A stretch of DNA of 64,000 nucleotides from a virus, in IMG/VR virus record IMGVR_UViG_3300032220_000699, positions 125,135 through 189,134 of that record. The stretch is one strand, 5' to 3'. Positions 1 through 64,000 of this stretch are shown one piece after another. The first letter of the stretch is position 1. Each line of letters opens with the position of its first letter. The notes under the pieces were generated by a model. The model was not told where the DNA came from, did no database searches, and was given only the letters and a program-made list of their open reading frames with translations. A program made the position numbers and the translations under genes.

Positions 1-309
1 TCTATCTTCAAAAATAGGGAAAGCGTTAACTTGATGAACAGCTGTTGTGGTCAGTTCATCTTCATTATACTCTTCTATAATGTTTGCACTGATACGTCTT
101 AATGACGCAGTTGAAGGAAGATTCTTCTTCTCAACTCCTGTTTCATTTGTTTTGTTATCAGTGAGTGTATAGTCAATATCCTTATGCACAGCAATAACAG
201 CTGTATGTGGGATTTTTGTTGCTTCGACGATATCACCGATAATCTTAAAATAAGCTTCATTCAAGATAGTACGGTTTGTATCCTCTAGGGTTAAGGAAAC
301 TGTAGGCAT
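1..309 (-). CDS. Virion structural protein, phiKZ-like (5' part; runs off the window edge)
   Basis: Not in the ORF track. Manual translation from ATG 309 gives MPTVSLTLEDTNRTILNEAYFKIIGDIVEATKIP...VNAFPIFEDR, open to position 1. AAGGA SD upstream; follows the head-protein array. Confidence 0.6.
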   Translation of the reverse strand, partial: MPTVSLTLEDTNRTILNEAYFKIIGDIVEATKIPHTAVIAVHKDIDYTLTDNKTNETGVEKKNLPSTASLRRISANIIEEYNEDELTTTAVHQVNAFPIFEDR

Positions 310-337
310 TTGGAATTCCTTCTTATAGGTCAAAAAA

Positions 338-363
338 TGTCCGGAGGTTTCCCTCCGGACATC
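338..363 (-). terminator. Intrinsic terminator-like hairpin
   Basis: ATGTCCGGAGG-TTTC-CCTCCGGACAT, followed by a T tract on the minus strand. Confidence 0.7.
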
Positions 364-368
364 TTCTA

Positions 369-1967
369 TTAGAATTGCTTGGCACACTTATAGAGATACT
401 TAATCATCTCATATCGACATTCTTGATGAATACCCATCAGTCCAACTGAAACTTCTTTCAAGAGAACCTGGATAACATTAAGATAGTTAATAATAAATTT
501 ATGCAGATCTTCAAGTTTATCAATAACTTCTTTGCTATGTCTAGTCGGCTTATCGTTATTTCCACTATTACCAAAATCTAATTCAGGTTCATCTAAATTA
601 GGTCTTCTGGTAAATCCAGCGGCACCCAACATATCATTAGCCTGACTAGCTGAAATAGTGCTGGAAGATTCATCTTCATCTGTAGCCGTAACTGGGAAAG
701 GATCGTCTTCCGTTGGCATTACATTTTCAGTAGCAATTGTAAAAGGATCACGAATAGTAGTTGTCAGTCTGTCAATTTCTTTGTCAAACTTTTCAACAGT
801 TTTCTGAACTTGTTCAATTTTTACTGTTTTACTAAAGTCTTTATAGAAATCATAAAGACGCAAGAGATTTTCACGAGAACTAATTGTTTCAAGATTATTC
901 TCTGTGATATTATTTCTTTCTGAGTTAGATGTAATAAGCACCTTAGATGAATTGGATGTTTCACTAACAGCAAAATCACACTTAACGTGATAAATATTAA
1001 AATCTCTGGGAAGCATTTGATTCGGATTTTTATCCGGGATCGCGCTGAAGAAAGAAGAACCCTTGATTTCTGAAGAATCAAAAGCATTCATAATGTCATT
1101 CTGAACATCATCAGGCAGATTGTTAAAATGAACAGAATTTGTAAATAAAGTTTGGAAAGTGTCAGCAAGTCTATGTCTGATATTATCAACATCAGACGCT
1201 GTTAAAACAACACTCTTGTCTTTAAGCTTAGAAATAAGACTGTTCATCTCGGCAGTAAAACCAGGATGAAAGTTTTTATCAATTTCACCAGTAAAGACTT
1301 TAATAAATGTTGAAAGATTAGAAAGCTTCTGTTTACCTTTAGTAATCAGATAATCAGATCTCATCGTTTCAATATCAGGTGTGCCTAACAAGCTCGGGAG
1401 CTTAGAGTCAACCTTAATTTGTGTAACTGAATTTTTATCGCTACGCTTAACTTTATGCATTAAGTCTTCGATATACATTTCATACTCTTCCATCTGAAGA
1501 TTAGCATTAACTAATCTCTTAAAGAAAAGCATAACACGTTTAAAGAAGTCCTTAAAGAAGGATTTAATCTTTTCCCAAATAGACCGCATGAATTCCATAA
1601 AACCTTCCATGGCGATCTTATGTGAAGTTTCAACACCATAAGGATTCTTGAAATCTTCCATAGAAGGAATTTTAGCTCTTACACCAAGATTGTTAGCAAC
1701 ACTCTTCATGTATAATGAATAATTCTCCATAGACGTGAAGTATTCAACGCTAGAGAGCTTTTTAGATTCAATTGATGCCTTGACATCCCTAAGGATATAA
1801 AGCTCGTTAGAAGCTCTTGCAACACCTTCCACAGCTACCTGAATAGCATCTTCATGAAATTCAACGATATCAGGAATATCACTGTTTTCAATCTTTGCTT
1901 CAATAAGCTTTTCGGGAGCTGAAGGCTGCTCTATATCTAGTTCTTCACTTGCGAATAACTTTGCCAT
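369..1967 (-). CDS. Internal head (inner-body-type) protein, phiKZ gp93-family-like paralog
   Basis: 532 aa. MAKLFASEE start, acidic propeptide, then IAMEG followed by the amphipathic helix FMRSIWEKIKSFFKDFF shared with neighbouring paralogs. Confidence 0.7.
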   Translation of the reverse strand: MAKLFASEELDIEQPSAPEKLIEAKIENSDIPDIVEFHEDAIQVAVEGVARASNELYILRDVKASIESKKLSSVEYFTSMENYSLYMKSVANNLGVRAKIPSMEDFKNPYGVETSHKIAMEGFMEFMRSIWEKIKSFFKDFFKRVMLFFKRLVNANLQMEEYEMYIEDLMHKVKRSDKNSVTQIKVDSKLPSLLGTPDIETMRSDYLITKGKQKLSNLSTFIKVFTGEIDKNFHPGFTAEMNSLISKLKDKSVVLTASDVDNIRHRLADTFQTLFTNSVHFNNLPDDVQNDIMNAFDSSEIKGSSFFSAIPDKNPNQMLPRDFNIYHVKCDFAVSETSNSSKVLITSNSERNNITENNLETISSRENLLRLYDFYKDFSKTVKIEQVQKTVEKFDKEIDRLTTTIRDPFTIATENVMPTEDDPFPVTATDEDESSSTISASQANDMLGAAGFTRRPNLDEPELDFGNSGNNDKPTRHSKEVIDKLEDLHKFIINYLNVIQVLLKEVSVGLMGIHQECRYEMIKYLYKCAKQF

Positions 1968-1976
1968 ATTAACCTC

Positions 1977-3434
1977 TTAACCAAAATGTTTCAGAGACAA
2001 GACACTGTAGTCAACAACACCGTCAGCTGAATCAAGTGCCATTTCTAAAACGTTCTTGCAGATTTTGTTGTAATTGTTGAAGAAAGTCTTAGCCATGTTA
2101 AGGCGTTTCTTGACTTTATTATTCAACACTTTCTTATATTTACCTAAATTCTCTTCAGGAACTTTATTAATATCATTGATAATTTTATCAACCTTATTCA
2201 GGTTATCCATAATCTTATCATTAATCTTACCATAAACAGTAGAAAGCTTTTCAGCTTCAGTAATATTTTCTAAGACTGACTTGAGAAGTTTGAGCAATGT
2301 TGCTTTATCTTCAAGGATAATACCATTAGGTGTTTCTTTTTCTTCGTCAGTCTCAATTTCGATACCTGATTCAGGATTGACCTTAACTTCCTTAATGATC
2401 TTTCCTTTGACTAAGGTTTTGCCTTTGACTTTATTAAGAACATCAGCTAAAGATTTAATGAAACTTTCAAATTCACGACGGGCTTCTTCACCCTTCTTAT
2501 CTTCTGTTTCATCGTCAGATTCACCAGCAGTTATTTTACTGATAGTTTCTTTACTGTCAGCAATTTTATTTGCACTGTCTTTAGCTTCTTTTTCTAAAGA
2601 ACTATTTTCCTTATTAAGGGCACTATTTTCTTTCATGGTTTGTCTAATTGACTTACCATTAAAATCAGTATAAGAACCCTTCTTATCATTATTTTCAGAC
2701 ATCTTAGCATTGTTAGAATCAATGCTTTCACGAAGCTTAGAAATATTAGCTACAAAATCTTTATCAAGAACATCTTTATTAGCAAATGCTTCTGCCTTCT
2801 TATTAACTTCACCAAAAGAAGCTAACAAAGTTTCAACAGAAAGAACTGCTTCAGAAATAACATTGATATCAATTTCACCGCTAACAGGAAACTTACTAGC
2901 TAAACCACCAGGAACTTTGTCAAGGCGAGATTTAGCGATATCTTTGTTTGTTTCACCAATAACCTCGATAAGGTTAGCAATCTTATTCTTAACACGACCA
3001 AGGCGTGTAAAATACTTCTTGAAGAATTCTTTAATAGTGTTATAGATCTTAGAGAAAATTTCCTTGATCTTATTCCACATATCTCCGATAAAACCTTCAA
3101 GCGCGATGTGGTGGTTCAATGCAGTTGTCGGAAGAGTATTTATAGTTTCCTGAGAAATAACAGGAACATATTTCATATTTAGATTTGATGTGACAGACTT
3201 AATATATTCATTGTAAAGGATATAATTACCTTTATCAATGAAGTTATAGTTTTCGTTAGCGATCTGTTCGTCAATCACATTAAGACTATTAAAAGCCTTG
3301 ACATGGTTATTGAATTCAGCAACCTGCTGATCAATAGACGCAGATTCAATATCAGTTGTTTCGTCTTCTGTGGCATACTGAACCACATCACCCATTTTGG
3401 GTTTAGGTTCTTTAACCTGGTCAAAAAGTTTCAT
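1977..3434 (-). CDS. Internal head protein paralog
   Basis: 485 aa. IALEG-FIGDMWNKIKEIF motif; propeptide aligns with 369..1967 (NY..Y.KSV..NL). Confidence 0.7.
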   Translation of the reverse strand: MKLFDQVKEPKPKMGDVVQYATEDETTDIESASIDQQVAEFNNHVKAFNSLNVIDEQIANENYNFIDKGNYILYNEYIKSVTSNLNMKYVPVISQETINTLPTTALNHHIALEGFIGDMWNKIKEIFSKIYNTIKEFFKKYFTRLGRVKNKIANLIEVIGETNKDIAKSRLDKVPGGLASKFPVSGEIDINVISEAVLSVETLLASFGEVNKKAEAFANKDVLDKDFVANISKLRESIDSNNAKMSENNDKKGSYTDFNGKSIRQTMKENSALNKENSSLEKEAKDSANKIADSKETISKITAGESDDETEDKKGEEARREFESFIKSLADVLNKVKGKTLVKGKIIKEVKVNPESGIEIETDEEKETPNGIILEDKATLLKLLKSVLENITEAEKLSTVYGKINDKIMDNLNKVDKIINDINKVPEENLGKYKKVLNNKVKKRLNMAKTFFNNYNKICKNVLEMALDSADGVVDYSVLSLKHFG

Positions 3435-3485
3435 TTGGAAATCCTTACTGGAAAAGTCAAAAAATTGAATAAAAAAATAAAAAAG

Positions 3486-3511
3486 AACAGTAGGGAGAAA
3501 TCCCTACTGTT
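3486..3511 (-). terminator. Intrinsic terminator-like hairpin
   Basis: AACAGTAGGGA-GAAA-TCCCTACTGTT with a long T tract on the minus strand. Confidence 0.75.
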
Positions 3512-3518
3512 TCTCTTA

Positions 3519-4748
3519 TTAAGCGAATCTTACAGAACGATTGATATATTCAACACCGGCATCCATAGCACGGTATGTTATGTTTGTAAATTTAGTCGAA
3601 AACAATTTAACAAAAGCAATAATGGCACAAATCAATGCATAGTAAAATGCGTAGATAGAAATGATCCAACCTAAAGCTAATCCAAAACCAAAACCAATAG
3701 CAGCTGAAACCATGCCAGCAACCCAAGCGCCAATGTGAACCAATGTGCCCTTAATTGTAGACATGAGATAATCAGCTGTATGGAATAAGGTATCTGTCCT
3801 ATTTTCCATCAAGGTGACTAAGTTATTTAACTCTTTCAAAATCTTTGTTGCATCAGACTTATTGGCTGTTTTCATCAGCCCAGGTTCAGATGCATTTTTA
3901 CCATCAACAATTTTAACATTAATACTTCCCTTACTAAAACTATAAGTCTTCATATGTGCTTCATCTAGTTCGACTTCAATAGACTTACCTTCAGCTAAAT
4001 CAATATTCAAACCAGTTTTAGAAACATTCATAAGTTTCATAAGGTTATTAATAGCTGAATCAATTTCAGATTTAACCTTTGTTTGTTTATCTTCTGCCTT
4101 AGCTTTGGCAATAACATAAGTCATTGCCTTAATGTCAGATTCAGAAATTTTGACAATACTATCTCTTGCAGAGAAAAGAGCATCAGCCACTTTTGAATGA
4201 TTCTGAAGAATATGCAAAACATCTTCGGGTTTCAATGTGTTCTTATTATAAGGCACACGGAAAGAATTGCTGATAGAATTTGTTATCTGGGCTTCATTAC
4301 TACTTGACCCCATTGAACGAACAACTTCATCCAATTGAGAAATTCTTTTCTTAACAAAACGGAATCCACGAATATTTTTATTCCATGTATTTTCCAAGAA
4401 TCCAAATGTACCATTAACCAGAGTTTGAATTTTAAGAGTCATCTTACCAACAATATCGCTAATACCTTCCATAGCAACTTCTTTATTGTTAGACTTAAAT
4501 GCTTCTAATACATACTCAGTGTCTTTCTTAGGAACACCAAGACCACGATATACAGAACTAACAAGAAGCTGCATTGATTCTGCGCTGATGTCACTGCTTG
4601 TTTGAATTTGTTGTTGAATTTGGAAAAGTGTTTCCAATTGCTCTAATGCTGTTTCAAATGTGTCCAGATTGTTTTCAACTTTAAAGTCTGTAAACTCATT
4701 GTCCAGAATTAGTTCTTCAAACGAAATTTCGTTATGTTCAATTGACAT
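3519..4748 (-). CDS. Internal head protein paralog with C-terminal hydrophobic segment
   Basis: Start reassigned to ATG 4748 (GAGGA SD). VAMEG motif; Gly-rich hydrophobic stretch near the C-terminus. Confidence 0.6.
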   Translation of the reverse strand: MSIEHNEISFEELILDNEFTDFKVENNLDTFETALEQLETLFQIQQQIQTSSDISAESMQLLVSSVYRGLGVPKKDTEYVLEAFKSNNKEVAMEGISDIVGKMTLKIQTLVNGTFGFLENTWNKNIRGFRFVKKRISQLDEVVRSMGSSSNEAQITNSISNSFRVPYNKNTLKPEDVLHILQNHSKVADALFSARDSIVKISESDIKAMTYVIAKAKAEDKQTKVKSEIDSAINNLMKLMNVSKTGLNIDLAEGKSIEVELDEAHMKTYSFSKGSINVKIVDGKNASEPGLMKTANKSDATKILKELNNLVTLMENRTDTLFHTADYLMSTIKGTLVHIGAWVAGMVSAAIGFGFGLALGWIISIYAFYYALICAIIAFVKLFSTKFTNITYRAMDAGVEYINRSVRFA

Positions 4749-4810
4749 TTTAAATTCCTCAAAAATAATCAAAAAATTAAACAGTAGGGATTTCTCCCTA
4801 CTGCTGTATA

Positions 4811-5995
4811 TTAGCTATGAGTTAAACAAAAATGAGAATAAGATGCAATTGATCTTGCAAGCTTAACATTCGAAACAATCATTGTTCCAAGTAGTTTAGG
4901 AATACTGCTATTTATTCGATATATTAGTCTAAGTGTGGTTTTATAATTAACCATTAATTTAGTCTTATTCTGACTTATATCATCAAAGTCAATAACAAGT
5001 CCGTTATTTTGCATATGGCTGTCATAAGTCTTGGTTACATTATTAAATTCTGTTTGTAACTGATGTTGTGTTTCTTTATAATGCATTGTTTGTTTAATGA
5101 TGTCAAGAGCTTTCATAATCACGGTCTTAAGATGAGAAGCTGTGACAAGATAGATTCTACGATTATCATCGTAATCAATTTTATTTGTTTCTGCATTAAA
5201 CTGAATATCAGTACCATCATCCATGACATAATCAATGTCGATATATTCACCAGAGATCATTGGTGAACGTTCTGTACCAAGTTTAAATGTGTGAGTAGTG
5301 AACTCTTTACAGATATGCCCTAAAACATCCTGAACACCTGATTCAAAATCACTCTGATTAATATCTTTAACATGCTTGTTAAAGTACTTTGTATTTTTAA
5401 TAAGACTATCGATTGTATTAAAGTTATTATAATGCGCAGAGATAAAGTTAATCAATGTTCGATCATTAATATCTTCGCCATTATTAAAGTTTAAAAGAAT
5501 ATGTTCATCCATTTTATCTGAAACAACTTGGGATGAATTTTTGTATTTTGAGTTGACTTCTTCTAAAGCATGTTCTAAAGCAGCTTTAATTTTATTCAGA
5601 GAGGCAAAGTTATCATTCCAAAATTCGCCTATCTTATTCCAAAGTTCTTCTATGGATTTTTTAATCTTCGACCACAGATCATTAACAAATAGTCTCATAT
5701 CTTCCAATACTACTTGTTTAGAGTAAGATTCTGCAGAGATAGAGAAATACTTAGTTGAGTCGGCACCGAGGTTCTGACAGATAGATTCAATCGCTAACTG
5801 AATAGATTGTAGTGTGATATGTGAAATAGGTTCAGCGTTAGGGATATCTGAAACCACACTTTGGATATTATCTGCAAATACACTAGTAGCTAATGCGTCG
5901 GCTGTAGCATCGTGTCGTTCAATAACTTCGTTTTGAATATGATTTACTTCTAACTCTTCTTCAGCTAAAATAGCTAAAACATGTGTGTTGGACAT
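4811..5995 (-). CDS. Internal head protein paralog
   Basis: AIESICQNLG and ISAES / VVLED-...DLWSKIKKSIEELWNKI motifs match 8697..9923. The start may be the upstream GTG at 6019. Confidence 0.65.
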   Translation of the reverse strand: MSNTHVLAILAEEELEVNHIQNEVIERHDATADALATSVFADNIQSVVSDIPNAEPISHITLQSIQLAIESICQNLGADSTKYFSISAESYSKQVVLEDMRLFVNDLWSKIKKSIEELWNKIGEFWNDNFASLNKIKAALEHALEEVNSKYKNSSQVVSDKMDEHILLNFNNGEDINDRTLINFISAHYNNFNTIDSLIKNTKYFNKHVKDINQSDFESGVQDVLGHICKEFTTHTFKLGTERSPMISGEYIDIDYVMDDGTDIQFNAETNKIDYDDNRRIYLVTASHLKTVIMKALDIIKQTMHYKETQHQLQTEFNNVTKTYDSHMQNNGLVIDFDDISQNKTKLMVNYKTTLRLIYRINSSIPKLLGTMIVSNVKLARSIASYSHFCLTHS

Positions 5996-6061
5996 AACGT
6001 TATCTCGATAACTAATCACAAAATTAAAACAGTAGGAGGTTTCCCTCCTACTGTCTATTTA

Positions 6062-7090
6062 TTACACAGAAATTGGATAATCGATTTTCTGATGTGATTG
6101 ATAACCAACCAGAGTAAAGTCATCAATAGTAAAACTAAAGATGTCAGTCTTATTCGGGTTGATTTTCATTACCGGCAAATCATAAGGTTCATTGACAGAT
6201 TGCTCTTCAATAAACTTTGCGATGTGATTATTATAGATATGGCAGTCACCAAAAGTATGAATGAATTCACCAGGAATCATATTCACACACTGAGCAACCA
6301 TCATCGTAAACAATGCATAGGATGCAATATTAAACGGAACACCCAGAATGTAGTCAGCAGATCGTTGATACAGCTGACAGTCCAGTTTAAACTTAGGAAT
6401 ATTCAGACGAGTAAAGATCTCTTCGATCTCATCGTCCATAGAAGATTTGTTAGCTGGTTCGATATAATCAGGATAACGATCTACAAGAACAATACAACGT
6501 TCTTCAAAAGTCATTTCACGAACATAGAACTGGAAAAGACAGTGACAAGGGGCCAATGCCATTTTACCTTGCTTAACGTTTTCTTGTGGAGAAATAGATT
6601 CATCAGGAAGATCTTCCACATTCCATGCAGATACGATATGACGGCGAGAAAATGGTTTCTTTTTCAAACCAGTGATCAGATCAGAAATCTGATCATGTTT
6701 CTGCCGAACAGGAGTTCCGGTGAAATGCATCTGATCAGCGTCACGTGTAGTCGGCGTGACATCAGACATACCAATGACTTTGCCTTCCCAACAACGCCAC
6801 TGCTTACCATACACAGGACCAAGGTCACCATTCTCAGCCGCCCATTCATCCCAAATGTGGACATTCTTTTCAACAAGAATATTGTTATTGGTATCACCGT
6901 TCAGAAACCAAAGTAGTTCTTCAATGATACCACGAGTAAACATCTTCTTCGATGTAAGCAAAGGAAATCCCTTGCTAAGATCAAAACGCATTTGCGGACC
7001 AAAGATACTAATTGTACCAGTACCTGTACGATCACCGCGACGATTACCTGTTTGTAGAATACGATCAGCAAGTTCGAGATATTGTTTCAT
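6062..7090 (-). CDS. thyA: Thymidylate synthase
   Basis: [27 protein letters not shown] (catalytic Cys), [28 protein letters not shown]. Confidence 0.97.
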
Positions 7091-7590
7091 TCCGGCATCC
7101 TTTTCAATTGAGAATAAGTTAAAGGGTGATATTTGATTCTATAGCTACCATCGCTCCAGTAGTCTTTTCTTACTTCACAAAGCACCAAGATAGTTGTATC
7201 AGGTGTCTTTAAACTACAATGGGTATGAATATAACTTGGTTCATTACCCGAAAGAATTTCTTGTTGTATTGTAGAGTTAGGTATAACCCATTCTCTTCCT
7301 AGCACTTGAGACTCATAGCAGTAATCAGCTAAAGCTGCAACAGTAGTTAGAACCGCCGAGACATCAAAATCTTTAGGACCTGTACACACAGTAGCTGAAT
7401 GAATAAGATTACCAGATCCATTATCCATTAATACAGATTTTACAAACAAATCAGCTATTGTTTTTTCACTGATTATTTCTGTAGATTGATTATCAGCAGA
7501 AGGTAATGGCGTTGAATTTTCGCCCATAGCTATCTTATCCTTTAAATCAATATTAGATTCACTGCATATTATATCTGTTCTAATATTCAT
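7087..7590 (-). CDS. Hypothetical protein
   Basis: 167-aa ORF overlapping the thyA start by 4 nt (ATGA-type coupling). Confidence 0.6.
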
Positions 7591-7667
7591 AAATCCCCCC
7601 TATAACTAAAGAATGTTTAATAAAATAAAAAAAAAAAGAAAGCCCTAAACATCAGGGCTTCTCTTTG

Positions 7668-7982
7668 TTACAGCTTGTAAGCAAAGGTATGAACCTTTTG
7701 CTGAGCTTCATTGTAACGAGTAACAGTTTCATACTTGTCACCGTCAGGAAAGACCATGGTCATAATAAGCACACCATGCATCTTAAGACGAGTGACAAGA
7801 GAGTTGAAGATCTTGACTTCACCCAGCTCATCTTCAAGCTTGATACCACAAACTTCACAAGCCCAACCGAGTTGACCAAATCCTGTAAGAAATTCATCGA
7901 CAGACACAGTTTCTACAGAACCTTGGTTCTTATCCAGTCCAGCTTTCAGATTGGTAAGAATCGAATCATTTTGTTCAAACAT
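7668..7982 (-). CDS. Hypothetical protein with one CxxC
   Basis: Start reassigned to ATG 7982 (AAGGAGAG SD); MFEQNDSIL...GWACEVCG. Confidence 0.65.
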   Translation of the reverse strand: MFEQNDSILTNLKAGLDKNQGSVETVSVDEFLTGFGQLGWACEVCGIKLEDELGEVKIFNSLVTRLKMHGVLIMTMVFPDGDKYETVTRYNEAQQKVHTFAYKL

Positions 7983-7992
7983 GTTTCTCTCC

Positions 7993-8247
7993 TTAAAACT
8001 TGATACCGTATTGCGCAGCAGCAGAGATAACTTCATCTTTACCACCACCATTGTTAAGAACTTTCTCGATAGTTTCCCAACCAGATGAGAGTTCGAGAAT
8101 AAAAGCTTGTTTGGAAGTAAAGCCAAGCTTTTCAAGGCGACCGCGTGGCGTAGCAGCAATCATCTCACTGTGCTTTTGCCAATCAACCTTTTGAAGAGGG
8201 GTAGCGATAGGACGCGGAACGCCATTAACGATTTGATATGCAGACAT
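7993..8247 (-). CDS. Small hypothetical (putative early) protein
   Basis: ATG 8247 with AGGAG SD, downstream of the promoter motif at 8291-8318. Confidence 0.65.
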   Translation of the reverse strand: MSAYQIVNGVPRPIATPLQKVDWQKHSEMIAATPRGRLEKLGFTSKQAFILELSSGWETIEKVLNNGGGKDEVISAAAQYGIKF

Positions 8248-8290
8248 GATTTTCTCCTTGCTCAATTAAGAGCTTAATATTTAACCACTT

Positions 8291-8318
8291 ATTATATATG
8301 TAACTGTAAAAATTTCAA
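8291..8318 (-). promoter_or_regulatory. Putative early promoter TTGAAA-N16-TATAAT
   Basis: One of six near-identical copies with ACATA abutting the -10 box. Confidence 0.7.
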
Positions 8319-8362
8319 AGACAAAAAAAGAACAGTCGTAGTGACCTGTTCTTTTTAAAATA

Positions 8363-8569
8363 TCAGCTATTATTATTTTCAATAATAACGATATCTTTTT
8401 TACCTGACAGTTTTTCAAGAAAAGCCGTCAGTGCTTCACCAACAACAGTTACAACCGACGACATAAATTCATGTTTATCGGTTTGTTGATTTTCAGCTTC
8501 ACGGGAAGAAGCTTCTTCTTTGGCTTTATTCAAAGACTTGATAAGGCCATCTGCAAAGGTAGTTTTCAT
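8363..8569 (-). CDS. Small hypothetical (putative early) protein
   Basis: 68 aa, AGGAGA SD, own promoter at 8611-8638. Confidence 0.65.
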   Translation of the reverse strand: MKTTFADGLIKSLNKAKEEASSREAENQQTDKHEFMSSVVTVVGEALTAFLEKLSGKKDIVIIENNNS

Positions 8570-8610
8570 TTGTTTCTCCTTCTGTTAAATAAACTACAGA
8601 TGATGCAATT

Positions 8611-8638
8611 ATTATATATGTAACTACTATAGCGTCAA
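8611..8638 (-). promoter_or_regulatory. Putative early promoter TTGACG-N16-TATAAT
   Basis: Same motif as 8291-8318. Confidence 0.7.
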
Positions 8639-8696
8639 AAACAAATAAAAATACTGCCAAGGATTTCTCCCTGGCAGTATTTTTTAACGAGTCAAA

Positions 8697-9923
8697 TTAC
8701 GACTTGTAGTTCTTGATGCAAACGGCGGTGTAGGCCAGGATACCCTTGACCAGAGCCATGTTAGCGCTCAGAACCTTGGTTTCCAGCATCGGACCCTTGG
8801 TCAGAACCATGTTGAAGGAACGAACGGCGGTCTTGGCAGACTTAGCGTCAGCGCCTTGCTTGGCCTGGATTTCCTTGTCGATAGCCTTGAAGGAGTTGGT
8901 GACAGCCTTAGCACGCTGCTCAACCTTGTCACGATACTTGATCATGGCCTTGGTGACAGTGATACAACCGGCGATCAGGTTCTTCAGGGTTTCCTTGTTG
9001 GCGATATCAAGCTGGGTGTCCTTACGGCCATCGCTGAACTTACCATGGTCTTCTTCAACTTCCAGGTTGATAACGGTAACGCCGTCATCTTGTTCTTCTT
9101 CAAGCTTGAACGTCCACTTGAAGTAAGCACCACCCGGCAGAGGAGCAGTTTCCGAACCCATCTCAACAACGATACCGCTCTTGGCAGCTTGAGCAGCCTT
9201 GATAACGTCGTTCAGGCTAGCAACTTGAGCGATGTCTTGCAGCATACGGAAACCACTGATAGCGGCTTCAGCCTTGGACACGGTGTCAACGAAGGTCTTC
9301 AGTTCGTCAACGCCCAGGTTAGCACCCTTGACCGGGAACACAGAACGCAGGTTACCAGGAACTTCGATCGGCTCGTAAGTACCAGAACCCTTGGTCTGCG
9401 AAACCTTGTCCTTCATGGATTCCAGAGCCTTCAGCATACGACCCAGTGAAGAGACGTGCTTGTTCCAGAAAGCCTTAACCTTTTCCCACAGTGAGGAAAG
9501 AGCAGACTTGATCTTTTCCCACAGGTTCTTCAGGAATTCACCCAGACCTTCCAGAGCGTACTTGGTGTTAGCCTTACGCGAGGAAGCAGAAGCGAAGTTT
9601 TCGGTAGCGTACAGGGAGTACACAGCCTTCGGGTTAGCACCGATACGAGCGCAGATGGCTTCGACAGCGATCTTGATGGCTTCAGCAGCAACCGGATCAA
9701 GGCCTTCGCCTTCAGCAGCTTGTTCAACAACTTCTTCAACTTGTTCCAGTTGGTCAGCAGCGCCCATACCTTCTTCAACGCCAGCAGCAACTTCAGTCAT
9801 TTCACCGGCATCGGCTTCGACTTCAACTTGAACGTCAGCAACTTCACCAACTTCCGGTGCAGCTTCCAGTTCAACTTCAGTACCTTCCAGTTCGGCTTCT
9901 TCCAGAGCAAAAAGTTTTGCCAT
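8697..9923 (-). CDS. Abundant internal head protein, phiKZ gp93-family-like
   Basis: MAKLFALEE, Glu/Ala-rich propeptide, YATEN and YALEG-LGEFLKNLWEKIKSAL motifs. Strong C-ending codon bias suggests high expression. Confidence 0.75.
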   Translation of the reverse strand: MAKLFALEEAELEGTEVELEAAPEVGEVADVQVEVEADAGEMTEVAAGVEEGMGAADQLEQVEEVVEQAAEGEGLDPVAAEAIKIAVEAICARIGANPKAVYSLYATENFASASSRKANTKYALEGLGEFLKNLWEKIKSALSSLWEKVKAFWNKHVSSLGRMLKALESMKDKVSQTKGSGTYEPIEVPGNLRSVFPVKGANLGVDELKTFVDTVSKAEAAISGFRMLQDIAQVASLNDVIKAAQAAKSGIVVEMGSETAPLPGGAYFKWTFKLEEEQDDGVTVINLEVEEDHGKFSDGRKDTQLDIANKETLKNLIAGCITVTKAMIKYRDKVEQRAKAVTNSFKAIDKEIQAKQGADAKSAKTAVRSFNMVLTKGPMLETKVLSANMALVKGILAYTAVCIKNYKS

Positions 9924-9998
9924 TTTCTTTACCTCAATTTAAAAAAAGTTAATCACACGTGTGGTTAGTATTTTAACCACATTATTTCTAGTATATTA

Positions 9999-11402
9999 CT
10001 AGGACTTGAGTTCGATACACTTATTGATAATGGTATCGAGGTTAAGAATATAGCTCATAAGCATGGTAACATTACTGTAATATGCTTCAGAAACTAGTTT
10101 AAACTTAATGAAGTCTTTGACCTTGGAGTCAATGTCGAGTTCCGCTAAGTTGGAATATTTATCCTGTTCTACGTCATAGATGAAGACCTTGATCTCATCT
10201 ATTAATTTATTAAGGTTAGAGTTTACGACGTTGAAATTATCAACGGACATACTTAGATCAATCAACATCTTATCCAAGTTTGTCATCAAAAAATCTAATT
10301 CTTTATCTTCAGTGATGCCTACTGCATCAAGATTGTATAGATATTCAGTCTTGAATGTCTTAAGTTGATAATAGTGGAAGTTCTCAATATTAGCCTTGAG
10401 ATAGTTTTCATACTGATCGAGGTGTGCTCGAATCATATTGAATCCTGGTAACATTGCCTTGTAAGCAAAGTCATCTTCTTCCGAAACAAAATTCGCATTG
10501 CTTAATGCTGAACCAATAGAATTAAAGTCGTTATTAAGCACATAATTAACGAACTTATTAGAATTTTCAATATAATTAACCAGAAGTTTGCACGTCTCTC
10601 TCGGATCGGATTTGTCAAGAACAGAGATCTCTGCTAAGAGTTTCTGGTCATTAACTAGATTGTGAGTGAAGTGATACTTACGGTTTTCAATAAACTGTCT
10701 TAGAACTGTAAGACGTTCATTGATATTTTTAATGGATTCAGCATTGCTATCGATAAAAGTTTTATTCTTACCGATATAGTTGTTCGCAATCGTGACAAGA
10801 TTGTTCAATGCTTCAAGTACAGATTCTTTAACATAGACAATCGGTTGTTCTTCGATAGCTATACGCTGTGCAATATTGAATGATTCCATCGACACCATAT
10901 ACTTGTCATAAGACCTTTTCAACGGATTAAAGACATTTGACAAGGTTACTTTTTTACCAGAAAGTTTAAGTGATTCCTGAGCAGACTTTTCACCATCGTC
11001 TTCACCTTCATCATTGGACATACCTGACCCAATTACTGATTTAAGTGAATCTTTGTCATCAGCTTGCGACGAAAGGTTTTCATCACCTTTGTCATTAGTG
11101 TTGTCGCTATCAGAGTTTCCCGAGTTATCTTCTCCGGAACCACCTTCACCATTTTCTTTGTTTTCTTCACCTTGGCCATCGCTATCGCCTCCAGAACCAT
11201 CTTCATCAGGATTCTCAGGTTCAGCATCCAGACGATCTTGAATCTCTGTCTTTAGCTCTTGGCGTTGTTTAATAATGTCAGCGGTAAGAGACACAGGGTC
11301 TTTATTCTTTTCCGCTAATTTCAACACCTTGTCAATGAGAAGATCATTGGCTTCAGTATCTACTTTCTTACCTTCTTCTTCAAGCGCAAATAACTTTGCC
11401 AT
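9999..11402 (-). CDS. Virion head protein with acidic propeptide
   Basis: MAKLFALEE start, D/E/G/N low-complexity region, SAQES and SMES candidate cleavage sites. Confidence 0.6.
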   Translation of the reverse strand: MAKLFALEEEGKKVDTEANDLLIDKVLKLAEKNKDPVSLTADIIKQRQELKTEIQDRLDAEPENPDEDGSGGDSDGQGEENKENGEGGSGEDNSGNSDSDNTNDKGDENLSSQADDKDSLKSVIGSGMSNDEGEDDGEKSAQESLKLSGKKVTLSNVFNPLKRSYDKYMVSMESFNIAQRIAIEEQPIVYVKESVLEALNNLVTIANNYIGKNKTFIDSNAESIKNINERLTVLRQFIENRKYHFTHNLVNDQKLLAEISVLDKSDPRETCKLLVNYIENSNKFVNYVLNNDFNSIGSALSNANFVSEEDDFAYKAMLPGFNMIRAHLDQYENYLKANIENFHYYQLKTFKTEYLYNLDAVGITEDKELDFLMTNLDKMLIDLSMSVDNFNVVNSNLNKLIDEIKVFIYDVEQDKYSNLAELDIDSKVKDFIKFKLVSEAYYSNVTMLMSYILNLDTIINKCIELKS

Positions 11403-11411
11403 GGTAACCTC

Positions 11412-11990
11412 TTAATAGTAATCTGCGAAAATGTACTTGAAGAACGTGATAAATGTATCACGATTAGTTTCTGACAGTTCAGTCAAGAATGTTTCCCAGT
11501 TATTGACATAATAAGTTTGCTTTTCAAACTCACGAAGATTTTCAATAACTTTGTCTGTTGTCAGCGCATTGTTATGAACAAAACGAATATTGAACGGAAC
11601 AATAGCGTAGTCACGATAGTTCGTAAAGAACTTGCCATTGATACAATCAAGACAGAATTTACGAGAGATATTTGACAAAGTCGTATTAGTTGCTTGAAGT
11701 TTAAAGAAAGAAGAAAAATCAATTTCTTTAAAAATTTCAATAGCAACATTGACTAAAGCAATATAATTTTCAAACGTTGGGCAATCATGATAACTATCCA
11801 ACAGTCTGTTAATAGTGTCAGAACGATAAACATTCTTATTCTTATAAAACTCAACCAGCGTAGCGTCGTTCGAAGCAACGATAGAACGATTAAAGATAGA
11901 ATCAGAGACAGTATCTTCGGGCTGGAAAGGCTTGAAATAGTTATTTGCCGGGATCATGAAACCCGAAGCAGCTACTATGAATTCATTCAT
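11412..11990 (-). CDS. Hypothetical protein in structural operon
   Basis: 192-aa ORF, AGGA SD, preceded by the ATTTTTTGA motif. Confidence 0.6.
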   Translation of the reverse strand: MNEFIVAASGFMIPANNYFKPFQPEDTVSDSIFNRSIVASNDATLVEFYKNKNVYRSDTINRLLDSYHDCPTFENYIALVNVAIEIFKEIDFSSFFKLQATNTTLSNISRKFCLDCINGKFFTNYRDYAIVPFNIRFVHNNALTTDKVIENLREFEKQTYYVNNWETFLTELSETNRDTFITFFKYIFADYY

Positions 11991-12079
11991 GTCAATTCCT
12001 AAGTGTAAAATATCAAAAAATTAGGGACAGAGATAAGAATTAATAAGAGACTGAGTCCGAAGACTCAGTCTCTTATAGT

Positions 12080-13003
12080 TTACTCTACGCTTTCTTCAAT
12101 CTTAGCAAGCTTGTAATCAATATCTGTAATACGTTTCTGGAGGTGTTCAATCTCCTTTTCCATGTTCAGATCTGATTGACCTTGTTCCTTCATGAGTTTC
12201 ATATGAAGATAACGCAGTTCAAGCAGCTTCTTCTTGTCTTTCAATTCACGGTAGCGATCAGCTTCCCACTGAGCGAAGATCAAACGAACAGAATAAATAG
12301 GTGAACCAATAAACTCATTCGGAAGATTGTTGAACATATCAATCTTTTCAGCATTGTAGATATCAACTACGTTGTCAACTTCTTCCTTAGGAAGCATGAC
12401 CTCAGTGATATCCTTCAATCGATCTGTAAAGACTTCGTGGGATTCACCGTACAGTGCAACCATACGAGCAAAAATCCAGATGTTCTTAGTGATAAATTCT
12501 TTTTGCTTCTTGTTGAGCTTATATTCTTTATTCAAGCCATGGTCGCCATTTTCTGCTTCTATGACATAGAAAAAGTTAGCAAGATCAAGAGCAAACTTAG
12601 TCATGAAATAATAATGACCAACCGCACGAAGCAGATTAGCCTTATAAGCTGTTAAAGCTTGACTGATAACAACATCATTGATCGCGTCGCTGATTTCCTT
12701 AAACAAGTAATCACCGTTGGTCTTGATGTTCTTAAACAGAATAAGAATGTCTGAAGCGATATTTTTATTTGGAGAAAGCTTAACCTTATGTTTAACTTGA
12801 CCAATTTCTTTATAAAATTCTTTAATAACTTTTGTAGCTTCGTCACTAGCAGGCGGAGCTACACGGTAAGCTTCTTCAAGAGAAGTGTAGATATCATTAA
12901 CAGTAGAGATTGCTTCAAGAGAAATCTCCATATCTGTTTCAATATCAGATTTAGAGAAAGAGGGAAGCAGTTTCTTTACGAAGCCTGCGATATTTAATTG
13001 CAT
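12080..13003 (-). CDS. Virion structural protein (phiKZ-like head/inner-body candidate)
   Basis: 307 aa with C-terminal coiled coil (ELKDKKKLLELRYL...IDYKLAKIEE). Position matches the phiKZ structural block (inference). Confidence 0.55.
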   Translation of the reverse strand: MQLNIAGFVKKLLPSFSKSDIETDMEISLEAISTVNDIYTSLEEAYRVAPPASDEATKVIKEFYKEIGQVKHKVKLSPNKNIASDILILFKNIKTNGDYLFKEISDAINDVVISQALTAYKANLLRAVGHYYFMTKFALDLANFFYVIEAENGDHGLNKEYKLNKKQKEFITKNIWIFARMVALYGESHEVFTDRLKDITEVMLPKEEVDNVVDIYNAEKIDMFNNLPNEFIGSPIYSVRLIFAQWEADRYRELKDKKKLLELRYLHMKLMKEQGQSDLNMEKEIEHLQKRITDIDYKLAKIEESVE

Positions 13004-13015
13004 AACGTTCTCCTA

Positions 13016-14158
13016 TTAAAAGCTTGGTGCGTTATTCAGAGAAAACGCTTTGATGATATCAGCGATATTGTTATTACCCTTATCGCTCATAGACTTGAAT
13101 GCGTCAAAGGAGTTCTGGCTAAAGCCATCGATATCCTTAACATAAATACTTACACGTTCCCATTCCTTATCAACAACAACGATCATCATCGCAGATGTGT
13201 TATTGAAGATAATTTCACGGGTATGTTCATTGGTTAATTTACCACCAATTTGTTTCTGGATGTATGATTCATCTTCTTCAGAGATAACCACGATACTAGA
13301 AACGCCTGCCAACGAGATGTTACCGCTCAAAGCAGAATACATACGGGAGTTATTAATACGTTTCATCAACTGGTTATAGTAACCAGTGGGGTCTTTGATC
13401 ATTGTCTTCTTCTGAGTCTTAATCAGATCAGAACACAAGATGAAATCTTTAATAAAACCGATACGACCAGAAATAGCGTCCTTAAAACGGCTACCAAGTG
13501 TAATCTCATCAGAATTAGCTGTCAGGATTTGATCAATCACATCGGCCGGAATAACCATGTTGTCGAGTTTAACAACAACAGGAATAGTAATTTCATCAGA
13601 AGCCTTACTGTCATTACCACGAACAGTAAACTTAACTTCCATAACTTTACCAACAGCTGATCCAAGCTTTTCGAAGGTTTCCAATTTCTGTGTAGAATTA
13701 CCAAGTGAATTGGTAGAATCTTCATCAAAAATAGATTCCATAACAAATGAAGGCTTTTCTGAACCAAGCATTGGAAGCTTATATTTACAATTTTCAAGAG
13801 ACAGTGTTTTCACATTAAGACTCTCATAGGCTGTATAACCAGAAGTCAATAATGTTTTCATATCACGATCTGGATTAGTTTTATCCAAGATCTTTAAAAT
13901 ACGAACGTCTGACAATTGTGCCGAAAGAATATGCACAGCTTGCAGATAGAAAGCGGCATAGATATTTAAAACACCATGAAGAATGTTATAAAGTTCTTTT
14001 GTACCTGTCAGGTTTGACGAGATAAGTGTGATCGGTTCAACTCTAGCGATCTTTGAAATATCGGCTAAAGAGACCGGATCACCCACCGTACCTTTATAGG
14101 TTACAACCACATTCCTTAGCATCTCCAGGAATGTCGGTTCACCATTAGCATTTGCCAT
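13016..14158 (-). CDS. Virion structural protein (phiKZ-like head/inner-body candidate)
   Basis: 380 aa; internal AYES/VMES candidate cleavage sites; coupled to 12080..13003. Confidence 0.55.
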   Translation of the reverse strand: MANANGEPTFLEMLRNVVVTYKGTVGDPVSLADISKIARVEPITLISSNLTGTKELYNILHGVLNIYAAFYLQAVHILSAQLSDVRILKILDKTNPDRDMKTLLTSGYTAYESLNVKTLSLENCKYKLPMLGSEKPSFVMESIFDEDSTNSLGNSTQKLETFEKLGSAVGKVMEVKFTVRGNDSKASDEITIPVVVKLDNMVIPADVIDQILTANSDEITLGSRFKDAISGRIGFIKDFILCSDLIKTQKKTMIKDPTGYYNQLMKRINNSRMYSALSGNISLAGVSSIVVISEEDESYIQKQIGGKLTNEHTREIIFNNTSAMMIVVVDKEWERVSIYVKDIDGFSQNSFDAFKSMSDKGNNNIADIIKAFSLNNAPSF

Positions 14159-14240
14159 TTTTTATTCTCCAATGTTTCAATGAGTACTAAATTAATACAA
14201 GTTAAATCGGGTGAAATTCAAACTATTTTAAGGCTTAATC

Positions 14241-15443
14241 ATGGCAGATAGTTCCTCTTCTGGTCAAGAGGTTGTATTTAATTCCTCTGTTGATCAAATG
14301 TTAGAAAACATGCCAGTTGGTAGCGTAAGCAAAGCTATTGGCAATAACATGTACGGTGTTAACTTTAGACAGACAGGAAACCCTGTTCCTCGTGCTAAAG
14401 ATATGTATGGTTTCACATTCTTTACGAGACCTCAGTTAAATCTGACTCGAATGAATATCACAAACTATAGGGGTTTTTATAATTTATTAACAGACAACAT
14501 GACAAGTTATCAGGCATTCACACGTTTGATGCTTGATCCTAGACTACAACATGTTGGTCAATTAATCTGTCCTTTTGCTGATAAGAATAATGCATTTATT
14601 CCTATCTTGACAAATAATATTCAGTCTTTATCTGGGTGGCCTGATCTTACTGCTCCTACTTACACTAGTGAAGCTGGACAGTTTGGTGAAGAACATAGCA
14701 TGGTTGATGGTGTAACTAACCACTTCGAGTCATTTGATTTGGACGTTACATTTAAAAATACAAAGGGTAATCCCTTAATCTATTTCTTCTATATATGGAT
14801 TAAATACCAGACTCTTGTCTTTGAAGGTATTCTTAATCCGTATATCGACATGATCACTGAAAACGAGATTGACTATAACACTCGTATTTATCGTCTTGTT
14901 CTTGATCAACAGAAACGTTATGTAACGTACATTGGGTCAACTGGTGCTAGTTTTCCTATGAACGTTCCGACTGGTTCTCTATTTGACTTTAACGTCGATA
15001 CACCTTTTAATACAAGAAACACAGAAATAAATATTCGGTTTAAGAGCATGGGATTCTGTGCTTTCGAAGATATCTTAAAACTCGAATTTAACAAGACTCA
15101 GGCTATCTTTAATTCAGATATCCGAAATATTCTTAAGCACGATCTTAAAGACAGTATTAGTGATAGTCAAAAAGCTCGTGACGATGGTATGACAGTTTAT
15201 CGTGTGCCTGGCTGTAACTATGTTAAGATCCCACATTTCTTAGCTATGTCTATGGACACTAGTGTCTTTAGTAATAGTTTCTTTAGTGTTAATCATAGAG
15301 CATATCCCTACATTAACTTAGTCACAAATGAACTTGAGTGGTGGGTTGATGAAAGAAGATTTAAACAGTCTAATGAAAAAGACTTTAAGAACATGGTTGA
15401 AAAGAACGGACTTCCGTCTAACGATCTACCCTATGACGGCTAA
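14241..15443 (+). CDS. Virion structural protein, possible baseplate/tube-type fold
   Basis: 400 aa. GFTFFTRPQLNL, LSGWPD and YNTRIYRLVLD resemble phiKZ-family structural proteins (from memory). Confidence 0.55.
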   Translation: MADSSSSGQEVVFNSSVDQMLENMPVGSVSKAIGNNMYGVNFRQTGNPVPRAKDMYGFTFFTRPQLNLTRMNITNYRGFYNLLTDNMTSYQAFTRLMLDPRLQHVGQLICPFADKNNAFIPILTNNIQSLSGWPDLTAPTYTSEAGQFGEEHSMVDGVTNHFESFDLDVTFKNTKGNPLIYFFYIWIKYQTLVFEGILNPYIDMITENEIDYNTRIYRLVLDQQKRYVTYIGSTGASFPMNVPTGSLFDFNVDTPFNTRNTEINIRFKSMGFCAFEDILKLEFNKTQAIFNSDIRNILKHDLKDSISDSQKARDDGMTVYRVPGCNYVKIPHFLAMSMDTSVFSNSFFSVNHRAYPYINLVTNELEWWVDERRFKQSNEKDFKNMVEKNGLPSNDLPYDG

Positions 15444-15457
15444 AGGAGTAAAAAAAG

Positions 15458-18334
15458 ATGCCTGATATAACACCCACTAATACACTTAATATCGCAGATG
15501 AACTTGATAAGTTAAGTCTGTACAAATATCATCCTAATGGTATTTTAAATGTATCTTTGAATCGTCTTACCGACATGCTTGATGGTAAGGTTGAAATCAC
15601 AGATCCTTCGAATCCATTTACTTATCTGCTTGAAACCTCTTGTCTTAATACAGCATTTGCTATTCAGGAGTATACTCTTCTGACTCGTAAGCTTTATCCA
15701 CGTCTTGCTAATACAGAAAAAGATCTGTACATGCATATGTCGGATTATGACTATCTTGGTATTTTCTCAGAACCTTCATACGGGACTGTGAAGTTCAATA
15801 TCCTGTTTAATGATTTTAAAACAAAGGCTAAGTACGATCCTGTTCAAAAGGAATACGTTCTGAAGCTTCCTCGTCATCTTAAATTAACTGTTGATAAGTA
15901 TATCTTTACACTTACCTCAGCTATTATTATCCGGTTGACAGAAACAGGTGTTGTTGATGTTAAGTTTGAAAATCAAGACTTCAACAATATCTTTCCTGTT
16001 GAAACAAATTACATTAACTTTAACTTCTATAGCGTTAATCAAAACGAGACGTACATTACGTTTGATTTGAAACTTCCTGAAGTTGATATTGAACCTGTAG
16101 AAATTCCGCTTGAAAAGTCTAAGCTCTTTAAGGGTTCTATGACTTTCAATCCGAAGAGAAAGTTCTATTACTTCCGTGCCTTCTATATGAAGGATGGTAT
16201 TTGGAATGAGATGCTCATTACACATACTGACGAAGTTTACGATATTTACAAACCAACATGTATTGTTAAAGTTCTTCAGAATGAAAACTCTGTAGAATAC
16301 TACGTGCCACCTGTTTATGTCAATAGCGGGCAGATTGATTCCAAGGTTAAGTTCTTGGTTTACACCACGAATGGTTATATTAATGTTAACTTCAATGACT
16401 TTGTAATTGGTAGCTTCTCTAGCGAATACAACCCTGTGTTCCCGGATGAAGAACTAGATGACCAAACAGAACCTCTTCAGTTGATCAGTAAGGTTATCTT
16501 TATTAAAGATAAGATCGTCGGTGGTCGAGATAATCTCACCTTTGATCAAATCAAAGAAGCTGTTATCAATAACAGTATCGGTGATCGTCAGCTCCCGATT
16601 ACAAATAAACAAAAAGAGTATTCTGTCATTCAGAATAACTTTAAACTTATCAAAGACGTGGATGTGGTTACTAACCGTGTCTTCCTTCTTGAAACAGATA
16701 TTCCTAAGGCTAACACACGTTATCCTATCACTAAGTTCAATCTTGACATTATTGAATTCAAGACAACTATTTCTAACCTAAAGAATAATGGTAACAATGT
16801 TGTTGATGTTAATTCTAGCGTTACGATTATTCCCGAAGGTTCTATCTTTAAGTTAACGACAGATGGTCTGTCAATGTTAACTGAACAAGAATATAATCAA
16901 TTAACTAGCTTGTCTGATATTCAATTGGCAACCGAAGTTAATAACAATGTTTATCTTTCAACGATGTATCATTATGTTCTTGATACATCTTCAAATGAAA
17001 CTCAACTTAGACCTTATGAGGTTTCTAATCCCACTGTTCCGCGTATTAGCTTTAAGGAGTTTAATGCGACAGGTCGAGTTGGTGTCAATACAACCAATAC
17101 AGGTATCACTAAGACTAACGAGGGTTACACACTGAATGTCTTAGCTAATCTGAAGAAATACGTTAACACTATCAATGAAACGAATGTTAAACCATATCTT
17201 GTCTTTACGGATAAGAATAATAGTCGTTTCTTCTTGGAAAGTTCTCTCTTCACCGAGATCAATAATAATCCGGTCTATAAATTCAATATCGAAACAAACT
17301 TCTATATTGATAAAAATAACCAATTGAATGTCACTAACTTTAGAGACATCAATAATAATCAAGCTAATATCTTCATTGACTTGGATTCTACCTTAGAAAT
17401 CATCTATATCAGTAACACAATTCCTCCGGCTTATGTATCCGGTGAATTGGATAACTATATCTTTAATAGTTACCTTGGTATTGGTAACTGTGTTGTGACA
17501 CTTGAAGAAATCAAGATCAACTTCTGTAGCTATCTTAAGTATCTTTATAACCAAATTCATAGCAGCACTGGTTCTTACGAGTATCAGACTTATGATGAAG
17601 ACGTTCCTTTACGTTACACATCACATGTTTATAACAATGCTAACGCACTTATACATGCTGTAAATGATATTGTTCATGATGATAACAACGAGGTTGTATT
17701 TAAACATCGTAAGGGTGACATTGTACTTGATGCAAATAATAACCCTGTCCCTATTAATGCGCTTGAATTAACTCGTTATCTTAATTTGTTGTTTATTGAC
17801 TATCGTGCTCAATTGGCTACAAAGAAGAATACAGTTGATTATAGAAAACAAGTTAAGTCTTATCTGACTGAAAATATTACAACAAACGCGGTAAGTGTTC
17901 AGAATCAACTTCTGGAAAACACCGAAGCCTATGTTGTTGTTCCTAAGAATATTAATCTGACTACTGTTAAAACACCCTATCGCACAATAAATATTTCTTG
18001 TCTACAATCATTTATTTTCGACGTGAATGTTTCTGAAACAGTTTACAACGATGTAAATATTCGTGACAATATTGAATATACAATTATTGATGAAACTGAT
18101 AATTATTTATCAGCTAACACAACTTATAGCAGAACAGCTTTGCTTGACATTCTGTATAATAAGTTAAAAGAGTATGTACGAAGTATTAGTATTCCTAAGT
18201 TTACTGAACTTAATGAAGAGTTTATTGAGCTTGTGAATACAAACTATCGCATCAGTCTAAATAAGGTTTTAACTGTTGATACCGACGGTTATGATCTCAA
18301 AGAAGACATTGTTGTTAATTTCGTTAAGACGTAA
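15458..18334 (+). CDS. Large virion structural protein, probable baseplate component
   Basis: 958 aa; DPSNPFTYLLE and GGRDNLTFDQIKEAVI resemble baseplate wedge proteins. Confidence 0.55.
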   Translation: MPDITPTNTLNIADELDKLSLYKYHPNGILNVSLNRLTDMLDGKVEITDPSNPFTYLLETSCLNTAFAIQEYTLLTRKLYPRLANTEKDLYMHMSDYDYLGIFSEPSYGTVKFNILFNDFKTKAKYDPVQKEYVLKLPRHLKLTVDKYIFTLTSAIIIRLTETGVVDVKFENQDFNNIFPVETNYINFNFYSVNQNETYITFDLKLPEVDIEPVEIPLEKSKLFKGSMTFNPKRKFYYFRAFYMKDGIWNEMLITHTDEVYDIYKPTCIVKVLQNENSVEYYVPPVYVNSGQIDSKVKFLVYTTNGYINVNFNDFVIGSFSSEYNPVFPDEELDDQTEPLQLISKVIFIKDKIVGGRDNLTFDQIKEAVINNSIGDRQLPITNKQKEYSVIQNNFKLIKDVDVVTNRVFLLETDIPKANTRYPITKFNLDIIEFKTTISNLKNNGNNVVDVNSSVTIIPEGSIFKLTTDGLSMLTEQEYNQLTSLSDIQLATEVNNNVYLSTMYHYVLDTSSNETQLRPYEVSNPTVPRISFKEFNATGRVGVNTTNTGITKTNEGYTLNVLANLKKYVNTINETNVKPYLVFTDKNNSRFFLESSLFTEINNNPVYKFNIETNFYIDKNNQLNVTNFRDINNNQANIFIDLDSTLEIIYISNTIPPAYVSGELDNYIFNSYLGIGNCVVTLEEIKINFCSYLKYLYNQIHSSTGSYEYQTYDEDVPLRYTSHVYNNANALIHAVNDIVHDDNNEVVFKHRKGDIVLDANNNPVPINALELTRYLNLLFIDYRAQLATKKNTVDYRKQVKSYLTENITTNAVSVQNQLLENTEAYVVVPKNINLTTVKTPYRTINISCLQSFIFDVNVSETVYNDVNIRDNIEYTIIDETDNYLSANTTYSRTALLDILYNKLKEYVRSISIPKFTELNEEFIELVNTNYRISLNKVLTVDTDGYDLKEDIVVNFVKT

Positions 18335-18342
18335 ATAAGATA

Positions 18343-18373
18343 TCCAAGAGAGGGAGTGATCCCTCTCTTGGAC
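18343..18373. terminator. Hairpin between convergent genes
   Basis: TCCAAGAGAGGGA-GTGA-TCCCTCTCTTGGA. Confidence 0.7.
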
Positions 18374-18382
18374 TCTTTATGA

Positions 18383-21196
18383 TTAGTACTTGATGTAACT
18401 TACAGTGTCAAACTTTTCACTTGTAGAAAGATCTGGCAATGCAAAAACTGTTGACTGATCAACTGGGTCAACTGCTGCAATTGTGCCATCGTAATAAGGA
18501 GAATAGTCATTGAGACCATCAAGAATAGGAGCACTCCAAACTGCTGCAGAAGTAGCACCAGGTTGTAAAACACCGCCGACTGAATAAATTCTATTTTTAG
18601 TAGCAAAAATAGAATGATAGTAACCAGAAAATGGTAAAGTTGCACCAGATGTCCATCCACCTAAAGTACCATCTTCATTTATATTAGCTGACCAAATAAC
18701 AGTTATATTAGAACTACCATTTGAACCAGTGATTAAATATACACGATTTTTAGTGATAAAATTTTGACTATAGGCAATGTTGACAGGGAATGTCCCTAAA
18801 CTAACCCATGTCCCTATTAAACCATCATTATTAATCGTAGCTGTATAATAATTAGGTGTAACACTACCACCAGCGTTATAACCACCACAAAGATATATAC
18901 GATTCTTGGTGATAAATACAGCAGCACTATGAACATTTATAGGTAAAGCTGTTGAGGTACTCCATGTACCTAATGTGCCATCGGAATTGACGGGGGCGGT
19001 ATAAACATAAGAAGTTGCTGAATTTCCGTCAGAAGTACCAATCAAATAAACACGATTCTTAGTAACAATTGCCTTTGACCAAGCTCGACCAGCAACTAAA
19101 TTTGTTCCGCTTGACCAAGTGCCTAAAGTACCGTCAGCATTAATCGGAGCTGTGTAAACACTACCGCTAATAGCTCCGTTCCAACCGCCAATTAAATGTA
19201 CTCTATTTTTAGTTACAATGGCTTGAGCATAAGCAAAATTGCCTGGTAATATATTTGTTTGTGTGGTCCAAGTGCCAAGAGTACCATCAGCATTGATAGG
19301 CGCAGTATATACTGATGTTGTGTAAGAATTAGCAGCAACACCACCTAGTAGATAAACGCGATTTTTAGTGACAATTGCTGATGATCCGTGTAATGTTACT
19401 GGTAAATTGGTACCAGCAACCCAACCAGTAATATCTGTAGTTTGTGCTGTATTAATCTGATACTGTTGTTCCCAAGGACGACCAGATCCGGAAACTGTAT
19501 AATTAATATTATCTTCAGTGTAATATGCAGAATAATCGTTCATACCACCAGAAATATTTGCTATATAAACTGTAGAAATACCATATCCACCTAAGGTATA
19601 AAGTTTATTCTTTAAAGCTAAAGCATATGACTGTGCCAATGCACCTGGCATGGATGTACCAAGTACCCATGTACCAATAGTACCATCAGCATTGATAGGC
19701 GCTATCATAACTGTAGAAACAGGTGATCCAGCAGTGTTAGTTCCACCAAGTAAATATACACGATTTTTGGTAACATAAGGTGTTGCTGTCCAAACAGCGA
19801 TAGGTAATGAATTAGATACTAAACTCCAAGTACCTAGTGTACCATCGCTGTTAATTGTAGTAGTATAGATTTTAGAGAAAACCTCTGAAGCATTTCTACC
19901 ACCACAAAGATAAACACGGTTCTTAGTTAAAACAGTTGCAGCACAATAAAAACCTTCAGGCAAAGCAGTGCCTGATGTCCAAGCACCTAAAGTACCGTCG
20001 CTATTAATAACAGCATAATAAACAGTGGCGACATAAGAATTTCCAGAATTGCCACCAGCTAAATAAACCCTACTGTTGGTGATAATTAAATGAACATTCG
20101 AAATAGCTGCTGGTAAGGCTGTGCCAGTAGTCCAAGTACCGATAGTACCATCAGCATTAATAGGTGCTGTATAGACAGTTGTCACAGAGTTATTACCATC
20201 TGTGCTACCACCAAACAAATATATACGGTTTTTAATTATAGTTACTTGTGAGTAACACAAAACACCAGGTAAAGCTGTCGCTGTGGCCCACGCGTTTAAA
20301 CTACCATCAGCTTGAATTGTGGCAGTGTACACCGCTGAACTAGCCGAAACACCTGCTATAAAACCACCAATAACATAAACACGATTCTTGGTAACAACAG
20401 CCTGAGCTGTAGAAAGATTAGCAGGTAAAGCTGTTCCAGTAACCCAACCGCTTATATCAGAATTTTGTGTTTCATTGATATTGTATTGTTGCTGCCATGG
20501 GCGGCCAGAAGTAAAGTGTTTCTGTTTACTAAATCTGTCACCTATAATGGCATATAAAGAACTATACGTTGTTTTACTAATCTCAGCGCCGTTACACTTC
20601 AAGAAACCGCTAGGTGTGGTAGCGTAAGGTTTACGAATAATATCACCAACAGCAATACCAGAAGAAGAACTTAGTGTCAGATCAACATACTGTTTAGTAA
20701 CAGCCTGCATGTTACCAACAACAGAACCATTAAATGTAAGGAAACCAGTTAAAGTTCCACCGGATAAACTTATTCCATCGTTGATTCCATAACCAGCTAA
20801 TGTCGTGGGTTTGTTAGTTGTTATCTTATCCCAACTAACATTCGTGATATCGTCAGAAATTAATACCGATCCACCTGTGACGCGACCTTTGGAGTCAACC
20901 GATGGTTTAACATAGTCACCAGCAGTAATACCAATAGGTGCTAAATTAATTGTTGAGGAACCTGCTGGTTTTACAATATCACCAGCAAAAGAAGGAAGAC
21001 GTGCCGAAGGCAGTGTACCAGTTGTTAAATTGCTTGCGTTAAGATTAACCATCGACGAGTCGACGTACTGCTTAGTCGCAGCTTCAAGAGGTTCGCTCGG
21101 GTTTCCAGCAAGAATCAGAGCACCAGTCAATTGACCACCGTTAAAAGTGAAACCTCCGGTGCTATTACCACCGTTCGAGTAAACTCTAGCTCTCAT
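18383..21196 (-). CDS. Tail-fibre-like protein: fibre N-terminus, split collar domain, two 6-blade Kelch-like propellers
   Basis: AATKQYVD and KPTTLAGYGI fibre motifs; GFLKCNGAEISKTTYSSLYAIIG collar motif; 12 repeats of TKNRVYLxGG...INADGTLGTW. Confidence 0.75.
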   Translation of the reverse strand: MRARVYSNGGNSTGGFTFNGGQLTGALILAGNPSEPLEAATKQYVDSSMVNLNASNLTTGTLPSARLPSFAGDIVKPAGSSTINLAPIGITAGDYVKPSVDSKGRVTGGSVLISDDITNVSWDKITTNKPTTLAGYGINDGISLSGGTLTGFLTFNGSVVGNMQAVTKQYVDLTLSSSSGIAVGDIIRKPYATTPSGFLKCNGAEISKTTYSSLYAIIGDRFSKQKHFTSGRPWQQQYNINETQNSDISGWVTGTALPANLSTAQAVVTKNRVYVIGGFIAGVSASSAVYTATIQADGSLNAWATATALPGVLCYSQVTIIKNRIYLFGGSTDGNNSVTTVYTAPINADGTIGTWTTGTALPAAISNVHLIITNSRVYLAGGNSGNSYVATVYYAVINSDGTLGAWTSGTALPEGFYCAATVLTKNRVYLCGGRNASEVFSKIYTTTINSDGTLGTWSLVSNSLPIAVWTATPYVTKNRVYLLGGTNTAGSPVSTVMIAPINADGTIGTWVLGTSMPGALAQSYALALKNKLYTLGGYGISTVYIANISGGMNDYSAYYTEDNINYTVSGSGRPWEQQYQINTAQTTDITGWVAGTNLPVTLHGSSAIVTKNRVYLLGGVAANSYTTSVYTAPINADGTLGTWTTQTNILPGNFAYAQAIVTKNRVHLIGGWNGAISGSVYTAPINADGTLGTWSSGTNLVAGRAWSKAIVTKNRVYLIGTSDGNSATSYVYTAPVNSDGTLGTWSTSTALPINVHSAAVFITKNRIYLCGGYNAGGSVTPNYYTATINNDGLIGTWVSLGTFPVNIAYSQNFITKNRVYLITGSNGSSNITVIWSANINEDGTLGGWTSGATLPFSGYYHSIFATKNRIYSVGGVLQPGATSAAVWSAPILDGLNDYSPYYDGTIAAVDPVDQSTVFALPDLSTSEKFDTVSYIKY

Positions 21197-21299
21197 GTTA
21201 ACTCCTTATGTTGGATAACTGTATAAAAAAGAAATGCTGTGTTTTAAGGTCAAATGATGCAATAACAAGAGAGAGGATAAACCTCTCTCTTGTCCTTTT

Positions 21300-22295
21300 T
21301 TAGTCTAAGAATTCAATCAATTCAGCAGTCTTATCAAAGCAATTATCTTTAGTTTCAATGATGGCTTTTAGACGACCAATAACTTCAAGTTTAAAAGCCA
21401 TATCATCATAACCATTAATAAATTCGATAGTCTCTGCATTCAGTTCAGTTTCTTGACGCTGAACAGCAGTAAGACCGGAATAATAACGTTCAAGATCTTC
21501 TTTATAACGATTTAGATTCTCAATAGCAGATTTACCATACTGAACTAAACCTGACAAAGAAAGTTCGTTCTTAGCCGGAAGATAACTAACAGTGTTATAA
21601 AGATCACTCAGTGTTTCACTATAATAGATAGCACTGAACATATCAATTAAAACACCATTATATTTTTCATATTCAAGCTTGGAGTCATCCATATGAAGAA
21701 TAACATCCATCTTTTCAGTATAAAGATCGACCAAACGGTTTTCTTGATTTTGTTCCTGAGAAACAAATGCTTTATATTCCACAACTGTCGGAGGAACATT
21801 TTTAAATACCTCAGCTTTACCAGATACCATCGAAGTAAAAGCCTGGAAATAATTAACTAAAATCTCAACCATTGGAATATGATTTTCAATTAAAGCTTTC
21901 AGATCATATAACTTATCAGAAATATCTAAACTCAGTTTGTGTTCAATATTTGCATTAAACACTTTATCCATCAGTTCCTTATTAATAATAGAAGGAGCCG
22001 AAGTTAATTTAGCTTGTTCTACCTTACCGATTTCAGGTAACATGGTAAAGACTTCCATCGCAATACCACGATCTACTCGCGGCATAGTAGCAATGTTATT
22101 CTTTAACACAAGCAAGTTAAACATAGTGTTCACTTTTTCAAGTGTTTCCTTTGAGAAACGCTGAACACTAAACTGTTGACCATTTTTCTTGGCATCAGTG
22201 ATAACGACATTCTCTGTAGCAATACCAGCGTCTTCCGGAGTTTCTACATTAGTCACGTTATCTTTGATGTCGTCAAGGATATCACCTAAGCTCAT
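21300..22295 (-). CDS. Hypothetical/virion protein
   Basis: 331-aa ORF; IATEN candidate head-protease site near the N-terminus. Confidence 0.55.
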   Translation of the reverse strand: MSLGDILDDIKDNVTNVETPEDAGIATENVVITDAKKNGQQFSVQRFSKETLEKVNTMFNLLVLKNNIATMPRVDRGIAMEVFTMLPEIGKVEQAKLTSAPSIINKELMDKVFNANIEHKLSLDISDKLYDLKALIENHIPMVEILVNYFQAFTSMVSGKAEVFKNVPPTVVEYKAFVSQEQNQENRLVDLYTEKMDVILHMDDSKLEYEKYNGVLIDMFSAIYYSETLSDLYNTVSYLPAKNELSLSGLVQYGKSAIENLNRYKEDLERYYSGLTAVQRQETELNAETIEFINGYDDMAFKLEVIGRLKAIIETKDNCFDKTAELIEFLD

Positions 22296-22298
22296 GGT

Positions 22299-22808
22299 TT
22301 ACCCCGCTAAAACAGGTTGAGCAATAGCGCCTTCTTGTCCACTATCTGTAACCATTTTGCTTTTGACTTCTGAAGTCAAAGAACGGAATACATCAGACAT
22401 ATAGTTTGCATTATTAAGAATATCACCAACAGCGCACATATATGTCACATCGACATATCTAGGCAGGTTAGAAATATCATCAATAACAGAATTCGGACAA
22501 TCGCGGAAGAATGTTGCCGGAGGATTATACGCCACCGAAGCACGCCACAAAGTGAGATCGCCGATCAGTTTTTCAAGAATAGCGACTTGATCTTCACTCA
22601 TGAATGAATACATATTCAGACTCCAAACAACTTCATCAACGAAGCGTTTGTGATTCAGAATAAATAGACGGACATTGTCTTCGTCAGCAGGCATCAAAGG
22701 AAGAGAATCAGCAATCGCTTTGGCAAGCAAAAATACTTCACCCTTTTGCAATGAACGCTGGTTGAGAGCATTCAGCTTGTTTGAAAGATCTTGAGAGAAT
22801 TGGTACAT
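22299..22808 (-). CDS. Hypothetical protein
   Basis: 169-aa ORF, AGGAG SD, coupled to neighbours. Confidence 0.6.
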   Translation of the reverse strand: MYQFSQDLSNKLNALNQRSLQKGEVFLLAKAIADSLPLMPADEDNVRLFILNHKRFVDEVVWSLNMYSFMSEDQVAILEKLIGDLTLWRASVAYNPPATFFRDCPNSVIDDISNLPRYVDVTYMCAVGDILNNANYMSDVFRSLTSEVKSKMVTDSGQEGAIAQPVLAG

Positions 22809-22818
22809 GTTTAACTCC

Positions 22819-24147
22819 TTAGTTTACCTTAAGTTGTTGTGCTTTGACAAAGAGAAGATTGTTGAGATTATTTTCAATGGATTGCTGTAATCCAATATAG
22901 TAATTGTTGTTCCTGTTACTGGACAACAAGATATCTGCAATATGACTTCTGACATCTTTGAAGTACATCGATTTCTCTATGACTTCATTGATAAAGATAA
23001 ACTGAGATAACAAATCTTTAACCAACTCTTCAGGAAGATTAATGTTCTTAAGATTATTAACAATTGAATTCTTAACACGATTATAACGTTCCAGTGGGAA
23101 ATCATAAGTCATCGTGCTAGAATCACTATTATAAAGAATAACGATAACAGCCATCATAACAATAGCTCCAGGCACCTTAAAGAAAGCCAGGAAGAAAATG
23201 CTAAGCAACATATCAATAAACAAAAGAATGCTATAAGTCATACGGTTATTATCACGGACTAAACCATAACGACGATTCAGTTTATTCAAACCACTGACAA
23301 GTTCTTTACCCATATTAAACCGAGCAGCGAAGCTATCTGCTAAGTTTTCAAAGTTGGTTTCGTCATATTTAGAATTACCCATTTGAGTTTTAATTTCATC
23401 CAAATAAGCAAGCGCGACCTTACCATAGAAGTCATTAACTTCCTTGGAATTAGTAACACTGATTTCTTGGAACTCTTTTTGAGTAAAATGTTTCTTAAAT
23501 GTATAAACAGCCTTATCGGGATTATTGTTATTCATCTCGTTAAGGATATCAGCAATAGTTGAATTGGTTGTTTCAAGTTTGTGATGGTATTCTAAACCAC
23601 CAAAAGCATGACCAAGTTCATGGAGAATGATTGCAGTCAGTTCAGCCGGCTCAATTTCTGATTGACGCAATGCAAAGAAATCAATAATCAGATAGTGTTT
23701 AATCTCTGAAAGATAACCACCAACCCGAGCATTTTTAAAATCAACATAACCTTTTCGATTATGTAGTTTAGCAAGGATGATTTTCTTTTCTTTCTCAATT
23801 TCATTAACATGTTTAAACACATCATTGAACTTGAAAATAGCAGAGAACTTATCACTACCAATATTTTTCATGCTACTTAGATCGGCTAAGTAGTCACTAA
23901 AGAAAGGAATGATAGCAGCAGGATAAAAGACATGAAGTTCTTTATCAAATACCACATTCATATTGAAACGATTACAGATCAATGTCTGAATCTCTTTAAT
24001 ATAACCAGACTTTTCAATCAAAGTCTTATTGTCCATATAGATATTGTTCTCAATTTCTTTATAGACGTATTCTATCTTTTCTGTAAGCTTCTGAGGAAAA
24101 GTATCATTATTCTGATACTTTATCATCTCCTGTGAAATCGTTTTCAT
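22819..24147 (-). CDS. HExxH zinc-metallopeptidase-like protein with hydrophobic segment, probably virion-associated
   Basis: ILHELGHAF, downstream ENLADSFAARF, hydrophobic SILLFIDMLLSIFFLAFF...IVMMAVIVILY. Confidence 0.6.
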   Translation of the reverse strand: MKTISQEMIKYQNNDTFPQKLTEKIEYVYKEIENNIYMDNKTLIEKSGYIKEIQTLICNRFNMNVVFDKELHVFYPAAIIPFFSDYLADLSSMKNIGSDKFSAIFKFNDVFKHVNEIEKEKKIILAKLHNRKGYVDFKNARVGGYLSEIKHYLIIDFFALRQSEIEPAELTAIILHELGHAFGGLEYHHKLETTNSTIADILNEMNNNNPDKAVYTFKKHFTQKEFQEISVTNSKEVNDFYGKVALAYLDEIKTQMGNSKYDETNFENLADSFAARFNMGKELVSGLNKLNRRYGLVRDNNRMTYSILLFIDMLLSIFFLAFFKVPGAIVMMAVIVILYNSDSSTMTYDFPLERYNRVKNSIVNNLKNINLPEELVKDLLSQFIFINEVIEKSMYFKDVRSHIADILLSSNRNNNYYIGLQQSIENNLNNLLFVKAQQLKVN

Positions 24148-24344
24148 AGAAACCTTTGGCCGGAAATAATTAATTCAAAAAATGAACGAAACTAGTAAGA
24201 AAAGACTACCAGAGGGTATTTCCCTCTGGTAGTTAATCCCATCAAAAAGGAGAGAGAAAACAAGGAAAACAACTCTAGCCGCCACCAGATCAATTCACTG
24301 CGCCCGCAAAAACACACTGAATCTACAGTCTTCCCAAATAATTA

Positions 24345-26051
24345 CTACTCATCCAGGTATTTATCGATCTCAAGCATATTAGGCATACCGAACATTACAT
24401 GAAAATATTCCAGCATGTTCGCGTTACCTAAACAAATACTTAAGTTCATTTCTCTAAAGGTATCCTCTCGAACACCTTCAATCTTAATAATTTCATTAAC
24501 ACAAGTTTCTTTAGATACATTACCTACTTGTGTACAAGAAGGATATGCAGCTGTGGCATCCTGGTCACAAACAACACCACGCATGTTAGTTACAACATCC
24601 GGATATTCTTCAAGACACTTAAGACCTTCGGCTAATAATAAGTTCTGAGGAAGAAGTTGAATCCAACCTTTTAAGTCAAGAGTATTATACTTCTTGACAT
24701 CGTATTCATCGTCTTCTTCTTCATCATCATCTGTTTCTATACTATCTGCTTCTAACTCTTCTTCTGGTTTAGCTTGTTTAGGAACAGTACCAATAACACG
24801 ATTACGTTCTAAACCAAATAAGAAAAGTGCATCAACAATCTTTTTAGGATTCGAATTGAACTTAGCAAAGTCAGTAATCGCTGCAAAGGAAGGAAGTGAA
24901 CTTTTCAAATCCTTAATCTTCTCGTCGAGTTCCAACATTCCGAGACAATCGTAAAAGTTATAGACAATATATTCAACAGGATAATTTTCCTGCATAAAGA
25001 TATGCCACTTTTCTCCTGAATAAGCGTCAGCTTCTTTAAACTTTAACTTGCCACCGATCTCTTCTTTCTTGAGAATAGCATCAAGTGCGTAACTAGGTTC
25101 TTCTTGTTTAGCCATACGAAGTTGACGATAAACACACATTGCGTCAATAACGTAGAACTTAGAAGTAGATGTAAGAGTATGCCACTGAAGAGATGGATTA
25201 ATTGGTTTAACCACACCAGAGGCTGTAACTTTCTTTTTGATACCTTGTTTATATCGACAAATACGATATTTACGAGGAACAGATTTATCACAGATAACAT
25301 CAACAGGATTGACGTTCTTTTCTTTAAGACGTTCTAGAATTCGCGGTATGTCGAAGTCCATGTTCCAAATTGCTAGAAAGTCAGGACCCCACTCATTTGC
25401 AACTTCAAAAACATCTGTTAACAAATCAACTTCATTATCAAATGTTCTTACAGTGATATCAAAATCTTTATACTTAGGGATATAGTAATCAACTGCGTCA
25501 TGAACACGTTTATCAAGATTACTAACATTCTTAACAAACCTACTTAGAACAGACGAGTGAATTCTATTACCAAAACAAATGGTGGCAATAATAACTTCTC
25601 GAGTAGCAATATCTGTTTCAATATCGAATGCAGAGACTTTATAATTCGATTGAACAAAATCATTGCGTTTTAAACTTGTATACTTAATCAATGATGTTGA
25701 CGTAATGTCATAACCATAGACATAAGGGGAATTTTTAATCTCATCGGGTTTGCTAGCCATCCAAGGTGAACCAAGCAAACCAGCGACAGCTTTGTTAATG
25801 TCAGACTGAATGACATCCTGTCGCATAAGACGATCAACTTCTTCAAACTCTTTCTTTTCTTTATGATTACGAAAAGCTTGTTGCGTTACCCAAATAGGAC
25901 GTTTAAAGTCTTTTGTTAAAAAAGTTTGTGGTTCTGTTGATCCATCTGCATAAGTAATTTGCTGCTTTACGTAATGCATATCTTCCCGGAAGTCTGTCCT
26001 AGGGATATGTATTGCAAAACGTATTTCTTTCTTTACAATGTCTTTAGCCAT
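24345..26051 (-). CDS. Split family-B DNA polymerase, N-terminal subunit (3'-5' exonuclease plus motif A), phiKZ gp82-like
   Basis: Exo I AFDIET, Exo II WNMDFDI, Exo III YNFYDC, motif A DQDATAAYPS. Confidence 0.85.
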   Translation of the reverse strand: MAKDIVKKEIRFAIHIPRTDFREDMHYVKQQITYADGSTEPQTFLTKDFKRPIWVTQQAFRNHKEKKEFEEVDRLMRQDVIQSDINKAVAGLLGSPWMASKPDEIKNSPYVYGYDITSTSLIKYTSLKRNDFVQSNYKVSAFDIETDIATREVIIATICFGNRIHSSVLSRFVKNVSNLDKRVHDAVDYYIPKYKDFDITVRTFDNEVDLLTDVFEVANEWGPDFLAIWNMDFDIPRILERLKEKNVNPVDVICDKSVPRKYRICRYKQGIKKKVTASGVVKPINPSLQWHTLTSTSKFYVIDAMCVYRQLRMAKQEEPSYALDAILKKEEIGGKLKFKEADAYSGEKWHIFMQENYPVEYIVYNFYDCLGMLELDEKIKDLKSSLPSFAAITDFAKFNSNPKKIVDALFLFGLERNRVIGTVPKQAKPEEELEADSIETDDDEEEDDEYDVKKYNTLDLKGWIQLLPQNLLLAEGLKCLEEYPDVVTNMRGVVCDQDATAAYPSCTQVGNVSKETCVNEIIKIEGVREDTFREMNLSICLGNANMLEYFHVMFGMPNMLEIDKYLDE

Positions 26052-26058
26052 ATGTCAC

Positions 26059-26334
26059 CTATGTTAGAACCAGACCTGTTTCACAATCTATTATTAAAGT
26101 ATAGGTATCATACTTATCGAGTTTTTCACTTACTCTATTTAATATTCTTTCTTTATTTAAATTCATTTGTGTTACTATAATAGAAGTGGCTGCTAATACA
26201 TCAGCAATTTCTTCTTCTAATTTTAATATATTTTTATCTTTAGGTTTAATGATAGTCTTACAAGTGATATGTTGTAGTTCACCACACTCTTCAGCTAACT
26301 TAACTAGGTTAAAAGTTTTACTGAGTTTCTTCAT
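26059..26334 (-). CDS. MazG-like all-alpha nucleoside triphosphate pyrophosphohydrolase
   Basis: KLAEECGEL...LEEEIADV (EExxE...EExxD pattern). Confidence 0.75.
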   Translation of the reverse strand: MKKLSKTFNLVKLAEECGELQHITCKTIIKPKDKNILKLEEEIADVLAATSIIVTQMNLNKERILNRVSEKLDKYDTYTLIIDCETGLVLT

Positions 26335-26513
26335 CTATAAACTCTGTTCATCATCAAATGACCTTCAATATCAAATACTTCATATTCAAGACCATTGTAA
26401 ACAATCTTTAATTTATCTTTAGCTTTAGCTTGGACATGAAATCCATTTATATGATATTCTTTATTTACAATATTAACTTGAACAGGGGTCTTATTGGTGA
26501 CATCAGACGACAT
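26331..26513 (-). CDS. Hypothetical protein
   Basis: 60-aa ORF overlapping both neighbours. Confidence 0.5.
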   Translation of the reverse strand: MSSDVTNKTPVQVNIVNKEYHINGFHVQAKAKDKLKIVYNGLEYEVFDIEGHLMMNRVYR

Positions 26514-26754
26514 CTAAAGCCTCCTTTGTCCACTTAACATGGTTGCGATAGTACACAATCCAAAATGCAATGTTCATTGGTAAAAAACCCCAGGTAGCTG
26601 TGGTAACAATCCAAACTAACCAAAAGAACTGATTAAACAAACCAAGTAACCATGCCTTAGGATGTTTATTTCCAGTAAGAACAGCCATGTAAATTGTTAT
26701 AGCGCTAAGTATCCATGGCAGTATAGTCTCAATGAACCACATGAGAATCTCCAA
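26503..26754 (-). CDS. Small multi-pass membrane protein, PnuC-like
   Basis: Three hydrophobic segments; W-rich pattern KAWLLGLFNQFFWLVW...WGFLPMN. Confidence 0.5.
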   Translation of the reverse strand: MEILMWFIETILPWILSAITIYMAVLTGNKHPKAWLLGLFNQFFWLVWIVTTATWGFLPMNIAFWIVYYRNHVKWTKEALDVV

Positions 26755-26824
26755 TTTATAATCATCCCATTTCTATAAAAATAAAAAAAAAAAGAAGAGA
26801 CTTCGGTCTCTTCTTAGTTTATTG

Positions 26825-27040
26825 TTAAGCGCTATCTTCTTTACGCCGTTTAAATTCGCAAAGACTTATTACGGTCATGGTTTCTTCCAAATCCAATATA
26901 TCCTGGTGTGATTTACCATCTAACTTGTCATACCAGACAGTTAGAAATAATAAAAACATACCACCGGTTAACAAGGACATAAAGATAAAATAATATCCGT
27001 AATACATCAAAGCGGTTTCAATCAAGTAAAACATTGACAC
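26825..27040 (-). CDS. Small membrane protein
   Basis: 71 aa, hydrophobic N-terminal half, AGGAG SD, promoter variant at 27065-27092. Confidence 0.55.
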   Translation of the reverse strand: MSMFYLIETALMYYGYYFIFMSLLTGGMFLLFLTVWYDKLDGKSHQDILDLEETMTVISLCEFKRRKEDSA

Positions 27041-27092
27041 AACTCCTTTCTGTTTAAGTCAGATACTATATATGTTATTCAAAAAATTCCCA

Positions 27093-27347
27093 TTAACTTA
27101 CTTCATCAAACTTCTCACAAAACTCGTCAGTGTTTCTAACATATACATCATTAGGTAATAATAGTCTTATAATAACTGCTCTAAACTTAGTAAACCAACT
27201 TTGTTTTTTGGTATATATAATAGCTTTTTCATTTCTACGATCATTATTACAATCTGTACAAATAGTTATAACTTCATATAAATTACCATGTTTTTTATTA
27301 CGGTATGACATCTTATTCCTTTTCATGAAAAGATACCACTGGATCAC
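27093..27347 (-). CDS. DUF1653-like protein
   Basis: YRNKKHGNLYEVI...AIIY...VYVRNTDEFCEKF matches the YxHxKG.xY...VR....F...F pattern. The true start may be the internal Met of MSYRNK. Confidence 0.55.
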   Translation of the reverse strand: MIQWYLFMKRNKMSYRNKKHGNLYEVITICTDCNNDRRNEKAIIYTKKQSWFTKFRAVIIRLLLPNDVYVRNTDEFCEKFDEVS

Positions 27348-27361
27348 CAGTGGTATCTTCT

Positions 27362-27892
27362 TTAGTCCGGAATATCCGGAGCTTTAGGTTTAGCATTTTC
27401 AAGATCTTTAAGAACCTGTTCATTAACACGATTCTTTTTCTTATCTACTTCATCAACAACACGAAGCATCTCGATAATTTCAAACTTAGGACGATTCAAG
27501 AAATCATCAAAAGACATTCCTAGTTTCTTCCCAAGTTCTTTCATGATAAATGTAGAGAGATAACCATCCCAAAGAAAATCTTTAAGATAGTTCTCAGCAG
27601 GATTAAATTGAACTAGAGCTAACGGATTACTTGTAGTTGTGTGGTCACAAATACCAAATGTTGTCTCGTAGAGTTCAATAAAGAGCTGACGGCCGTAGAC
27701 ATAATTCGGGATCTTAGAACTTTTAATTGTTGCTAAGGTTTCTCGAATAAATCGATCGAAATCGACTTGATGACCAAAGCCGTAACCAGCTATATATCTT
27801 AGACTTCCCTCTCCATTATTTTCGAGATACGGAGAGTAATCAATGTAAAAAAAAGGTTCATTACGTCCAGAGGAATGACACTGGTCATATGC
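27362..27892 (-). CDS. Open frame downstream of the putative baseplate-hub chaperone; start unresolved (-1 frameshift or non-canonical start)
   Basis: Frame is open for 177 codons, but the first ATG/GTG/TTG is only 60 codons from the end. Upstream part reads as protein: YIAGYGFGHQVDFDRFIRETLATIKSSKIPNYVYGRQLFIELYETTFGICDH... Confidence 0.65.
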   Translation of the reverse strand, partial: AYDQCHSSGRNEPFFYIDYSPYLENNGEGSLRYIAGYGFGHQVDFDRFIRETLATIKSSKIPNYVYGRQLFIELYETTFGICDHTTTSNPLALVQFNPAENYLKDFLWDGYLSTFIMKELGKKLGMSFDDFLNRPKFEIIEMLRVVDEVDKKKNRVNEQVLKDLENAKPKAPDIPD

Positions 27893-29376
27893 TCAGCAAC
27901 GTTCTCATCATTCTGAGGAAATCCACAGTTAGGACACTTATAGTCAGGAATACCTACCAGACCAATCGTCGTACTAGACTTGAACTCAAGAATCTTATTT
28001 GTGATAGATGTACGAAGTGTATCGTCAGCCGAGAAGACTTCCAGCACTTCATTAATCGTAGGACGATCTGTGATAATGTTTTCATCAATTTCGATGTAAT
28101 CGATGAAGTGACTAAATTGACGCAGAATCGAAGAACGAACATATTGATCAAGAAGTTGAGTCTTAGCTTCAGCCTCGTCACCTTCTTCAACAATAAATGA
28201 ATCAATAGCAGAATTGATCTTGTTAACCCATGTCAGACCGTCTGCAGTATATTCAGCAAATGTCGGAATACGAAGTTTAAACTTGATCGATTCATTAACC
28301 TTAAATTCTGTACTGGACACACGAACATGTTCAGCAATAAACTTACGATAATGTTCGGCTGTAAGTGTATTAGGACGATTCTCAGTCATGATAAGCTTTT
28401 GTGCTTCGGTCAGACTGTTATTGTCAACCCACAACAGCTTACACATGTTAAGAACAGCCTTAACAGCGTGAGTACATTGTTCAACGTTGTTTACACAAGC
28501 CCGCTGATAATCAAACCCGTTAGGATAGATAGTTGCAGCAAATCCCCATGCGAGAATAGGGAAATCATGTATAAGTACATATTTGTCCAGGTCATTTTTA
28601 GTAATGTCCTTATTGTTTGTATTGTGCACATGTTTCATGATGAAGTCAAACAACTTCATATTAACATATACAGAGAAGTTGGTCAGTGTCAAACCAAGGG
28701 TAGAACGACCAATTGCAATCTTCTCTTTAAAGATTCCATTGTAGAAATCGATAAGATCTTTTTCAGCAGGCGGTTTAATGGTTACCCAAATACCTGAATG
28801 CGGAAGAGGAACAGAAAGAACATCACCAAGACCAAGTGCTTTGGAAACTTTAAGAACAGCCATAGCACCCTTAAGTTCACCATCAGCTTGTTTCATTTTA
28901 AGCGAACTAATAGTTTTCAATTCGCCTTCTTTGGTTTCTACACCTTGATCAAAACGAGAATTTTCATCGAAGAAACGATCTTGATAAATACCACCAGGAG
29001 TCTGGTAATCAATACCTTCTTCATTAATCTTTCGCCATTCTTTAAGATCAGGACGATTACCATCAAGTTCAAGATGCTTAAATTCCTGGATCTTTTTATT
29101 AAAGTTTAATACTCCCAAAGATGGAAGAGAAAATCTCCAGACAAATTTGGTTGGATCATAGTTATCACTACTCCAGTCAGAAGTAAGTTTTGCGTTAGGC
29201 TTCTTGACTGTTTGTTGTGGAACAGGCTCTTGCACTTGAGGTTGTTGATCTACGACAGTATCTGGTTCAGCTGTAACTGTCGTAGATTGTTCTACAGGCG
29301 AAGCTTCAGGTTCAATATTAAAGGTCGGTTCATCTTCACCGGGATTAGCCGGCAAAGCGTCAATTGGTTCAGACAT
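27799..29376 (-). CDS. Putative baseplate-hub assembly/chaperone protein (T4 gp26/gp51-like organisation)
   Basis: Start reassigned to ATG 29376 (AAGGTG SD). VPLPHSGIWVTIKPP near the start of the conserved part; C-terminal YKCPNCG Zn-knuckle. Confidence 0.45.
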   Translation of the reverse strand: MSEPIDALPANPGEDEPTFNIEPEASPVEQSTTVTAEPDTVVDQQPQVQEPVPQQTVKKPNAKLTSDWSSDNYDPTKFVWRFSLPSLGVLNFNKKIQEFKHLELDGNRPDLKEWRKINEEGIDYQTPGGIYQDRFFDENSRFDQGVETKEGELKTISSLKMKQADGELKGAMAVLKVSKALGLGDVLSVPLPHSGIWVTIKPPAEKDLIDFYNGIFKEKIAIGRSTLGLTLTNFSVYVNMKLFDFIMKHVHNTNNKDITKNDLDKYVLIHDFPILAWGFAATIYPNGFDYQRACVNNVEQCTHAVKAVLNMCKLLWVDNNSLTEAQKLIMTENRPNTLTAEHYRKFIAEHVRVSSTEFKVNESIKFKLRIPTFAEYTADGLTWVNKINSAIDSFIVEEGDEAEAKTQLLDQYVRSSILRQFSHFIDYIEIDENIITDRPTINEVLEVFSADDTLRTSITNKILEFKSSTTIGLVGIPDYKCPNCGFPQNDENVAEHMTSVIPLDVMNLFFTLITLRISKIMEREV

Positions 29377-29905
29377 TTTCATCACCTTTCTGTTCTGCAC
29401 CAGCTGGAGGTGTTGCAGATTCAACCACATTTACAGGAATGATTTCAGTGACAGTCATCATCAAATCACCCAGTGTCGGAGTGATAAGTGTAGCCAATTC
29501 AGAGAACAACGATTGGTATTGAATAGCGATACGATTATAGTTATTGAAATCAGTCATCGTTTCAATACGACCTGACAAATGTTCATGAAGAACACGAATG
29601 TCTTTAACCTTGAAACTAAAGTTATTGATATCGCTAAAGAACAATTCAACAACTTTATTAAAATGATCTGCCTTATCACCCAAGTTTTGGATAATCGCAG
29701 GGTTAGTGATAACTTCTTGAACTTGTGCAATAAATTGTACAATCTGACTACCGAGATCTTCTTTTAGCTTATTCAGATCTTCCCAAGAATATTCAGATGT
29801 TTTCAAGAATTCTTCGTCATGAGAAGTATCTATGCTGAAGCCAGTTTGAATAGCATGGTCAATTTCTCTAACAATTTGTTTCTTTTCTAATTTATCAGCG
29901 TTCAT
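29369..29905 (-). CDS. Hypothetical helical protein
   Basis: MNADKLEKK... ORF overlapping the next gene's start. Confidence 0.6.
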   Translation of the reverse strand: MNADKLEKKQIVREIDHAIQTGFSIDTSHDEEFLKTSEYSWEDLNKLKEDLGSQIVQFIAQVQEVITNPAIIQNLGDKADHFNKVVELFFSDINNFSFKVKDIRVLHEHLSGRIETMTDFNNYNRIAIQYQSLFSELATLITPTLGDLMMTVTEIIPVNVVESATPPAGAEQKGDENV

Positions 29906-30002
29906 TTTAGATACCCATGAAAAGTAGTGTGGTGAAATAATCATATAATACGAACATATAGTAAAAAAACAAAAAAGACTGGAGGGTAAACCTCCAGTCC
30001 TC

Positions 30003-30830
30003 TTATAACGATGGGTTGATCATGCTTTGCAATAGACGATTGTATCTTGTCGTGTCGTTCATAAATAGAACAGCACCTAAACGTTCCCGAAGGAAAGTAT
30101 TGTAATCAGCTTCTGCCTCTGAATAGCTTTCCAGAATGCTTTTGAACATACCTAGATCCTGACCAGATGCAAGATAACCACTGTTGACAGGGATGATAAG
30201 CTTATTGTAGATGTAAGCCTTAGCAGCTAATACACAAGCCATACTAACATCTTTATAACTTCTTGGTTGAATATTATTTAAGTTGCTATCATTCTCTAAC
30301 AGAACTCTTAGACCAAAGTTTGTAAGAACACGGAAGTTAGCATAAACAAGAATAGTATTGTAACCAACAATTTCTAAATGTGCGTTACTGAGAACACCTG
30401 ATGGTGAAGCAGCGCTACCGATACGGTTAGCTACATTCATAACAGGATTCTCTTGCATGTAACCAATATTACCAAAACTATTACCAGATAACCCACCTTG
30501 ACCAAATACACCAGCACCAGGCATTAGCGTAATATTCAAAGCAGAGATGATCTCTTTGTTCATTGTCAATTCAGGAGGAACCTGATAGACCGTATAAAAG
30601 TATTCATAGAAGCTAGGTTGAATATTATTTAACGGGATAATTAATTCAATACCACCCGTGATATTCATATCGATCAAAACTCTCTTACGAAGAAGCTTGC
30701 GTAAGATTTTATCATCAACGGTATTCAGATTAACTGTCTCAGGTGCATCATCAATTGTAAATGCAGCATGCAATAGTTCTTGAGGAATCTGGTGTGTAAT
30801 CTCGTTGATAGAGTAAATTAAAGCATTCAT
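30003..30830 (-). CDS. Conserved phiKZ-like (probable virion) protein
   Basis: Start ATG 30830 (AAGGA SD), preceded by the ATTTTTTGA motif. Confidence 0.55.
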   Translation of the reverse strand: MNALIYSINEITHQIPQELLHAAFTIDDAPETVNLNTVDDKILRKLLRKRVLIDMNITGGIELIIPLNNIQPSFYEYFYTVYQVPPELTMNKEIISALNITLMPGAGVFGQGGLSGNSFGNIGYMQENPVMNVANRIGSAASPSGVLSNAHLEIVGYNTILVYANFRVLTNFGLRVLLENDSNLNNIQPRSYKDVSMACVLAAKAYIYNKLIIPVNSGYLASGQDLGMFKSILESYSEAEADYNTFLRERLGAVLFMNDTTRYNRLLQSMINPSL

Positions 30831-30898
30831 CTCTATGTCCTTAATGTTATTAATCAAAAAATGATCCAGTAGCGAAAGCTACTGGATCATCTTATAAG

Positions 30899-31684
30899 TT
30901 ATTGCTGTGCAGCTTCAGCTTCAACAGGCTGTTCAACAACAGATTCTGCCGGAGCAACTTCTTCAGCGACTTGAGTTTCTACAACAGGCTCAGCTTCAGA
31001 AGCCGGAAGTTCGTAGTCTTCTTCGTCGTCCGGATGTTCTGCATTACGCATACGTTCCAGAACTTCAGGAGACATAACCTTTTCCAGAACACCTTCCAGA
31101 TAAACCATACCGGCCTTATCCTTGGTATCAACGAAGACAGAGAAGTCAGGTTCCTTACCTTCCTTAACAGCCTTGATGATCAGCTCAGCGATGTCAATGA
31201 TCAGAGCAGCATAGCTGGTAGCAATGCGCAGACCACTAGACTTCACAATGTGGTAAGAGATGAGAGTCTTATTCTCATCAAGAGCCTTAATTTCACGGAT
31301 GATATCCGGATAAGACTTGATCTTGTTCCACGTCGCTTGACCAATGATGGCCTTGAAGTTCGGAACGAACTTGTTGAAGATGCCGTTGGAGTCAGCATAA
31401 ACCTTCAGGTTACGACCGGTCAGACGACGGATGGTGTCATCCAACGTTGACGAACGGACCCAATACCACAGACTCAGGACAGAGTTGAACTTGCCGATGT
31501 GCTTGTAGTTGATAACCTTCAGGTAAGCAGGATCAAAGATCTTGCCAAGACGAGTTTCCGACTGAATGCTGATATTGATGTGGTCTTCACCTTCCTTACC
31601 GAACTTATTCGGATTATTAAAAGGAGCGGTAGCGCGAAACTTCTTACGAAGATCCTTAAAATCCATTTTCTTTTGTTGAGCCAT
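30899..31684 (-). CDS. Hypothetical protein, highly expressed codon bias, acidic C-tail
   Basis: 261 aa; GEDHINI...TRLGK...F.SVLSLWYW core; E/A/V-rich tail. Confidence 0.65.
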   Translation of the reverse strand: MAQQKKMDFKDLRKKFRATAPFNNPNKFGKEGEDHINISIQSETRLGKIFDPAYLKVINYKHIGKFNSVLSLWYWVRSSTLDDTIRRLTGRNLKVYADSNGIFNKFVPNFKAIIGQATWNKIKSYPDIIREIKALDENKTLISYHIVKSSGLRIATSYAALIIDIAELIIKAVKEGKEPDFSVFVDTKDKAGMVYLEGVLEKVMSPEVLERMRNAEHPDDEEDYELPASEAEPVVETQVAEEVAPAESVVEQPVEAEAAQQ

Positions 31685-31695
31685 TTTAAATTACC

Positions 31696-32124
31696 TCATG
31701 CTTGTTTAAAAAACAATTTGTTAACGATCGCAAAAATATACAAAGCCAGCAAGAATTTATTGTTTTCTAGGAATGATTGTAAGTCCTCCATGGAGTTAAA
31801 CAAAAAGTCATCGATTGCTTCACGGTTAATAATCAAGTTCTGTTTTGTGACAGTGCGATTAACCGATATCAATGACAGTATGTGTGATGTAAAAGCTTCG
31901 GTATCATTATATGTTACTAAGCTATAAATTTTTACTATGTCCAGATAAGAGAAACACTCTATCAAGAGTTCATTGCGATAACCAATTTCTTCAGCGACAC
32001 CTTTTAAAGATTGTGCAAGAAGAAGGGTTGTGCTAGTTAACCCTTTCTCTTTAAGAAATCCAGCCATTGCTGGAAAGTTATCATTTTGCTGCTCAAGCAA
32101 AATAAGAATGTTGTTGTCATCCAT
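31696..32124 (-). CDS. Hypothetical protein
   Basis: MDDNNILILL... directly after the uvsX stop. Confidence 0.55.
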   Translation of the reverse strand: MDDNNILILLEQQNDNFPAMAGFLKEKGLTSTTLLLAQSLKGVAEEIGYRNELLIECFSYLDIVKIYSLVTYNDTEAFTSHILSLISVNRTVTKQNLIINREAIDDFLFNSMEDLQSFLENNKFLLALYIFAIVNKLFFKQA

Positions 32125-32131
32125 ATTTATC

Positions 32132-33559
32132 TCACTTCTTCTTGGAGAGCCAATACGGAACATACTTATCATAGTACATTTCGATTAGATCCATGGTTGA
32201 AAGGAATGGGATAGGATGGTCGTATTGATTAAACGTCCAATAATCCCGTGTGTTAAGCAGAACCTTCCAGTCATACTCTTTGCCAAGTTTCTCGTAGAGA
32301 GCTTTGACATCAGGTACTTCAAAAGGAAGATCTTTGTAGTACGTCTTAATCTGGAGAAGATCAGCGGTGATCTTAACTGCCCGACGAAGCATTGGGTCAG
32401 TATCCAACAAATTACGAATTGTAGTACGTCCTACCTTAACATCAGGATATAGAATCATGTTATAAGTATCGCGGCTACCCTCAATACCAAAACGGTCATG
32501 ATCTTTTACATAATTAAATTCAGTCAAAGACGCAAGAACACCTTCAGTCTGAGAAACAACCAAGTCAAAACTATAACCACTAGGACCCGACTTATTACGG
32601 ATCAGCTTAATAGTAACCAAGTTAAGATCGAAACTACCTTCATCGACACGTTCACGAGTCTTAGGGTATTCCGGACCTTTAGTGGTTTGATTATTAAAGA
32701 CAGACGAAGACATTGTCTGCCAAAGCAAATTAGACAGATAAAGAAACTTACCAGCTACACCCTTAACAACTTCACCAGGCTTCATATGTGGAAGCTGTCG
32801 AACAGGTATAGAAGCCATAGGGCCATTACCCATCGGAATATCTTTACCGATATGAGCGGTCATAATGATATAGTGCGAAGATGCATTACAAACTGGAGGA
32901 ATCTCCATCAATAAACGCGTCTTAGCCAAACCACCACGCATATGAATTGTATTACCACCACTGTCTCCGATTTCATTCTTGTTCTGAATTTCTTCGGTAT
33001 CGGCGGTTGTAAATTCTGACACACTGTCAAGATCACCAAAGGAAGGAAAAATTGCCATGATCGGCTTATTATCCTTATCCATAAAAGGTGTCTCAAGGGT
33101 ATAGTTTTTTGCATTCTTAATCTTCTCATTTCGTAAGAAGTCTTTCAGAAGCTTAAACCACTCATTCCCAAGGTGATAAGTTTTATCTGTAATACTCCAA
33201 GCACCTTCTTTAACCAAGTCGATGTCTTTGAAGATTTCAAACTTACGAGAGAGATCAAGACAGTGTTCAACGTCAATGTTGATTTCAGTGTCGTAAGTAT
33301 TGAGATAAGGAAGGAACCCAGATGCCGCTGCTTTGCTTGCAGCAGATAACATCATGTAACGAGCAATCTTAGACTTATAGGTGTTGCCTTTACCCATCAC
33401 AGCGGTGAAGACACTAAGTCCGCCATTCATAATGTTTTCACCGCGTTTGCCGCGAATATAACGACCAGTCGGAATATCTAATAAAGCACCGACATTATAA
33501 AAAACTTTACAAGGATCAACCTCTTCAAAGGCCGGCTTGTTCTTAAACATTACTTGCAT
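32132..33559 (-). CDS. uvsX: UvsX/RecA-like recombinase, phiKZ gp152-like
   Basis: P-loop GKGNTYKS, YDTE, Walker-B-like DLDSV, IMTAHIG, LIRNKSGPSG. Start at ATG 33559 with GGAG SD. Confidence 0.75.
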   Translation of the reverse strand: MQVMFKNKPAFEEVDPCKVFYNVGALLDIPTGRYIRGKRGENIMNGGLSVFTAVMGKGNTYKSKIARYMMLSAASKAAASGFLPYLNTYDTEINIDVEHCLDLSRKFEIFKDIDLVKEGAWSITDKTYHLGNEWFKLLKDFLRNEKIKNAKNYTLETPFMDKDNKPIMAIFPSFGDLDSVSEFTTADTEEIQNKNEIGDSGGNTIHMRGGLAKTRLLMEIPPVCNASSHYIIMTAHIGKDIPMGNGPMASIPVRQLPHMKPGEVVKGVAGKFLYLSNLLWQTMSSSVFNNQTTKGPEYPKTRERVDEGSFDLNLVTIKLIRNKSGPSGYSFDLVVSQTEGVLASLTEFNYVKDHDRFGIEGSRDTYNMILYPDVKVGRTTIRNLLDTDPMLRRAVKITADLLQIKTYYKDLPFEVPDVKALYEKLGKEYDWKVLLNTRDYWTFNQYDHPIPFLSTMDLIEMYYDKYVPYWLSKKK

Positions 33560-33604
33560 TTTTATCTCCAAGTTTCTATCATCCAATTAGGGATTTAGTA
33601 TTTT

Positions 33605-34423
33605 TTAATGTCCATGGTGGTTTGTATTACCACCATCGTCAATAATACTACCTGTAGCATGAATATTTCCAGTGACATCAAAATTACCTGTCATAGAAAC
33701 ATTGCCTTGAGTTTTTGTATTACCTGTAGTGTTAACATTACCTTTGATATTAACATTACCTTCCAGATTAATTGTTGGTGCTTTAAGATTAATAACTTCG
33801 CCAGCTGTTCCTGAGATTTCTTTTAAAGCATTTACAACAAACTTATCTTTTTGACTATCTAGCATGAAGGTATTACCCTTCTTGTCTTTTAATGTAAATG
33901 TACCAGCTTTGGTATCTATTTCGATATCATATTCTGTATATTCACCGTCATTCATAGCGGTATGAAATTTGACAGATTTTTTCTTTGTATCAACTTCTAA
34001 CCAATAGCTAGTTGTTTTATCAAAAGCAGAAATACCGGACTTAATATTTCCGAAACCATAAAGAACAGTTTCTTGTCTACGAAGTTCTACTTCACGGAAA
34101 ATAGTTGTCCAGTAATATTCATCGACATCACCAAACTTAAATAATACAACAGTTTCATTAGCAACAACGTCAGGCGCGGTAAGACGATTACTTTGTCCAA
34201 AGGCTAACCATTTAGCTTTGACATAGTTCGTTGATTTCATTTCACTAGCAAAATTCTTACCGCTTGAATTCTTTAAAGTACCTTCAAACTTTGTCGAAGC
34301 ATCTTTAATAGAGCCAGCTGGTTGAATGTTAAGAACTTCCATGGGAGAAACCATGATCATATCTGACCCAACTGGTTTATTCTCAACAACAATACCTAAT
34401 GAGTATAACTTTAATTCACTCAT
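33605..34423 (-). CDS. Baseplate central spike (gpV/gp5-like)
   Basis: N-terminal OB-like region, beta-helix repeats GNVNIK/GNVNTT/GNTKTQ/GNVSMT/GNFDVT/GNIHAT, terminal HxH (NTNHHGH). Confidence 0.8.
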   Translation of the reverse strand: MSELKLYSLGIVVENKPVGSDMIMVSPMEVLNIQPAGSIKDASTKFEGTLKNSSGKNFASEMKSTNYVKAKWLAFGQSNRLTAPDVVANETVVLFKFGDVDEYYWTTIFREVELRRQETVLYGFGNIKSGISAFDKTTSYWLEVDTKKKSVKFHTAMNDGEYTEYDIEIDTKAGTFTLKDKKGNTFMLDSQKDKFVVNALKEISGTAGEVINLKAPTINLEGNVNIKGNVNTTGNTKTQGNVSMTGNFDVTGNIHATGSIIDDGGNTNHHGH

Positions 34424-34815
34424 GTCGATTCCTCAAGATTAACTAAAAACTCAATAGTATTTACTAATTCTTCTAAGTCATGTTTGAGTTTCATATTAAT
34501 ATCATTCTCTTGAATAATAGGAATGATACGTTTTAAACAGTAGTTAATGTCTTCTGTTGTCTTAAAGTAACCATAAATATTGACAGCAGCAATTTGTCTT
34601 TCATCAACTTTACTAACCAAGTTAAAAAGAAGATCTTCAAACGAAACATAATATACATTCATGATGAGCAGCTTATTATGCGGCTCATTAATAATATTTA
34701 CAAGATTATCAGTAAACGCAAGTGTTTGTACTTTTTCAATAAGTTCCTGATTCTTTGAAGTGGTTTGTATCGGTTTTTTCTCCGAAGAGAAAAGTTTTTT
34801 AAATAATTCCAACAT
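34420..34815 (-). CDS. Hypothetical protein
   Basis: 131-aa ORF coupled to the spike gene. Confidence 0.55.
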   Translation of the reverse strand: MLELFKKLFSSEKKPIQTTSKNQELIEKVQTLAFTDNLVNIINEPHNKLLIMNVYYVSFEDLLFNLVSKVDERQIAAVNIYGYFKTTEDINYCLKRIIPIIQENDINMKLKHDLEELVNTIEFLVNLEEST

Positions 34816-34884
34816 ACTGTAGACTCCTATTGGCGTTTAACTACAATATGTCACAAGGAATATTTTTTAACATTTGAGGTTAAC

Positions 34885-35190
34885 ATGGATAACGTAAATC
34901 TTTGTAACGAAGTCATTAAAGAAGCACAACGTCTTGGTCTGAAACAATCAGGTCTAGAAGCTATTCAGACCAATCAAATTTTTGTTGACGCCTATGATAA
35001 GAATATGGCTATGCAACGTGCTGCTTTGACAACTATGTTTTTCCGTATCTTGGTGAATGCGAGTTTCCAAGCACCACCTCAAATTAGAATTGCACTGAAT
35101 TCTGCTAATGACCAGATTAGTTGGCTGGATGATATTAAAATTGTTATTCTTCCATTCGTTGTTGAAAATCAGGATGCTTATTTCCCATGA
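34885..35190 (+). CDS. Hypothetical protein
   Basis: 101 aa, GAGGT SD. Confidence 0.6.
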   Translation: MDNVNLCNEVIKEAQRLGLKQSGLEAIQTNQIFVDAYDKNMAMQRAALTTMFFRILVNASFQAPPQIRIALNSANDQISWLDDIKIVILPFVVENQDAYFP

Positions 35191-35408
35191 TAGTTATCTC
35201 TTTAACTCAAACTGAATTACTTGTTCTTCTTTTAGGTTTTTCTATTTTGATTGCTATGATTATTGGTAATCAGCAATACTGGAAAGGTAAGTTTGAATCG
35301 CTTAACGAAGAACGTGGCGATGGTTCTGGATGGAGAGAAGAAGCACGATTCCTTCGTCGTATGGTTAATAAAACTGCAGCAAAAGAAGTTGAGAAAGAAG
35401 AATACTAA
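35187..35408 (+). CDS. Small N-terminally membrane-anchored protein
   Basis: Hydrophobic residues ~1-27 followed by a charged tail. Confidence 0.55.
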   Translation: MIVISLTQTELLVLLLGFSILIAMIIGNQQYWKGKFESLNEERGDGSGWREEARFLRRMVNKTAAKEVEKEEY

Positions 35409-35438
35409 GAACTAGGAGAGGATATCCTCTCCTAGTTC
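35408..35438. terminator. Perfect palindrome between convergent genes
   Basis: GAACTAGGAGAGGATATCCTCTCCTAGTTC; same core at ~42295-42322. Confidence 0.7.
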
Positions 35439-35445
35439 TATTCTG

Positions 35446-38400
35446 TTAGTACTTGATGAAGTAATTTAAACCATCGTTCATAAATGAAGCATCTGGTATC
35501 TTAAATTTAGCAACAGTGACAAACTGTTCAATTGGCGCAATATCTCCATTGTAATATGGAGAATAGTCATTCAAACCGCCAGCAAAGTTTGCTGTATAGA
35601 TATTAGAGTTAGTGACGCCAGAAGCGATAGCGCCGCCGATAAGATGTATCTTACCATTAGTGATAACTGCTGAACAAGAATGAACACTCATCGGGAAAAC
35701 TGTTCCGTATGACCAAGTACCCAGTGTTCCGTCTGCATTGATTGTAGCAATTTGCGAAACATTGGTATTAGAGCCACCTGACAAATAACCAGCTCCGATA
35801 ATTACCGTGTTTCTACTTGCGATGATAATCGGTGCTTCGACACCTGTAAGTAAAGAAGGACCAGCTGTCCAATTACCTACATTGCCTTCAGGATCAATGG
35901 AAGCAGTATAGACGTTAGTAACACCACCACCACCTTGATTACCACCAATAATATAAACGCGATTCTTAGTTACAAGAGCACGGCCTAAATTAGTAGTCAC
36001 AGGGAAGTTGAAAGGACTTTGTCTCCAACCACCAAGTGTACCGTCGTTATTAATTGTTGCATAATAAACACCTGTTCCTGAACCAGATCCAGAAACAACA
36101 TATAACTTATTCTTAGTGATAAATACACTAGGATAACTAAAGGCAACAGGAGTTCCTGATACAGTTGACCATGTGCCCAATGTTCCATCAGCATTAATAA
36201 CAGCTGTGAACATTGTATTAGCACCTGTTCCGCCAATAATATATGCTCTATTTTTGGTAACAACAGCTGTTGTATAGCTTGTGCTACCAGGAAGAACATT
36301 ACCAAGAGAAGTAAACGCACCTAAGCTACCGTCGCTATTGATCGGTGCAGTGTACATTACCTGACCTGCTGAACCACCACCAACATAAACACGGTTCTTA
36401 GTAACAATAGTTGCATGAATAGAAATTGTTACAGCATTGGTTGCTGAAGTTGTCCAGCCAGTGATATCACCGGCTTGTGTAGTGTTAAAATGATACTGTG
36501 TTTCCCACGGTTTACCAGAACCAGGATAAGTATAGTTTACAGTATCTTCTGCATAGTAACTTGAATAATCATTGAGACCCTCAAGAATTGGCGCAGAATA
36601 AATAGTATTTAAACTTGTAGTATTATAACCACCAAGTAAATATACACGATTTTTGGTAGCTATCAATTGTGAGGCTACCAAATTTGCAGGAATAGATGTT
36701 CCTGTGGACCACGTCCCAATTATTCCATCGGCATTAATCTGTGCTTTATAAACAGTACTGGAACTTGTACTAGGCGCACTATTACCACCTAATACATATA
36801 CAGTATTTTTAGTTACAAAAACTTGATATCCAGCATCATTACCAGGTAATGATGCTCCAGATGTCCAAGTACCTAAGGTACCATCACTATTTATAGGAGC
36901 AGTATAGACCGTACTTACCACTGTACCGCCATTATTTCCGCCTAACATATATACACGATTCTTAGTTACAACTGCCTGCGACGCAGATAAAGTAGTAGGC
37001 AGATTTCCTTGATTTGACCAAGTACCAATACCGCCATTCGGATAAATATTTGCCGACTGGATAACAGAAGTATGTGTAGATCCGTCTGTTTTTCCACCAA
37101 GTAAATAAACCTTATTTCTAGTTAATATAACCTGAGATTGATAAACAGCCGTTGCTAGCGCGGTAGAGGTCGACCAACTATCCAATGTACCATCTGAGTT
37201 AATAATGGCTGTATAAACAGTAGAGTTTGCTGAAGAACCGCTATTGCTTGAACCACCAAATATATAAATTCTATTACTAACAACAATTCCAACAGCTAAA
37301 TAAAGAATAACTGGTAAATTTGTGGTAGTTGACCAAGTGCCTAAAGTACCATCAGCATTGATAGCTGCAACATAAACTGTATTAACTTGAGCATTTCCCG
37401 CGCCACTCATACCACCAATCAAGTATGCATAATTTTTGGTGACAATAGCTACTGAATTACTCAAAGTTGTAGGTAATGTAGATGTTTCTGTCACCCAGCC
37501 AGTGATATCATCAGACTGTGTTTCGTTAATTTGATATTGTTGCTGCCAAGGTTTACCAGAACCAGCAACCATATAGTTAGTTTCTACTGAATTTGAGTAA
37601 TAAGAAGAGTAGTCATTAGTGCCACCGGTGATGTCACCCATCCAGCAATTGCCTGACCATGCTGACGCTAACATACCACCTAACACATAAATGCGATCTT
37701 TAGTTGCAGTAATATTAAAGTAAGCAGCTGTTGCTTGCAAAGTCCACATCTGCAATTGCCAACCACTAATACTGCCATCAGACCTAATAGTTGCTTTGTA
37801 AATATTAGCAGAATGTGCACCACTTTGTAATCCACCAATCATATAAACAACATTACGGGTGACAAATACTTGATGTAAAATAAATGTCACAGGCAACGAT
37901 GTCTCAGCAATCCATGATCCAATACTACCATCACTGTTTAAATTTGCACTATAAACCGCATTAGACGCGACGCTGTTTTGATATCCACCGAAGATATAAA
38001 CACGATTCTTAATAACACCAACAGCACTCTGGTATAATGTAAAAGGTAAGCTGGTTTCTGTAGACCAAATACCAAGAGAACCATCTTCCTTAATATCTGA
38101 AGAATAAATAACACTTAGAGCTGTTCCGGAATAACCACCAACAACATAAACTCTATTACCATTAATGAAAGCATGTGAATATGCTGTAGCTCCAGGCATA
38201 GCCGGACCATTACTCCAAGTTCCGATAGTGCCATCTGCATTAATGTCAGCAACAAAAATATTGTTTGTTGCTGTTGAATTATTAATATAACCACCAAGTA
38301 AATATACACGATTTTTGGTTACAACAGCAGTGCTATAAGCATAAACTGTTGGAAGAGTTGTTGCAGCAGCCCAAGCACCAAGTGTTCCATCGGCATTAAT

Positions 38401-39273
38401 CTGAGCTGTATAACCTGTCCCAACATGTGAAGAACCGTTAAACCCGCCATAAACATAAACACGATTTTTCGTTACAAATGTGGCAGCACCACCAAGAACT
38501 CCCGGAAGAGCCTGAATGGTACGTGTGTTCATTATATCAGAAAAGTTTTCAGTATTAATGTCGTACTGATTTTGCCAAGGTTTACCATTACCAGCTTTAC
38601 CAACAATAGTATAACGATCACCTATGACATTATATAAATTCTGATATGATGATTTAACAAGCTCAGCGCCATTACAGCGTAAGAAACCAACAGGTGTTGT
38701 TGATTCTGTTTTAGCAATAATGTCACCAATAACAATACCTGTTGTACCGCCAACAACACTATCAAGATAGGTTTTATTGATAAGCTGATTTGCCTGTGTA
38801 GGAATACCTGTGACAGATAAATTTCCTGTCATAGTTCCACCAGTAACACTTAACGCGTCTTGAATACCATAACCATCTACAGTTGTTGGTTTATTAAGAG
38901 TGATCTTATCCCAGCTGATATTCGGAATATCAGATTCTGAAAGTAAAAGACCATTCAGAATACGACCTTTATTATCAACTGAAACTTTTGCATAAGTACC
39001 AGGTGTGACACCTGTATTTGTTAAAATAAGAGAAGTGCTACCAGCGGAACTACTCAAGTCACCATTCATTGCTGGGAAACGAGCAGCACCAATAGTACCA
39101 GAAATAAGATTGTTGGCATTCAAAGATTGCAGTGAATTGTCAACATACTGTTTAGTGCTAGCACCCAAAGGAACAACAGGGTCAGCAGCCAAGAAAAGTG
39201 GATTAATAACACTACCACCGCCAGACACAAATTCGTCAGACAGACCACCTTGTTGGGTCATATTGAGTCTCAT
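35446..39273 (-). CDS. Tail-fibre-like protein: fibre N-terminus, split collar domain, three 6-blade Kelch-like propellers
   Basis: Paralog of 18383..21196: ASTKQYVD, KPTTVDGYGI, GFLRCNGAELVKSSYQNLYNVIG, 18 blade repeats. Confidence 0.75.
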   Translation of the reverse strand: MRLNMTQQGGLSDEFVSGGGSVINPLFLAADPVVPLGASTKQYVDNSLQSLNANNLISGTIGAARFPAMNGDLSSSAGSTSLILTNTGVTPGTYAKVSVDNKGRILNGLLLSESDIPNISWDKITLNKPTTVDGYGIQDALSVTGGTMTGNLSVTGIPTQANQLINKTYLDSVVGGTTGIVIGDIIAKTESTTPVGFLRCNGAELVKSSYQNLYNVIGDRYTIVGKAGNGKPWQNQYDINTENFSDIMNTRTIQALPGVLGGAATFVTKNRVYVYGGFNGSSHVGTGYTAQINADGTLGAWAAATTLPTVYAYSTAVVTKNRVYLLGGYINNSTATNNIFVADINADGTIGTWSNGPAMPGATAYSHAFINGNRVYVVGGYSGTALSVIYSSDIKEDGSLGIWSTETSLPFTLYQSAVGVIKNRVYIFGGYQNSVASNAVYSANLNSDGSIGSWIAETSLPVTFILHQVFVTRNVVYMIGGLQSGAHSANIYKATIRSDGSISGWQLQMWTLQATAAYFNITATKDRIYVLGGMLASAWSGNCWMGDITGGTNDYSSYYSNSVETNYMVAGSGKPWQQQYQINETQSDDITGWVTETSTLPTTLSNSVAIVTKNYAYLIGGMSGAGNAQVNTVYVAAINADGTLGTWSTTTNLPVILYLAVGIVVSNRIYIFGGSSNSGSSANSTVYTAIINSDGTLDSWSTSTALATAVYQSQVILTRNKVYLLGGKTDGSTHTSVIQSANIYPNGGIGTWSNQGNLPTTLSASQAVVTKNRVYMLGGNNGGTVVSTVYTAPINSDGTLGTWTSGASLPGNDAGYQVFVTKNTVYVLGGNSAPSTSSSTVYKAQINADGIIGTWSTGTSIPANLVASQLIATKNRVYLLGGYNTTSLNTIYSAPILEGLNDYSSYYAEDTVNYTYPGSGKPWETQYHFNTTQAGDITGWTTSATNAVTISIHATIVTKNRVYVGGGSAGQVMYTAPINSDGSLGAFTSLGNVLPGSTSYTTAVVTKNRAYIIGGTGANTMFTAVINADGTLGTWSTVSGTPVAFSYPSVFITKNKLYVVSGSGSGTGVYYATINNDGTLGGWRQSPFNFPVTTNLGRALVTKNRVYIIGGNQGGGGVTNVYTASIDPEGNVGNWTAGPSLLTGVEAPIIIASRNTVIIGAGYLSGGSNTNVSQIATINADGTLGTWSYGTVFPMSVHSCSAVITNGKIHLIGGAIASGVTNSNIYTANFAGGLNDYSPYYNGDIAPIEQFVTVAKFKIPDASFMNDGLNYFIKY

Positions 39274-39391
39274 AATAGCTCCTTAGTGAAATCTGAAAAT
39301 AGGTTCAAATGATGGGTTTAGTACCGTAGGGATAAATATTATTTTTAATAAGTTAAGAATTTTGTGATCATGTATTCTAAGAGGAATTGTT

Positions 39392-40057
39392 ATGTCAAAC
39401 CGAAAAGCTGCTGAAGCTTTTATTTTGCAATTTTGCAAAGATGTTGAGCCGACTGGTTACAATGTTGAGATCTATAAAAAAGCTTTTGAACTCATGTCGG
39501 ATAAAGACTTCGATGCCTACATGAAAGATATCCGTGATGGTAATGCTTTTCTTGTTTTGTTTAAGCCTTTGTATGAAGCCAAAGGTCTTACTGTCGAAAA
39601 CAATATGGCTGTTGCTGAAAAATACGGTCTTCAGTTCTTTGAAAAACTTATTTATTCTGGCGATGAAGAAGTGCCGGACTACAAGACTCCGATCGATTAT
39701 CTTGTTATCGATCTTCCGTATCGTCGTCAGTCACAGACTTTGGTTAAGAAGGTTTCTATTCCTGATAACAATAAAGTCATTGACGAACTAACATACCAGC
39801 CTACTGGTGATAGTAAGGGTGCTAAGATTTCTTATCCTGAACTCCAGGTTTTGATCGGTATGGGACTTGAAAATACTATCTCTGAATTGATTCGTTTTAG
39901 AGGTGGTGATCGTAATGGTTTTAATGCATACAACGCGATGTTCTTGCGTTACGGCAATGCTAATTTGAAAACTCTCGAGAGCTATTCTACCGGTGTAGAA
40001 TCAACTAAGACATTAAAGATCTATCTAACTGCAATGCATCTCTCGAATACAATTTAA
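39392..40057 (+). CDS. RNA polymerase beta subunit, C-terminal piece (phiKZ gp149-like, virion RNAP)
   Basis: TYQPTGDSKGAKISYPELQVL...SELIRFRGGD parallels the RpoB C-terminal TQQP.GG...EME.WAL...E.LT.KSDD region. Confidence 0.75.
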   Translation: MSNRKAAEAFILQFCKDVEPTGYNVEIYKKAFELMSDKDFDAYMKDIRDGNAFLVLFKPLYEAKGLTVENNMAVAEKYGLQFFEKLIYSGDEEVPDYKTPIDYLVIDLPYRRQSQTLVKKVSIPDNNKVIDELTYQPTGDSKGAKISYPELQVLIGMGLENTISELIRFRGGDRNGFNAYNAMFLRYGNANLKTLESYSTGVESTKTLKIYLTAMHLSNTI

Positions 40058-40066
40058 GGAATAGTT

Positions 40067-40858
40067 ATGACTGAAACAAGTAAGATTTATGTAGACATTG
40101 AATCTCTTCTTGATATAAGACAAGCTATTCTTTCAAAGTTAATGAATCCTAAAGATCTTATTGATTTTGTTAACACAGAAGAATATAACTTTAGAAGTAC
40201 AGATAACTTCGCTAAAGTTGATATGGCTAAATATGAAGAGATTTATAAGTCTCCAACGTTAGATTTATTGCAACGTTCAACTGTTACATTTATTGTTAAT
40301 ACAATTAGAACTAAGTTGATGAATCTTGAAAAGAGAAATGCACTATACAGCGAAACAAAGAAACCTGAAGTAATGCTAAATGTTTATCCTTTTGAAATGA
40401 CTCAAGCTCAAGCAGACGCATTTCAGAACCTTTTATTTATTAAATTAGGATCTTGTTGTTTAGTTTCTATCATTAATAAACCAATAGAAGAAGTTGGTCC
40501 TTATTTTATTAAGACTATGAACTTCACAGCTTGTTTTATTTATCGTGTTTCACGTTGGATCGAACATCATACCGATACACTTAACAATATTAAACTTCCA
40601 GATACATTGATTTATTTTCCAGCTATTTATAAAGTCCAGGAAGATACGAAAGATTTGGACAAGTTGAGAAAACTTGGTTTCAAAGATGTATTTGGATATC
40701 TTGAATTTCTACTGTCAAGTGCAGTGAATATTAATTTCCTTCCGATAGTTTTTTACAACAACATCGTCACTTCCTCTATCTTAGTTGATAAATATAACGA
40801 GGATTTGTCAAAAACAAGTTTAGGAGAAAGCGATGGCAATATCAGCGATGAGGTTTAA
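40067..40858 (+). CDS. Conserved hypothetical protein
   Basis: 263 aa; begins with KIYVDIESLLD (HAD-like first strand, unverified). Confidence 0.6.
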   Translation: MTETSKIYVDIESLLDIRQAILSKLMNPKDLIDFVNTEEYNFRSTDNFAKVDMAKYEEIYKSPTLDLLQRSTVTFIVNTIRTKLMNLEKRNALYSETKKPEVMLNVYPFEMTQAQADAFQNLLFIKLGSCCLVSIINKPIEEVGPYFIKTMNFTACFIYRVSRWIEHHTDTLNNIKLPDTLIYFPAIYKVQEDTKDLDKLRKLGFKDVFGYLEFLLSSAVNINFLPIVFYNNIVTSSILVDKYNEDLSKTSLGESDGNISDEV

Positions 40859-42038
40859 CTTTCTTGACAGAGAAACTAATGTAGGTGTCAAGGATTTTAC
40901 CCAGCTTGTTGATAACAGTGTTTACACTGGCTTTACAGATTTAACATCTACAGCTCTTGAAGAAATTCAAGACACTGGGATTATGGATAAAATGTCTGAA
41001 AGTCTTGACGACTTATCTGACATGTTAATGAATAATGATATCGCAGATACTCTCAAAGATGCAATGGATTCAGCAATGAACGCCATATCTAATATGGAGT
41101 TACCGCAAACAGTTAAAGATATTTTTGCTAAGCTTAAAGCACTTGATCTTCAGGGTGTTAAAGATTTCTTAGGAGATATGTTAAAGGTTGGTGCTAAATT
41201 TCTTTGTAATAACTTAGATTTCTTAAAGTTATTTATGTTAGGTTACGCGCTTAACAAGAATATTCTTTCAGGTTTACTTATTGCGTTATTGTTAAGCTGG
41301 CTAGATAGATTTTGTAAAGGTTTCACAGCGGAAGAATCTGCTTTAGAGAGTTCTGTTAAAAAGGTTGGTCAAGTTGTAAGTAACCCTGGAACTCTTGTTA
41401 CATCTAGTTCAGCCTTCGGTCAATTTTCTAACTATTATTCTGATTTCTTAAAATCAACACAGCCATTAGGTTTATCAACACTTATGCCGACTAGTGACGC
41501 TATTAGCGGTGTTATTAATGGTAGTGTATCTTCTGTTGTTAGCAATGCTAGATCTTCAGAATTATCATTCGCTGGTCGTAATTCTCTTATTAATCAATTA
41601 CAAAGTCAACTTTCTAGCTTTGCTCCCAATAGTGCTGAGTATAGAAATATTCTTCAAGCCACTGGTGATTTGAGACAGTTGCCTTTGATTTCTTCTGAAC
41701 GTAGAGATAACAATTTACGTTATGAAAATCTTTCTGATAAATTTGGTTCTTATATGAAGAATCTTGCAAATGTTGATTTGCAACCTATGAATCTTGTTAG
41801 TTTAAGTGATCTAGAAAAAGGTCTATATTCAAAGATGTCTGATCTTAAACAAGCATCTTTATCGAATCCACAGCTTCAATGCACACCTAATGATTCATTT
41901 AGTGACTTTGATTTTAATAGTGTTCTTCCAGCTGTATCGACGGAAGAATCTAATTTATTACTTGCTAAAAACACAATCAGTGATAGTCACAGAACACTTG
42001 ACCTTCACCCAACCACTGAAGTATTCTTAGAGGCTTAA
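40833..42038 (+). CDS. Hypothetical/virion protein
   Basis: 401 aa, Ser/Leu-rich, GGAG SD. Confidence 0.55.
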   Translation: MAISAMRFNFLDRETNVGVKDFTQLVDNSVYTGFTDLTSTALEEIQDTGIMDKMSESLDDLSDMLMNNDIADTLKDAMDSAMNAISNMELPQTVKDIFAKLKALDLQGVKDFLGDMLKVGAKFLCNNLDFLKLFMLGYALNKNILSGLLIALLLSWLDRFCKGFTAEESALESSVKKVGQVVSNPGTLVTSSSAFGQFSNYYSDFLKSTQPLGLSTLMPTSDAISGVINGSVSSVVSNARSSELSFAGRNSLINQLQSQLSSFAPNSAEYRNILQATGDLRQLPLISSERRDNNLRYENLSDKFGSYMKNLANVDLQPMNLVSLSDLEKGLYSKMSDLKQASLSNPQLQCTPNDSFSDFDFNSVLPAVSTEESNLLLAKNTISDSHRTLDLHPTTEVFLEA

Positions 42039-42039
42039 C

Positions 42040-42285
42040 ATGATCTTAAATGACTATTTAGCCAAACTACCCATTGAAAAGATTATTAAGACAGAAATTC
42101 TTGATAATAAAATAACTCTTCCTGTTGAAGTTGATTCGATGAAGTTCTATAAGGACTTTAAGGGTCAAATCAAAAGTGAACAATTAACTCCTGAGAAAGC
42201 AATCTTTGTTGCTAGCTTAGTTGATAAACAGCCTTATATAGATTCATTTAGTTTATTAACTTCTAAATTAGTTTTTGCAGAATAA
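42040..42285 (+). CDS. Hypothetical protein
   Basis: 81-aa ORF directly after the previous stop. Confidence 0.55.
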   Translation: MILNDYLAKLPIEKIIKTEILDNKITLPVEVDSMKFYKDFKGQIKSEQLTPEKAIFVASLVDKQPYIDSFSLLTSKLVFAE

Positions 42286-42323
42286 AGACAGACATACAGG
42301 AGAGGATATCCTCTCCTGTATGT

Positions 42324-42734
42324 TTATTCACTGTGTTGAGCAAGTAATGCTTTAACATCAATATTATCAACTCTTGGAATCAATTCACCGTCATTGACCA
42401 TAACGTCGGCTGGTGGTTGATACTCCGGCATTTCACGAACGAATGTTGCTTGACCTTCAATAACATTCCCACCAACTGGATTATTATGAAGTTCCAGAAG
42501 CAGACCTTTGAGAATTGCCTTAGTCTCTTCGTTTGTTTTGTTGGCATCACTGTCAACCTTGACTTTGGCTTTCGCCAGAATACTTCTGTCGATCGACTCT
42601 AATAAATTAGTGAAGCAGTCTACGTCTCTTGCCTTAGTAGGTAATTCACCTTTCATCAGGTTATCGACGAGTCGTTCACGAATGACAAGAGTCTTATCTA
42701 ACAGCCGTGCGTCATTTTCTGTAAATAAGCTCAT
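42324..42734 (-). CDS. Hypothetical protein
   Basis: Start reassigned to ATG 42734 (AGGAGA SD). Confidence 0.6.
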   Translation of the reverse strand: MSLFTENDARLLDKTLVIRERLVDNLMKGELPTKARDVDCFTNLLESIDRSILAKAKVKVDSDANKTNEETKAILKGLLLELHNNPVGGNVIEGQATFVREMPEYQPPADVMVNDGELIPRVDNIDVKALLAQHSE

Positions 42735-42809
42735 TTTAATTTCTCCTTGCGCATAGGGCAACCACATAATTAACCCCCGGAGACCAGGAGGTCTCCGAGA
42801 GTTGTCCTT

Positions 42810-43457
42810 TTAACCAAGGGAAATATTCAAATCTTGCAAACGCTGAACCATTTGATCATAGCGTAAATTAGCTTCTTGCAACTGTGTTGATAATGTTTTA
42901 TGAACTGTAACCATATTAGTTCTGACTGTTTCACGAACCACATGTTCATCTGGCGATACAAATTCGACATCGCCTATATTGACTTCTTTAATAGCCGGAA
43001 CAACACCAAGTCGACTTTCAATAAAGTCAGCAAGATCAGAAAAGAAAACTGTCGTATCTAAATCAGAAGGCAGTCTATTCATATCAAGAACAATCATTTT
43101 ATTGATGTATTCTTTATTTGAAATATCTGCAATTGACTGAATATAGTTAATAGGACAACGACAGAATTTTGTTATACCCTGAATATCAACAAAAGAAAAA
43201 GAGATAATTGCTATTTCATCTCTAAGGTCTTTTTTATATTCTAATTCTGATAACCCAGCAGGAACATAGATTTCAGAAAAAGGATCACGAAGATCATTAC
43301 GTATCATATCTCGCATAGAGATAATACTAATAACCTTCAGCTTAATAGTTAATGAGTCCAGATTAAACTTATTCTTAAAATAAGTATTAATAGGTTCTTT
43401 AAAAGTAAAATAAGACTGCAACCCAACACTGGGTGTGTTTATAGTTACATCAGGCAT
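42810..43457 (-). CDS. Hypothetical/virion protein
   Basis: 215 aa, GAGGA SD, ATTTTTTGA motif upstream. Confidence 0.6.
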   Translation of the reverse strand: MPDVTINTPSVGLQSYFTFKEPINTYFKNKFNLDSLTIKLKVISIISMRDMIRNDLRDPFSEIYVPAGLSELEYKKDLRDEIAIISFSFVDIQGITKFCRCPINYIQSIADISNKEYINKMIVLDMNRLPSDLDTTVFFSDLADFIESRLGVVPAIKEVNIGDVEFVSPDEHVVRETVRTNMVTVHKTLSTQLQEANLRYDQMVQRLQDLNISLG

Positions 43458-43541
43458 GTTTATTCCTCAGTAATCGGTTAATCAAAAAATCTACTTTAAA
43501 ACAAAATAATACTCGGAGAGATAAATCTCTCCGAGTTTCTA

Positions 43542-44885
43542 TTACAGAGGAGCAACAGGTGTAGTTACTGCTAAACGAATAAACTCGTATTTAGGCAGTA
43601 CATAGATCTGATGTTTATCCAAGAAGTATGATAAATAATTAACACCGTCACGATTAATGATGGTGAAACGATAACTGGTATTACCGATAAGGTTATTAAA
43701 CAATTCAGTAGAGTTAGCACAGTTACAAACAGAGAGCATGCTTTCTAGCAGACTAACTAGATGTTGACTTCTAACAGACATGCGAGCAAAATCTGGATGT
43801 GTTGAAGTTACAGTAATAAAGTCACTAAAATAAGACTTAAAGTCCTGTAGACTATCTTCGGAGTAGTAACCATTTGTGATATGCAACATTATATTGTTGT
43901 AATCAAATGGAACTGCGTAAGTATTATTTCTTAAGAAAGTCGTATTGTTGTAGACTTTCACAAACTTATCAGTGTCAAATGTTTCATTGAAAGCTGAAGC
44001 AATCTGGCTAGCAATACTTGACTGACCAACTTGAGATGGAATAGCAATCTTGTCCCAACGCGGTGTGATAAAGAATTCATTAATATTCAGAATAGATGGG
44101 AATAGTTCTTCAACTGTTGTCCCAGGCATTCCGAGAGTATTGGTCATATAGCTGTATAATTCCAGCTTCAGAATGTAATCATAGTTACCTTGCAGACCGT
44201 AAATATTAAAAGCAAAGTAACAATTACGATAAATGTTCGTATTGGGAACACGATAAGGAATATTTAAAATCTTTGTATAAGTTGTTGGACTTAGTGCTTT
44301 ATTTTCTTCGATTCGTTCATTCAGAGTGAGCAAATCAAAGCTGTCCAGAGCAGAAATAAAGTTGCTAGGGTTATTGACAATCGAAGCATAATTTTCAAAT
44401 GGTAAGATGATACTAATATCGTATTCGGGATAGAACGTTCTGAAGATAGAATCACTCAACCAAATTTCACAATTAATATCATTGATAATAAACGAAAGAT
44501 AGTCAACAGAACGAATCAAATTAACATCGACTGTGTTATTATAAACAAGATTACCGACAGGAGTAGTTGGGTTAGCTTGGTTAAATTCACTAGTGAAAGC
44601 AATAATAACTTGTTGCTTTGTTGTGATTTGAGTTGTTGACAAAAATGAAGATAACGACGTAACGACATTAATAACATCATTAACTTCATTTTGGGATAAT
44701 GATGTTAGATCTGTTGCACTAAATAAAAAAAGAGAGTATAATGGATTTGTTGTAGAGAAATACTGTTGTTTGTTTTTAGAATAAGTTAGGGCTATATCGG
44801 AAAGTTCATATAGTGGCGACACTACGCTGCTAGTATTATCGATAAAGTTATCACTTGTGATAAACGCTTTTATTTCTTTAGACAT
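43542..44885 (-). CDS. Probable virion structural protein
   Basis: Start ATG 44885 (AAGGA SD), ATTTTTTGA motif upstream. Confidence 0.55.
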   Translation of the reverse strand: MSKEIKAFITSDNFIDNTSSVVSPLYELSDIALTYSKNKQQYFSTTNPLYSLFLFSATDLTSLSQNEVNDVINVVTSLSSFLSTTQITTKQQVIIAFTSEFNQANPTTPVGNLVYNNTVDVNLIRSVDYLSFIINDINCEIWLSDSIFRTFYPEYDISIILPFENYASIVNNPSNFISALDSFDLLTLNERIEENKALSPTTYTKILNIPYRVPNTNIYRNCYFAFNIYGLQGNYDYILKLELYSYMTNTLGMPGTTVEELFPSILNINEFFITPRWDKIAIPSQVGQSSIASQIASAFNETFDTDKFVKVYNNTTFLRNNTYAVPFDYNNIMLHITNGYYSEDSLQDFKSYFSDFITVTSTHPDFARMSVRSQHLVSLLESMLSVCNCANSTELFNNLIGNTSYRFTIINRDGVNYLSYFLDKHQIYVLPKYEFIRLAVTTPVAPL

Positions 44886-44940
44886 ATTAAATTCCTTCAA
44901 AAGTCAATTAGTCAAAAAATCTATTAAAAGGAGATAGCCC

Positions 44941-45198
44941 ATGTACTTCAAAATTTTAGAAGCTTTCATCCTAAAGACCTTGTTCAATAAGGGTGAATAT
45001 AACATTACCAGTAAAGAGTTTAACCCTATTAAGTTCTTTACTATTCTTCTCTTGGTTGTTAATGTTGTCTTTACTTTTTATTTGTTAACTCAAATGAGTA
45101 AAGTTCACGATGTTATTCAAGAGAAATGTCCGCAAATTTTCACAGAAAAAAAAGAACCTGTGAAAGATATAAAGAAAGTAACAGATAAGAAGACCTAG
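44941..45198 (+). CDS. Small single-pass membrane protein
   Basis: Hydrophobic FFTILLLVVNVVFTFYLL, basic C-tail, AGGAG SD. Confidence 0.6.
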   Translation: MYFKILEAFILKTLFNKGEYNITSKEFNPIKFFTILLLVVNVVFTFYLLTQMSKVHDVIQEKCPQIFTEKKEPVKDIKKVTDKKT

Positions 45199-45224
45199 GT
45201 TTTCCTAGGTCTTCTTTCTGCGTT

Positions 45225-45713
45225 TTATTGAAATACTGATAGTTGATATTTCGATTCTTGGTTGGAATAACTTAGATTGAAATACATCATTTGTTTTTCC
45301 TCCGGAACCTCTGGAAGATCTTCTACCAGTTCTATACATCCTTCTACTCCGTGGATGATAAGTTTTTTACCGTCCTTGGAAAAACACTTATTATTATACC
45401 CATTCACTAAGAAAGTGATATAATGGATACCAGTCAGTGTCTTCGCGGAGCGGATATTTCTTTCAGTGAACTTCTTATACTGATAATACAATTCATTAAA
45501 GAGTGGGCTACCCATGAACTCTTTAATTGCTTTCTGTTCTATATACTCGTAGCACTTGGCCTTTAAATCTTTAAACTTAATGTCAGGGTTCTTAATAAGA
45601 ACATCTAGAGAGTAATTATAAATAACCAGATGGTTTAAAAAGCATTTACGCAGATACTCATCAAGCTGATCCTGAACAATGACATCAGCCTGATATAGGT
45701 TTTGCCTTTTCAT
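45225..45713 (-). CDS. Hypothetical protein
   Basis: 162-aa ORF, last gene of a six-gene run. Confidence 0.55.
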   Translation of the reverse strand: MKRQNLYQADVIVQDQLDEYLRKCFLNHLVIYNYSLDVLIKNPDIKFKDLKAKCYEYIEQKAIKEFMGSPLFNELYYQYKKFTERNIRSAKTLTGIHYITFLVNGYNNKCFSKDGKKLIIHGVEGCIELVEDLPEVPEEKQMMYFNLSYSNQESKYQLSVFQ

Positions 45714-46069
45714 GCTTCCTCATTTTCAGCGTAGTCAGTCGTAAAAAGATTGATTGTTTCATCGACTGTTACCTCGACATCACGGATAGTTGTAATCGTG
45801 ACAGAGAACTTTACACGCTTAACGTTAAGTATTCTCAAGAACTTAAAGAATACCTTAATAGTCATGCGATTCTTGGTCAGTTCATTGTTAATGTTTACTT
45901 TAGCGAAGTTGGTTCTAGGACCTGGTGTATTCGCAAAGATATTATTAACAAACCTGTCAACATGTGTTCTTAAGGCACCTGGAGAGATACCTAATGATTC
46001 ACATATACGAAGTTTCAAACGCATTAACACCCCTTCCGGGGTATCGGGAATATCTTTCAATCGCTGCAT
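45710..46069 (-). CDS. Basic hypothetical protein, possible DNA-binding
   Basis: 119 aa, K/R-rich helices. Confidence 0.55.
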   Translation of the reverse strand: MQRLKDIPDTPEGVLMRLKLRICESLGISPGALRTHVDRFVNNIFANTPGPRTNFAKVNINNELTKNRMTIKVFFKFLRILNVKRVKFSVTITTIRDVEVTVDETINLFTTDYAENEEA

Positions 46070-46093
46070 GCAGCGCTCCTTTTCTTTTCAGAA

Positions 46094-46642
46094 CTAGAAA
46101 ACATATATCATTAAGCCATGAGGCGTAAGCTCCAAGTACATAATGACATTGCTATTTGGGTCATCACGTTGAATGATGTTGAAGACTAGATTCTCTTCCA
46201 CTGCACAGAAAATGGTTTCCATGGCGTCAAAGATCTCTTCCATGTGTTCATGTGCTTCAGGAACACCGATAAGATTAGCTAGCCGATTATACATATCCTC
46301 GTAGAAGTAACCTTTAAAACGAGATTTCTCGAATGAGGATTGACAGAATATAATGTCATAAATATCAGCAACAAACACATTGCTTCTATCTATCTGTAAT
46401 TTACTTCGAGAACTTAGATCTCGAAAGATATTTTCTGCTTCATAGTACGAGACATGAGAGTTCTCGTCACGAAGGTTAGCATAGTAAGTTGTATAAACAC
46501 TAAACATGCTATAAATAAAATTCGTTAGAGTATAATCATAACGATGAATGATATTAAGTATAATGTCTCTTACCTTGTCTTCCAGAGTTAGTCTGTTAAC
46601 TATTTCATGAACTACATGGTCATTGAGGATAAAAAGCCTCAT
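46094..46642 (-). CDS. Hypothetical protein
   Basis: 182-aa ORF; start uncertain. Confidence 0.5.
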   Translation of the reverse strand: MRLFILNDHVVHEIVNRLTLEDKVRDIILNIIHRYDYTLTNFIYSMFSVYTTYYANLRDENSHVSYYEAENIFRDLSSRSKLQIDRSNVFVADIYDIIFCQSSFEKSRFKGYFYEDMYNRLANLIGVPEAHEHMEEIFDAMETIFCAVEENLVFNIIQRDDPNSNVIMYLELTPHGLMIYVF

Positions 46643-47216
46643 TCATGTTCCTCTCAGAGTAAAAGAGCAAAGGCCTACAGTATTGGTCTAGCTCGAACTT
46701 GTAATACTTGAAACAGATATTCCGAACTAATTCATAGACAGCTTGGAACAACCTCATCAAGACTTGGTTATACTGCATCACGTTTCTGCAATACATATCA
46801 GTCATGATATGCTGAAGCCGTACAATAACTATATCTGTTACTGAATCTAGTTCCTCTGCATTGACATTAAAGTACTTACCAAGCACTTCAGAAATCTGAC
46901 TAGCGTAGAAACAATTCACAAAGATATCTTGCCACAATTGATTATTTTGAACCAATATAACAAAGTTATTAATGCTGGAACTCGTGATATACTTCATCAC
47001 ATTGTCTAACCATATTTTATTTATAATAGAAATTGTAACTTGACGTAGTTCTTTATGAAAATCAGAATCATACATCGTACTTATATCTGTTTGAAGTTCT
47101 TGACAAATATCAAACATAATTAATTTAAGGTATTGTTCATACGTTTCCGAAATGAACTCTCTTCTTAACTCATGATACAGTTCTTTGTTTATATCACCCA
47201 TCAACGCAAGTTTCAT
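46620..47216 (-). CDS. Hypothetical protein
   Basis: 198 aa, AGGAGA SD. Confidence 0.55.
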   Translation of the reverse strand: MKLALMGDINKELYHELRREFISETYEQYLKLIMFDICQELQTDISTMYDSDFHKELRQVTISIINKIWLDNVMKYITSSSINNFVILVQNNQLWQDIFVNCFYASQISEVLGKYFNVNAEELDSVTDIVIVRLQHIMTDMYCRNVMQYNQVLMRLFQAVYELVRNICFKYYKFELDQYCRPLLFYSERNMNEAFYPQ

Positions 47217-47224
47217 CTCTTCTC

Positions 47225-47614
47225 CTATTTCTGGAAAAATTCATATGTGATCAAAAGTGTATCGCAATTGACCAACATACTGTTTATGTTTAGAGACCCT
47301 ACAGCAGCATAGTTACTCATATAGAATTCATGAATAACTTCTTCAATACTTCTGGTTAAGATATGATTCAAACCAAGAAGCGCTGTTCTTAAATGCGGAA
47401 GAACAGTCAGATGTTCAACAGTGTTAAATGCATGATCTATCTTTGCTGTTACATAATCATACCGAACATCCATAGCTGGATAATGAGCGTCAGTCATGAT
47501 TTTCTTAGCAATATAACAAATGAATGATTCGAGATACTCTCGCATTGCTATCCCGTCACTCATTGTGGTAATATTAAGTTTATCTAATTTCAGGAATATG
47601 CTACGGCTGTACAT
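47225..47614 (-). CDS. Hypothetical protein
   Basis: 129-aa ORF. Confidence 0.5.
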   Translation of the reverse strand: MYSRSIFLKLDKLNITTMSDGIAMREYLESFICYIAKKIMTDAHYPAMDVRYDYVTAKIDHAFNTVEHLTVLPHLRTALLGLNHILTRSIEEVIHEFYMSNYAAVGSLNINSMLVNCDTLLITYEFFQK

Positions 47615-48014
47615 TAGCGTTTATCCTGTCCAATCTCTTATTGTAGATTACCAGGTAACCTTCGTCAGAGATTGTTAGACTATAAACATTAATATGATTG
47701 TTCGAATGTTTTTGTTGAATAAACTCTTCTATATATAGACTCACGTCCATATATAGAGGTAGTTCTTGAATGATATTAAGTTCGGTTAGGATCTCTTCTA
47801 AGCTAAGCCGCTTATTGGCGATATACAGGAAAAACTGATTGTAGCTGCTATCTTCAAAGATGGTGTTACGCAGCGCATCATAATTCATGTAGTTATAGAT
47901 GCAGATGTTTGCAACAAGCATACGATAAAACATATCACGATACTTAAAATATTGACTATTCATTTCTCGTTTTATATTATTAACGTTAACTTTTAATGAG
48001 TCGGTTCTCATCAA
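47601..48014 (-). CDS. Hypothetical protein
   Basis: 137 aa; first gene after the promoter variant at 48077-48104. Confidence 0.55.
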   Translation of the reverse strand: MMRTDSLKVNVNNIKREMNSQYFKYRDMFYRMLVANICIYNYMNYDALRNTIFEDSSYNQFFLYIANKRLSLEEILTELNIIQELPLYMDVSLYIEEFIQQKHSNNHINVYSLTISDEGYLVIYNKRLDRINANVQP

Positions 48015-48154
48015 TTTCCCCTTAGTTATACAGACTATTTAGCGAAAATTAAGATTTTAATAATGCTAGTACAGATACTATATATGTGTTTGAAATACAT
48101 CCCAAACAAAAAAAAAAACAACACTTGTGTATGTTGTTTTTGATCGTATTTTTC

Positions 48155-48364
48155 TTAGCAACGATCATTGCTGTTATACGCAACATCTACGAGATCACCG
48201 TTACCGGCAATGGTGATACAAACATCACCTTCGTAGATATGCAGATATGAATCATCGCCTGCCAACATTTCCGGAGGGTATTGTTTTAACAACAGTTCCA
48301 TCCGTTGATCTGAAGACATGGCTTCGTACCGCGCCTTGGCAATGTCAAGTTGATTGACGTACAT
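48155..48364 (-). CDS. Small hypothetical protein
   Basis: 69 aa, AGGAGGT SD. Confidence 0.6.
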   Translation of the reverse strand: MYVNQLDIAKARYEAMSSDQRMELLLKQYPPEMLAGDDSYLHIYEGDVCITIAGNGDLVDVAYNSNDRC

Positions 48365-48378
48365 ATAACCTCCTTCTC

Positions 48379-48645
48379 TTAGTTCTGGTAACCCATCTTG
48401 CGAAAGACTGCGTTACGCATAGTGTTAATGACGGTTGCGTCACGGCACACTTTCCAGGCAGCATTAAAACTACCTTCAGTTGCAAACAATGCAGTAGCCA
48501 GGTTACGGTCATAACCAAGTTCAACTGCACATTCGATATTTTGCTCACAGGCTTTAGCAGCGTTAATACGAGATTGCTCAGCTTGTGCAAAAATTTGAGA
48601 TGCCAGATTGTTTTGAATCTGGTTAGTCATCGTGATACCAAACAT
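48379..48645 (-). CDS. Small hypothetical (putative early) protein
   Basis: Start ATG 48645 with AGGAG SD; leader duplicated from 8248-8330. Confidence 0.65.
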   Translation of the reverse strand: MFGITMTNQIQNNLASQIFAQAEQSRINAAKACEQNIECAVELGYDRNLATALFATEGSFNAAWKVCRDATVINTMRNAVFRKMGYQN

Positions 48646-48689
48646 GATTTTCTCCTCGCTCACTTAAGAGCATTAAATTAATGTCACCT

Positions 48690-48717
48690 ATTATATATGT
48701 AACTGAAGAAAATTCAA
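48690..48717 (-). promoter_or_regulatory. Putative early promoter TTGAAT-N16-TATAAT
   Basis: Recurrent motif. Confidence 0.7.
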
Positions 48718-48725
48718 AGACAAAA

Positions 48726-48756
48726 AAAGAAGAAGGACCCGAAGGTCCTTCTTCTT
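48726..48756 (-). terminator. Intrinsic terminator-like hairpin
   Basis: AAGAAGAAGGACC-CGAA-GGTCCTTCTTCTT (UUCG loop on the minus strand), followed by a T tract. Confidence 0.75.
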
Positions 48757-49762
48757 AAACTTTCACTGTGACAGGCTCAGGATTGAATACACGAATATAC
48801 TCATCATCACGCAAGAGCATGAAACGAGAATCTCCGATCCTCACACTAAGACTTGTGATATCACCTTGTAAAGCCTGATTGAGATTTTGCAAAACATCAC
48901 CGGTCAAATCGATATCATGAACTTTCTTAAAGTATTCACGAATGACAAACAATCGATTACCTGGAGAAAGATTGATAAAGTCATTCAGTTTCCATTCGCC
49001 TGACAGAATGTTAATAGACAGGTTAGGAGCTGAAGCTTCGTCGACCAACTTACGAACACCAGTAACACTTTCAATAAAACCACGCAGATTAAAGCGATGG
49101 TTGATCATTGGCATAATATTGTTACGGATATAAGTGAGATCGAGCGACTCCATGTTATGTAATTCTTCGCAGGTTAAAAACTCAACCGGGTTATACCGAG
49201 CATAGTCTAAAACCACAGAACGATCAATACCCAAGAAAGGACGACCAACATCACGTTTAATTCCGTTGTTATCATACGTTGTTAAGAAAGTAGAACCACG
49301 AAGTCCGTTAGGATTGCTACCATTCAACAAACGAAGAAGAAAAGTTTCAACCATCGTGTCTGTTGTATCAGGCAACAAAATAAGATCGATGTCTTCTGAT
49401 TTGAAAATCAAGTCGGTATAAACTTCGTGAACATTGTCAGGAAACATGACAGAATGAGCTTTGGTGTTACAGACCTGCATCGTGATCTTACAGCCGTATT
49501 CTTCTGCCTTTTTAAGCGCGATGTCATCGGCATCCTTGGCACGCGAAAAATCCGCATAACTCAAATACAGGATGTGAAGCTCATAATTCATCGTGTCCTT
49601 AAATTTGGACGCAATATCCAAAAGAACAGAGCTATCAGTGCCAGACGTATATAGAACACCGACCTTGATTCGTTTACCATTAAGATTCTTGTTATAGTTA
49701 TAACCGGCAACGAAGTTCTTGAATTGTTCTTCAGCCAAATGCAAACCATTTTCAAACATCAT
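48755..49762 (-). CDS. tilS: TilS/MesJ-like PP-loop protein (tRNA-Ile lysidine synthetase family), degenerate motifs
   Basis: KVGVLYTSGTDSSVLL (PP-loop), VETFLLRLLNGSNPNGLRG, RPFLGIDRSVVLDYA, YIRNNIMPMI. Confidence 0.65.
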   Translation of the reverse strand: MMFENGLHLAEEQFKNFVAGYNYNKNLNGKRIKVGVLYTSGTDSSVLLDIASKFKDTMNYELHILYLSYADFSRAKDADDIALKKAEEYGCKITMQVCNTKAHSVMFPDNVHEVYTDLIFKSEDIDLILLPDTTDTMVETFLLRLLNGSNPNGLRGSTFLTTYDNNGIKRDVGRPFLGIDRSVVLDYARYNPVEFLTCEELHNMESLDLTYIRNNIMPMINHRFNLRGFIESVTGVRKLVDEASAPNLSINILSGEWKLNDFINLSPGNRLFVIREYFKKVHDIDLTGDVLQNLNQALQGDITSLSVRIGDSRFMLLRDDEYIRVFNPEPVTVKV

Positions 49763-49777
49763 TTTGATTCCCCTTGA

Positions 49778-50314
49778 TTAATAGAAGTGATGACCTTCGA
49801 ATGCCAGAAGAAGTTTTTTATCTTTCAAGTATTCGGGTTGTGAAACTTTTTTCGGAGCATAGTAAAATTTGGCCGGAATAGATGGTTTAAAGTTACCCAT
49901 CTGAAAACGCCACACAATCTGATGCGCCCAAGCTAACATTTCTTTATCACGCTGTCGGACAGTTTGACTAGACATGATTTCTTCTGTATTCAAGCAACTG
50001 AACTGTTTGTTCTTAGTTGCTGCTTGATACAAACCATCCAAAGTCTTTTCCTTGGCACGGTTATAAATAACTGACATGACAAGATCCATAGACTTACGAG
50101 AAGTACGATTTTCACACCAAATAGTCTCTGCTATTTTTCTGGCTTTCATTGCTGTATCGTCTTTTTGTCGAAGATTATTGTCTTGTTTTAGATTGAGCTG
50201 TTCTGATGATTGAGGGACATTGTTAAGATTCTCATAAGCAAACAAACCAAGCAGAAGCATGATAATAATAGCAACTGCGTTAATTACAGAGCGATATAGT
50301 TTCTTTGGTTCCAT
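49778..50314 (-). CDS. SleB-like cell wall hydrolase (Hydrolase_2) with N-terminal membrane anchor
   Basis: IAETIWCE...VMSVIYNRA...KQFSCLN, then FYY...FEGHHFY. Confidence 0.8.
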   Translation of the reverse strand: MEPKKLYRSVINAVAIIIMLLLGLFAYENLNNVPQSSEQLNLKQDNNLRQKDDTAMKARKIAETIWCENRTSRKSMDLVMSVIYNRAKEKTLDGLYQAATKNKQFSCLNTEEIMSSQTVRQRDKEMLAWAHQIVWRFQMGNFKPSIPAKFYYAPKKVSQPEYLKDKKLLLAFEGHHFY

Positions 50315-50345
50315 TTTTTTAAACTCCTAGTTAATAATGTCAAAT

Positions 50346-50373
50346 TTTATATATGTAATCAAATAAAAATCAA
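50346..50373 (-). promoter_or_regulatory. Putative early promoter TTGATT-N16-TATAAA
   Basis: Recurrent motif. Confidence 0.6.
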
Positions 50374-50407
50374 AACTAGGAAGGGAATAACCCTTCCTAG
50401 TCTTTAA

Positions 50408-50575
50408 TTATTTTTTACGCTTAGAGTTTTTCTCTTTAGAAGACTCTTTGTATTTTATCTCTCCGGTGTAACTCTTACCATCAAGATAACAAATATGCAT
50501 ATATCGATCTTTATCAATTTTCTTAGTTACTACTTTGCCACCGTTCTTAACACAGTTAAGGAAGTCTTTAGGCAT
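50408..50575 (-). CDS. Small basic protein (55 aa)
   Basis: Below the track cutoff. MPKDFLNCVKNGGKVVTKKIDKDRYMHICYLDGKSYTGEIKYKESSKEKNSKRKK fills the gap between a stop and a terminator. Confidence 0.6.
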   Translation of the reverse strand: MPKDFLNCVKNGGKVVTKKIDKDRYMHICYLDGKSYTGEIKYKESSKEKNSKRKK

Positions 50576-50580
50576 AATAG

Positions 50581-51030
50581 TTACATCAGATAAGTATGGC
50601 TACCATAAACCTGTACAACGGTCTTAGTTCGCGCAAATGTAGGTCGGACCAATTTATGATTGTAAAAGTATCGCGCTCGAGTTATAGGACTTTGTTCATT
50701 AGTGATAAAATCACAAACTAAGTCATAAGCCTCTGAGTACTTAACATTATCAATCTTCTTAACACCAGTCTTCATATTGAAGCAGTAATATTGATTCTTC
50801 TTGGCTACTTCAGCGTGAAGTAACCCAACATTATGACTTTGTGCTCTATTGTAAATTGTAGACATTACCAGCATCATTGCTGTCTCATCAGTTTTGTCTT
50901 CACAATAAACAACGAATGCTATGTCATTGAGTTTCTTTTCAAGTTTAGCGTCTGTGTAGCATTTAGCCTCAGCAAGACTAGGAATGATTGCCACAAGAAT
51001 ACTAAAAATTGCATAAATAATTTTGTTCAT
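50581..51030 (-). CDS. Second SleB-like cell wall hydrolase, with signal peptide
   Basis: IAFVVYCE...VMSTIYNRA...NQYYCFN...YFYNH...YGSHTYL; AxA-type signal peptide. Confidence 0.75.
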   Translation of the reverse strand: MNKIIYAIFSILVAIIPSLAEAKCYTDAKLEKKLNDIAFVVYCEDKTDETAMMLVMSTIYNRAQSHNVGLLHAEVAKKNQYYCFNMKTGVKKIDNVKYSEAYDLVCDFITNEQSPITRARYFYNHKLVRPTFARTKTVVQVYGSHTYLM

Positions 51031-51122
51031 TAAGGGCTCCTTTCTTTGGAAAAGTAGGTTAATTGAAAAAATATATATCCGGTTATCGTATGAAATCTAT
51101 CAATCCAAAAAGGATATTAAAC

Positions 51123-51707
51123 ATGACTACCTCTAAAAAGCTGTATGAGCCTGGTGAAGAAATAGTGATTGATGTTAAACATAGTGAAGAGGTACCAGCC
51201 GAAGCTGTTCAAGAACAACAAACAGCACAACCTGTTTCACTAGGAAACGACCAGTTATTCGAAAACATTAAGGGTATCTTTGCCGAAGAAAAAATGATTG
51301 TTCGTAAAGATACTTATTTTACACCAGCTAAGGGTGTAATCGAATTAAATATTGACGGCTCGATTTTCATGCCGAGCAGCACCATCCTTCTTCAACCTAG
51401 AAAGTTTGAAGAATTATATCTCAAAGAACTTGAGTCCATTATTTATAACTCTAAGGAGCAGCTTGATACTGACAAGCTTTTGCCACTGATCATTTTGTTC
51501 AGTCATATTAACAAAAAGAACTACCCTATTCGGATAGTTAGTGGCAATTATCGAAAACTGCTCTCTAAAGTATGTAGTGTTTTAAATAACTTTTTAAATA
51601 AAAATTATACGGTTATCCGTAGTATCTATGAGAGTTTCAATAGTATCAAAGATACTGAAGAAGAACAAAATGATATTCGCAAGCAACACGAATCTCAGCT
51701 GAGGTAA
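51123..51707 (+). CDS. Hypothetical protein
   Basis: Start reassigned to ATG 51123 (AAGGA SD). Confidence 0.6.
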   Translation: MTTSKKLYEPGEEIVIDVKHSEEVPAEAVQEQQTAQPVSLGNDQLFENIKGIFAEEKMIVRKDTYFTPAKGVIELNIDGSIFMPSSTILLQPRKFEELYLKELESIIYNSKEQLDTDKLLPLIILFSHINKKNYPIRIVSGNYRKLLSKVCSVLNNFLNKNYTVIRSIYESFNSIKDTEEEQNDIRKQHESQLR

Positions 51708-51709
51708 TT

Positions 51710-53152
51710 ATGTCTAACAAGCTTGTCTTGTTTTGTGACGGTGCTTGTCGTCCTAATCCTGGGTTTGCTGGCTTTGGTATCTTTGGTTTTATTTATACTG
51801 ATGCTGATAAACCCAAGAATCACAAACACCCACATCACGGAACTCTTTATTTTACTCCTACTGGTATTCAGCGTGATAAGAGTGAAACACCAATTGCAGT
51901 AAGTCATATTCTTGAAATGATTTATGCTGTTGGTAATCCTCAAAGCACAAATAACGAAGCAGAACTTAAAGCAATTGTTGCTAGCTTAAAGAAAGCTTCT
52001 ACACTTGAAAACTTAACTGACATTGCTATTTGGACTGATAGTAATTATATTGTCAGCGCCTTCAATGAAAATCTAGATAACTGGATTAGAAATAGCTGGA
52101 GACGCATTGATGGTAAGATTATAACTCATATCGCTGAATGGGAAAAAATCGTTCAGTATCGTGAGTTGTTTAAAGAAAAAGGTTGTAACTTATCTATCAG
52201 CTGGATTAAGGGACATACTGAATCTAAAGATGATAACTATAGTCATTGTAATAATATAGCTGATATCTACTCAGTTATTGGTTCCAATTATGCTAGGATT
52301 AATAATCCTTCTCAAGATACAGTCATCATGGATAACATGCTGACATACGCAGAATATAAGAAGTCTTATGCTGATAAAGACTTTGTTTTCTATTTCCGTG
52401 ACATGTATTTTAGTTCGGATAAAGAAATTGATGACAGGAATTACTGTTTCATTAGTACTTCTGATGACCCAGGGCTGCTTGGTAAGCGAAACAATTCTTC
52501 AATCTTCGCCACCAACATAGGCTATATTCCTCCTATCATCAACCAGATCAAAGCTTTTTATCGTGAGATAAATCGTAACTATATAACGACATGTTGTCTT
52601 AAGATTAATAAACTTGAGAATAAAGATATCTATCGTCTGTCTGAATATATAGATGCTCGGTTAATGTTGTTACCAATGCCTTCTCAACCGAGAACTTATT
52701 TGCTGGTTGGAGATAAGACTCCATTCCTATACGAGAATGCAGTGAGCTTCCCGTTCATTGTGAATGCTGCTGAGATGTTCTCAAAGATGTCTGATATTGA
52801 TTCTGTCATTGATGAAGAAAATCCAAATATCTATAAGTTCGATGTAACCGATACATTTATTGACTTGCAAGAACATAAACTTAAAATAACTAATAAGGAC
52901 AAAGATATCGATTTTTCTGACCTTGTTAAAGATCATATACAATTCAAACAGAAACTTATCATCAAAATCAGTTACGATGTTCCAAGTTTCTTAGCACTGA
53001 AAAATATTGAAAGTGAAATCGAAAAGGTTCAGTTAATCATCGAGACTAATCCCGATAATAACTTCTGTACGGTTTACATCAATATAGCCACAAATTCAAG
53101 GAGTATTTATTCCGTAAATATTGGGAGTAAGTATCTCCGAAAAACTAAATGA
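51710..53152 (+). CDS. rnhA: Ribonuclease HI with C-terminal extension (phiKZ gp155-like)
   Basis: LFCDGACRPNPG, TNNEAEL, WTDSNY, WIKGH, NNIAD. Confidence 0.9.
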   Translation: MSNKLVLFCDGACRPNPGFAGFGIFGFIYTDADKPKNHKHPHHGTLYFTPTGIQRDKSETPIAVSHILEMIYAVGNPQSTNNEAELKAIVASLKKASTLENLTDIAIWTDSNYIVSAFNENLDNWIRNSWRRIDGKIITHIAEWEKIVQYRELFKEKGCNLSISWIKGHTESKDDNYSHCNNIADIYSVIGSNYARINNPSQDTVIMDNMLTYAEYKKSYADKDFVFYFRDMYFSSDKEIDDRNYCFISTSDDPGLLGKRNNSSIFATNIGYIPPIINQIKAFYREINRNYITTCCLKINKLENKDIYRLSEYIDARLMLLPMPSQPRTYLLVGDKTPFLYENAVSFPFIVNAAEMFSKMSDIDSVIDEENPNIYKFDVTDTFIDLQEHKLKITNKDKDIDFSDLVKDHIQFKQKLIIKISYDVPSFLALKNIESEIEKVQLIIETNPDNNFCTVYINIATNSRSIYSVNIGSKYLRKTK

Positions 53153-53208
53153 AGTGATAGTACTTACTTTCGTTTGTCCGAGTCTTTTTCTAGTTTAAGG
53201 AGAAAATA

Positions 53209-53883
53209 ATGGGAATTCTTAATCCTGTCGTTTCCAAGTTTACACTTGTTCAAGGTGTTCCACAGGAAATTTACGTATGTCCTGGTTCAAAGACACACGC
53301 TGTTGTTGATCTGAGCTTCTTCAAAGATGATCTGAACGGTGACGCTCTGATCGCTGTTGCTCTGGCTTCTGAAAGCAATCCAAATAACCTGACAACTGTT
53401 GATTACTTCATTGATGACATTCAGCTCGTCGGCGCTGTTAACTCTGCTGAACTAAACAAGGTTATCGTAGGTCAAGGTGAGCGTCTGTTCATCAAGGTTA
53501 TATCAGGTGTTGACATTGTTTGTCGTCTTTCTGGTGTTGAAGAAAACAACCCGAAGGTTCTGAAGGCTGGTCGTCTGGCTGCTTCCTCGATCTCTGGCAC
53601 GGCTCAGACCCAGATCTATGCTAACGCTCTTCCGAACGTTGCTTATATCTCTGCCTCAGCCACCATCTTCAATACCTCTGCAACTGAAAATGCTCAGGTC
53701 GAAGCTTGGATCAGTACTTCCGGTGTTCCGGCAGCTTCTGACAAGGTTCTGAAGCTGGAAGTTCCTTTCAGCGATACGACTATTCTGGAAAACATTCTGC
53801 TGGCTCCGAACGAAAAGATTTTCGTTAAGTCCAGTGTTGCCGATACCGAATACTTCGTTAACGGTACAGTTGTTGCTCAGTAA
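53209..53883 (+). CDS. Probable virion beta-sandwich protein with two tandem domains
   Basis: Internal repeat (IY...VIVGQGERLFIK / IY...ILLAPNEKIFVK); highly expressed codon bias. Confidence 0.55.
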   Translation: MGILNPVVSKFTLVQGVPQEIYVCPGSKTHAVVDLSFFKDDLNGDALIAVALASESNPNNLTTVDYFIDDIQLVGAVNSAELNKVIVGQGERLFIKVISGVDIVCRLSGVEENNPKVLKAGRLAASSISGTAQTQIYANALPNVAYISASATIFNTSATENAQVEAWISTSGVPAASDKVLKLEVPFSDTTILENILLAPNEKIFVKSSVADTEYFVNGTVVAQ

Positions 53884-53983
53884 TAAAATATCAAACAAAA
53901 GCTTAGTCTCGGGTAAAACCGAGACTAAGTCTTTTTTTAATAACAACAAAATACTTTAGTAGACCTATTAATTATGGTGAAAA

Positions 53984-54346
53984 ATGAGTGCGATGCTTAC
54001 GCCTAAATGGAAACAGATTGGTAGCAACAGGATCGGATTCTATTGTCCAGGGTGTGACGATATACATATGATCGATACTGATCGCTGGACATTCACATTT
54101 AAAAATGACAAAGGAACTATTAGTCCTAGTGTCTTAGTTAAGTCTGGTCATTTTGCAGATCATTATAAAGCAGAAGATAATTGCTGGTGTAAATATTACG
54201 CCGAACATCCTAAGGAGGAACCTGTTTACAAATGCGGTGTTTGTCACCTATTCTTGGTAGATGATGTTATTTCCTACCTAACTGACTGTACTCATGCGTA
54301 TGCTGGTAAGGTCATTCCTCTTCCTGATTTTCCGATTAGAAATTAA
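53984..54346 (+). CDS. Cys/His-rich protein, DUF6527-like
   Basis: FYCPGCDDIH...WTF...TISPSVLV...VCHLFLVDDVISYLTDCTH. Confidence 0.65.
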   Translation: MSAMLTPKWKQIGSNRIGFYCPGCDDIHMIDTDRWTFTFKNDKGTISPSVLVKSGHFADHYKAEDNCWCKYYAEHPKEEPVYKCGVCHLFLVDDVISYLTDCTHAYAGKVIPLPDFPIRN

Positions 54347-54360
54347 CTTGGAGCAAAAAC

Positions 54361-55053
54361 ATGTTTGACGAACTTGGTGATATTAGTTCTGTTGATGTTA
54401 GTGAGTTACAAGACACTGGCATGCAAAAGAAAAGCAACTACGGTGGTAATGGCAACGGTGGGTGGCAAAAAAACAATGGTGGTCAAGGCGGCGGCAATAA
54501 GTGGCCTAAGAAAGAAGATAAGGTCGAACCTCCTTATGTTCCTGTCACTGTTTGGGTTGATCGTGAGTTCCCGCCTGAAGTTAAGAATGCTATTTACAAT
54601 ATCAGTAGCAAGCTGATTGCAAAGGGCATTACAATTCGCGTGAACGGTGATGATAAAGATTTCTTGGCTAAACTCCAAGCTTTGTCTGATGTTCATGTGG
54701 AAGTTTATATTCCTTGGAGAAACTTTAACGAGATTGATTCCAAGCATTATTTCAATACACTTACATCCAAAGATATCGCTATCAAGCATTTCCCGCCTTA
54801 TGACCGCGTTCCTGATGCAGTTAAGGCTATGCTTGCTCGTAATGTCCGTATGATCTTCGGTGATAAAAATAACAGCATTACGCTGTGTTTAATTACGTGG
54901 AGTAAGGACGGTGCATCTCGTGTTAGCGAAGTAACTAAAGATACCGGTAAGTCGTCTTTTGTTATTAAGGTTGCAAGTTCTTATGGTTTCCCTGTTGTCA
55001 ATATTGCTAAACAGACAGCAGAAAATATTTTGGAAAAAACCTTTGGATTGTAA
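54361..55053 (+). CDS. SLOG-superfamily (DprA/Smf-like) protein with Gly/Asn-rich N-terminal arm
   Basis: EVYIPWRNFN...MLARNVRMIFG...LITWSKDGA...TGKSSFVIKVASSYGFPVVNI; paralog of 56547..57092. Confidence 0.6.
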   Translation: MFDELGDISSVDVSELQDTGMQKKSNYGGNGNGGWQKNNGGQGGGNKWPKKEDKVEPPYVPVTVWVDREFPPEVKNAIYNISSKLIAKGITIRVNGDDKDFLAKLQALSDVHVEVYIPWRNFNEIDSKHYFNTLTSKDIAIKHFPPYDRVPDAVKAMLARNVRMIFGDKNNSITLCLITWSKDGASRVSEVTKDTGKSSFVIKVASSYGFPVVNIAKQTAENILEKTFGL

Positions 55054-55063
55054 GGAGTTTTAA

Positions 55064-55762
55064 ATGAGCAACAAGAATCGTAATCAGCAACAAAGACCAA
55101 ACACTGGTACTGCTAAGCCTCCGGTTGAACAAACTGAAGTTCAGCAAGATCAGACCAATCTGAATGCCGAGCAAGATCAAACCAATGCAGCTGCTGAACA
55201 AGCTTCTGAAACTGGTGTTGGTCAAGCTCAAGAAACAACTGCACCGGAAACGGCTGCTCCTGTTGTTCAAGATACCAAACCGGCAGAAGCTGAAGCCGCC
55301 AAAGCTCAGCCTAAGTCATCCCATTCACAACCTCAAAAAGGATTTAAGCCTGTGTATAAAGTTGAACTCGAACTGACCGGCTATGCCGAAGCTATGGACA
55401 AAGCAAAGCCCATGGTTCCTGCCGATGGCGGTAAGTGGCAATATTCCCTGTTCAAGGCGATCAAGTCGATCTTCCTTGCTAAGTCTCAAGAAGACTTTAA
55501 CAATGAATTCAACACTGTTCTGTCGTTCTTCAACAAGAACAAAGACGGTATCTTCAACGAAAAGTTTATCTTCCGTTTCCCGGAAAACTGGCCTGGTAGC
55601 CAAGCAGAATATACCCAGAATCGTCGTCTGGTGTATCTGATCATCCAGACCGCTGATCCTAAGGGTCGTAAGAAGGCTCTTGACCAGATCAATATGGAAA
55701 TGGTTGCTGAAGGTATGTCCGAAGCTCAGAAGCAAATGCTTTTCAACTTCTACCAGATGTAA
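55064..55762 (+). CDS. Hypothetical protein with Q/A/E-rich N-terminus
   Basis: 232 aa, AAGGAG SD, biased codons. Confidence 0.65.
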   Translation: MSNKNRNQQQRPNTGTAKPPVEQTEVQQDQTNLNAEQDQTNAAAEQASETGVGQAQETTAPETAAPVVQDTKPAEAEAAKAQPKSSHSQPQKGFKPVYKVELELTGYAEAMDKAKPMVPADGGKWQYSLFKAIKSIFLAKSQEDFNNEFNTVLSFFNKNKDGIFNEKFIFRFPENWPGSQAEYTQNRRLVYLIIQTADPKGRKKALDQINMEMVAEGMSEAQKQMLFNFYQM

Positions 55763-55808
55763 CAAAAAAAAAAATATCCCACGGCACAAAGCTGTGGGAT
55801 ATTTTTCA

Positions 55809-56234
55809 TCATTCGCAGTCACCTATAGGTTTATTCATTTCACGAATAATTTCATCGATCTCGTCTTGCGTGAGATCTTTGATCTTCATGACTTTACCTT
55901 CCTTAAGTCTTTGATAATATGTGTGAAACTTCTTAACAGCTTTACCAAAGCTTAAAGGTGACAAGAGTTTGTCAGTTACGGTCTTGAATCTTTCATCATC
56001 CGGATCATCTGTATAATGTCGAGGAAGACGTTCAACATGCAGAAGATTGATCATCTCGGTATATTTAATACCGTGTTTATGTCCTTCCACATATGTTAAG
56101 TCGATACGATTCTTATGTCCGACATTAACCGTTATCTTTTTATGTTTCTCAAACAGAGAAACAAGTTGACGGTGTGATATATTCGCAAAGTCAACTTCTT
56201 CTAACTGCAGCTCATTAACTTCAACTCTGGACAT
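55809..56234 (-). CDS. Hypothetical (putative early) protein
   Basis: 141 aa, AAGGAG SD, promoter at 56266-56293. Confidence 0.65.
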   Translation of the reverse strand: MSRVEVNELQLEEVDFANISHRQLVSLFEKHKKITVNVGHKNRIDLTYVEGHKHGIKYTEMINLLHVERLPRHYTDDPDDERFKTVTDKLLSPLSFGKAVKKFHTYYQRLKEGKVMKIKDLTQDEIDEIIREMNKPIGDCE

Positions 56235-56265
56235 TGTTAGCTCCTTTTAAAGATGGTTGTCAGTT

Positions 56266-56293
56266 TCTATATATGTAATTAAAAAATATTCAA
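56266..56293 (-). promoter_or_regulatory. Putative early promoter TTGAAT-N16-TATAGA
   Basis: Recurrent motif. Confidence 0.6.
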
Positions 56294-56328
56294 AAAGATA
56301 ATGTGATAAATAAACGCGGAACATACAA

Positions 56329-56544
56329 ATGGGTGAAACTGTCGATAACAATAGTAACAAGCTTAGATTAAAAGAAGTAAAGATCATTGAGTATATTTGT
56401 GATAAGTGTCATGCAGGTAAAATGAAACCAACAAATATCATGCTTACATCAATGCCACCTAAATACGAACACGTCTGTCCTTATTGTAATAGTAAGGCTA
56501 ATCTTGACCATACTTATCCTAGAACAGTTATTGTTGTGGAGTAA
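56329..56544 (+). CDS. Small zinc-ribbon protein
   Basis: CDKC...CPYC. Confidence 0.6.
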   Translation: MGETVDNNSNKLRLKEVKIIEYICDKCHAGKMKPTNIMLTSMPPKYEHVCPYCNSKANLDHTYPRTVIVVE

Positions 56545-56546
56545 TT

Positions 56547-57092
56547 ATGAAGAATAAAATATATGCTGGAGTAGGTTCTAGAGAAACTCCTGAGGCTATT
56601 CAAAAACTGATGTTTAAAATAGCCGCTATCCTTGCTAGAAAGGGCTACAAGCTGCGATCAGGTGCTGCCGAAGGTGCTGATACCGCTTTTGAACTTGGAT
56701 GCGTCTCAGCAGGCGGAGATAAAGAAATTTGGTTACCGTGGAAAGGATTCAATAACCATGAGGACACTAAACTTTATCCTAACCCAGGACATTTTGCAAA
56801 AGCTGAAGCTTCTTTAGATCATTGGTCAAAACTTACACAAGGCATGAAAAGACTTCATGCTCGTAATGTAGGTCAAGTTCTTGGTATGCATTTAGAAGTG
56901 CCTGTTGACTTTGTTCTTTGCTGGACTCCTGATGGAGCTACTTCTAGACAAGAATGTACGTCTAAAACAGGTGGAACAGCCACTGCTATTAAACTGGCAA
57001 GCGATCTAGGAATACCTGTGATCAATATGCAAAAATATTCAAGTACAGAAGATCTTGAGAAAGATTTAAAGAAGTTACTTAAAGCCAAATAA
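56547..57092 (+). CDS. SLOG-superfamily (DprA/Smf/YspA-like) nucleotide-binding protein
   Basis: YAGVGSRETP, LRSGAAEGADTAFE, LHARNVGQVLG, FVLCWTPDG, GGTATAI, IPVINM. Confidence 0.8.
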   Translation: MKNKIYAGVGSRETPEAIQKLMFKIAAILARKGYKLRSGAAEGADTAFELGCVSAGGDKEIWLPWKGFNNHEDTKLYPNPGHFAKAEASLDHWSKLTQGMKRLHARNVGQVLGMHLEVPVDFVLCWTPDGATSRQECTSKTGGTATAIKLASDLGIPVINMQKYSSTEDLEKDLKKLLKAK

Positions 57093-57129
57093 AAGATCCT
57101 GACAGAGTATCTCTGTCAGGATTCTTCTT

Positions 57130-58455
57130 TTACGTTACAAGATCTTTCATTTGAATCGTTGTAGATTCATTTGTCTTACCATGAGTTAACTGCATAAACA
57201 AAGACAAAAGAACACCAGACAGCTCAGATGCAATGTTTGTCACACCTGAAGGAATATCTTTATAGACTTCATTCATGCACTTATAACAAATTGTATTCTT
57301 AGGAGAAGTACAATACATGCTACTTCTAATAACAATCTCTTTTCCAATAAGCGCTTTAGCTTTATCAATGGAATCAATCAAAGTCCATTTACCATTCAAT
57401 GCAACATATCGGTTAAGAAGCTTAGGTGCATTATAGTCATTAATAACACGCTTTAAACCACGTTTCGTATTACATTCGATAGGTGATATAGATAAGCTAG
57501 AAAGAGAGCGTTGTAGGATCTTGTAGGTATATCCACCAAGCTGTGTGGAAGAACCACGAGCAAAAGAACCAATACGCAAATCATTCATATACTTAGGAAA
57601 GTCTTCTTCGTCTGTACTAACACCTTCTAGCAGAGAATTCTGAACAGTCTTTGCGTAAGTAACCTTCTCAAAGTCCATTGTGTCACCGAAGACCATATAC
57701 ATCTTTCTGCGAGCATTCTTAGACTTCTTATTAAAGATATTCTTAGCAGCAGGATCATCTGCCAGATAATCATTGTCAATCTTAATCAATGCTTGTTCAA
57801 ACTCAACAAGCTTAACTGGATCACTAAGTTGACCTTCATATTGTTTCAACAGCTCTTGTTTTTTCTTAGCCAAATCAGGTGCTGGTGTAATAGCTTTCTT
57901 GGTAGAAGCAATATTAATAATGTTAGCTAGGTTGGTTAAGAATCCTAAACGATCAAAACAATCAATCATTTCAGAAACACTGATGTCAGTTTCCTTAGCA
58001 TCCTTGTCACTAACAACCTTTTCAGCAATCATCTTCTCGATTGTACTTACCTTGATCTGTCCTTCAACATAACCAAGTTTATTTTTAAAAGCAGGATAAA
58101 GACAAAGTGCATTAATAATCAGATTACCAAGCTTTGTTTCAAACTTGGAAGTAATGAAAGGACCCCAAGAAGGATCAACCTGAACGATATCTTGGAATTT
58201 GAATAACGGTTCATCTTTAACATAATCAGAAATCTTAGTCAACTGTTTATTGTCAACCCAAGTTTTAATTGTGTTATCTTTAATATCTACAAAGTAAAGA
58301 CCATCTGGTTTTGTAACAATATCAAGCCAGTTTTTCTTTTCCCAGTCCGTATCATCTCTTAACAAAGGGATAGCAAAACAAGAGAAGTACCATGACTTGT
58401 TTTCTATTTTATTTGCAGCAAATGCTTTCTTCAGATATTCAAGTTTAGTTAGCAT
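57130..58455 (-). CDS. RNA polymerase beta' subunit, C-terminal piece (phiKZ gp80-like, virion RNAP)
   Basis: Bridge-helix-like SFARGSSTQLGGYTYKILQR; Zn site IRSSMYC...ICYKC; trigger-loop-like ASELSGVLLSLFMQLTHG. Confidence 0.85.
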   Translation of the reverse strand: MLTKLEYLKKAFAANKIENKSWYFSCFAIPLLRDDTDWEKKNWLDIVTKPDGLYFVDIKDNTIKTWVDNKQLTKISDYVKDEPLFKFQDIVQVDPSWGPFITSKFETKLGNLIINALCLYPAFKNKLGYVEGQIKVSTIEKMIAEKVVSDKDAKETDISVSEMIDCFDRLGFLTNLANIINIASTKKAITPAPDLAKKKQELLKQYEGQLSDPVKLVEFEQALIKIDNDYLADDPAAKNIFNKKSKNARRKMYMVFGDTMDFEKVTYAKTVQNSLLEGVSTDEEDFPKYMNDLRIGSFARGSSTQLGGYTYKILQRSLSSLSISPIECNTKRGLKRVINDYNAPKLLNRYVALNGKWTLIDSIDKAKALIGKEIVIRSSMYCTSPKNTICYKCMNEVYKDIPSGVTNIASELSGVLLSLFMQLTHGKTNESTTIQMKDLVT

Positions 58456-59338
58456 TTACAGCCTCCCTTTGTTTCTGAACTTCAAGGAACATATTGAAGT
58501 CATTCAACATGCTAAGCATCGAAGCTTCTAACTTGGTAACATTTTCTAAGTTCTGTGTGAACATAGCAGTATTTTGTTTAAACTTCAGAATAGGAAGTTC
58601 GTAAGAATCATTACAGATCATTAGTACACTTAGGCAATCCAAAGCTGCTTGACCACGATTAGTCATGATGGTCTTATCAATATACGACGCAATGTTTGCA
58701 GAAATCAGATCGTTAAACTGCTGTAATGTAATAGACGTAAAGCCGTTATTGAAATAGGTCAAACCAATACAGTCAGACTTATCAATAAAATTAAAGAAGT
58801 ACCTTACATGCTTAAGATGTTTGATATCCACCTTTTCATCGTCAGTTTCTTCTTTGTCTTTGATATACTCTTTCAGAGAATCAACAAAGTGATCTTCAAC
58901 GTGAGCAATCATTTCCATTAGACGTGGTTTATCTAACAGGCTAAGATGATCAATCAGATCAACAATAATGTTACGTGGTGTATCTTCTGCGTGAAGACGA
59001 TATGAGATTTGGCTATAATCTTCAAGACTCTGTACGATATAAAGGAAGTTAGCAACTTCTGTCATTTCGTGCAAGGTGATAGGAATATCTTTGTTAAGAA
59101 ATATAAAGTGTTCCTTAATAATCTTTTCAACTTCTTTTTCTAAAGTGTGAACAAACATATCACGCTTGCTATCTGAGGTGATATCACTATCACGCTGAAT
59201 TAAATCGATAAGCTGATCTTCATAAAACTTTCTACCGAAAGCTTCAAGCAATGCAAAGGCAGCATAAATATTTTTTTGTTGTTCAGGAGTAAAGGTGTTA
59301 CCAACGTAATAAATGGTTATTTCAGCTAAGTTGATCAT
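58445..59338 (-). CDS. Conserved hypothetical protein
   Basis: 297-aa ORF coupled to the RNAP gene. Confidence 0.6.
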   Translation of the reverse strand: MINLAEITIYYVGNTFTPEQQKNIYAAFALLEAFGRKFYEDQLIDLIQRDSDITSDSKRDMFVHTLEKEVEKIIKEHFIFLNKDIPITLHEMTEVANFLYIVQSLEDYSQISYRLHAEDTPRNIIVDLIDHLSLLDKPRLMEMIAHVEDHFVDSLKEYIKDKEETDDEKVDIKHLKHVRYFFNFIDKSDCIGLTYFNNGFTSITLQQFNDLISANIASYIDKTIMTNRGQAALDCLSVLMICNDSYELPILKFKQNTAMFTQNLENVTKLEASMLSMLNDFNMFLEVQKQREAVNAN

Positions 59339-59433
59339 ACAACCCTCTGTAAAAAAGTGAATTAATCTTTGATCAAAACATCTAGAAGACAGTAAAAATA
59401 CACCACGAGGATAACCCCGTGGTGCACTTTGAT

Positions 59434-60888
59434 TTATACCTTAACAACTTCAACTTGTTGCATCAGGAAGTCAGTGACATACTTAACTGAGGCATAAAGT
59501 GCTGCTTCCATCGGATCGATATTTTCCGACATCTTCATGATCTCAGTCATTTCGTTCAGAATAAAGAAAGCATTACTGAAACGGAAACGAACATTTGCAA
59601 CCAATTGCAGACAAATACGATCAAGGTCATCGATATCTGACAGTTGCAAACTATCAATATACTTATAAGCCAGATCACGGGTTTCTTGGATGAAATGAGA
59701 AGAGTTATTAGAAACTTCTCTTTCTTCCTCTGACAACTCCATAATAGACTCGTCAAACTTAGCAATCAGAATTTGTCTGAAAATGTCAAGCTTGTTATTA
59801 TTCATAGAAATAAGGTACAAACTACGAACCGTATTCCACTTGTTGATAAAGTTTTCTTTATTAGCAATCAGTTCAGAAACAGTAACGCTGTTTTTGTTCT
59901 CGCTGGAAATAAAACCAAACAGAACTTCAACAGAGCAACCAGCTTCAGCCAACTTAGCAAAGCTTTCTTCGTAAACAGTGATAGCCAAAGGCTTGTCATT
60001 AAAATAAGAGAATGCTGTTTCTGAATCGGTGGTCAGAAGACGACCGTTCATGATATCACGACGATATGTTTCCAGAGCGATATTCAGCTTATTACCGTAG
60101 TAGTCACGATTAGCAACACACTTGCTCTTTAACTGAACACTTGAGTAACCAAGTTCCAAATCGGCCTTATTGAGAAGGTTACGATAGAACAGATAGTTAA
60201 TCAGAGAATAGTCCATCAGGTTATGGACTGAAAGCGTATATTCAGGAACATTTTCTGTTAGATAACCCATCATGCGATCCTTACCTTCGGCTGTGAACCA
60301 GGTAGAGATGTAGTTATCTTGATCAGCGTCACCTGTCAGGATATAGGAACCCAGATCAAATTCTTCCTTAACCAGTTTGGAAAGATCAACCGGATCAAAG
60401 AAAAACTTATTGGTAGAACCCTTGTAAGAATTGATTTCGTTTTCAATCAGATATGAAGAAAACACATCAGCAGGCTTGAAGTAGCTGATGCTAAAGAAAT
60501 CTTCAGCTTCCTTAAACTTATAGTCCGACAGACCTTGCTGAACCTTTTCTTTCAACAAGTTAATTTGCTTGTTAACAACACCACGAGCAAACGCAATGTG
60601 GTTAGCAATAATGTTAGACAGATCAACTTGGTAGTTGTCCATCAGCAGGTCGTGACTAGATTGCGTGTAGGTCTTCATCTTGTTGACCATGGTATCTGTA
60701 CCAGAAGCTGCGTGCAGCAGACTCGGTTCGATATATTCACGCTTTTCAATCTTACTGAACATGTTATTGCCGATAGCAGCAACCAGTTCCTGAATCAGGG
60801 TAGACTGCTTAGGAACCAACTTAATACCGTTGGTAGCAGCAATCTCTGCCAGATTAGTACCAATCGCAACAGATGATTGTGATAACAT
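59434..60888 (-). CDS. Probable virion structural protein
   Basis: 484 aa, AAGGAG SD; resembles phiKZ-family structural proteins (from memory). Confidence 0.55.
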   Translation of the reverse strand: MLSQSSVAIGTNLAEIAATNGIKLVPKQSTLIQELVAAIGNNMFSKIEKREYIEPSLLHAASGTDTMVNKMKTYTQSSHDLLMDNYQVDLSNIIANHIAFARGVVNKQINLLKEKVQQGLSDYKFKEAEDFFSISYFKPADVFSSYLIENEINSYKGSTNKFFFDPVDLSKLVKEEFDLGSYILTGDADQDNYISTWFTAEGKDRMMGYLTENVPEYTLSVHNLMDYSLINYLFYRNLLNKADLELGYSSVQLKSKCVANRDYYGNKLNIALETYRRDIMNGRLLTTDSETAFSYFNDKPLAITVYEESFAKLAEAGCSVEVLFGFISSENKNSVTVSELIANKENFINKWNTVRSLYLISMNNNKLDIFRQILIAKFDESIMELSEEEREVSNNSSHFIQETRDLAYKYIDSLQLSDIDDLDRICLQLVANVRFRFSNAFFILNEMTEIMKMSENIDPMEAALYASVKYVTDFLMQQVEVVKV

Positions 60889-60898
60889 CGTTAGCTCC

Positions 60899-61141
60899 TT
60901 ACTTAGAAATATTTTCTTTGACGCGGTTAGCGACCAGATTCGACAACATGTTACGGTTCAGAGACTGCTGACCCAGGCTGTCAGCGATATCCTTACCAGC
61001 GATCTTGATAATGACGCTCGTAGCGAGGTCAACGACATTTGAAAGAACAACAGCGTTATCAGCGATCTTTTGTGTCTTGATAGCGTCTTCTTGTTCTTGG
61101 ACAGTTAAATCTGACATGGTTATTAGCTCCGTAGATAGCAA
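60899..61141 (-). CDS. Small hypothetical protein
   Basis: 80 aa; likely start at the internal MSDLT (GGAG SD). Confidence 0.55.
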   Translation of the reverse strand: MLSTELITMSDLTVQEQEDAIKTQKIADNAVVLSNVVDLATSVIIKIAGKDIADSLGQQSLNRNMLSNLVANRVKENISK

Positions 61142-61223
61142 TTCATAACATTTCTCAAAGGAATAGCGATTACTTTATTTTTTATTTTTACAGAAATGAG
61201 ATGATAATTTTAAGGATACGAAA

Positions 61224-63353
61224 ATGCTAGATATCTTCTATCGAGATAAATCTCAGTATCATAACCAGCTAAATCCAGTTCGAGGATATCTCGAACAACT
61301 GTCTAGTTATATTCAGATTAGTCGTAATGTTTCTAAAGAAGAAGCTGATATTAAAGCTCGTGAAGTTCTTAAGAAACATTTTAAAGATAAGAACGTTCGT
61401 TATTTTGAACGCCAAGAGAACGGTGATCGTGAAGTTAAAGACACTACGCTCTTACAATATATCAATAATAATATCAAAGAAAAGAATGTGCTTGTACCAA
61501 CATTTACAAGTTACATGAATGCTAATAAGAAAAAGAGTATGTTGTCTGAGTTTATTTTCGTCAACGTTCGTCGTCGTAGTGTGGCTAAGAAAGCTGGTCA
61601 AAAGGCCAAGGCTGAAGGTAACTTAGAACTTGCTGATGCCAAGAATAACGAACAGAATATGATGAAGATTTATAATAACTCTTTATCAGGTGCTTTTGCG
61701 CAAGCTGCTTGTATTCTTCATAATCCAACAGCTCATTCGACGTTAACAAGCATCACCCGAACAATCACAAGTCTGAGTAATGCGAGTAATGAAAAACTTA
61801 TTGCTGGTAATCGATTCTATCCTCGTGGTACTGATGTTATTAATAATGTCATCTATATTTCTACTTATGCTGACATTGAAGGCATTCGAAATGTTATTGA
61901 GACTTTTGGCTTACACATTCCAACAGTTGAAGAAACGGTTAGCGTCTTAAAATATAGTTCTGATCTTTATTTTAGAGATGAAAAGTTTTATCAAACTAAG
62001 ATAATACCTTATCTACAAAAATTATCTTGTTATCATTTAGCTGCTATTTGCTATATCGGTGATCTATATCATATCCGTAAGTTTAACGATGGATTTATGC
62101 GTACAGTTATCAATGAAATGATTCAACCTGTTACTGCTGAAGATACCGATGCAAGTGTTTGTAAAAATATTCACTCTATCAATGAAAACATTCTAAACTT
62201 TGTGCATCATATTTTCTATAGTCAAGCCAAAGGTCAAGGCAAAGACTATGATAAAATGTTTGCAAGTAAATCTGGTTTAGCTAGCAGTATTTATACAACA
62301 TCTAAACATGTCGAAGATATTCTTATCAAGTATAAGAGTTTCTTTAACTGTTTCTTTATGACTGATATTCTTCCGGGTAATTCTTTCCGTTTGAAGAATA
62401 TGCGTCGTCGTACAGTTGTTTTGAGTGATACCGACTCTACCTGCTTTACCTTGGATGAATGGGTGAAGTGGTTGTATAATGGTGAATTTCGTATTGACGA
62501 TAAGTCTATTGCTACGACAGGTGCAGTCGCATTTATGGCTGCGCAAGCTATTATTAATCAGTTAGCTATTCTATCTAAGGGTATGAATATCTCTGATGAT
62601 CATCTTAACACTTTAGCAATGAAGAATGAGTTCTTGTGGCTTGTTCATGTTCCTGCAGAAGTTAGTAAACATTATTTTGCTTATACTGTTATTCAGGAAG
62701 GTAACGTCTTTAAGGAACCTGATATTGAAGTTAAGGGTGTTCATTTAAAGAATAGTGCTGTTCCTAAGTTCGTTATTAGTGACGCTAAAGATATCATGAA
62801 ATACATGTTATCTACGGTGGCTGGTAATGAAAAGATTAAATTTAACTATATCCTTGAACGCATTATTAATCTGGAAAATAATATTCGGGATAGTGTGTAT
62901 AAAGGTGAACCTGTTTATCTTAAAAAGTCAAAGATCAAAAATCCAGAAGCTTATGCATTGGAAGGAATCAAATCTCCCTATGCTCGACATTTGCTATGGA
63001 AACAAGTCTTTGCTCCTAAGTACGGTGATATCCAAGATCCGCCGTATGACGTTATTAAGATTCCTACAACGATTACATCTAAACCAGCATTGAATGCTTG
63101 GATAGAGTCTATTGAAGATAAAGACTTAGCTGCACGTTTAGTTAAGTGGTTAGAAGAGAATTGTAAAAAAGATCTTCCAACAATTTATCTTAATAATACA
63201 TACGTTATGGGTAGTGGTATTCCTGACGAAATTATGCGTATCATTGATATTAAACGAATTATTCTAGATGTGACTATTCAACATAGAGTTATTCTTGAAA
63301 CGTTGGGTGTTATGCTATATAGCGATAAGCTTGTTTCTGAACAATTTAACTAA
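61224..63353 (+). CDS. Split family-B DNA polymerase, C-terminal subunit (motifs B and C), phiKZ gp50-like
   Basis: Motif B KIYNNSLSG, motif C VLSDTDS, SKHYFAY, EVKGVHLK; no exonuclease or motif A in this ORF. Confidence 0.85.
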   Translation: MLDIFYRDKSQYHNQLNPVRGYLEQLSSYIQISRNVSKEEADIKAREVLKKHFKDKNVRYFERQENGDREVKDTTLLQYINNNIKEKNVLVPTFTSYMNANKKKSMLSEFIFVNVRRRSVAKKAGQKAKAEGNLELADAKNNEQNMMKIYNNSLSGAFAQAACILHNPTAHSTLTSITRTITSLSNASNEKLIAGNRFYPRGTDVINNVIYISTYADIEGIRNVIETFGLHIPTVEETVSVLKYSSDLYFRDEKFYQTKIIPYLQKLSCYHLAAICYIGDLYHIRKFNDGFMRTVINEMIQPVTAEDTDASVCKNIHSINENILNFVHHIFYSQAKGQGKDYDKMFASKSGLASSIYTTSKHVEDILIKYKSFFNCFFMTDILPGNSFRLKNMRRRTVVLSDTDSTCFTLDEWVKWLYNGEFRIDDKSIATTGAVAFMAAQAIINQLAILSKGMNISDDHLNTLAMKNEFLWLVHVPAEVSKHYFAYTVIQEGNVFKEPDIEVKGVHLKNSAVPKFVISDAKDIMKYMLSTVAGNEKIKFNYILERIINLENNIRDSVYKGEPVYLKKSKIKNPEAYALEGIKSPYARHLLWKQVFAPKYGDIQDPPYDVIKIPTTITSKPALNAWIESIEDKDLAARLVKWLEENCKKDLPTIYLNNTYVMGSGIPDEIMRIIDIKRIILDVTIQHRVILETLGVMLYSDKLVSEQFN

Positions 63354-63395
63354 AAAAAAAGACACTACCGCGAGGTGGTGTCTTTTTTATATTCC

Positions 63396-63719
63396 TTAAT
63401 CATCAAGGAACTTGGTGTGTTCGTTGACAGCCTTTGCTATGGCTCTGTTTGTCTTACGCTTGTTAGCGAATGTCTTTACCATAACAAGCGTGTTGATAAC
63501 AGGAAGCAGAAATACAACAATTGAACAAATCTCAATCGCTGCTTTCATCACAGAGACTTCGAAACGAAGTCCAGACTGTTGTTCAACTTTCTCAACCGCG
63601 TGTTCGGCAGCCGCCACCATTTTGTTATCCCATCGTCCGCGTATCACACTGGCGGTAAAACCGATGAAGAAGAACAGAACAGTAACACCATATACAACAA
63701 GAAAGATATCTTCAAACAT
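63396..63719 (-). CDS. Small two-pass membrane protein
   Basis: Two hydrophobic segments; AAGGAG SD; promoter at 63748-63775. Confidence 0.6.
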   Translation of the reverse strand: MFEDIFLVVYGVTVLFFFIGFTASVIRGRWDNKMVAAAEHAVEKVEQQSGLRFEVSVMKAAIEICSIVVFLLPVINTLVMVKTFANKRKTNRAIAKAVNEHTKFLDD

Positions 63720-63747
63720 GTTTGACTCCTTATCGTTAAGATCTTTT

Positions 63748-63775
63748 ATTATATATGTAATTAACTTCTGTTCAA
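63748..63775 (-). promoter_or_regulatory. Putative early promoter TTGAAC-N16-TATAAT
   Basis: Recurrent motif. Confidence 0.65.
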
Positions 63776-63815
63776 ATTTACTATTAAAAAATTAATATAG
63801 TTAATATAATTATAT

Positions 63816-64000
63816 GGACAGAAATGTCGGTGTCTCTCTCTAGGTGCGGAAAAACCGTTCTGGTAGATTTCGGAAGTTAGGCTGCGCGAAATGCCATATG
63901 CCAACACTCTGGGTGCATCCCAATAAAATCTACTATTTGCTTGCTTGTTTCGTCATGGGAACTTGTGAGTTGTTGATCTCTAACCATCAGGTATGAGTGA
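63816..64000 (+). ncRNA. Candidate structured non-coding RNA (truncated by the window edge)
   Basis: TATAAT at 63805-63810; GC-enriched, no ORF; several nested helices visible by eye. Confidence 0.5.

Follow-up and report, generated by a model that had tools for sequence, protein, structure and literature searches.

The locus and its overlapping frames

The stretch of DNA analysed here, called the window in the following, comprises 64,000 nucleotides of the 189-kb genome of an uncultivated phage (37% GC), available as an IMG/VR record. A long gene on its minus strand is overlapped at its 3' end by a second open frame, shifted by -1, that has no start codon over much of its length. The locus contains the following features.

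27799..29430, minus strand: upstream gene (P0001), zero frame, 543 codons from the first ATG as the longest ORF, ending at TAA 27799-27801
27362..27895, minus strand: open -1 frame with its bounding stops, TGA 27893-27895 upstream and TAA 27362-27364 at the end
27847..27854, minus strand: slippery run U8 (A8 on the plus strand), zero frame CUU UUU UUU ACA
27365..27847, minus strand: trans-frame (-1) extension, 161 codons, beginning YIDYSPYLENNGEGSLRYIAGYGFGH and ending APDIPD
27809..27836, minus strand: possible stimulatory hairpin, 8-bp stem CUCUCCGU / AUGGAGAG with a 12-nt loop, starting 10 nt after the run
27791..27793, minus strand: ATA codon, an alternative start in the preliminary description of this DNA, aligned with an internal V/I/L column of conserved block 1
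27542..27544, minus strand: first canonical start (ATG) of the -1 frame, with a product of 60 aa from there

By sequence similarity, the upstream gene is a member of the phiKZ gp77 / cg18 family. Its product matched 213 phage records in tblastn, all of them phiKZ-like jumbo phages, including PHIKZ077 (E 3e-31), PhiPA3 gp074, 201phi2-1 gp136, SPN3US gp39 and Goslar gp081. The closest named relative in this search was Bacillus phage AgentSmith, with 53% identity. The relatives were reached at the protein level only; blastn of the region against the phage collection gave no match. The family corresponds to core gene cg18, a "hypothetical protein" of chimallin-encoding jumbo phages, to which phiKZ gp77, PhiPA3 gp074, 201phi2-1 gp136, Goslar gp081 and RAY gp267 belong (Prichard et al. 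2023, supplement, PMC10299810). The protein carries a C-terminal CxxC zinc knuckle and matches the family over its full length, including the PLPHSGIW motif and CxxC...FF. Residues G185, L192, S195, G196, C482, C485, F510 and F511 are nearly invariant in the family alignments. The zero-frame product ends in ...VIPLDVMNLFFTLITLRISKIMEREV before the stop codon (also given as ...YKCPNCGFPQNDENVAEHMTSVIPLDVMNLFFTLITLRISKIMEREV). This end belongs to the family, since phrog_4585 was matched by residues 120-542 (E 1.9e-93) up to profile position 545/551. The true start of the gene is likely not the ATG at 29430 but the one at 29382 or 29376 (MKMSEP...), because relatives start at the equivalent of MKMSEP. 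From there, products without and with a shift into the second frame would measure ~525-527 aa and 671-673 aa, respectively.

The genome also encodes a chimallin homolog. The profile of the nuclear shell protein, phrog_4795, matched G000:C1:34299-36146 with an E value of 2.2e-69, over profile positions 17-676/677; the match lies in an open frame of 723 aa. The protein escaped a search with the single sequence of phiKZ chimallin and was found with the PHROG profile only. The phage of the window is therefore a chimallin-encoding phage, which bears out the guess of a phiKZ-like phage made in the preliminary description. Neighbours of the overlapping frames are genes for a DNA polymerase (24345-26051), an NTP pyrophosphohydrolase and a UvsX-like recombinase, small ORFs and a gp78-like ORF.

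The preliminary description had reported a start-less frame, open back to the TGA, that overlaps the end of the upstream gene, and a U8 run in the context AAC CTT TTT TTT ACA; all of these sequence facts hold. Between 27892 and the TAA at 27362-27364 the -1 frame has no stop and counts 176 sense codons. No ATG, GTG or TTG occurs in it before 27542-27544, so that the -1 ORF lacks a canonical start for 255 nt. The overlap with the upstream gene measures 94 nt, in exactly the -1 frame. Within it, 55 nt upstream of the zero-frame stop and at the start of the last predicted helix of the upstream protein, a U_UUU_UUU heptamer is found at 27847-27853, with UUU UUU as zero-frame codons and a U before them. 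After a tandem -1 slip the next codon would be TAC (27845-27847) and the product would read ...NLFF|YIDYSPY..., which is the junction that had been written down beforehand.

The run stands out in its genome. On the sense strand of the ORFs of the 189-kb genome we counted four T7 runs, one T8 run (the one at 27847-27854) and one run of T9 or longer, whereas codon shuffles gave expectations of 25.5, 7.8 and 3.3, a strong depletion. A runs were likewise depleted in the ORFs, and the depletion of A/T runs of at least 7 concerned all phases. The T8 at 27847-27854 is the sole T8 within a long ORF of this genome and is not a chance feature. As a separate observation, we examined an A8 run at 45146-45153 as a possible second recoding site and discarded it: the 86-codon ORF around it has a terminator-like hairpin at its end and is not overlapped by any downstream frame.

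Conservation of the run, the frame relation and the downstream domain

The -1 product matched phrog_12109 with an E value of 3.6e-15. PHROG gives no function for this family, and the match starts just past the upstream stop. Four conserved blocks were recognized in the extension of the window phage, YI..GFG, LFIELYETTFGI.DH, PLALV.FNPAEN and MSFDDFLNRPK; in the alignment of the 84 -1 products described below, they correspond to ..HV...FG., LLreaYd..yGI..dH, PLs.V..hp.ED and lSl.EFL.lPr. The 60-aa product from the ATG at 27542-27544 would be devoid of most of the domain, since this ATG comes after three of the four blocks. One to four of the blocks precede the first canonical start in the window phage, its relatives L003 and L023, AgentSmith, phiKZ, MadMel, L044, L048 and L071. 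For phiKZ, the annotated PHIKZ076.4 (80 aa) begins 219 nt past the gp77 stop, and the frame is open and conserved before it.

We read the homologous locus in 21 GenBank phages and in 83 further loci from IMG/VR. Removal of duplicates left 84 distinct loci, with Xanthomonas phage RTH11 set aside; among them were phiKZ, PhiPA3, 201phi2-1, SPN3US, Goslar, RSL2, Bacillus phage AgentSmith and IMG/VR contigs, and clustering at 40% protein identity gave 21 lineages. The layout of the window was kept in 83/84 other distinct related loci. The T run at the conserved Phe-Phe of the upstream protein was present in 84/84 distinct loci, as was a downstream ORF in the -1 frame, extending 123-174 aa past the upstream stop. 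From the T run onward the -1 frame was open in all 84, against 34/84 for the +1 frame over the same stretch. Calculated from base composition, the summed log10 probability of meeting no -1 stop by chance was -38.9 from the run to the upstream stop and -96.9 from the run to the first canonical start, values that overstate independence since the loci are related. In 27 loci the -1 frame opened 0-17 nt upstream of the run, and it opened downstream of the run in none, as would be the case if the run marks the exact point from which the frame is required.

The run itself measured T8 in 17 loci, T7 in 44, T6 in 16 and T5 in 7. A perfect zero-frame U_UUU_UUN was found in 71/84 loci, where ~15% would be expected; this expectation takes Phe-Phe as given and uses the TTT/TTC choice and third-position T content of each gene. 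Homologs thus keep the U run, a check that had been proposed in the preliminary description. The heptamer occurred in 20/21 lineages, the exception being the Noxifer-type group with G_UUU_UUC / G_UUU_UUU. Some GC-rich phages hardly use TTT elsewhere in the gene (TTT/TTC of 0/17 in RSL2, 0/13 in L040 and 1/9 in L043), and all three have T8. phiKZ itself has a T7 run, ACT TTT TTT ACT, together with the -1 ORF; its locus and that of the window phage thus share run and -1 ORF and differ in run length. L003 and L023 agree with the window phage in the T8 and in the frames. Judged by these alignments, site and frame relation are conserved beyond what the protein sequence requires.

The thirteen loci (13/84) with an imperfect site carried G_UUU_UUU, G_UUU_UUC or T5. 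Since a start-type codon closely follows the upstream stop in most of them, independent initiation may occur in some lineages, in addition to recoding or in its place. In RTH11 the run is T7, one T short of what the homologous zero-frame tail requires, and L040, a relative of RTH11, does have T8; the T7 is probably a homopolymer miscall in that record.

Probable recoding at the run and competing explanations

What we observe directly are the signal, the frame relation and the conservation at the nucleotide level across the family. From these, the locus is very probably a programmed -1 recoding site in the gp77/cg18 core gene, giving two isoforms; the inference draws on sequence comparison alone. 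The fusion of the zinc-knuckle protein to an extension of ~160 aa by a -1 shift, as put forward in the preliminary description, is supported, with 161 codons in the extension, and the observations named there as able to refute it did not do so. As the mechanism of recoding we favor -1 ribosomal frameshifting on U_UUU_UUU, with a probability of roughly 0.6. In the absence of expression data, the ribosomal nature of the site, its efficiency and the roles of the isoforms are inferred.

Most ribosomes would read CUU UUU UUU ACA in frame and reach the stop 18 codons later, yielding a protein of ~525 aa with an amphipathic helix at its C-terminus. A fraction of them would slip by -1 on U_UUU_UUU, the two tRNA-Phe re-pairing with UUU UUU, and would continue with UAC for 161 codons in all, yielding a protein of ~671 aa. 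The slip would thus exchange the last helix for a flexible linker and the conserved helical domain. The downstream "gene", without a start of its own in the window phage, would then be the C-terminal module of the second isoform. Predicted junction peptides spanning FF|Y are ...STFFYFGGLEVK... for phiKZ and ...NLFFYIDYSPYLENNGEGSLR for the window phage. The two isoforms of phiKZ would have masses of ~60 and 77 kDa. No proteomic or ribosome-profiling paper on the trans-frame protein was found in the literature.

The AlphaFold2 model of the upstream protein, built from a 66-sequence alignment, reached a pLDDT of 81 and a pTM of 0.80. Its last helix comprises residues 506-525, with mean pLDDT values of 84-93 per 10-residue block, and has the Phe-Phe at its start. 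The extension was modeled with a pLDDT of 79.9 as a helical domain with a 32-residue C-terminal helix. With the Phe-Phe placed at the start of the last helix, the shift is predicted to swap this helix for a linker of ~30 residues of low confidence followed by the helical domain. The zero-frame tail is covered by the family profile up to its end and modeled as a confident helix, so both frames code.

A stimulatory RNA structure common to the family was not found: the 75 nt after the run had a mean z of -0.40, compared with -0.45 for the control. In the window, the hairpin at 27809..27836 has an MFE of -20.0 and a z of -2.07. L003 and L023 share this stem, and no covariation was seen within this clade of three.

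The same fusion protein could be obtained without any ribosomal slip, if the RNA polymerase added one U on the T8 and the resulting U9 mRNA were translated to ...NLFFYIDY.... The slipping polymerase would probably be the phage's own multisubunit non-virion enzyme inside the phage nucleus. We regard this explanation as possible, though clearly the less likely of the two. Run lengths of T7-T8 in 61/84 loci, longer than the minimal heptamer needs, speak in its favor, as does the choice of TTT as the second Phe codon in roughly half of the loci of GC-rich phages (own count); TTT is rare elsewhere in the genes of these phages, at roughly 15-20% of Phe codons. Transcriptional slippage needs no stimulatory RNA structure, and none common to the family was seen. 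The depletion of A/T runs of at least 7 in the ORFs is what one would expect if homopolymers are hazardous in themselves. The phage-encoded polymerase is moreover the one factor, besides the ribosome, that is common to hosts from Bacillus to Pseudomonas. Family-wide conservation would be understandable for a slipping polymerase because the polymerase travels with the phage, and a family-wide transcriptional slippage of this kind, by the phage polymerase in the phage nucleus of Chimalliviridae infecting Bacillus to Pseudomonas, remains conceivable to the same limited degree.

The short runs weigh against polymerase slippage. Sixteen loci have only T6 and seven only T5, and runs of T5-T6 are short for efficient slippage of a bacterial-type polymerase. 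In ten of the 16 T6 loci the run is phased to give a perfect heptamer, which we counted for the ribosome; U_UUU_UUN is a classical heptamer for tandem slippage of the ribosome, used as U_UUU_UUA in HIV-1 gag-pol. The phasing alone, however, does not favor the ribosome over the polymerase, since the conserved Phe-Phe fixes where the run falls within the codons. The T7 of RTH11 beside the T8 of L040 would be tolerable if run length were heterogeneous in the mRNA, but a homopolymer miscall is the simpler explanation. To our knowledge, nothing is known about slippage by phiKZ-type polymerases, and our literature search found no slippage test of a phiKZ-type non-virion polymerase. Ribosomal and polymerase slippage lead to the same junction peptide and are not separable with the available data.

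An explanation without recoding would make the downstream frame a separate gene with its own initiation, either at the near-cognate AUA at 27791-27793 or by reinitiation after the UAA, the U run then being incidental to Phe-Phe. An SD-like GGAGAGGG lies 13 nt upstream of the ATA; this stretch, however, consists of the zero-frame MEREV codons and coincides with the hairpin's 3' arm. The downstream protein is represented by PHROG families of ~120-180 aa, and canonical starts near the upstream stop are annotated in relatives (SPN3US gp40 with ATG at +45, PhiPA3 gp073, Noxifer with TTG at +24). The SPN3US ATG, though, is a non-start Leu codon in Wellington, where the preceding residues are conserved (LDQEDVPSEQIITTLK vs LDSEHVSTETIITTLK). 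As an alternative start, the ATA itself did not survive the comparison: its alignment column is an internal V/I/L position, occupied by GTC (20), ATC (11), GTT (10), GTA (10), GTG (7), ATA (5), ATT (5) and others, and reads ATT in L003, the closest relative. There is no conserved start at this position, and no alignment column of the 84 -1 products was enriched in start-type codons before column 113. Independent initiation would also give no reason for a -1 frame open as far back as the run in 84/84 loci, or for the retention of TTT TTT after a T in the face of codon bias. We consider it unlikely as the main route in the window phage.

Homopolymers are error-prone in sequencing and RTH11 seems to carry a length difference at this same run, but a one-base assembly error or a recent frameshift mutation, leaving a single ORF or a pseudogene, can be set aside as very improbable, and the sequencing error envisaged in the preliminary description as excluded, given the identical frame relation in 84 distinct loci from independently sequenced and assembled isolates and metagenomes, the same T8 in the close relatives L003 and L023, and a zero-frame tail that matches the profile to its end with a confident helix, so that both frames code.

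Known recoding systems, annotation and possible function

Recoding by -1 ribosomal frameshifting at the gp77 locus would resemble lambda G/GT and P2 E/E+E' in several respects. These systems share a -1 slip at a heptamer near the 3' end of a gene, the extension of a minority of chains, a second domain supplied by the overlapping next ORF, and a layout conserved despite sequence divergence; in lambda G/GT and P2 E/E+E', a clear stimulatory structure is often not seen. The likeness to these tail-chaperone genes, drawn already in the preliminary description, thus holds for the mechanism but not for the locus. Unlike lambda G/GT, gp77 has a DNA polymerase, an NTP pyrophosphohydrolase and a UvsX-like recombinase as neighbours, not tail tube and tape measure genes, and its upstream protein of ~525 aa with a zinc knuckle compares with ~100-150 aa in lambda G/GT and P2 E. 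Neither product matched any tail-chaperone family in PHROG and Pfam searches. A tail-chaperone locus was ruled out, the gene pair not being located between tail tube and tape measure genes.

Isoforms that differ at their C-termini through a -1 slip near the gene end are also known from T7 gene 10 (10A/10B) and E. coli dnaX (tau/gamma). The slip site of T7 gene 10 is U-rich, G_GUU_UUC, and resembles the imperfect G_UUU_UUC sites of the Noxifer-type lineage, whereas the 10B extension is short compared with the conserved domain of ~160 aa at gp77. In dnaX, in contrast, the slip shortens the protein and is stimulated by an upstream SD-like element and a downstream stem-loop; at gp77 no shared stimulator was seen. 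Homopolymers at which a one-base insertion into the mRNA opens the -1 frame are found in Thermus dnaX (A9), in the A/T runs of IS elements, in potyvirus P3N-PIPO and in paramyxovirus P. The protein outcome in these transcriptional systems is identical to that of ribosomal slippage. They differ from gp77 in that slippage has not been shown for the latter, where 23/84 loci have only T5-T6.

Public annotations do not reflect the proposed relation of the two frames. A joined CDS was annotated in 0/21 GenBank records of the homologous locus. The downstream ORF is truncated in some records (phiKZ 076.4, AgentSmith gp12, CR5 gp041); in others it begins at an arbitrarily chosen start within the overlap (MadMel, Wellington, RTH11) or appears as a small gene in its own right (SPN3US gp40, Goslar gp082). 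We found no paper describing a gp77 frameshift in the literature on phiKZ, Chimalliviridae and jumbo phages, in agreement with the preliminary description, according to which none was known for phiKZ-like phages. The words "frameshift", "slippage" and "recoding" are absent from a 2025 Annual Review on nucleus-forming phages, and the PRFect paper mentions neither jumbo phages nor phiKZ. Recoding in gp77/cg18 thus appears to be undescribed so far. Programmed -1 recoding is known from dsDNA phages; at gp77/cg18 it would concern a core gene of a phage family that has been studied intensively.

No function is known for the gene concerned, which is among the ~70 core genes by which nucleus-forming jumbo phages are defined. 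Should the recoding be real, all members of the family make a further isoform of ~670 aa that is missing from the annotations, and the ORF after gp77 is mis-annotated in public records. In knock-outs, Tn-seq calls and interaction screens, the two ORFs should then be handled as a single unit that yields two products. The signal would be conserved among phages of widely differing hosts, phages in which transcription and translation take place apart. If it is the polymerase that slips, the isoform ratio would be set in the nucleus-like compartment, independently of the host translation apparatus.

As to function, searches for homologs gave few leads. Pfam had no family for either product, NCBIfam returned sub-threshold noise only, and PHROG matches of both products were restricted to families without known function. 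Profile searches of PDB sequences gave no match at E<=1, and Foldseek against the PDB gave none at E<=0.001 for either model. In VIA-align the best Z was 5.1 for both models, on helical segments only and within the noise for helical models. The T4_baseplate family, PF12322, was not matched by the protein of the window even at E<=10, whereas 4/66 relatives did match it, the best with 5.2e-5. Compared by hhalign with the T4 baseplate hub assembly proteins, the family alignment gave a probability of 22% for gp26 and of 1% for gp51. One ESM-Atlas cluster, 14% of whose members belong to PF12322, matched at a TM of 0.47. In the record of 201phi2-1, the neighbouring gp138 is marked as found by mass spectrometry and gp136 carries no such mark, which weakly fits a non-virion factor. 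Non-virion assembly or chaperone-type factors are, as a weak lead only, what the two isoforms may be.

The counterpart frame in phiKZ and RTH11

In phiKZ (NC_004629; locus L008), PHIKZ076.4, an annotated ORF of 80 aa, forms the last part of a −1 frame of 171 codons (L008 2508-3023). This frame opens 12 nt upstream of the T7 run in gp77 and offers no canonical start until 219 nt past the gp77 stop. PhiPA3, 201phi2-1 and Noxifer share conserved residues (..RYSRL....D.NGH....FG..) with the unannotated stretch between this stop and PHIKZ076.4.

At the homologous run, an IMG/VR contig (L040) related to Xanthomonas phage RTH11 carries T8. The record of RTH11 itself (OQ790161.1; locus L005, 2360-2600) has T7, read ATT TTT TTA CCC, and for this reason the annotated upstream CDS continues into a junk frame, leaving the conserved tail FFTLLGQRTSLLLGSAPL* out of frame. 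This T7 is probably a homopolymer miscall, or else a genuine length variant.

Start of the gp77-family gene

Two genes of the window overlap as called:

27799..29430, −: gp77-family gene, longest ORF
29369..29944: preceding gene, 191 codons

The start of the longest ORF at 29430 lies within the preceding gene (overlap 29369-29430). Since relatives of the gp77-family protein start at the equivalent of MKMSEP, this comparison points to one of two ATGs, at 29382 or 29376, as the probable true start. Either one would reduce the overlap to a few bases at the end of the preceding gene.

Homopolymer runs in the genome and the window

Over the whole genome (G000), homopolymers on the sense strand of ORFs were 6- to 17-fold below the expectation from codon shuffles.

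Homopolymer runs in ORFs of G000, sense strand (expected: codon shuffles)
A7: 5 observed vs 42 expected
A8: 1 observed vs 16.9 expected
T7: 4 observed vs 25.5 expected
T8: 1 observed vs 7.8 expected

Several of the surviving runs are found within the first 20 codons of called ORFs and may be situated upstream of the true starts.

Other runs in the window were the following:

43542-44903, −: 453-codon gene with CTT TTT TTA near codon 56, a T7 giving a zero-frame U_UUU_UUA heptamer
45146-45153, +: A8 close to the end of an 86-codon ORF (44938..45198), after which comes a terminator-like hairpin (AAGACCTAGG...CCTAGGTCTT)

The A8 was rejected as a recoding candidate because no downstream frame overlaps the 86-codon ORF.

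A chimallin homolog outside the window

Querying with the phiKZ gp54 sequence alone failed to detect the G000 homolog of chimallin, the nuclear shell protein of nucleus-forming jumbo phages. The PHROG profile of chimallin (phrog_4795, E 2.2e-69) identified a full-length homolog at G000:C1:34299-36146, outside the window. Judged by this predicted protein, the 189-kb, 37% GC uncultivated phage is grouped with the chimallin-encoding phages.

Follow-up and report, generated by a model that had tools for sequence, protein, structure and literature searches.

Does the DNA next to the polymerase gene of an uncultured giant phage encode a functional non-coding RNA, and if so, where does this RNA begin and end, does it belong to a known family and what might it do? 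The preliminary description of the locus had placed a candidate structured non-coding RNA on the plus strand, at the right end of the window (the whole stretch of 64,000 nt that was analysed). Sequence conservation among relatives, covariation of paired bases and an excess of G-U pairs establish that such an RNA is encoded there, and its extent, architecture and genomic setting can now be described.

A single-copy unit in a narrow phage clade

The window comprises the final 64 kb of a linear IMG/VR virus record of 189,134 nt with an estimated completeness of 94%. A gene for a 'divergent family B DNA polymerase' (61224-63353; PF20286, E = 1e-198), a polymerase type found in phiKZ-like jumbo phages, lies just upstream of the RNA locus. 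The closest cultured phage by polymerase protein is Bacillus phage vB_BspM_AgentSmith, with only 57% identity. The left neighbour of the RNA, which is not part of it, is a minus-strand gene at 63396-63719, encoding a 107-aa protein with hydrophobic segments and without a Pfam or PHROG match. Homologues of this protein share 45-63% amino acid identity, and every one is encoded near the RNA; a search of IMG/VR with the protein as probe gave no relatives. A bidirectional terminator hairpin, AAAAAAAAAGACACTACCGCGAGGTGGTGTCTTTTTT, occupies positions 63354-63395 between the convergent polymerase and 107-aa genes. The record stops at window base 64000, inside the RNA gene, and starts inside a tail-fibre gene, so that its own genome offers no continuation of the RNA.

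Homologues were collected via the polymerase protein, via the 107-aa neighbour together with the protein of the downstream ATPase gene, and by one metagenome pattern scan. Ten further copies of the RNA were found in metagenome contigs (L003, L013 (=L015), L016, L017, L019, L024 (=L026), L029, L028, L030 and L031), three of them divergent (L028, L030 and L031); together with the window they form a set of 11 sequences. In these relatives, the unit lies between the divergent family-B DNA polymerase gene and a gene for an SMC-like ATPase. A covariance model built from six close copies detects each of the eleven copies and has no second match in the phage's own genome, and each genome carries a single copy. 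In the window, the body of the RNA at 63816-64000 on the plus strand, cut by the record end, aligns with positions 1-185 of the 240 model positions at 204.8 bits.

The scan of metagenomes with a 20-mer recovered two true copies (L024 and L026) and four unrelated chance matches (L021-L023 and L025). The latter were rejected as homologues of the RNA, as the exact 20-mer GTAGATTTCGGAAGTTAGGC lies there in a repeated element of their own, with recurring ...CTAAGC... units; these four sequences are homologous to one another and not to the phage RNA. A further contig, L038, holds only 146 nt upstream of its ATPase gene, too short to be informative. The covariance models found no match in the complete 225-kb genome L011 or in L005, L007 and L009, which represent more distant jumbo phages, and only terminator-like matches in Bacillus phage AgentSmith. 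The core pattern is absent from the 185,579 species genomes of GTDB, the last 700 nt of the window (63300-64000) have no near or distant DNA match in the cultured-phage database, and two pattern scans of IMG/VR returned the L003 contig alone. All the copies recovered come from one narrow clade, made up of phiKZ-like jumbo phages that have not been cultured.

When the window is compared with five relatives, identity in the RNA core amounts to 89-95%, as opposed to 60-65% nucleotide identity for the adjacent 107-aa gene and 79-88% for the polymerase gene. No other sequence in this neighbourhood is as well conserved as the non-coding stretch.

From promoter to terminator, the conserved unit measures about 240 nt, starting at TAATTATATG|GACAG and ending at a conserved terminator followed by a U-tract. 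The terminator reads CCCCAGGUGACUCAYAAGGUCACCUGGGG in the homologues and differs in sequence in L028; its stem comprises 12-19 bp and shows several compensatory changes. The preliminary description had correctly noted that the RNA runs past the window, but only some 55 nt, the terminator, are missing there. Its suggestion that the window holds the 5' end of a large phage non-coding RNA can be dropped, since 185 nt of a unit of only about 240 nt are present. A minus-strand coding sequence entering from outside, which had been named as a possible alternative, does not occur in the relatives, where the next gene lies on the plus strand, after the terminator.

Conserved sequence also marks the 5' side of the unit. 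Two blocks upstream of the RNA, TATTAAAAAATTAAT (63782-63796) and TAATTATAT, which runs into G63816, form a putative promoter at 63782-63815 on the plus strand; they are separated by a spacer of about 10 nt, which varies in the 9-11 homologues in which both blocks are conserved. The elements shared among the homologues are TAATTATATG and the upstream TATTAAAAAAWTAAT block, and their relation to transcription is a prediction. The motif occurs only once in the 189-kb genome. The proposed start behind a divergent, AT-rich promoter region holds up, and G63816 is indeed the first G of the GGACAG at which the RNA had been proposed to begin. The TATAAT at 63805-63810 exists as described, but relatives have CCTAAT, TTTAAT and other variants at this place, and it is not a conserved promoter element. 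What is invariant in all homologues is TATG, the G of which is G63816, the first base of the conserved transcript. In phiKZ, late promoters used by the nvRNAP carry a TATG motif with the G as +1 (PMC4666361); in the present genome, TATG is not enriched upstream of genes. On the basis of conservation, the RNA is predicted to start at or near G63816.

Fold, strand and the absence of a coding frame

The transcript is predicted to fold, in this order, into a GNRA-capped 5' hairpin, a short CU-rich and partly single-stranded linker, a three-way-junction domain, two hairpins and the terminator hairpin. The 5' hairpin, GACA-GAAA-UGUC, lies on the plus strand at 63817-63828, exactly where it had been placed; of its four pairs, two to three show changes on both sides that preserve pairing, namely swaps from G-C to A-U or U-A and from C-G to U-A. 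Downstream, a hairpin GCGG-AAAAA-CCGU can be drawn on the plus strand at 63846-63858. Its sequence had been recognised, with a loop of four rather than five A residues and an end short of 63858; support for this hairpin is weak, and it is broken in L003, L030 and L031. Its 3' part overlaps the most conserved stretch of the RNA, CCGUUCUGGUAGAUUUCGG (63855-63873, plus strand), in which analysis of invariant columns finds CCGUU.UGGUAG.U..CGG unchanged in 11/11 sequences.

The three-way-junction domain occupies 63862-63934 on the plus strand and consists of a long stem, GGUAGAUUU/AAAUCUACU, around hairpins A and B. The stem has 9-10 bp and pairs GGUAGAUUU (63862-63870) with AAAUCUAC(U) (63926-63934); an A-U pair is replaced by G-C in L028 and by G-U in L031. 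Hairpin A (63876-63905) pairs GUUAGGC at 63876-63882 with GCCAAC at 63900-63905, and hairpin B, UGGG-UGCAU-CCCA, spans 63910-63922; both lie on the plus strand and contain pairs that change on both sides. The multi-branch fold first read from the sequence is therefore backed by compensatory changes in a three-way junction. The long stem, the GUUAGGC/GCCAAC helix and the UGGG hairpin of the preliminary description are all real, though one base has to be added to its coordinates from the long stem on.

Hairpin C (63939-63970, plus strand) is composed of an outer helix GCUUGC/GUGAGU, an inner helix GUUUC/GGAAC and the loop GUCAUG; four to five of its pairs change on both sides, and many one-sided switches between G-U and G-C or between U-A and U-G are seen. 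Hairpin D (63978-63997, plus strand), ACC-AUCA-GGU with a possible CUC/GAG closing helix, has two to three pairs changing on both sides, and different hairpins take its place in L028 and L031. The partner of GAG in this region is ambiguous and may be the 5' CUC, a local CUC or CACUC. A long-range closing helix between the 5' CUC and the 3' GAG was discarded; it was predicted by RNAalifold on the close copies only, shows no covariation and is lost with 11 sequences. Besides CCGUU.UGGUAG.U..CGG, the bases invariant in 11/11 sequences comprise an AC in the junction, AAA.CUAC and a UGU after hairpin C, and in the predicted fold CCGUU.UGGUAG, CGG, AC and AAA.CUAC form the junction.

In the model-fitted alignment of the set, 29 of 72 pairs change on both sides, as compared to 7.2±2.0 in shuffled controls and three to six in controls with slid partners, and 96% of the cells are paired. 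Because such an alignment is biased towards structure, the count was redone on a plain, sequence-only MAFFT alignment, where 21 of 61 pairs change on both sides (5.9±1.9 in shuffles, three to nine with slid partners), 13 of these 21 lying outside the terminator. None of 500 shuffles reached the observed counts of 29 and 21. The covariation among homologues that had been called for as a check is thus present in both alignments; most of it comes from the three divergent sequences (L028, L030 and L031), for which the alignment is uncertain in some hairpins. Folded separately as single sequences, these three show the same domains in the same order, and RNAalifold on the six close copies recovers the helices reported earlier. 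The fold z-scores of full-length homologues range from -4.5 to -6.9; the 185-nt window piece is no more stable than its shuffles (z = +0.2 on the plus strand and 0.0 on the other). Within the pairs, G-U combinations fill 68 cells and A-C combinations 8. This imbalance identifies the plus strand as the RNA strand.

The locus does not encode a conserved protein. Open frames exist in the RNA region, and indels of 1-2 nt, situated in predicted loops, shift them between homologues; no reading frame is conserved on either strand, and the longest frames differ in both frame and sequence. In this sense the region is ORF-free, as first reported. Small peptides that were considered as products, MSVSLSRCGKTVLVDFGS and other candidates, are broken by indels in relatives.

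No match to a known RNA family was found either. Rfam 15 (4227 models, including tmRNA, RNase P, SRP, 6S, pRNA, riboswitches, ribozymes and GOLLD/ROOL/HEARO/raiA) gave no match at gathering scores anywhere in the window, and permissive searches with the window piece, the full-length L003 copy and five divergent-copy loci yielded chance matches far below threshold. The initial failure to assign the RNA to a family is in line with both searches. ARAGORN detects no tRNA or tmRNA gene in the window, in agreement with the earlier view that the fold is not that of a tRNA; nor is the RNA merely a terminator. A literature search turned up no description of this RNA of about 240 nt. The RNA represents a structured family that had not been described before, within a kind that is already known, the small RNAs of giant phages.

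Independence from the neighbouring genes and possible roles

We consider it somewhat more probable than not (roughly 0.55) that the unit encodes a structured small RNA of about 240 nt that stands alone and acts in trans, with an invariant three-way junction that would bind a partner. Transcription would begin at G63816 or an adjacent base, behind the genome-unique promoter with the invariant TAATTATATG, and would end at the very strong intrinsic terminator just past the window. The product, presumably stable, would act in trans as a folded molecule; its invariant junction may contact a partner from the phage or the host, either a protein or, possibly, a small ligand, with the helices as scaffold, and action via a long antisense stretch is not expected.

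The unit has the marks of an independent gene: a promoter-like element lies upstream and an intrinsic terminator with a U-tract downstream, both conserved in the homologues. Four relatives have other genes between the RNA and the ATPase gene, and each of them retains an intact RNA: in L016 and L019 it is followed by a convergent gene plus a bidirectional terminator, in L029 by two genes and in L030 by a gene of 260 aa. The L030 RNA, although separated from the ATPase gene, shows many compensatory changes. Conversely, the separated ATPase gene retains an upstream element of its own, CCTGAATTCTKTAGTTAA (read in L016 and L029), which indicates that this element is the ATPase gene's own signal.

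These observations bear directly on the alternative that the unit is a cis-acting leader of the ATPase gene, riboswitch-like or a protein-dependent attenuator, which would sense a signal and decide between termination and read-through; in that case, the short RNA would arise as a by-product, in the manner of the small RNAs that giant phages derive from 5' UTRs. A leader accords with the distance to the ATPase start codon, which follows 35-50 nt after the terminator in 7/11 relatives (L003, L013, L017, L024, L028 and L031 among them), and with the combination of covarying helices and invariant junction bases, which is the usual aptamer pattern. There is also a precedent in phage 201phi2-1, in which 8/11 small RNAs originate from premature termination in 5' UTRs (PMC11512511). 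Moreover, L037, with an ATPase 56% identical, carries a similar promoter-fold-terminator unit of about 170 nt at the equivalent place (L037:3794-3962), with a TATG start, a terminator and a stable fold (z = -4.8); no homology of its body to the window RNA is detectable. What a leader should further possess, an antiterminator pairing conserved among the homologues, was not found: folds cut before the 3' arm give inconsistent partners, and candidate alternative pairings show all four allele combinations and hence no covariation. The terminator stem is also unusually long and strong for a switch. Together, the intervening genes in four relatives, one of them convergent, the CCTGAATTCTKTAGTTAA element that the ATPase gene keeps when apart from the RNA, and the lack of a conserved antiterminator alongside the very long terminator stem argue that the RNA is an independent unit. 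The 'long structured leader' that had been put forward as an option is kept as a minority view and appears unlikely.

If the RNA is free, it could still work by base-pairing, as a regulatory small RNA whose accessible, invariant (A)ACCGUUCU before the long stem, or whose CU-rich linker, pairs with host or phage mRNAs and changes their translation or stability. CCGUU.UGG is invariant in 11/11 sequences while its proposed partner GCGG is lost in L003, L030 and L031, and this stretch may therefore be single-stranded; the invariant CCGUUCU could be a base-pairing seed for a host target, and such regulators typically take the form of a small RNA that ends in a terminator. On the other hand, no site in the phage's own genome is complementary to the RNA over more than 8 nt, about 240 nt with six covarying helices exceed the needs of a seed-type small RNA, and the invariant bases cluster at the junction rather than in a loop. 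A Shine-Dalgarno-like complement to the 16S 3' end was considered and rejected, as it consists of AGGUGA only, lies within the terminator stem and is not conserved in L028. With moderate confidence, the covarying helices, the invariant junction and the GNRA loop fit a partner-binding folded RNA better than a seed-type antisense RNA, and we regard regulation by base-pairing as rather improbable. The L028 copy, which has other sequences in most of its helices but retains the architecture and the junction bases, fits a partner-binding fold. Its RNA scores only 84 bits (L028:2723-2963), as compared to 272 bits for L017 (L017:2515-2755), at nearly equal identity of the two ATPases to that of L013 (78.6% and 79.6%, respectively), a contrast which suggests that helix sequences are exchanged or change rapidly while the architecture stays constant.

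The location of the RNA, in a divergent AT-rich region next to the DNA polymerase gene, brings to mind a replication-related RNA, i.e. a primer or an R-loop-forming transcript marking an origin. No primase can be identified in chimalliviruses, and it has been proposed that their replication is initiated at RNA-DNA hybrids (PMC13648698), which provides context rather than evidence. A strong terminator within 240 nt and selected intramolecular helices, including G-U pairs, point to a free folded RNA and not to a persistent hybrid; in addition, the cumulative GC skew of the record has no interpretable turning point at the locus, and no DNA-unwinding or iteron-like repeats were seen. A primer function of this type is thus highly improbable. 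A more speculative variant of the partner-binding reading, to which we give little weight, is that the invariant junction represents a new riboswitch or aptamer class, or that the unit encodes the RNA subunit of a phage ribonucleoprotein on which the replication module of primase-less phiKZ-like jumbo phages depends. Were the ribonucleoprotein case true, a dedicated primer or loading RNA would be encoded between the polymerase and SMC-like ATPase genes.

Among known systems, the closest counterparts are the small RNAs of phiKZ-like phages detected by ONT-cappable-seq, such as 201phi2-1 sRNA005 and phiKZ sRNAgp182 (PMC11512511). These are likewise promoter-to-terminator units of less than 250 nt, often located directly upstream of a conserved gene, with position and predicted structure conserved among relatives. 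They belong to another phage clade and lie upstream of a tail protein gene, whereas the present RNA lies between the DNA polymerase and SMC-like ATPase genes; moreover, they are known from transcript data and the present RNA from covariation. Riboswitch and attenuator leaders of Firmicutes resemble the present RNA in having a folded domain of covarying helices with invariant junction bases, upstream of a terminator and, usually, of a gene start. Unlike them, it has no Rfam riboswitch match and no conserved antiterminator that could be found, and it is retained when uncoupled from the gene.

Phage-encoded structured RNAs other than tRNAs also include the phi29 pRNA (RF00044), the structure of which is kept while its sequence drifts, as is the case here; there is no Rfam match between the two, and architecture and phage type differ. 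The stable RNAs C and D of phage T4 are likewise phage-encoded, structured and distinct from tRNAs, and together with pRNA they span 120-175 nt; they too differ from the present RNA in architecture and phage type. The ColE1 RNA II primer resembles it in that the fold matters and that it is encoded near replication functions, but RNA II has no terminator, continues into the origin and stays there as a persistent hybrid, whereas the present RNA ends at a strong terminator after about 240 nt.

Of the small RNAs known from phiKZ-type giant phages, almost none has a supported structure or a function. Here, a single-copy RNA gene is better conserved than the adjacent DNA polymerase gene, evolves by compensatory changes and has a sharply defined invariant core. 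It constitutes a concrete and testable candidate for a functional RNA in a replication gene block and is ready for submission as a new Rfam family. Since the clade is narrow and uncultured, its value for now is that of a lead rather than a surprise.

Putative promoter motifs and inserted genes around the locus

The leftward 107-aa gene is preceded by a promoter-like motif of a different kind, TGAAC-N-TTACATATATAAT on the minus strand (63738-63766), which recurs in the genome. Sixteen copies of TATATATGTA are distributed between 31110 and 188884 of the genome (e.g. window 63742-63751), always on the plus strand and just upstream of the starts of minus-strand genes; on the gene strand, the motif reads TGAA-N9-GTTACATATATAAT. 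It probably represents the early (virion RNA polymerase) promoter class of the phage. The TTACATATATAAT motif is similar to the early promoters of phiKZ-like phages, which are extended and AT-rich, for example AAATATATATTAT-N6-G of AR9 (PMC5312081). Another motif, ATTTTTTGA, occurs at 19 genome sites, 17 of which are on the minus strand (e.g. 170054, 168624 and 129911); most lie 20-35 nt before a start codon, and they are probably a second promoter class, middle or late. The CCTGAATTCTKTAGTTAA element of the ATPase gene is loosely similar to this motif.

In the relatives, the DNA behind the RNA terminator is a hot spot with differing inserted genes (L016:2520-3666, L019:1-276, L029:790-2318 and L030:2136-2918). 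Strain-level polymorphism at this site probably caused the assembly break at window position 64000. Some relatives also carry free-standing endonuclease-type genes on the other side of the RNA, between the polymerase gene and the RNA locus, where the window has none; these are an HNH_3 gene in L003 (12167-13141, minus strand) and a DUF723 gene in L031 (1717-2652, minus strand). The SMC-like ATPase itself contains an intein in some relatives, with a length of about 1155 aa as compared to about 800 aa (L003:13949-15805, L029:2319-5789 and L030:3001-6468). The L029 protein has a recorded LAGLIDADG domain (PF14528), and the insert in the L003 ATPase sits after the Walker-A motif GPNGCGK.
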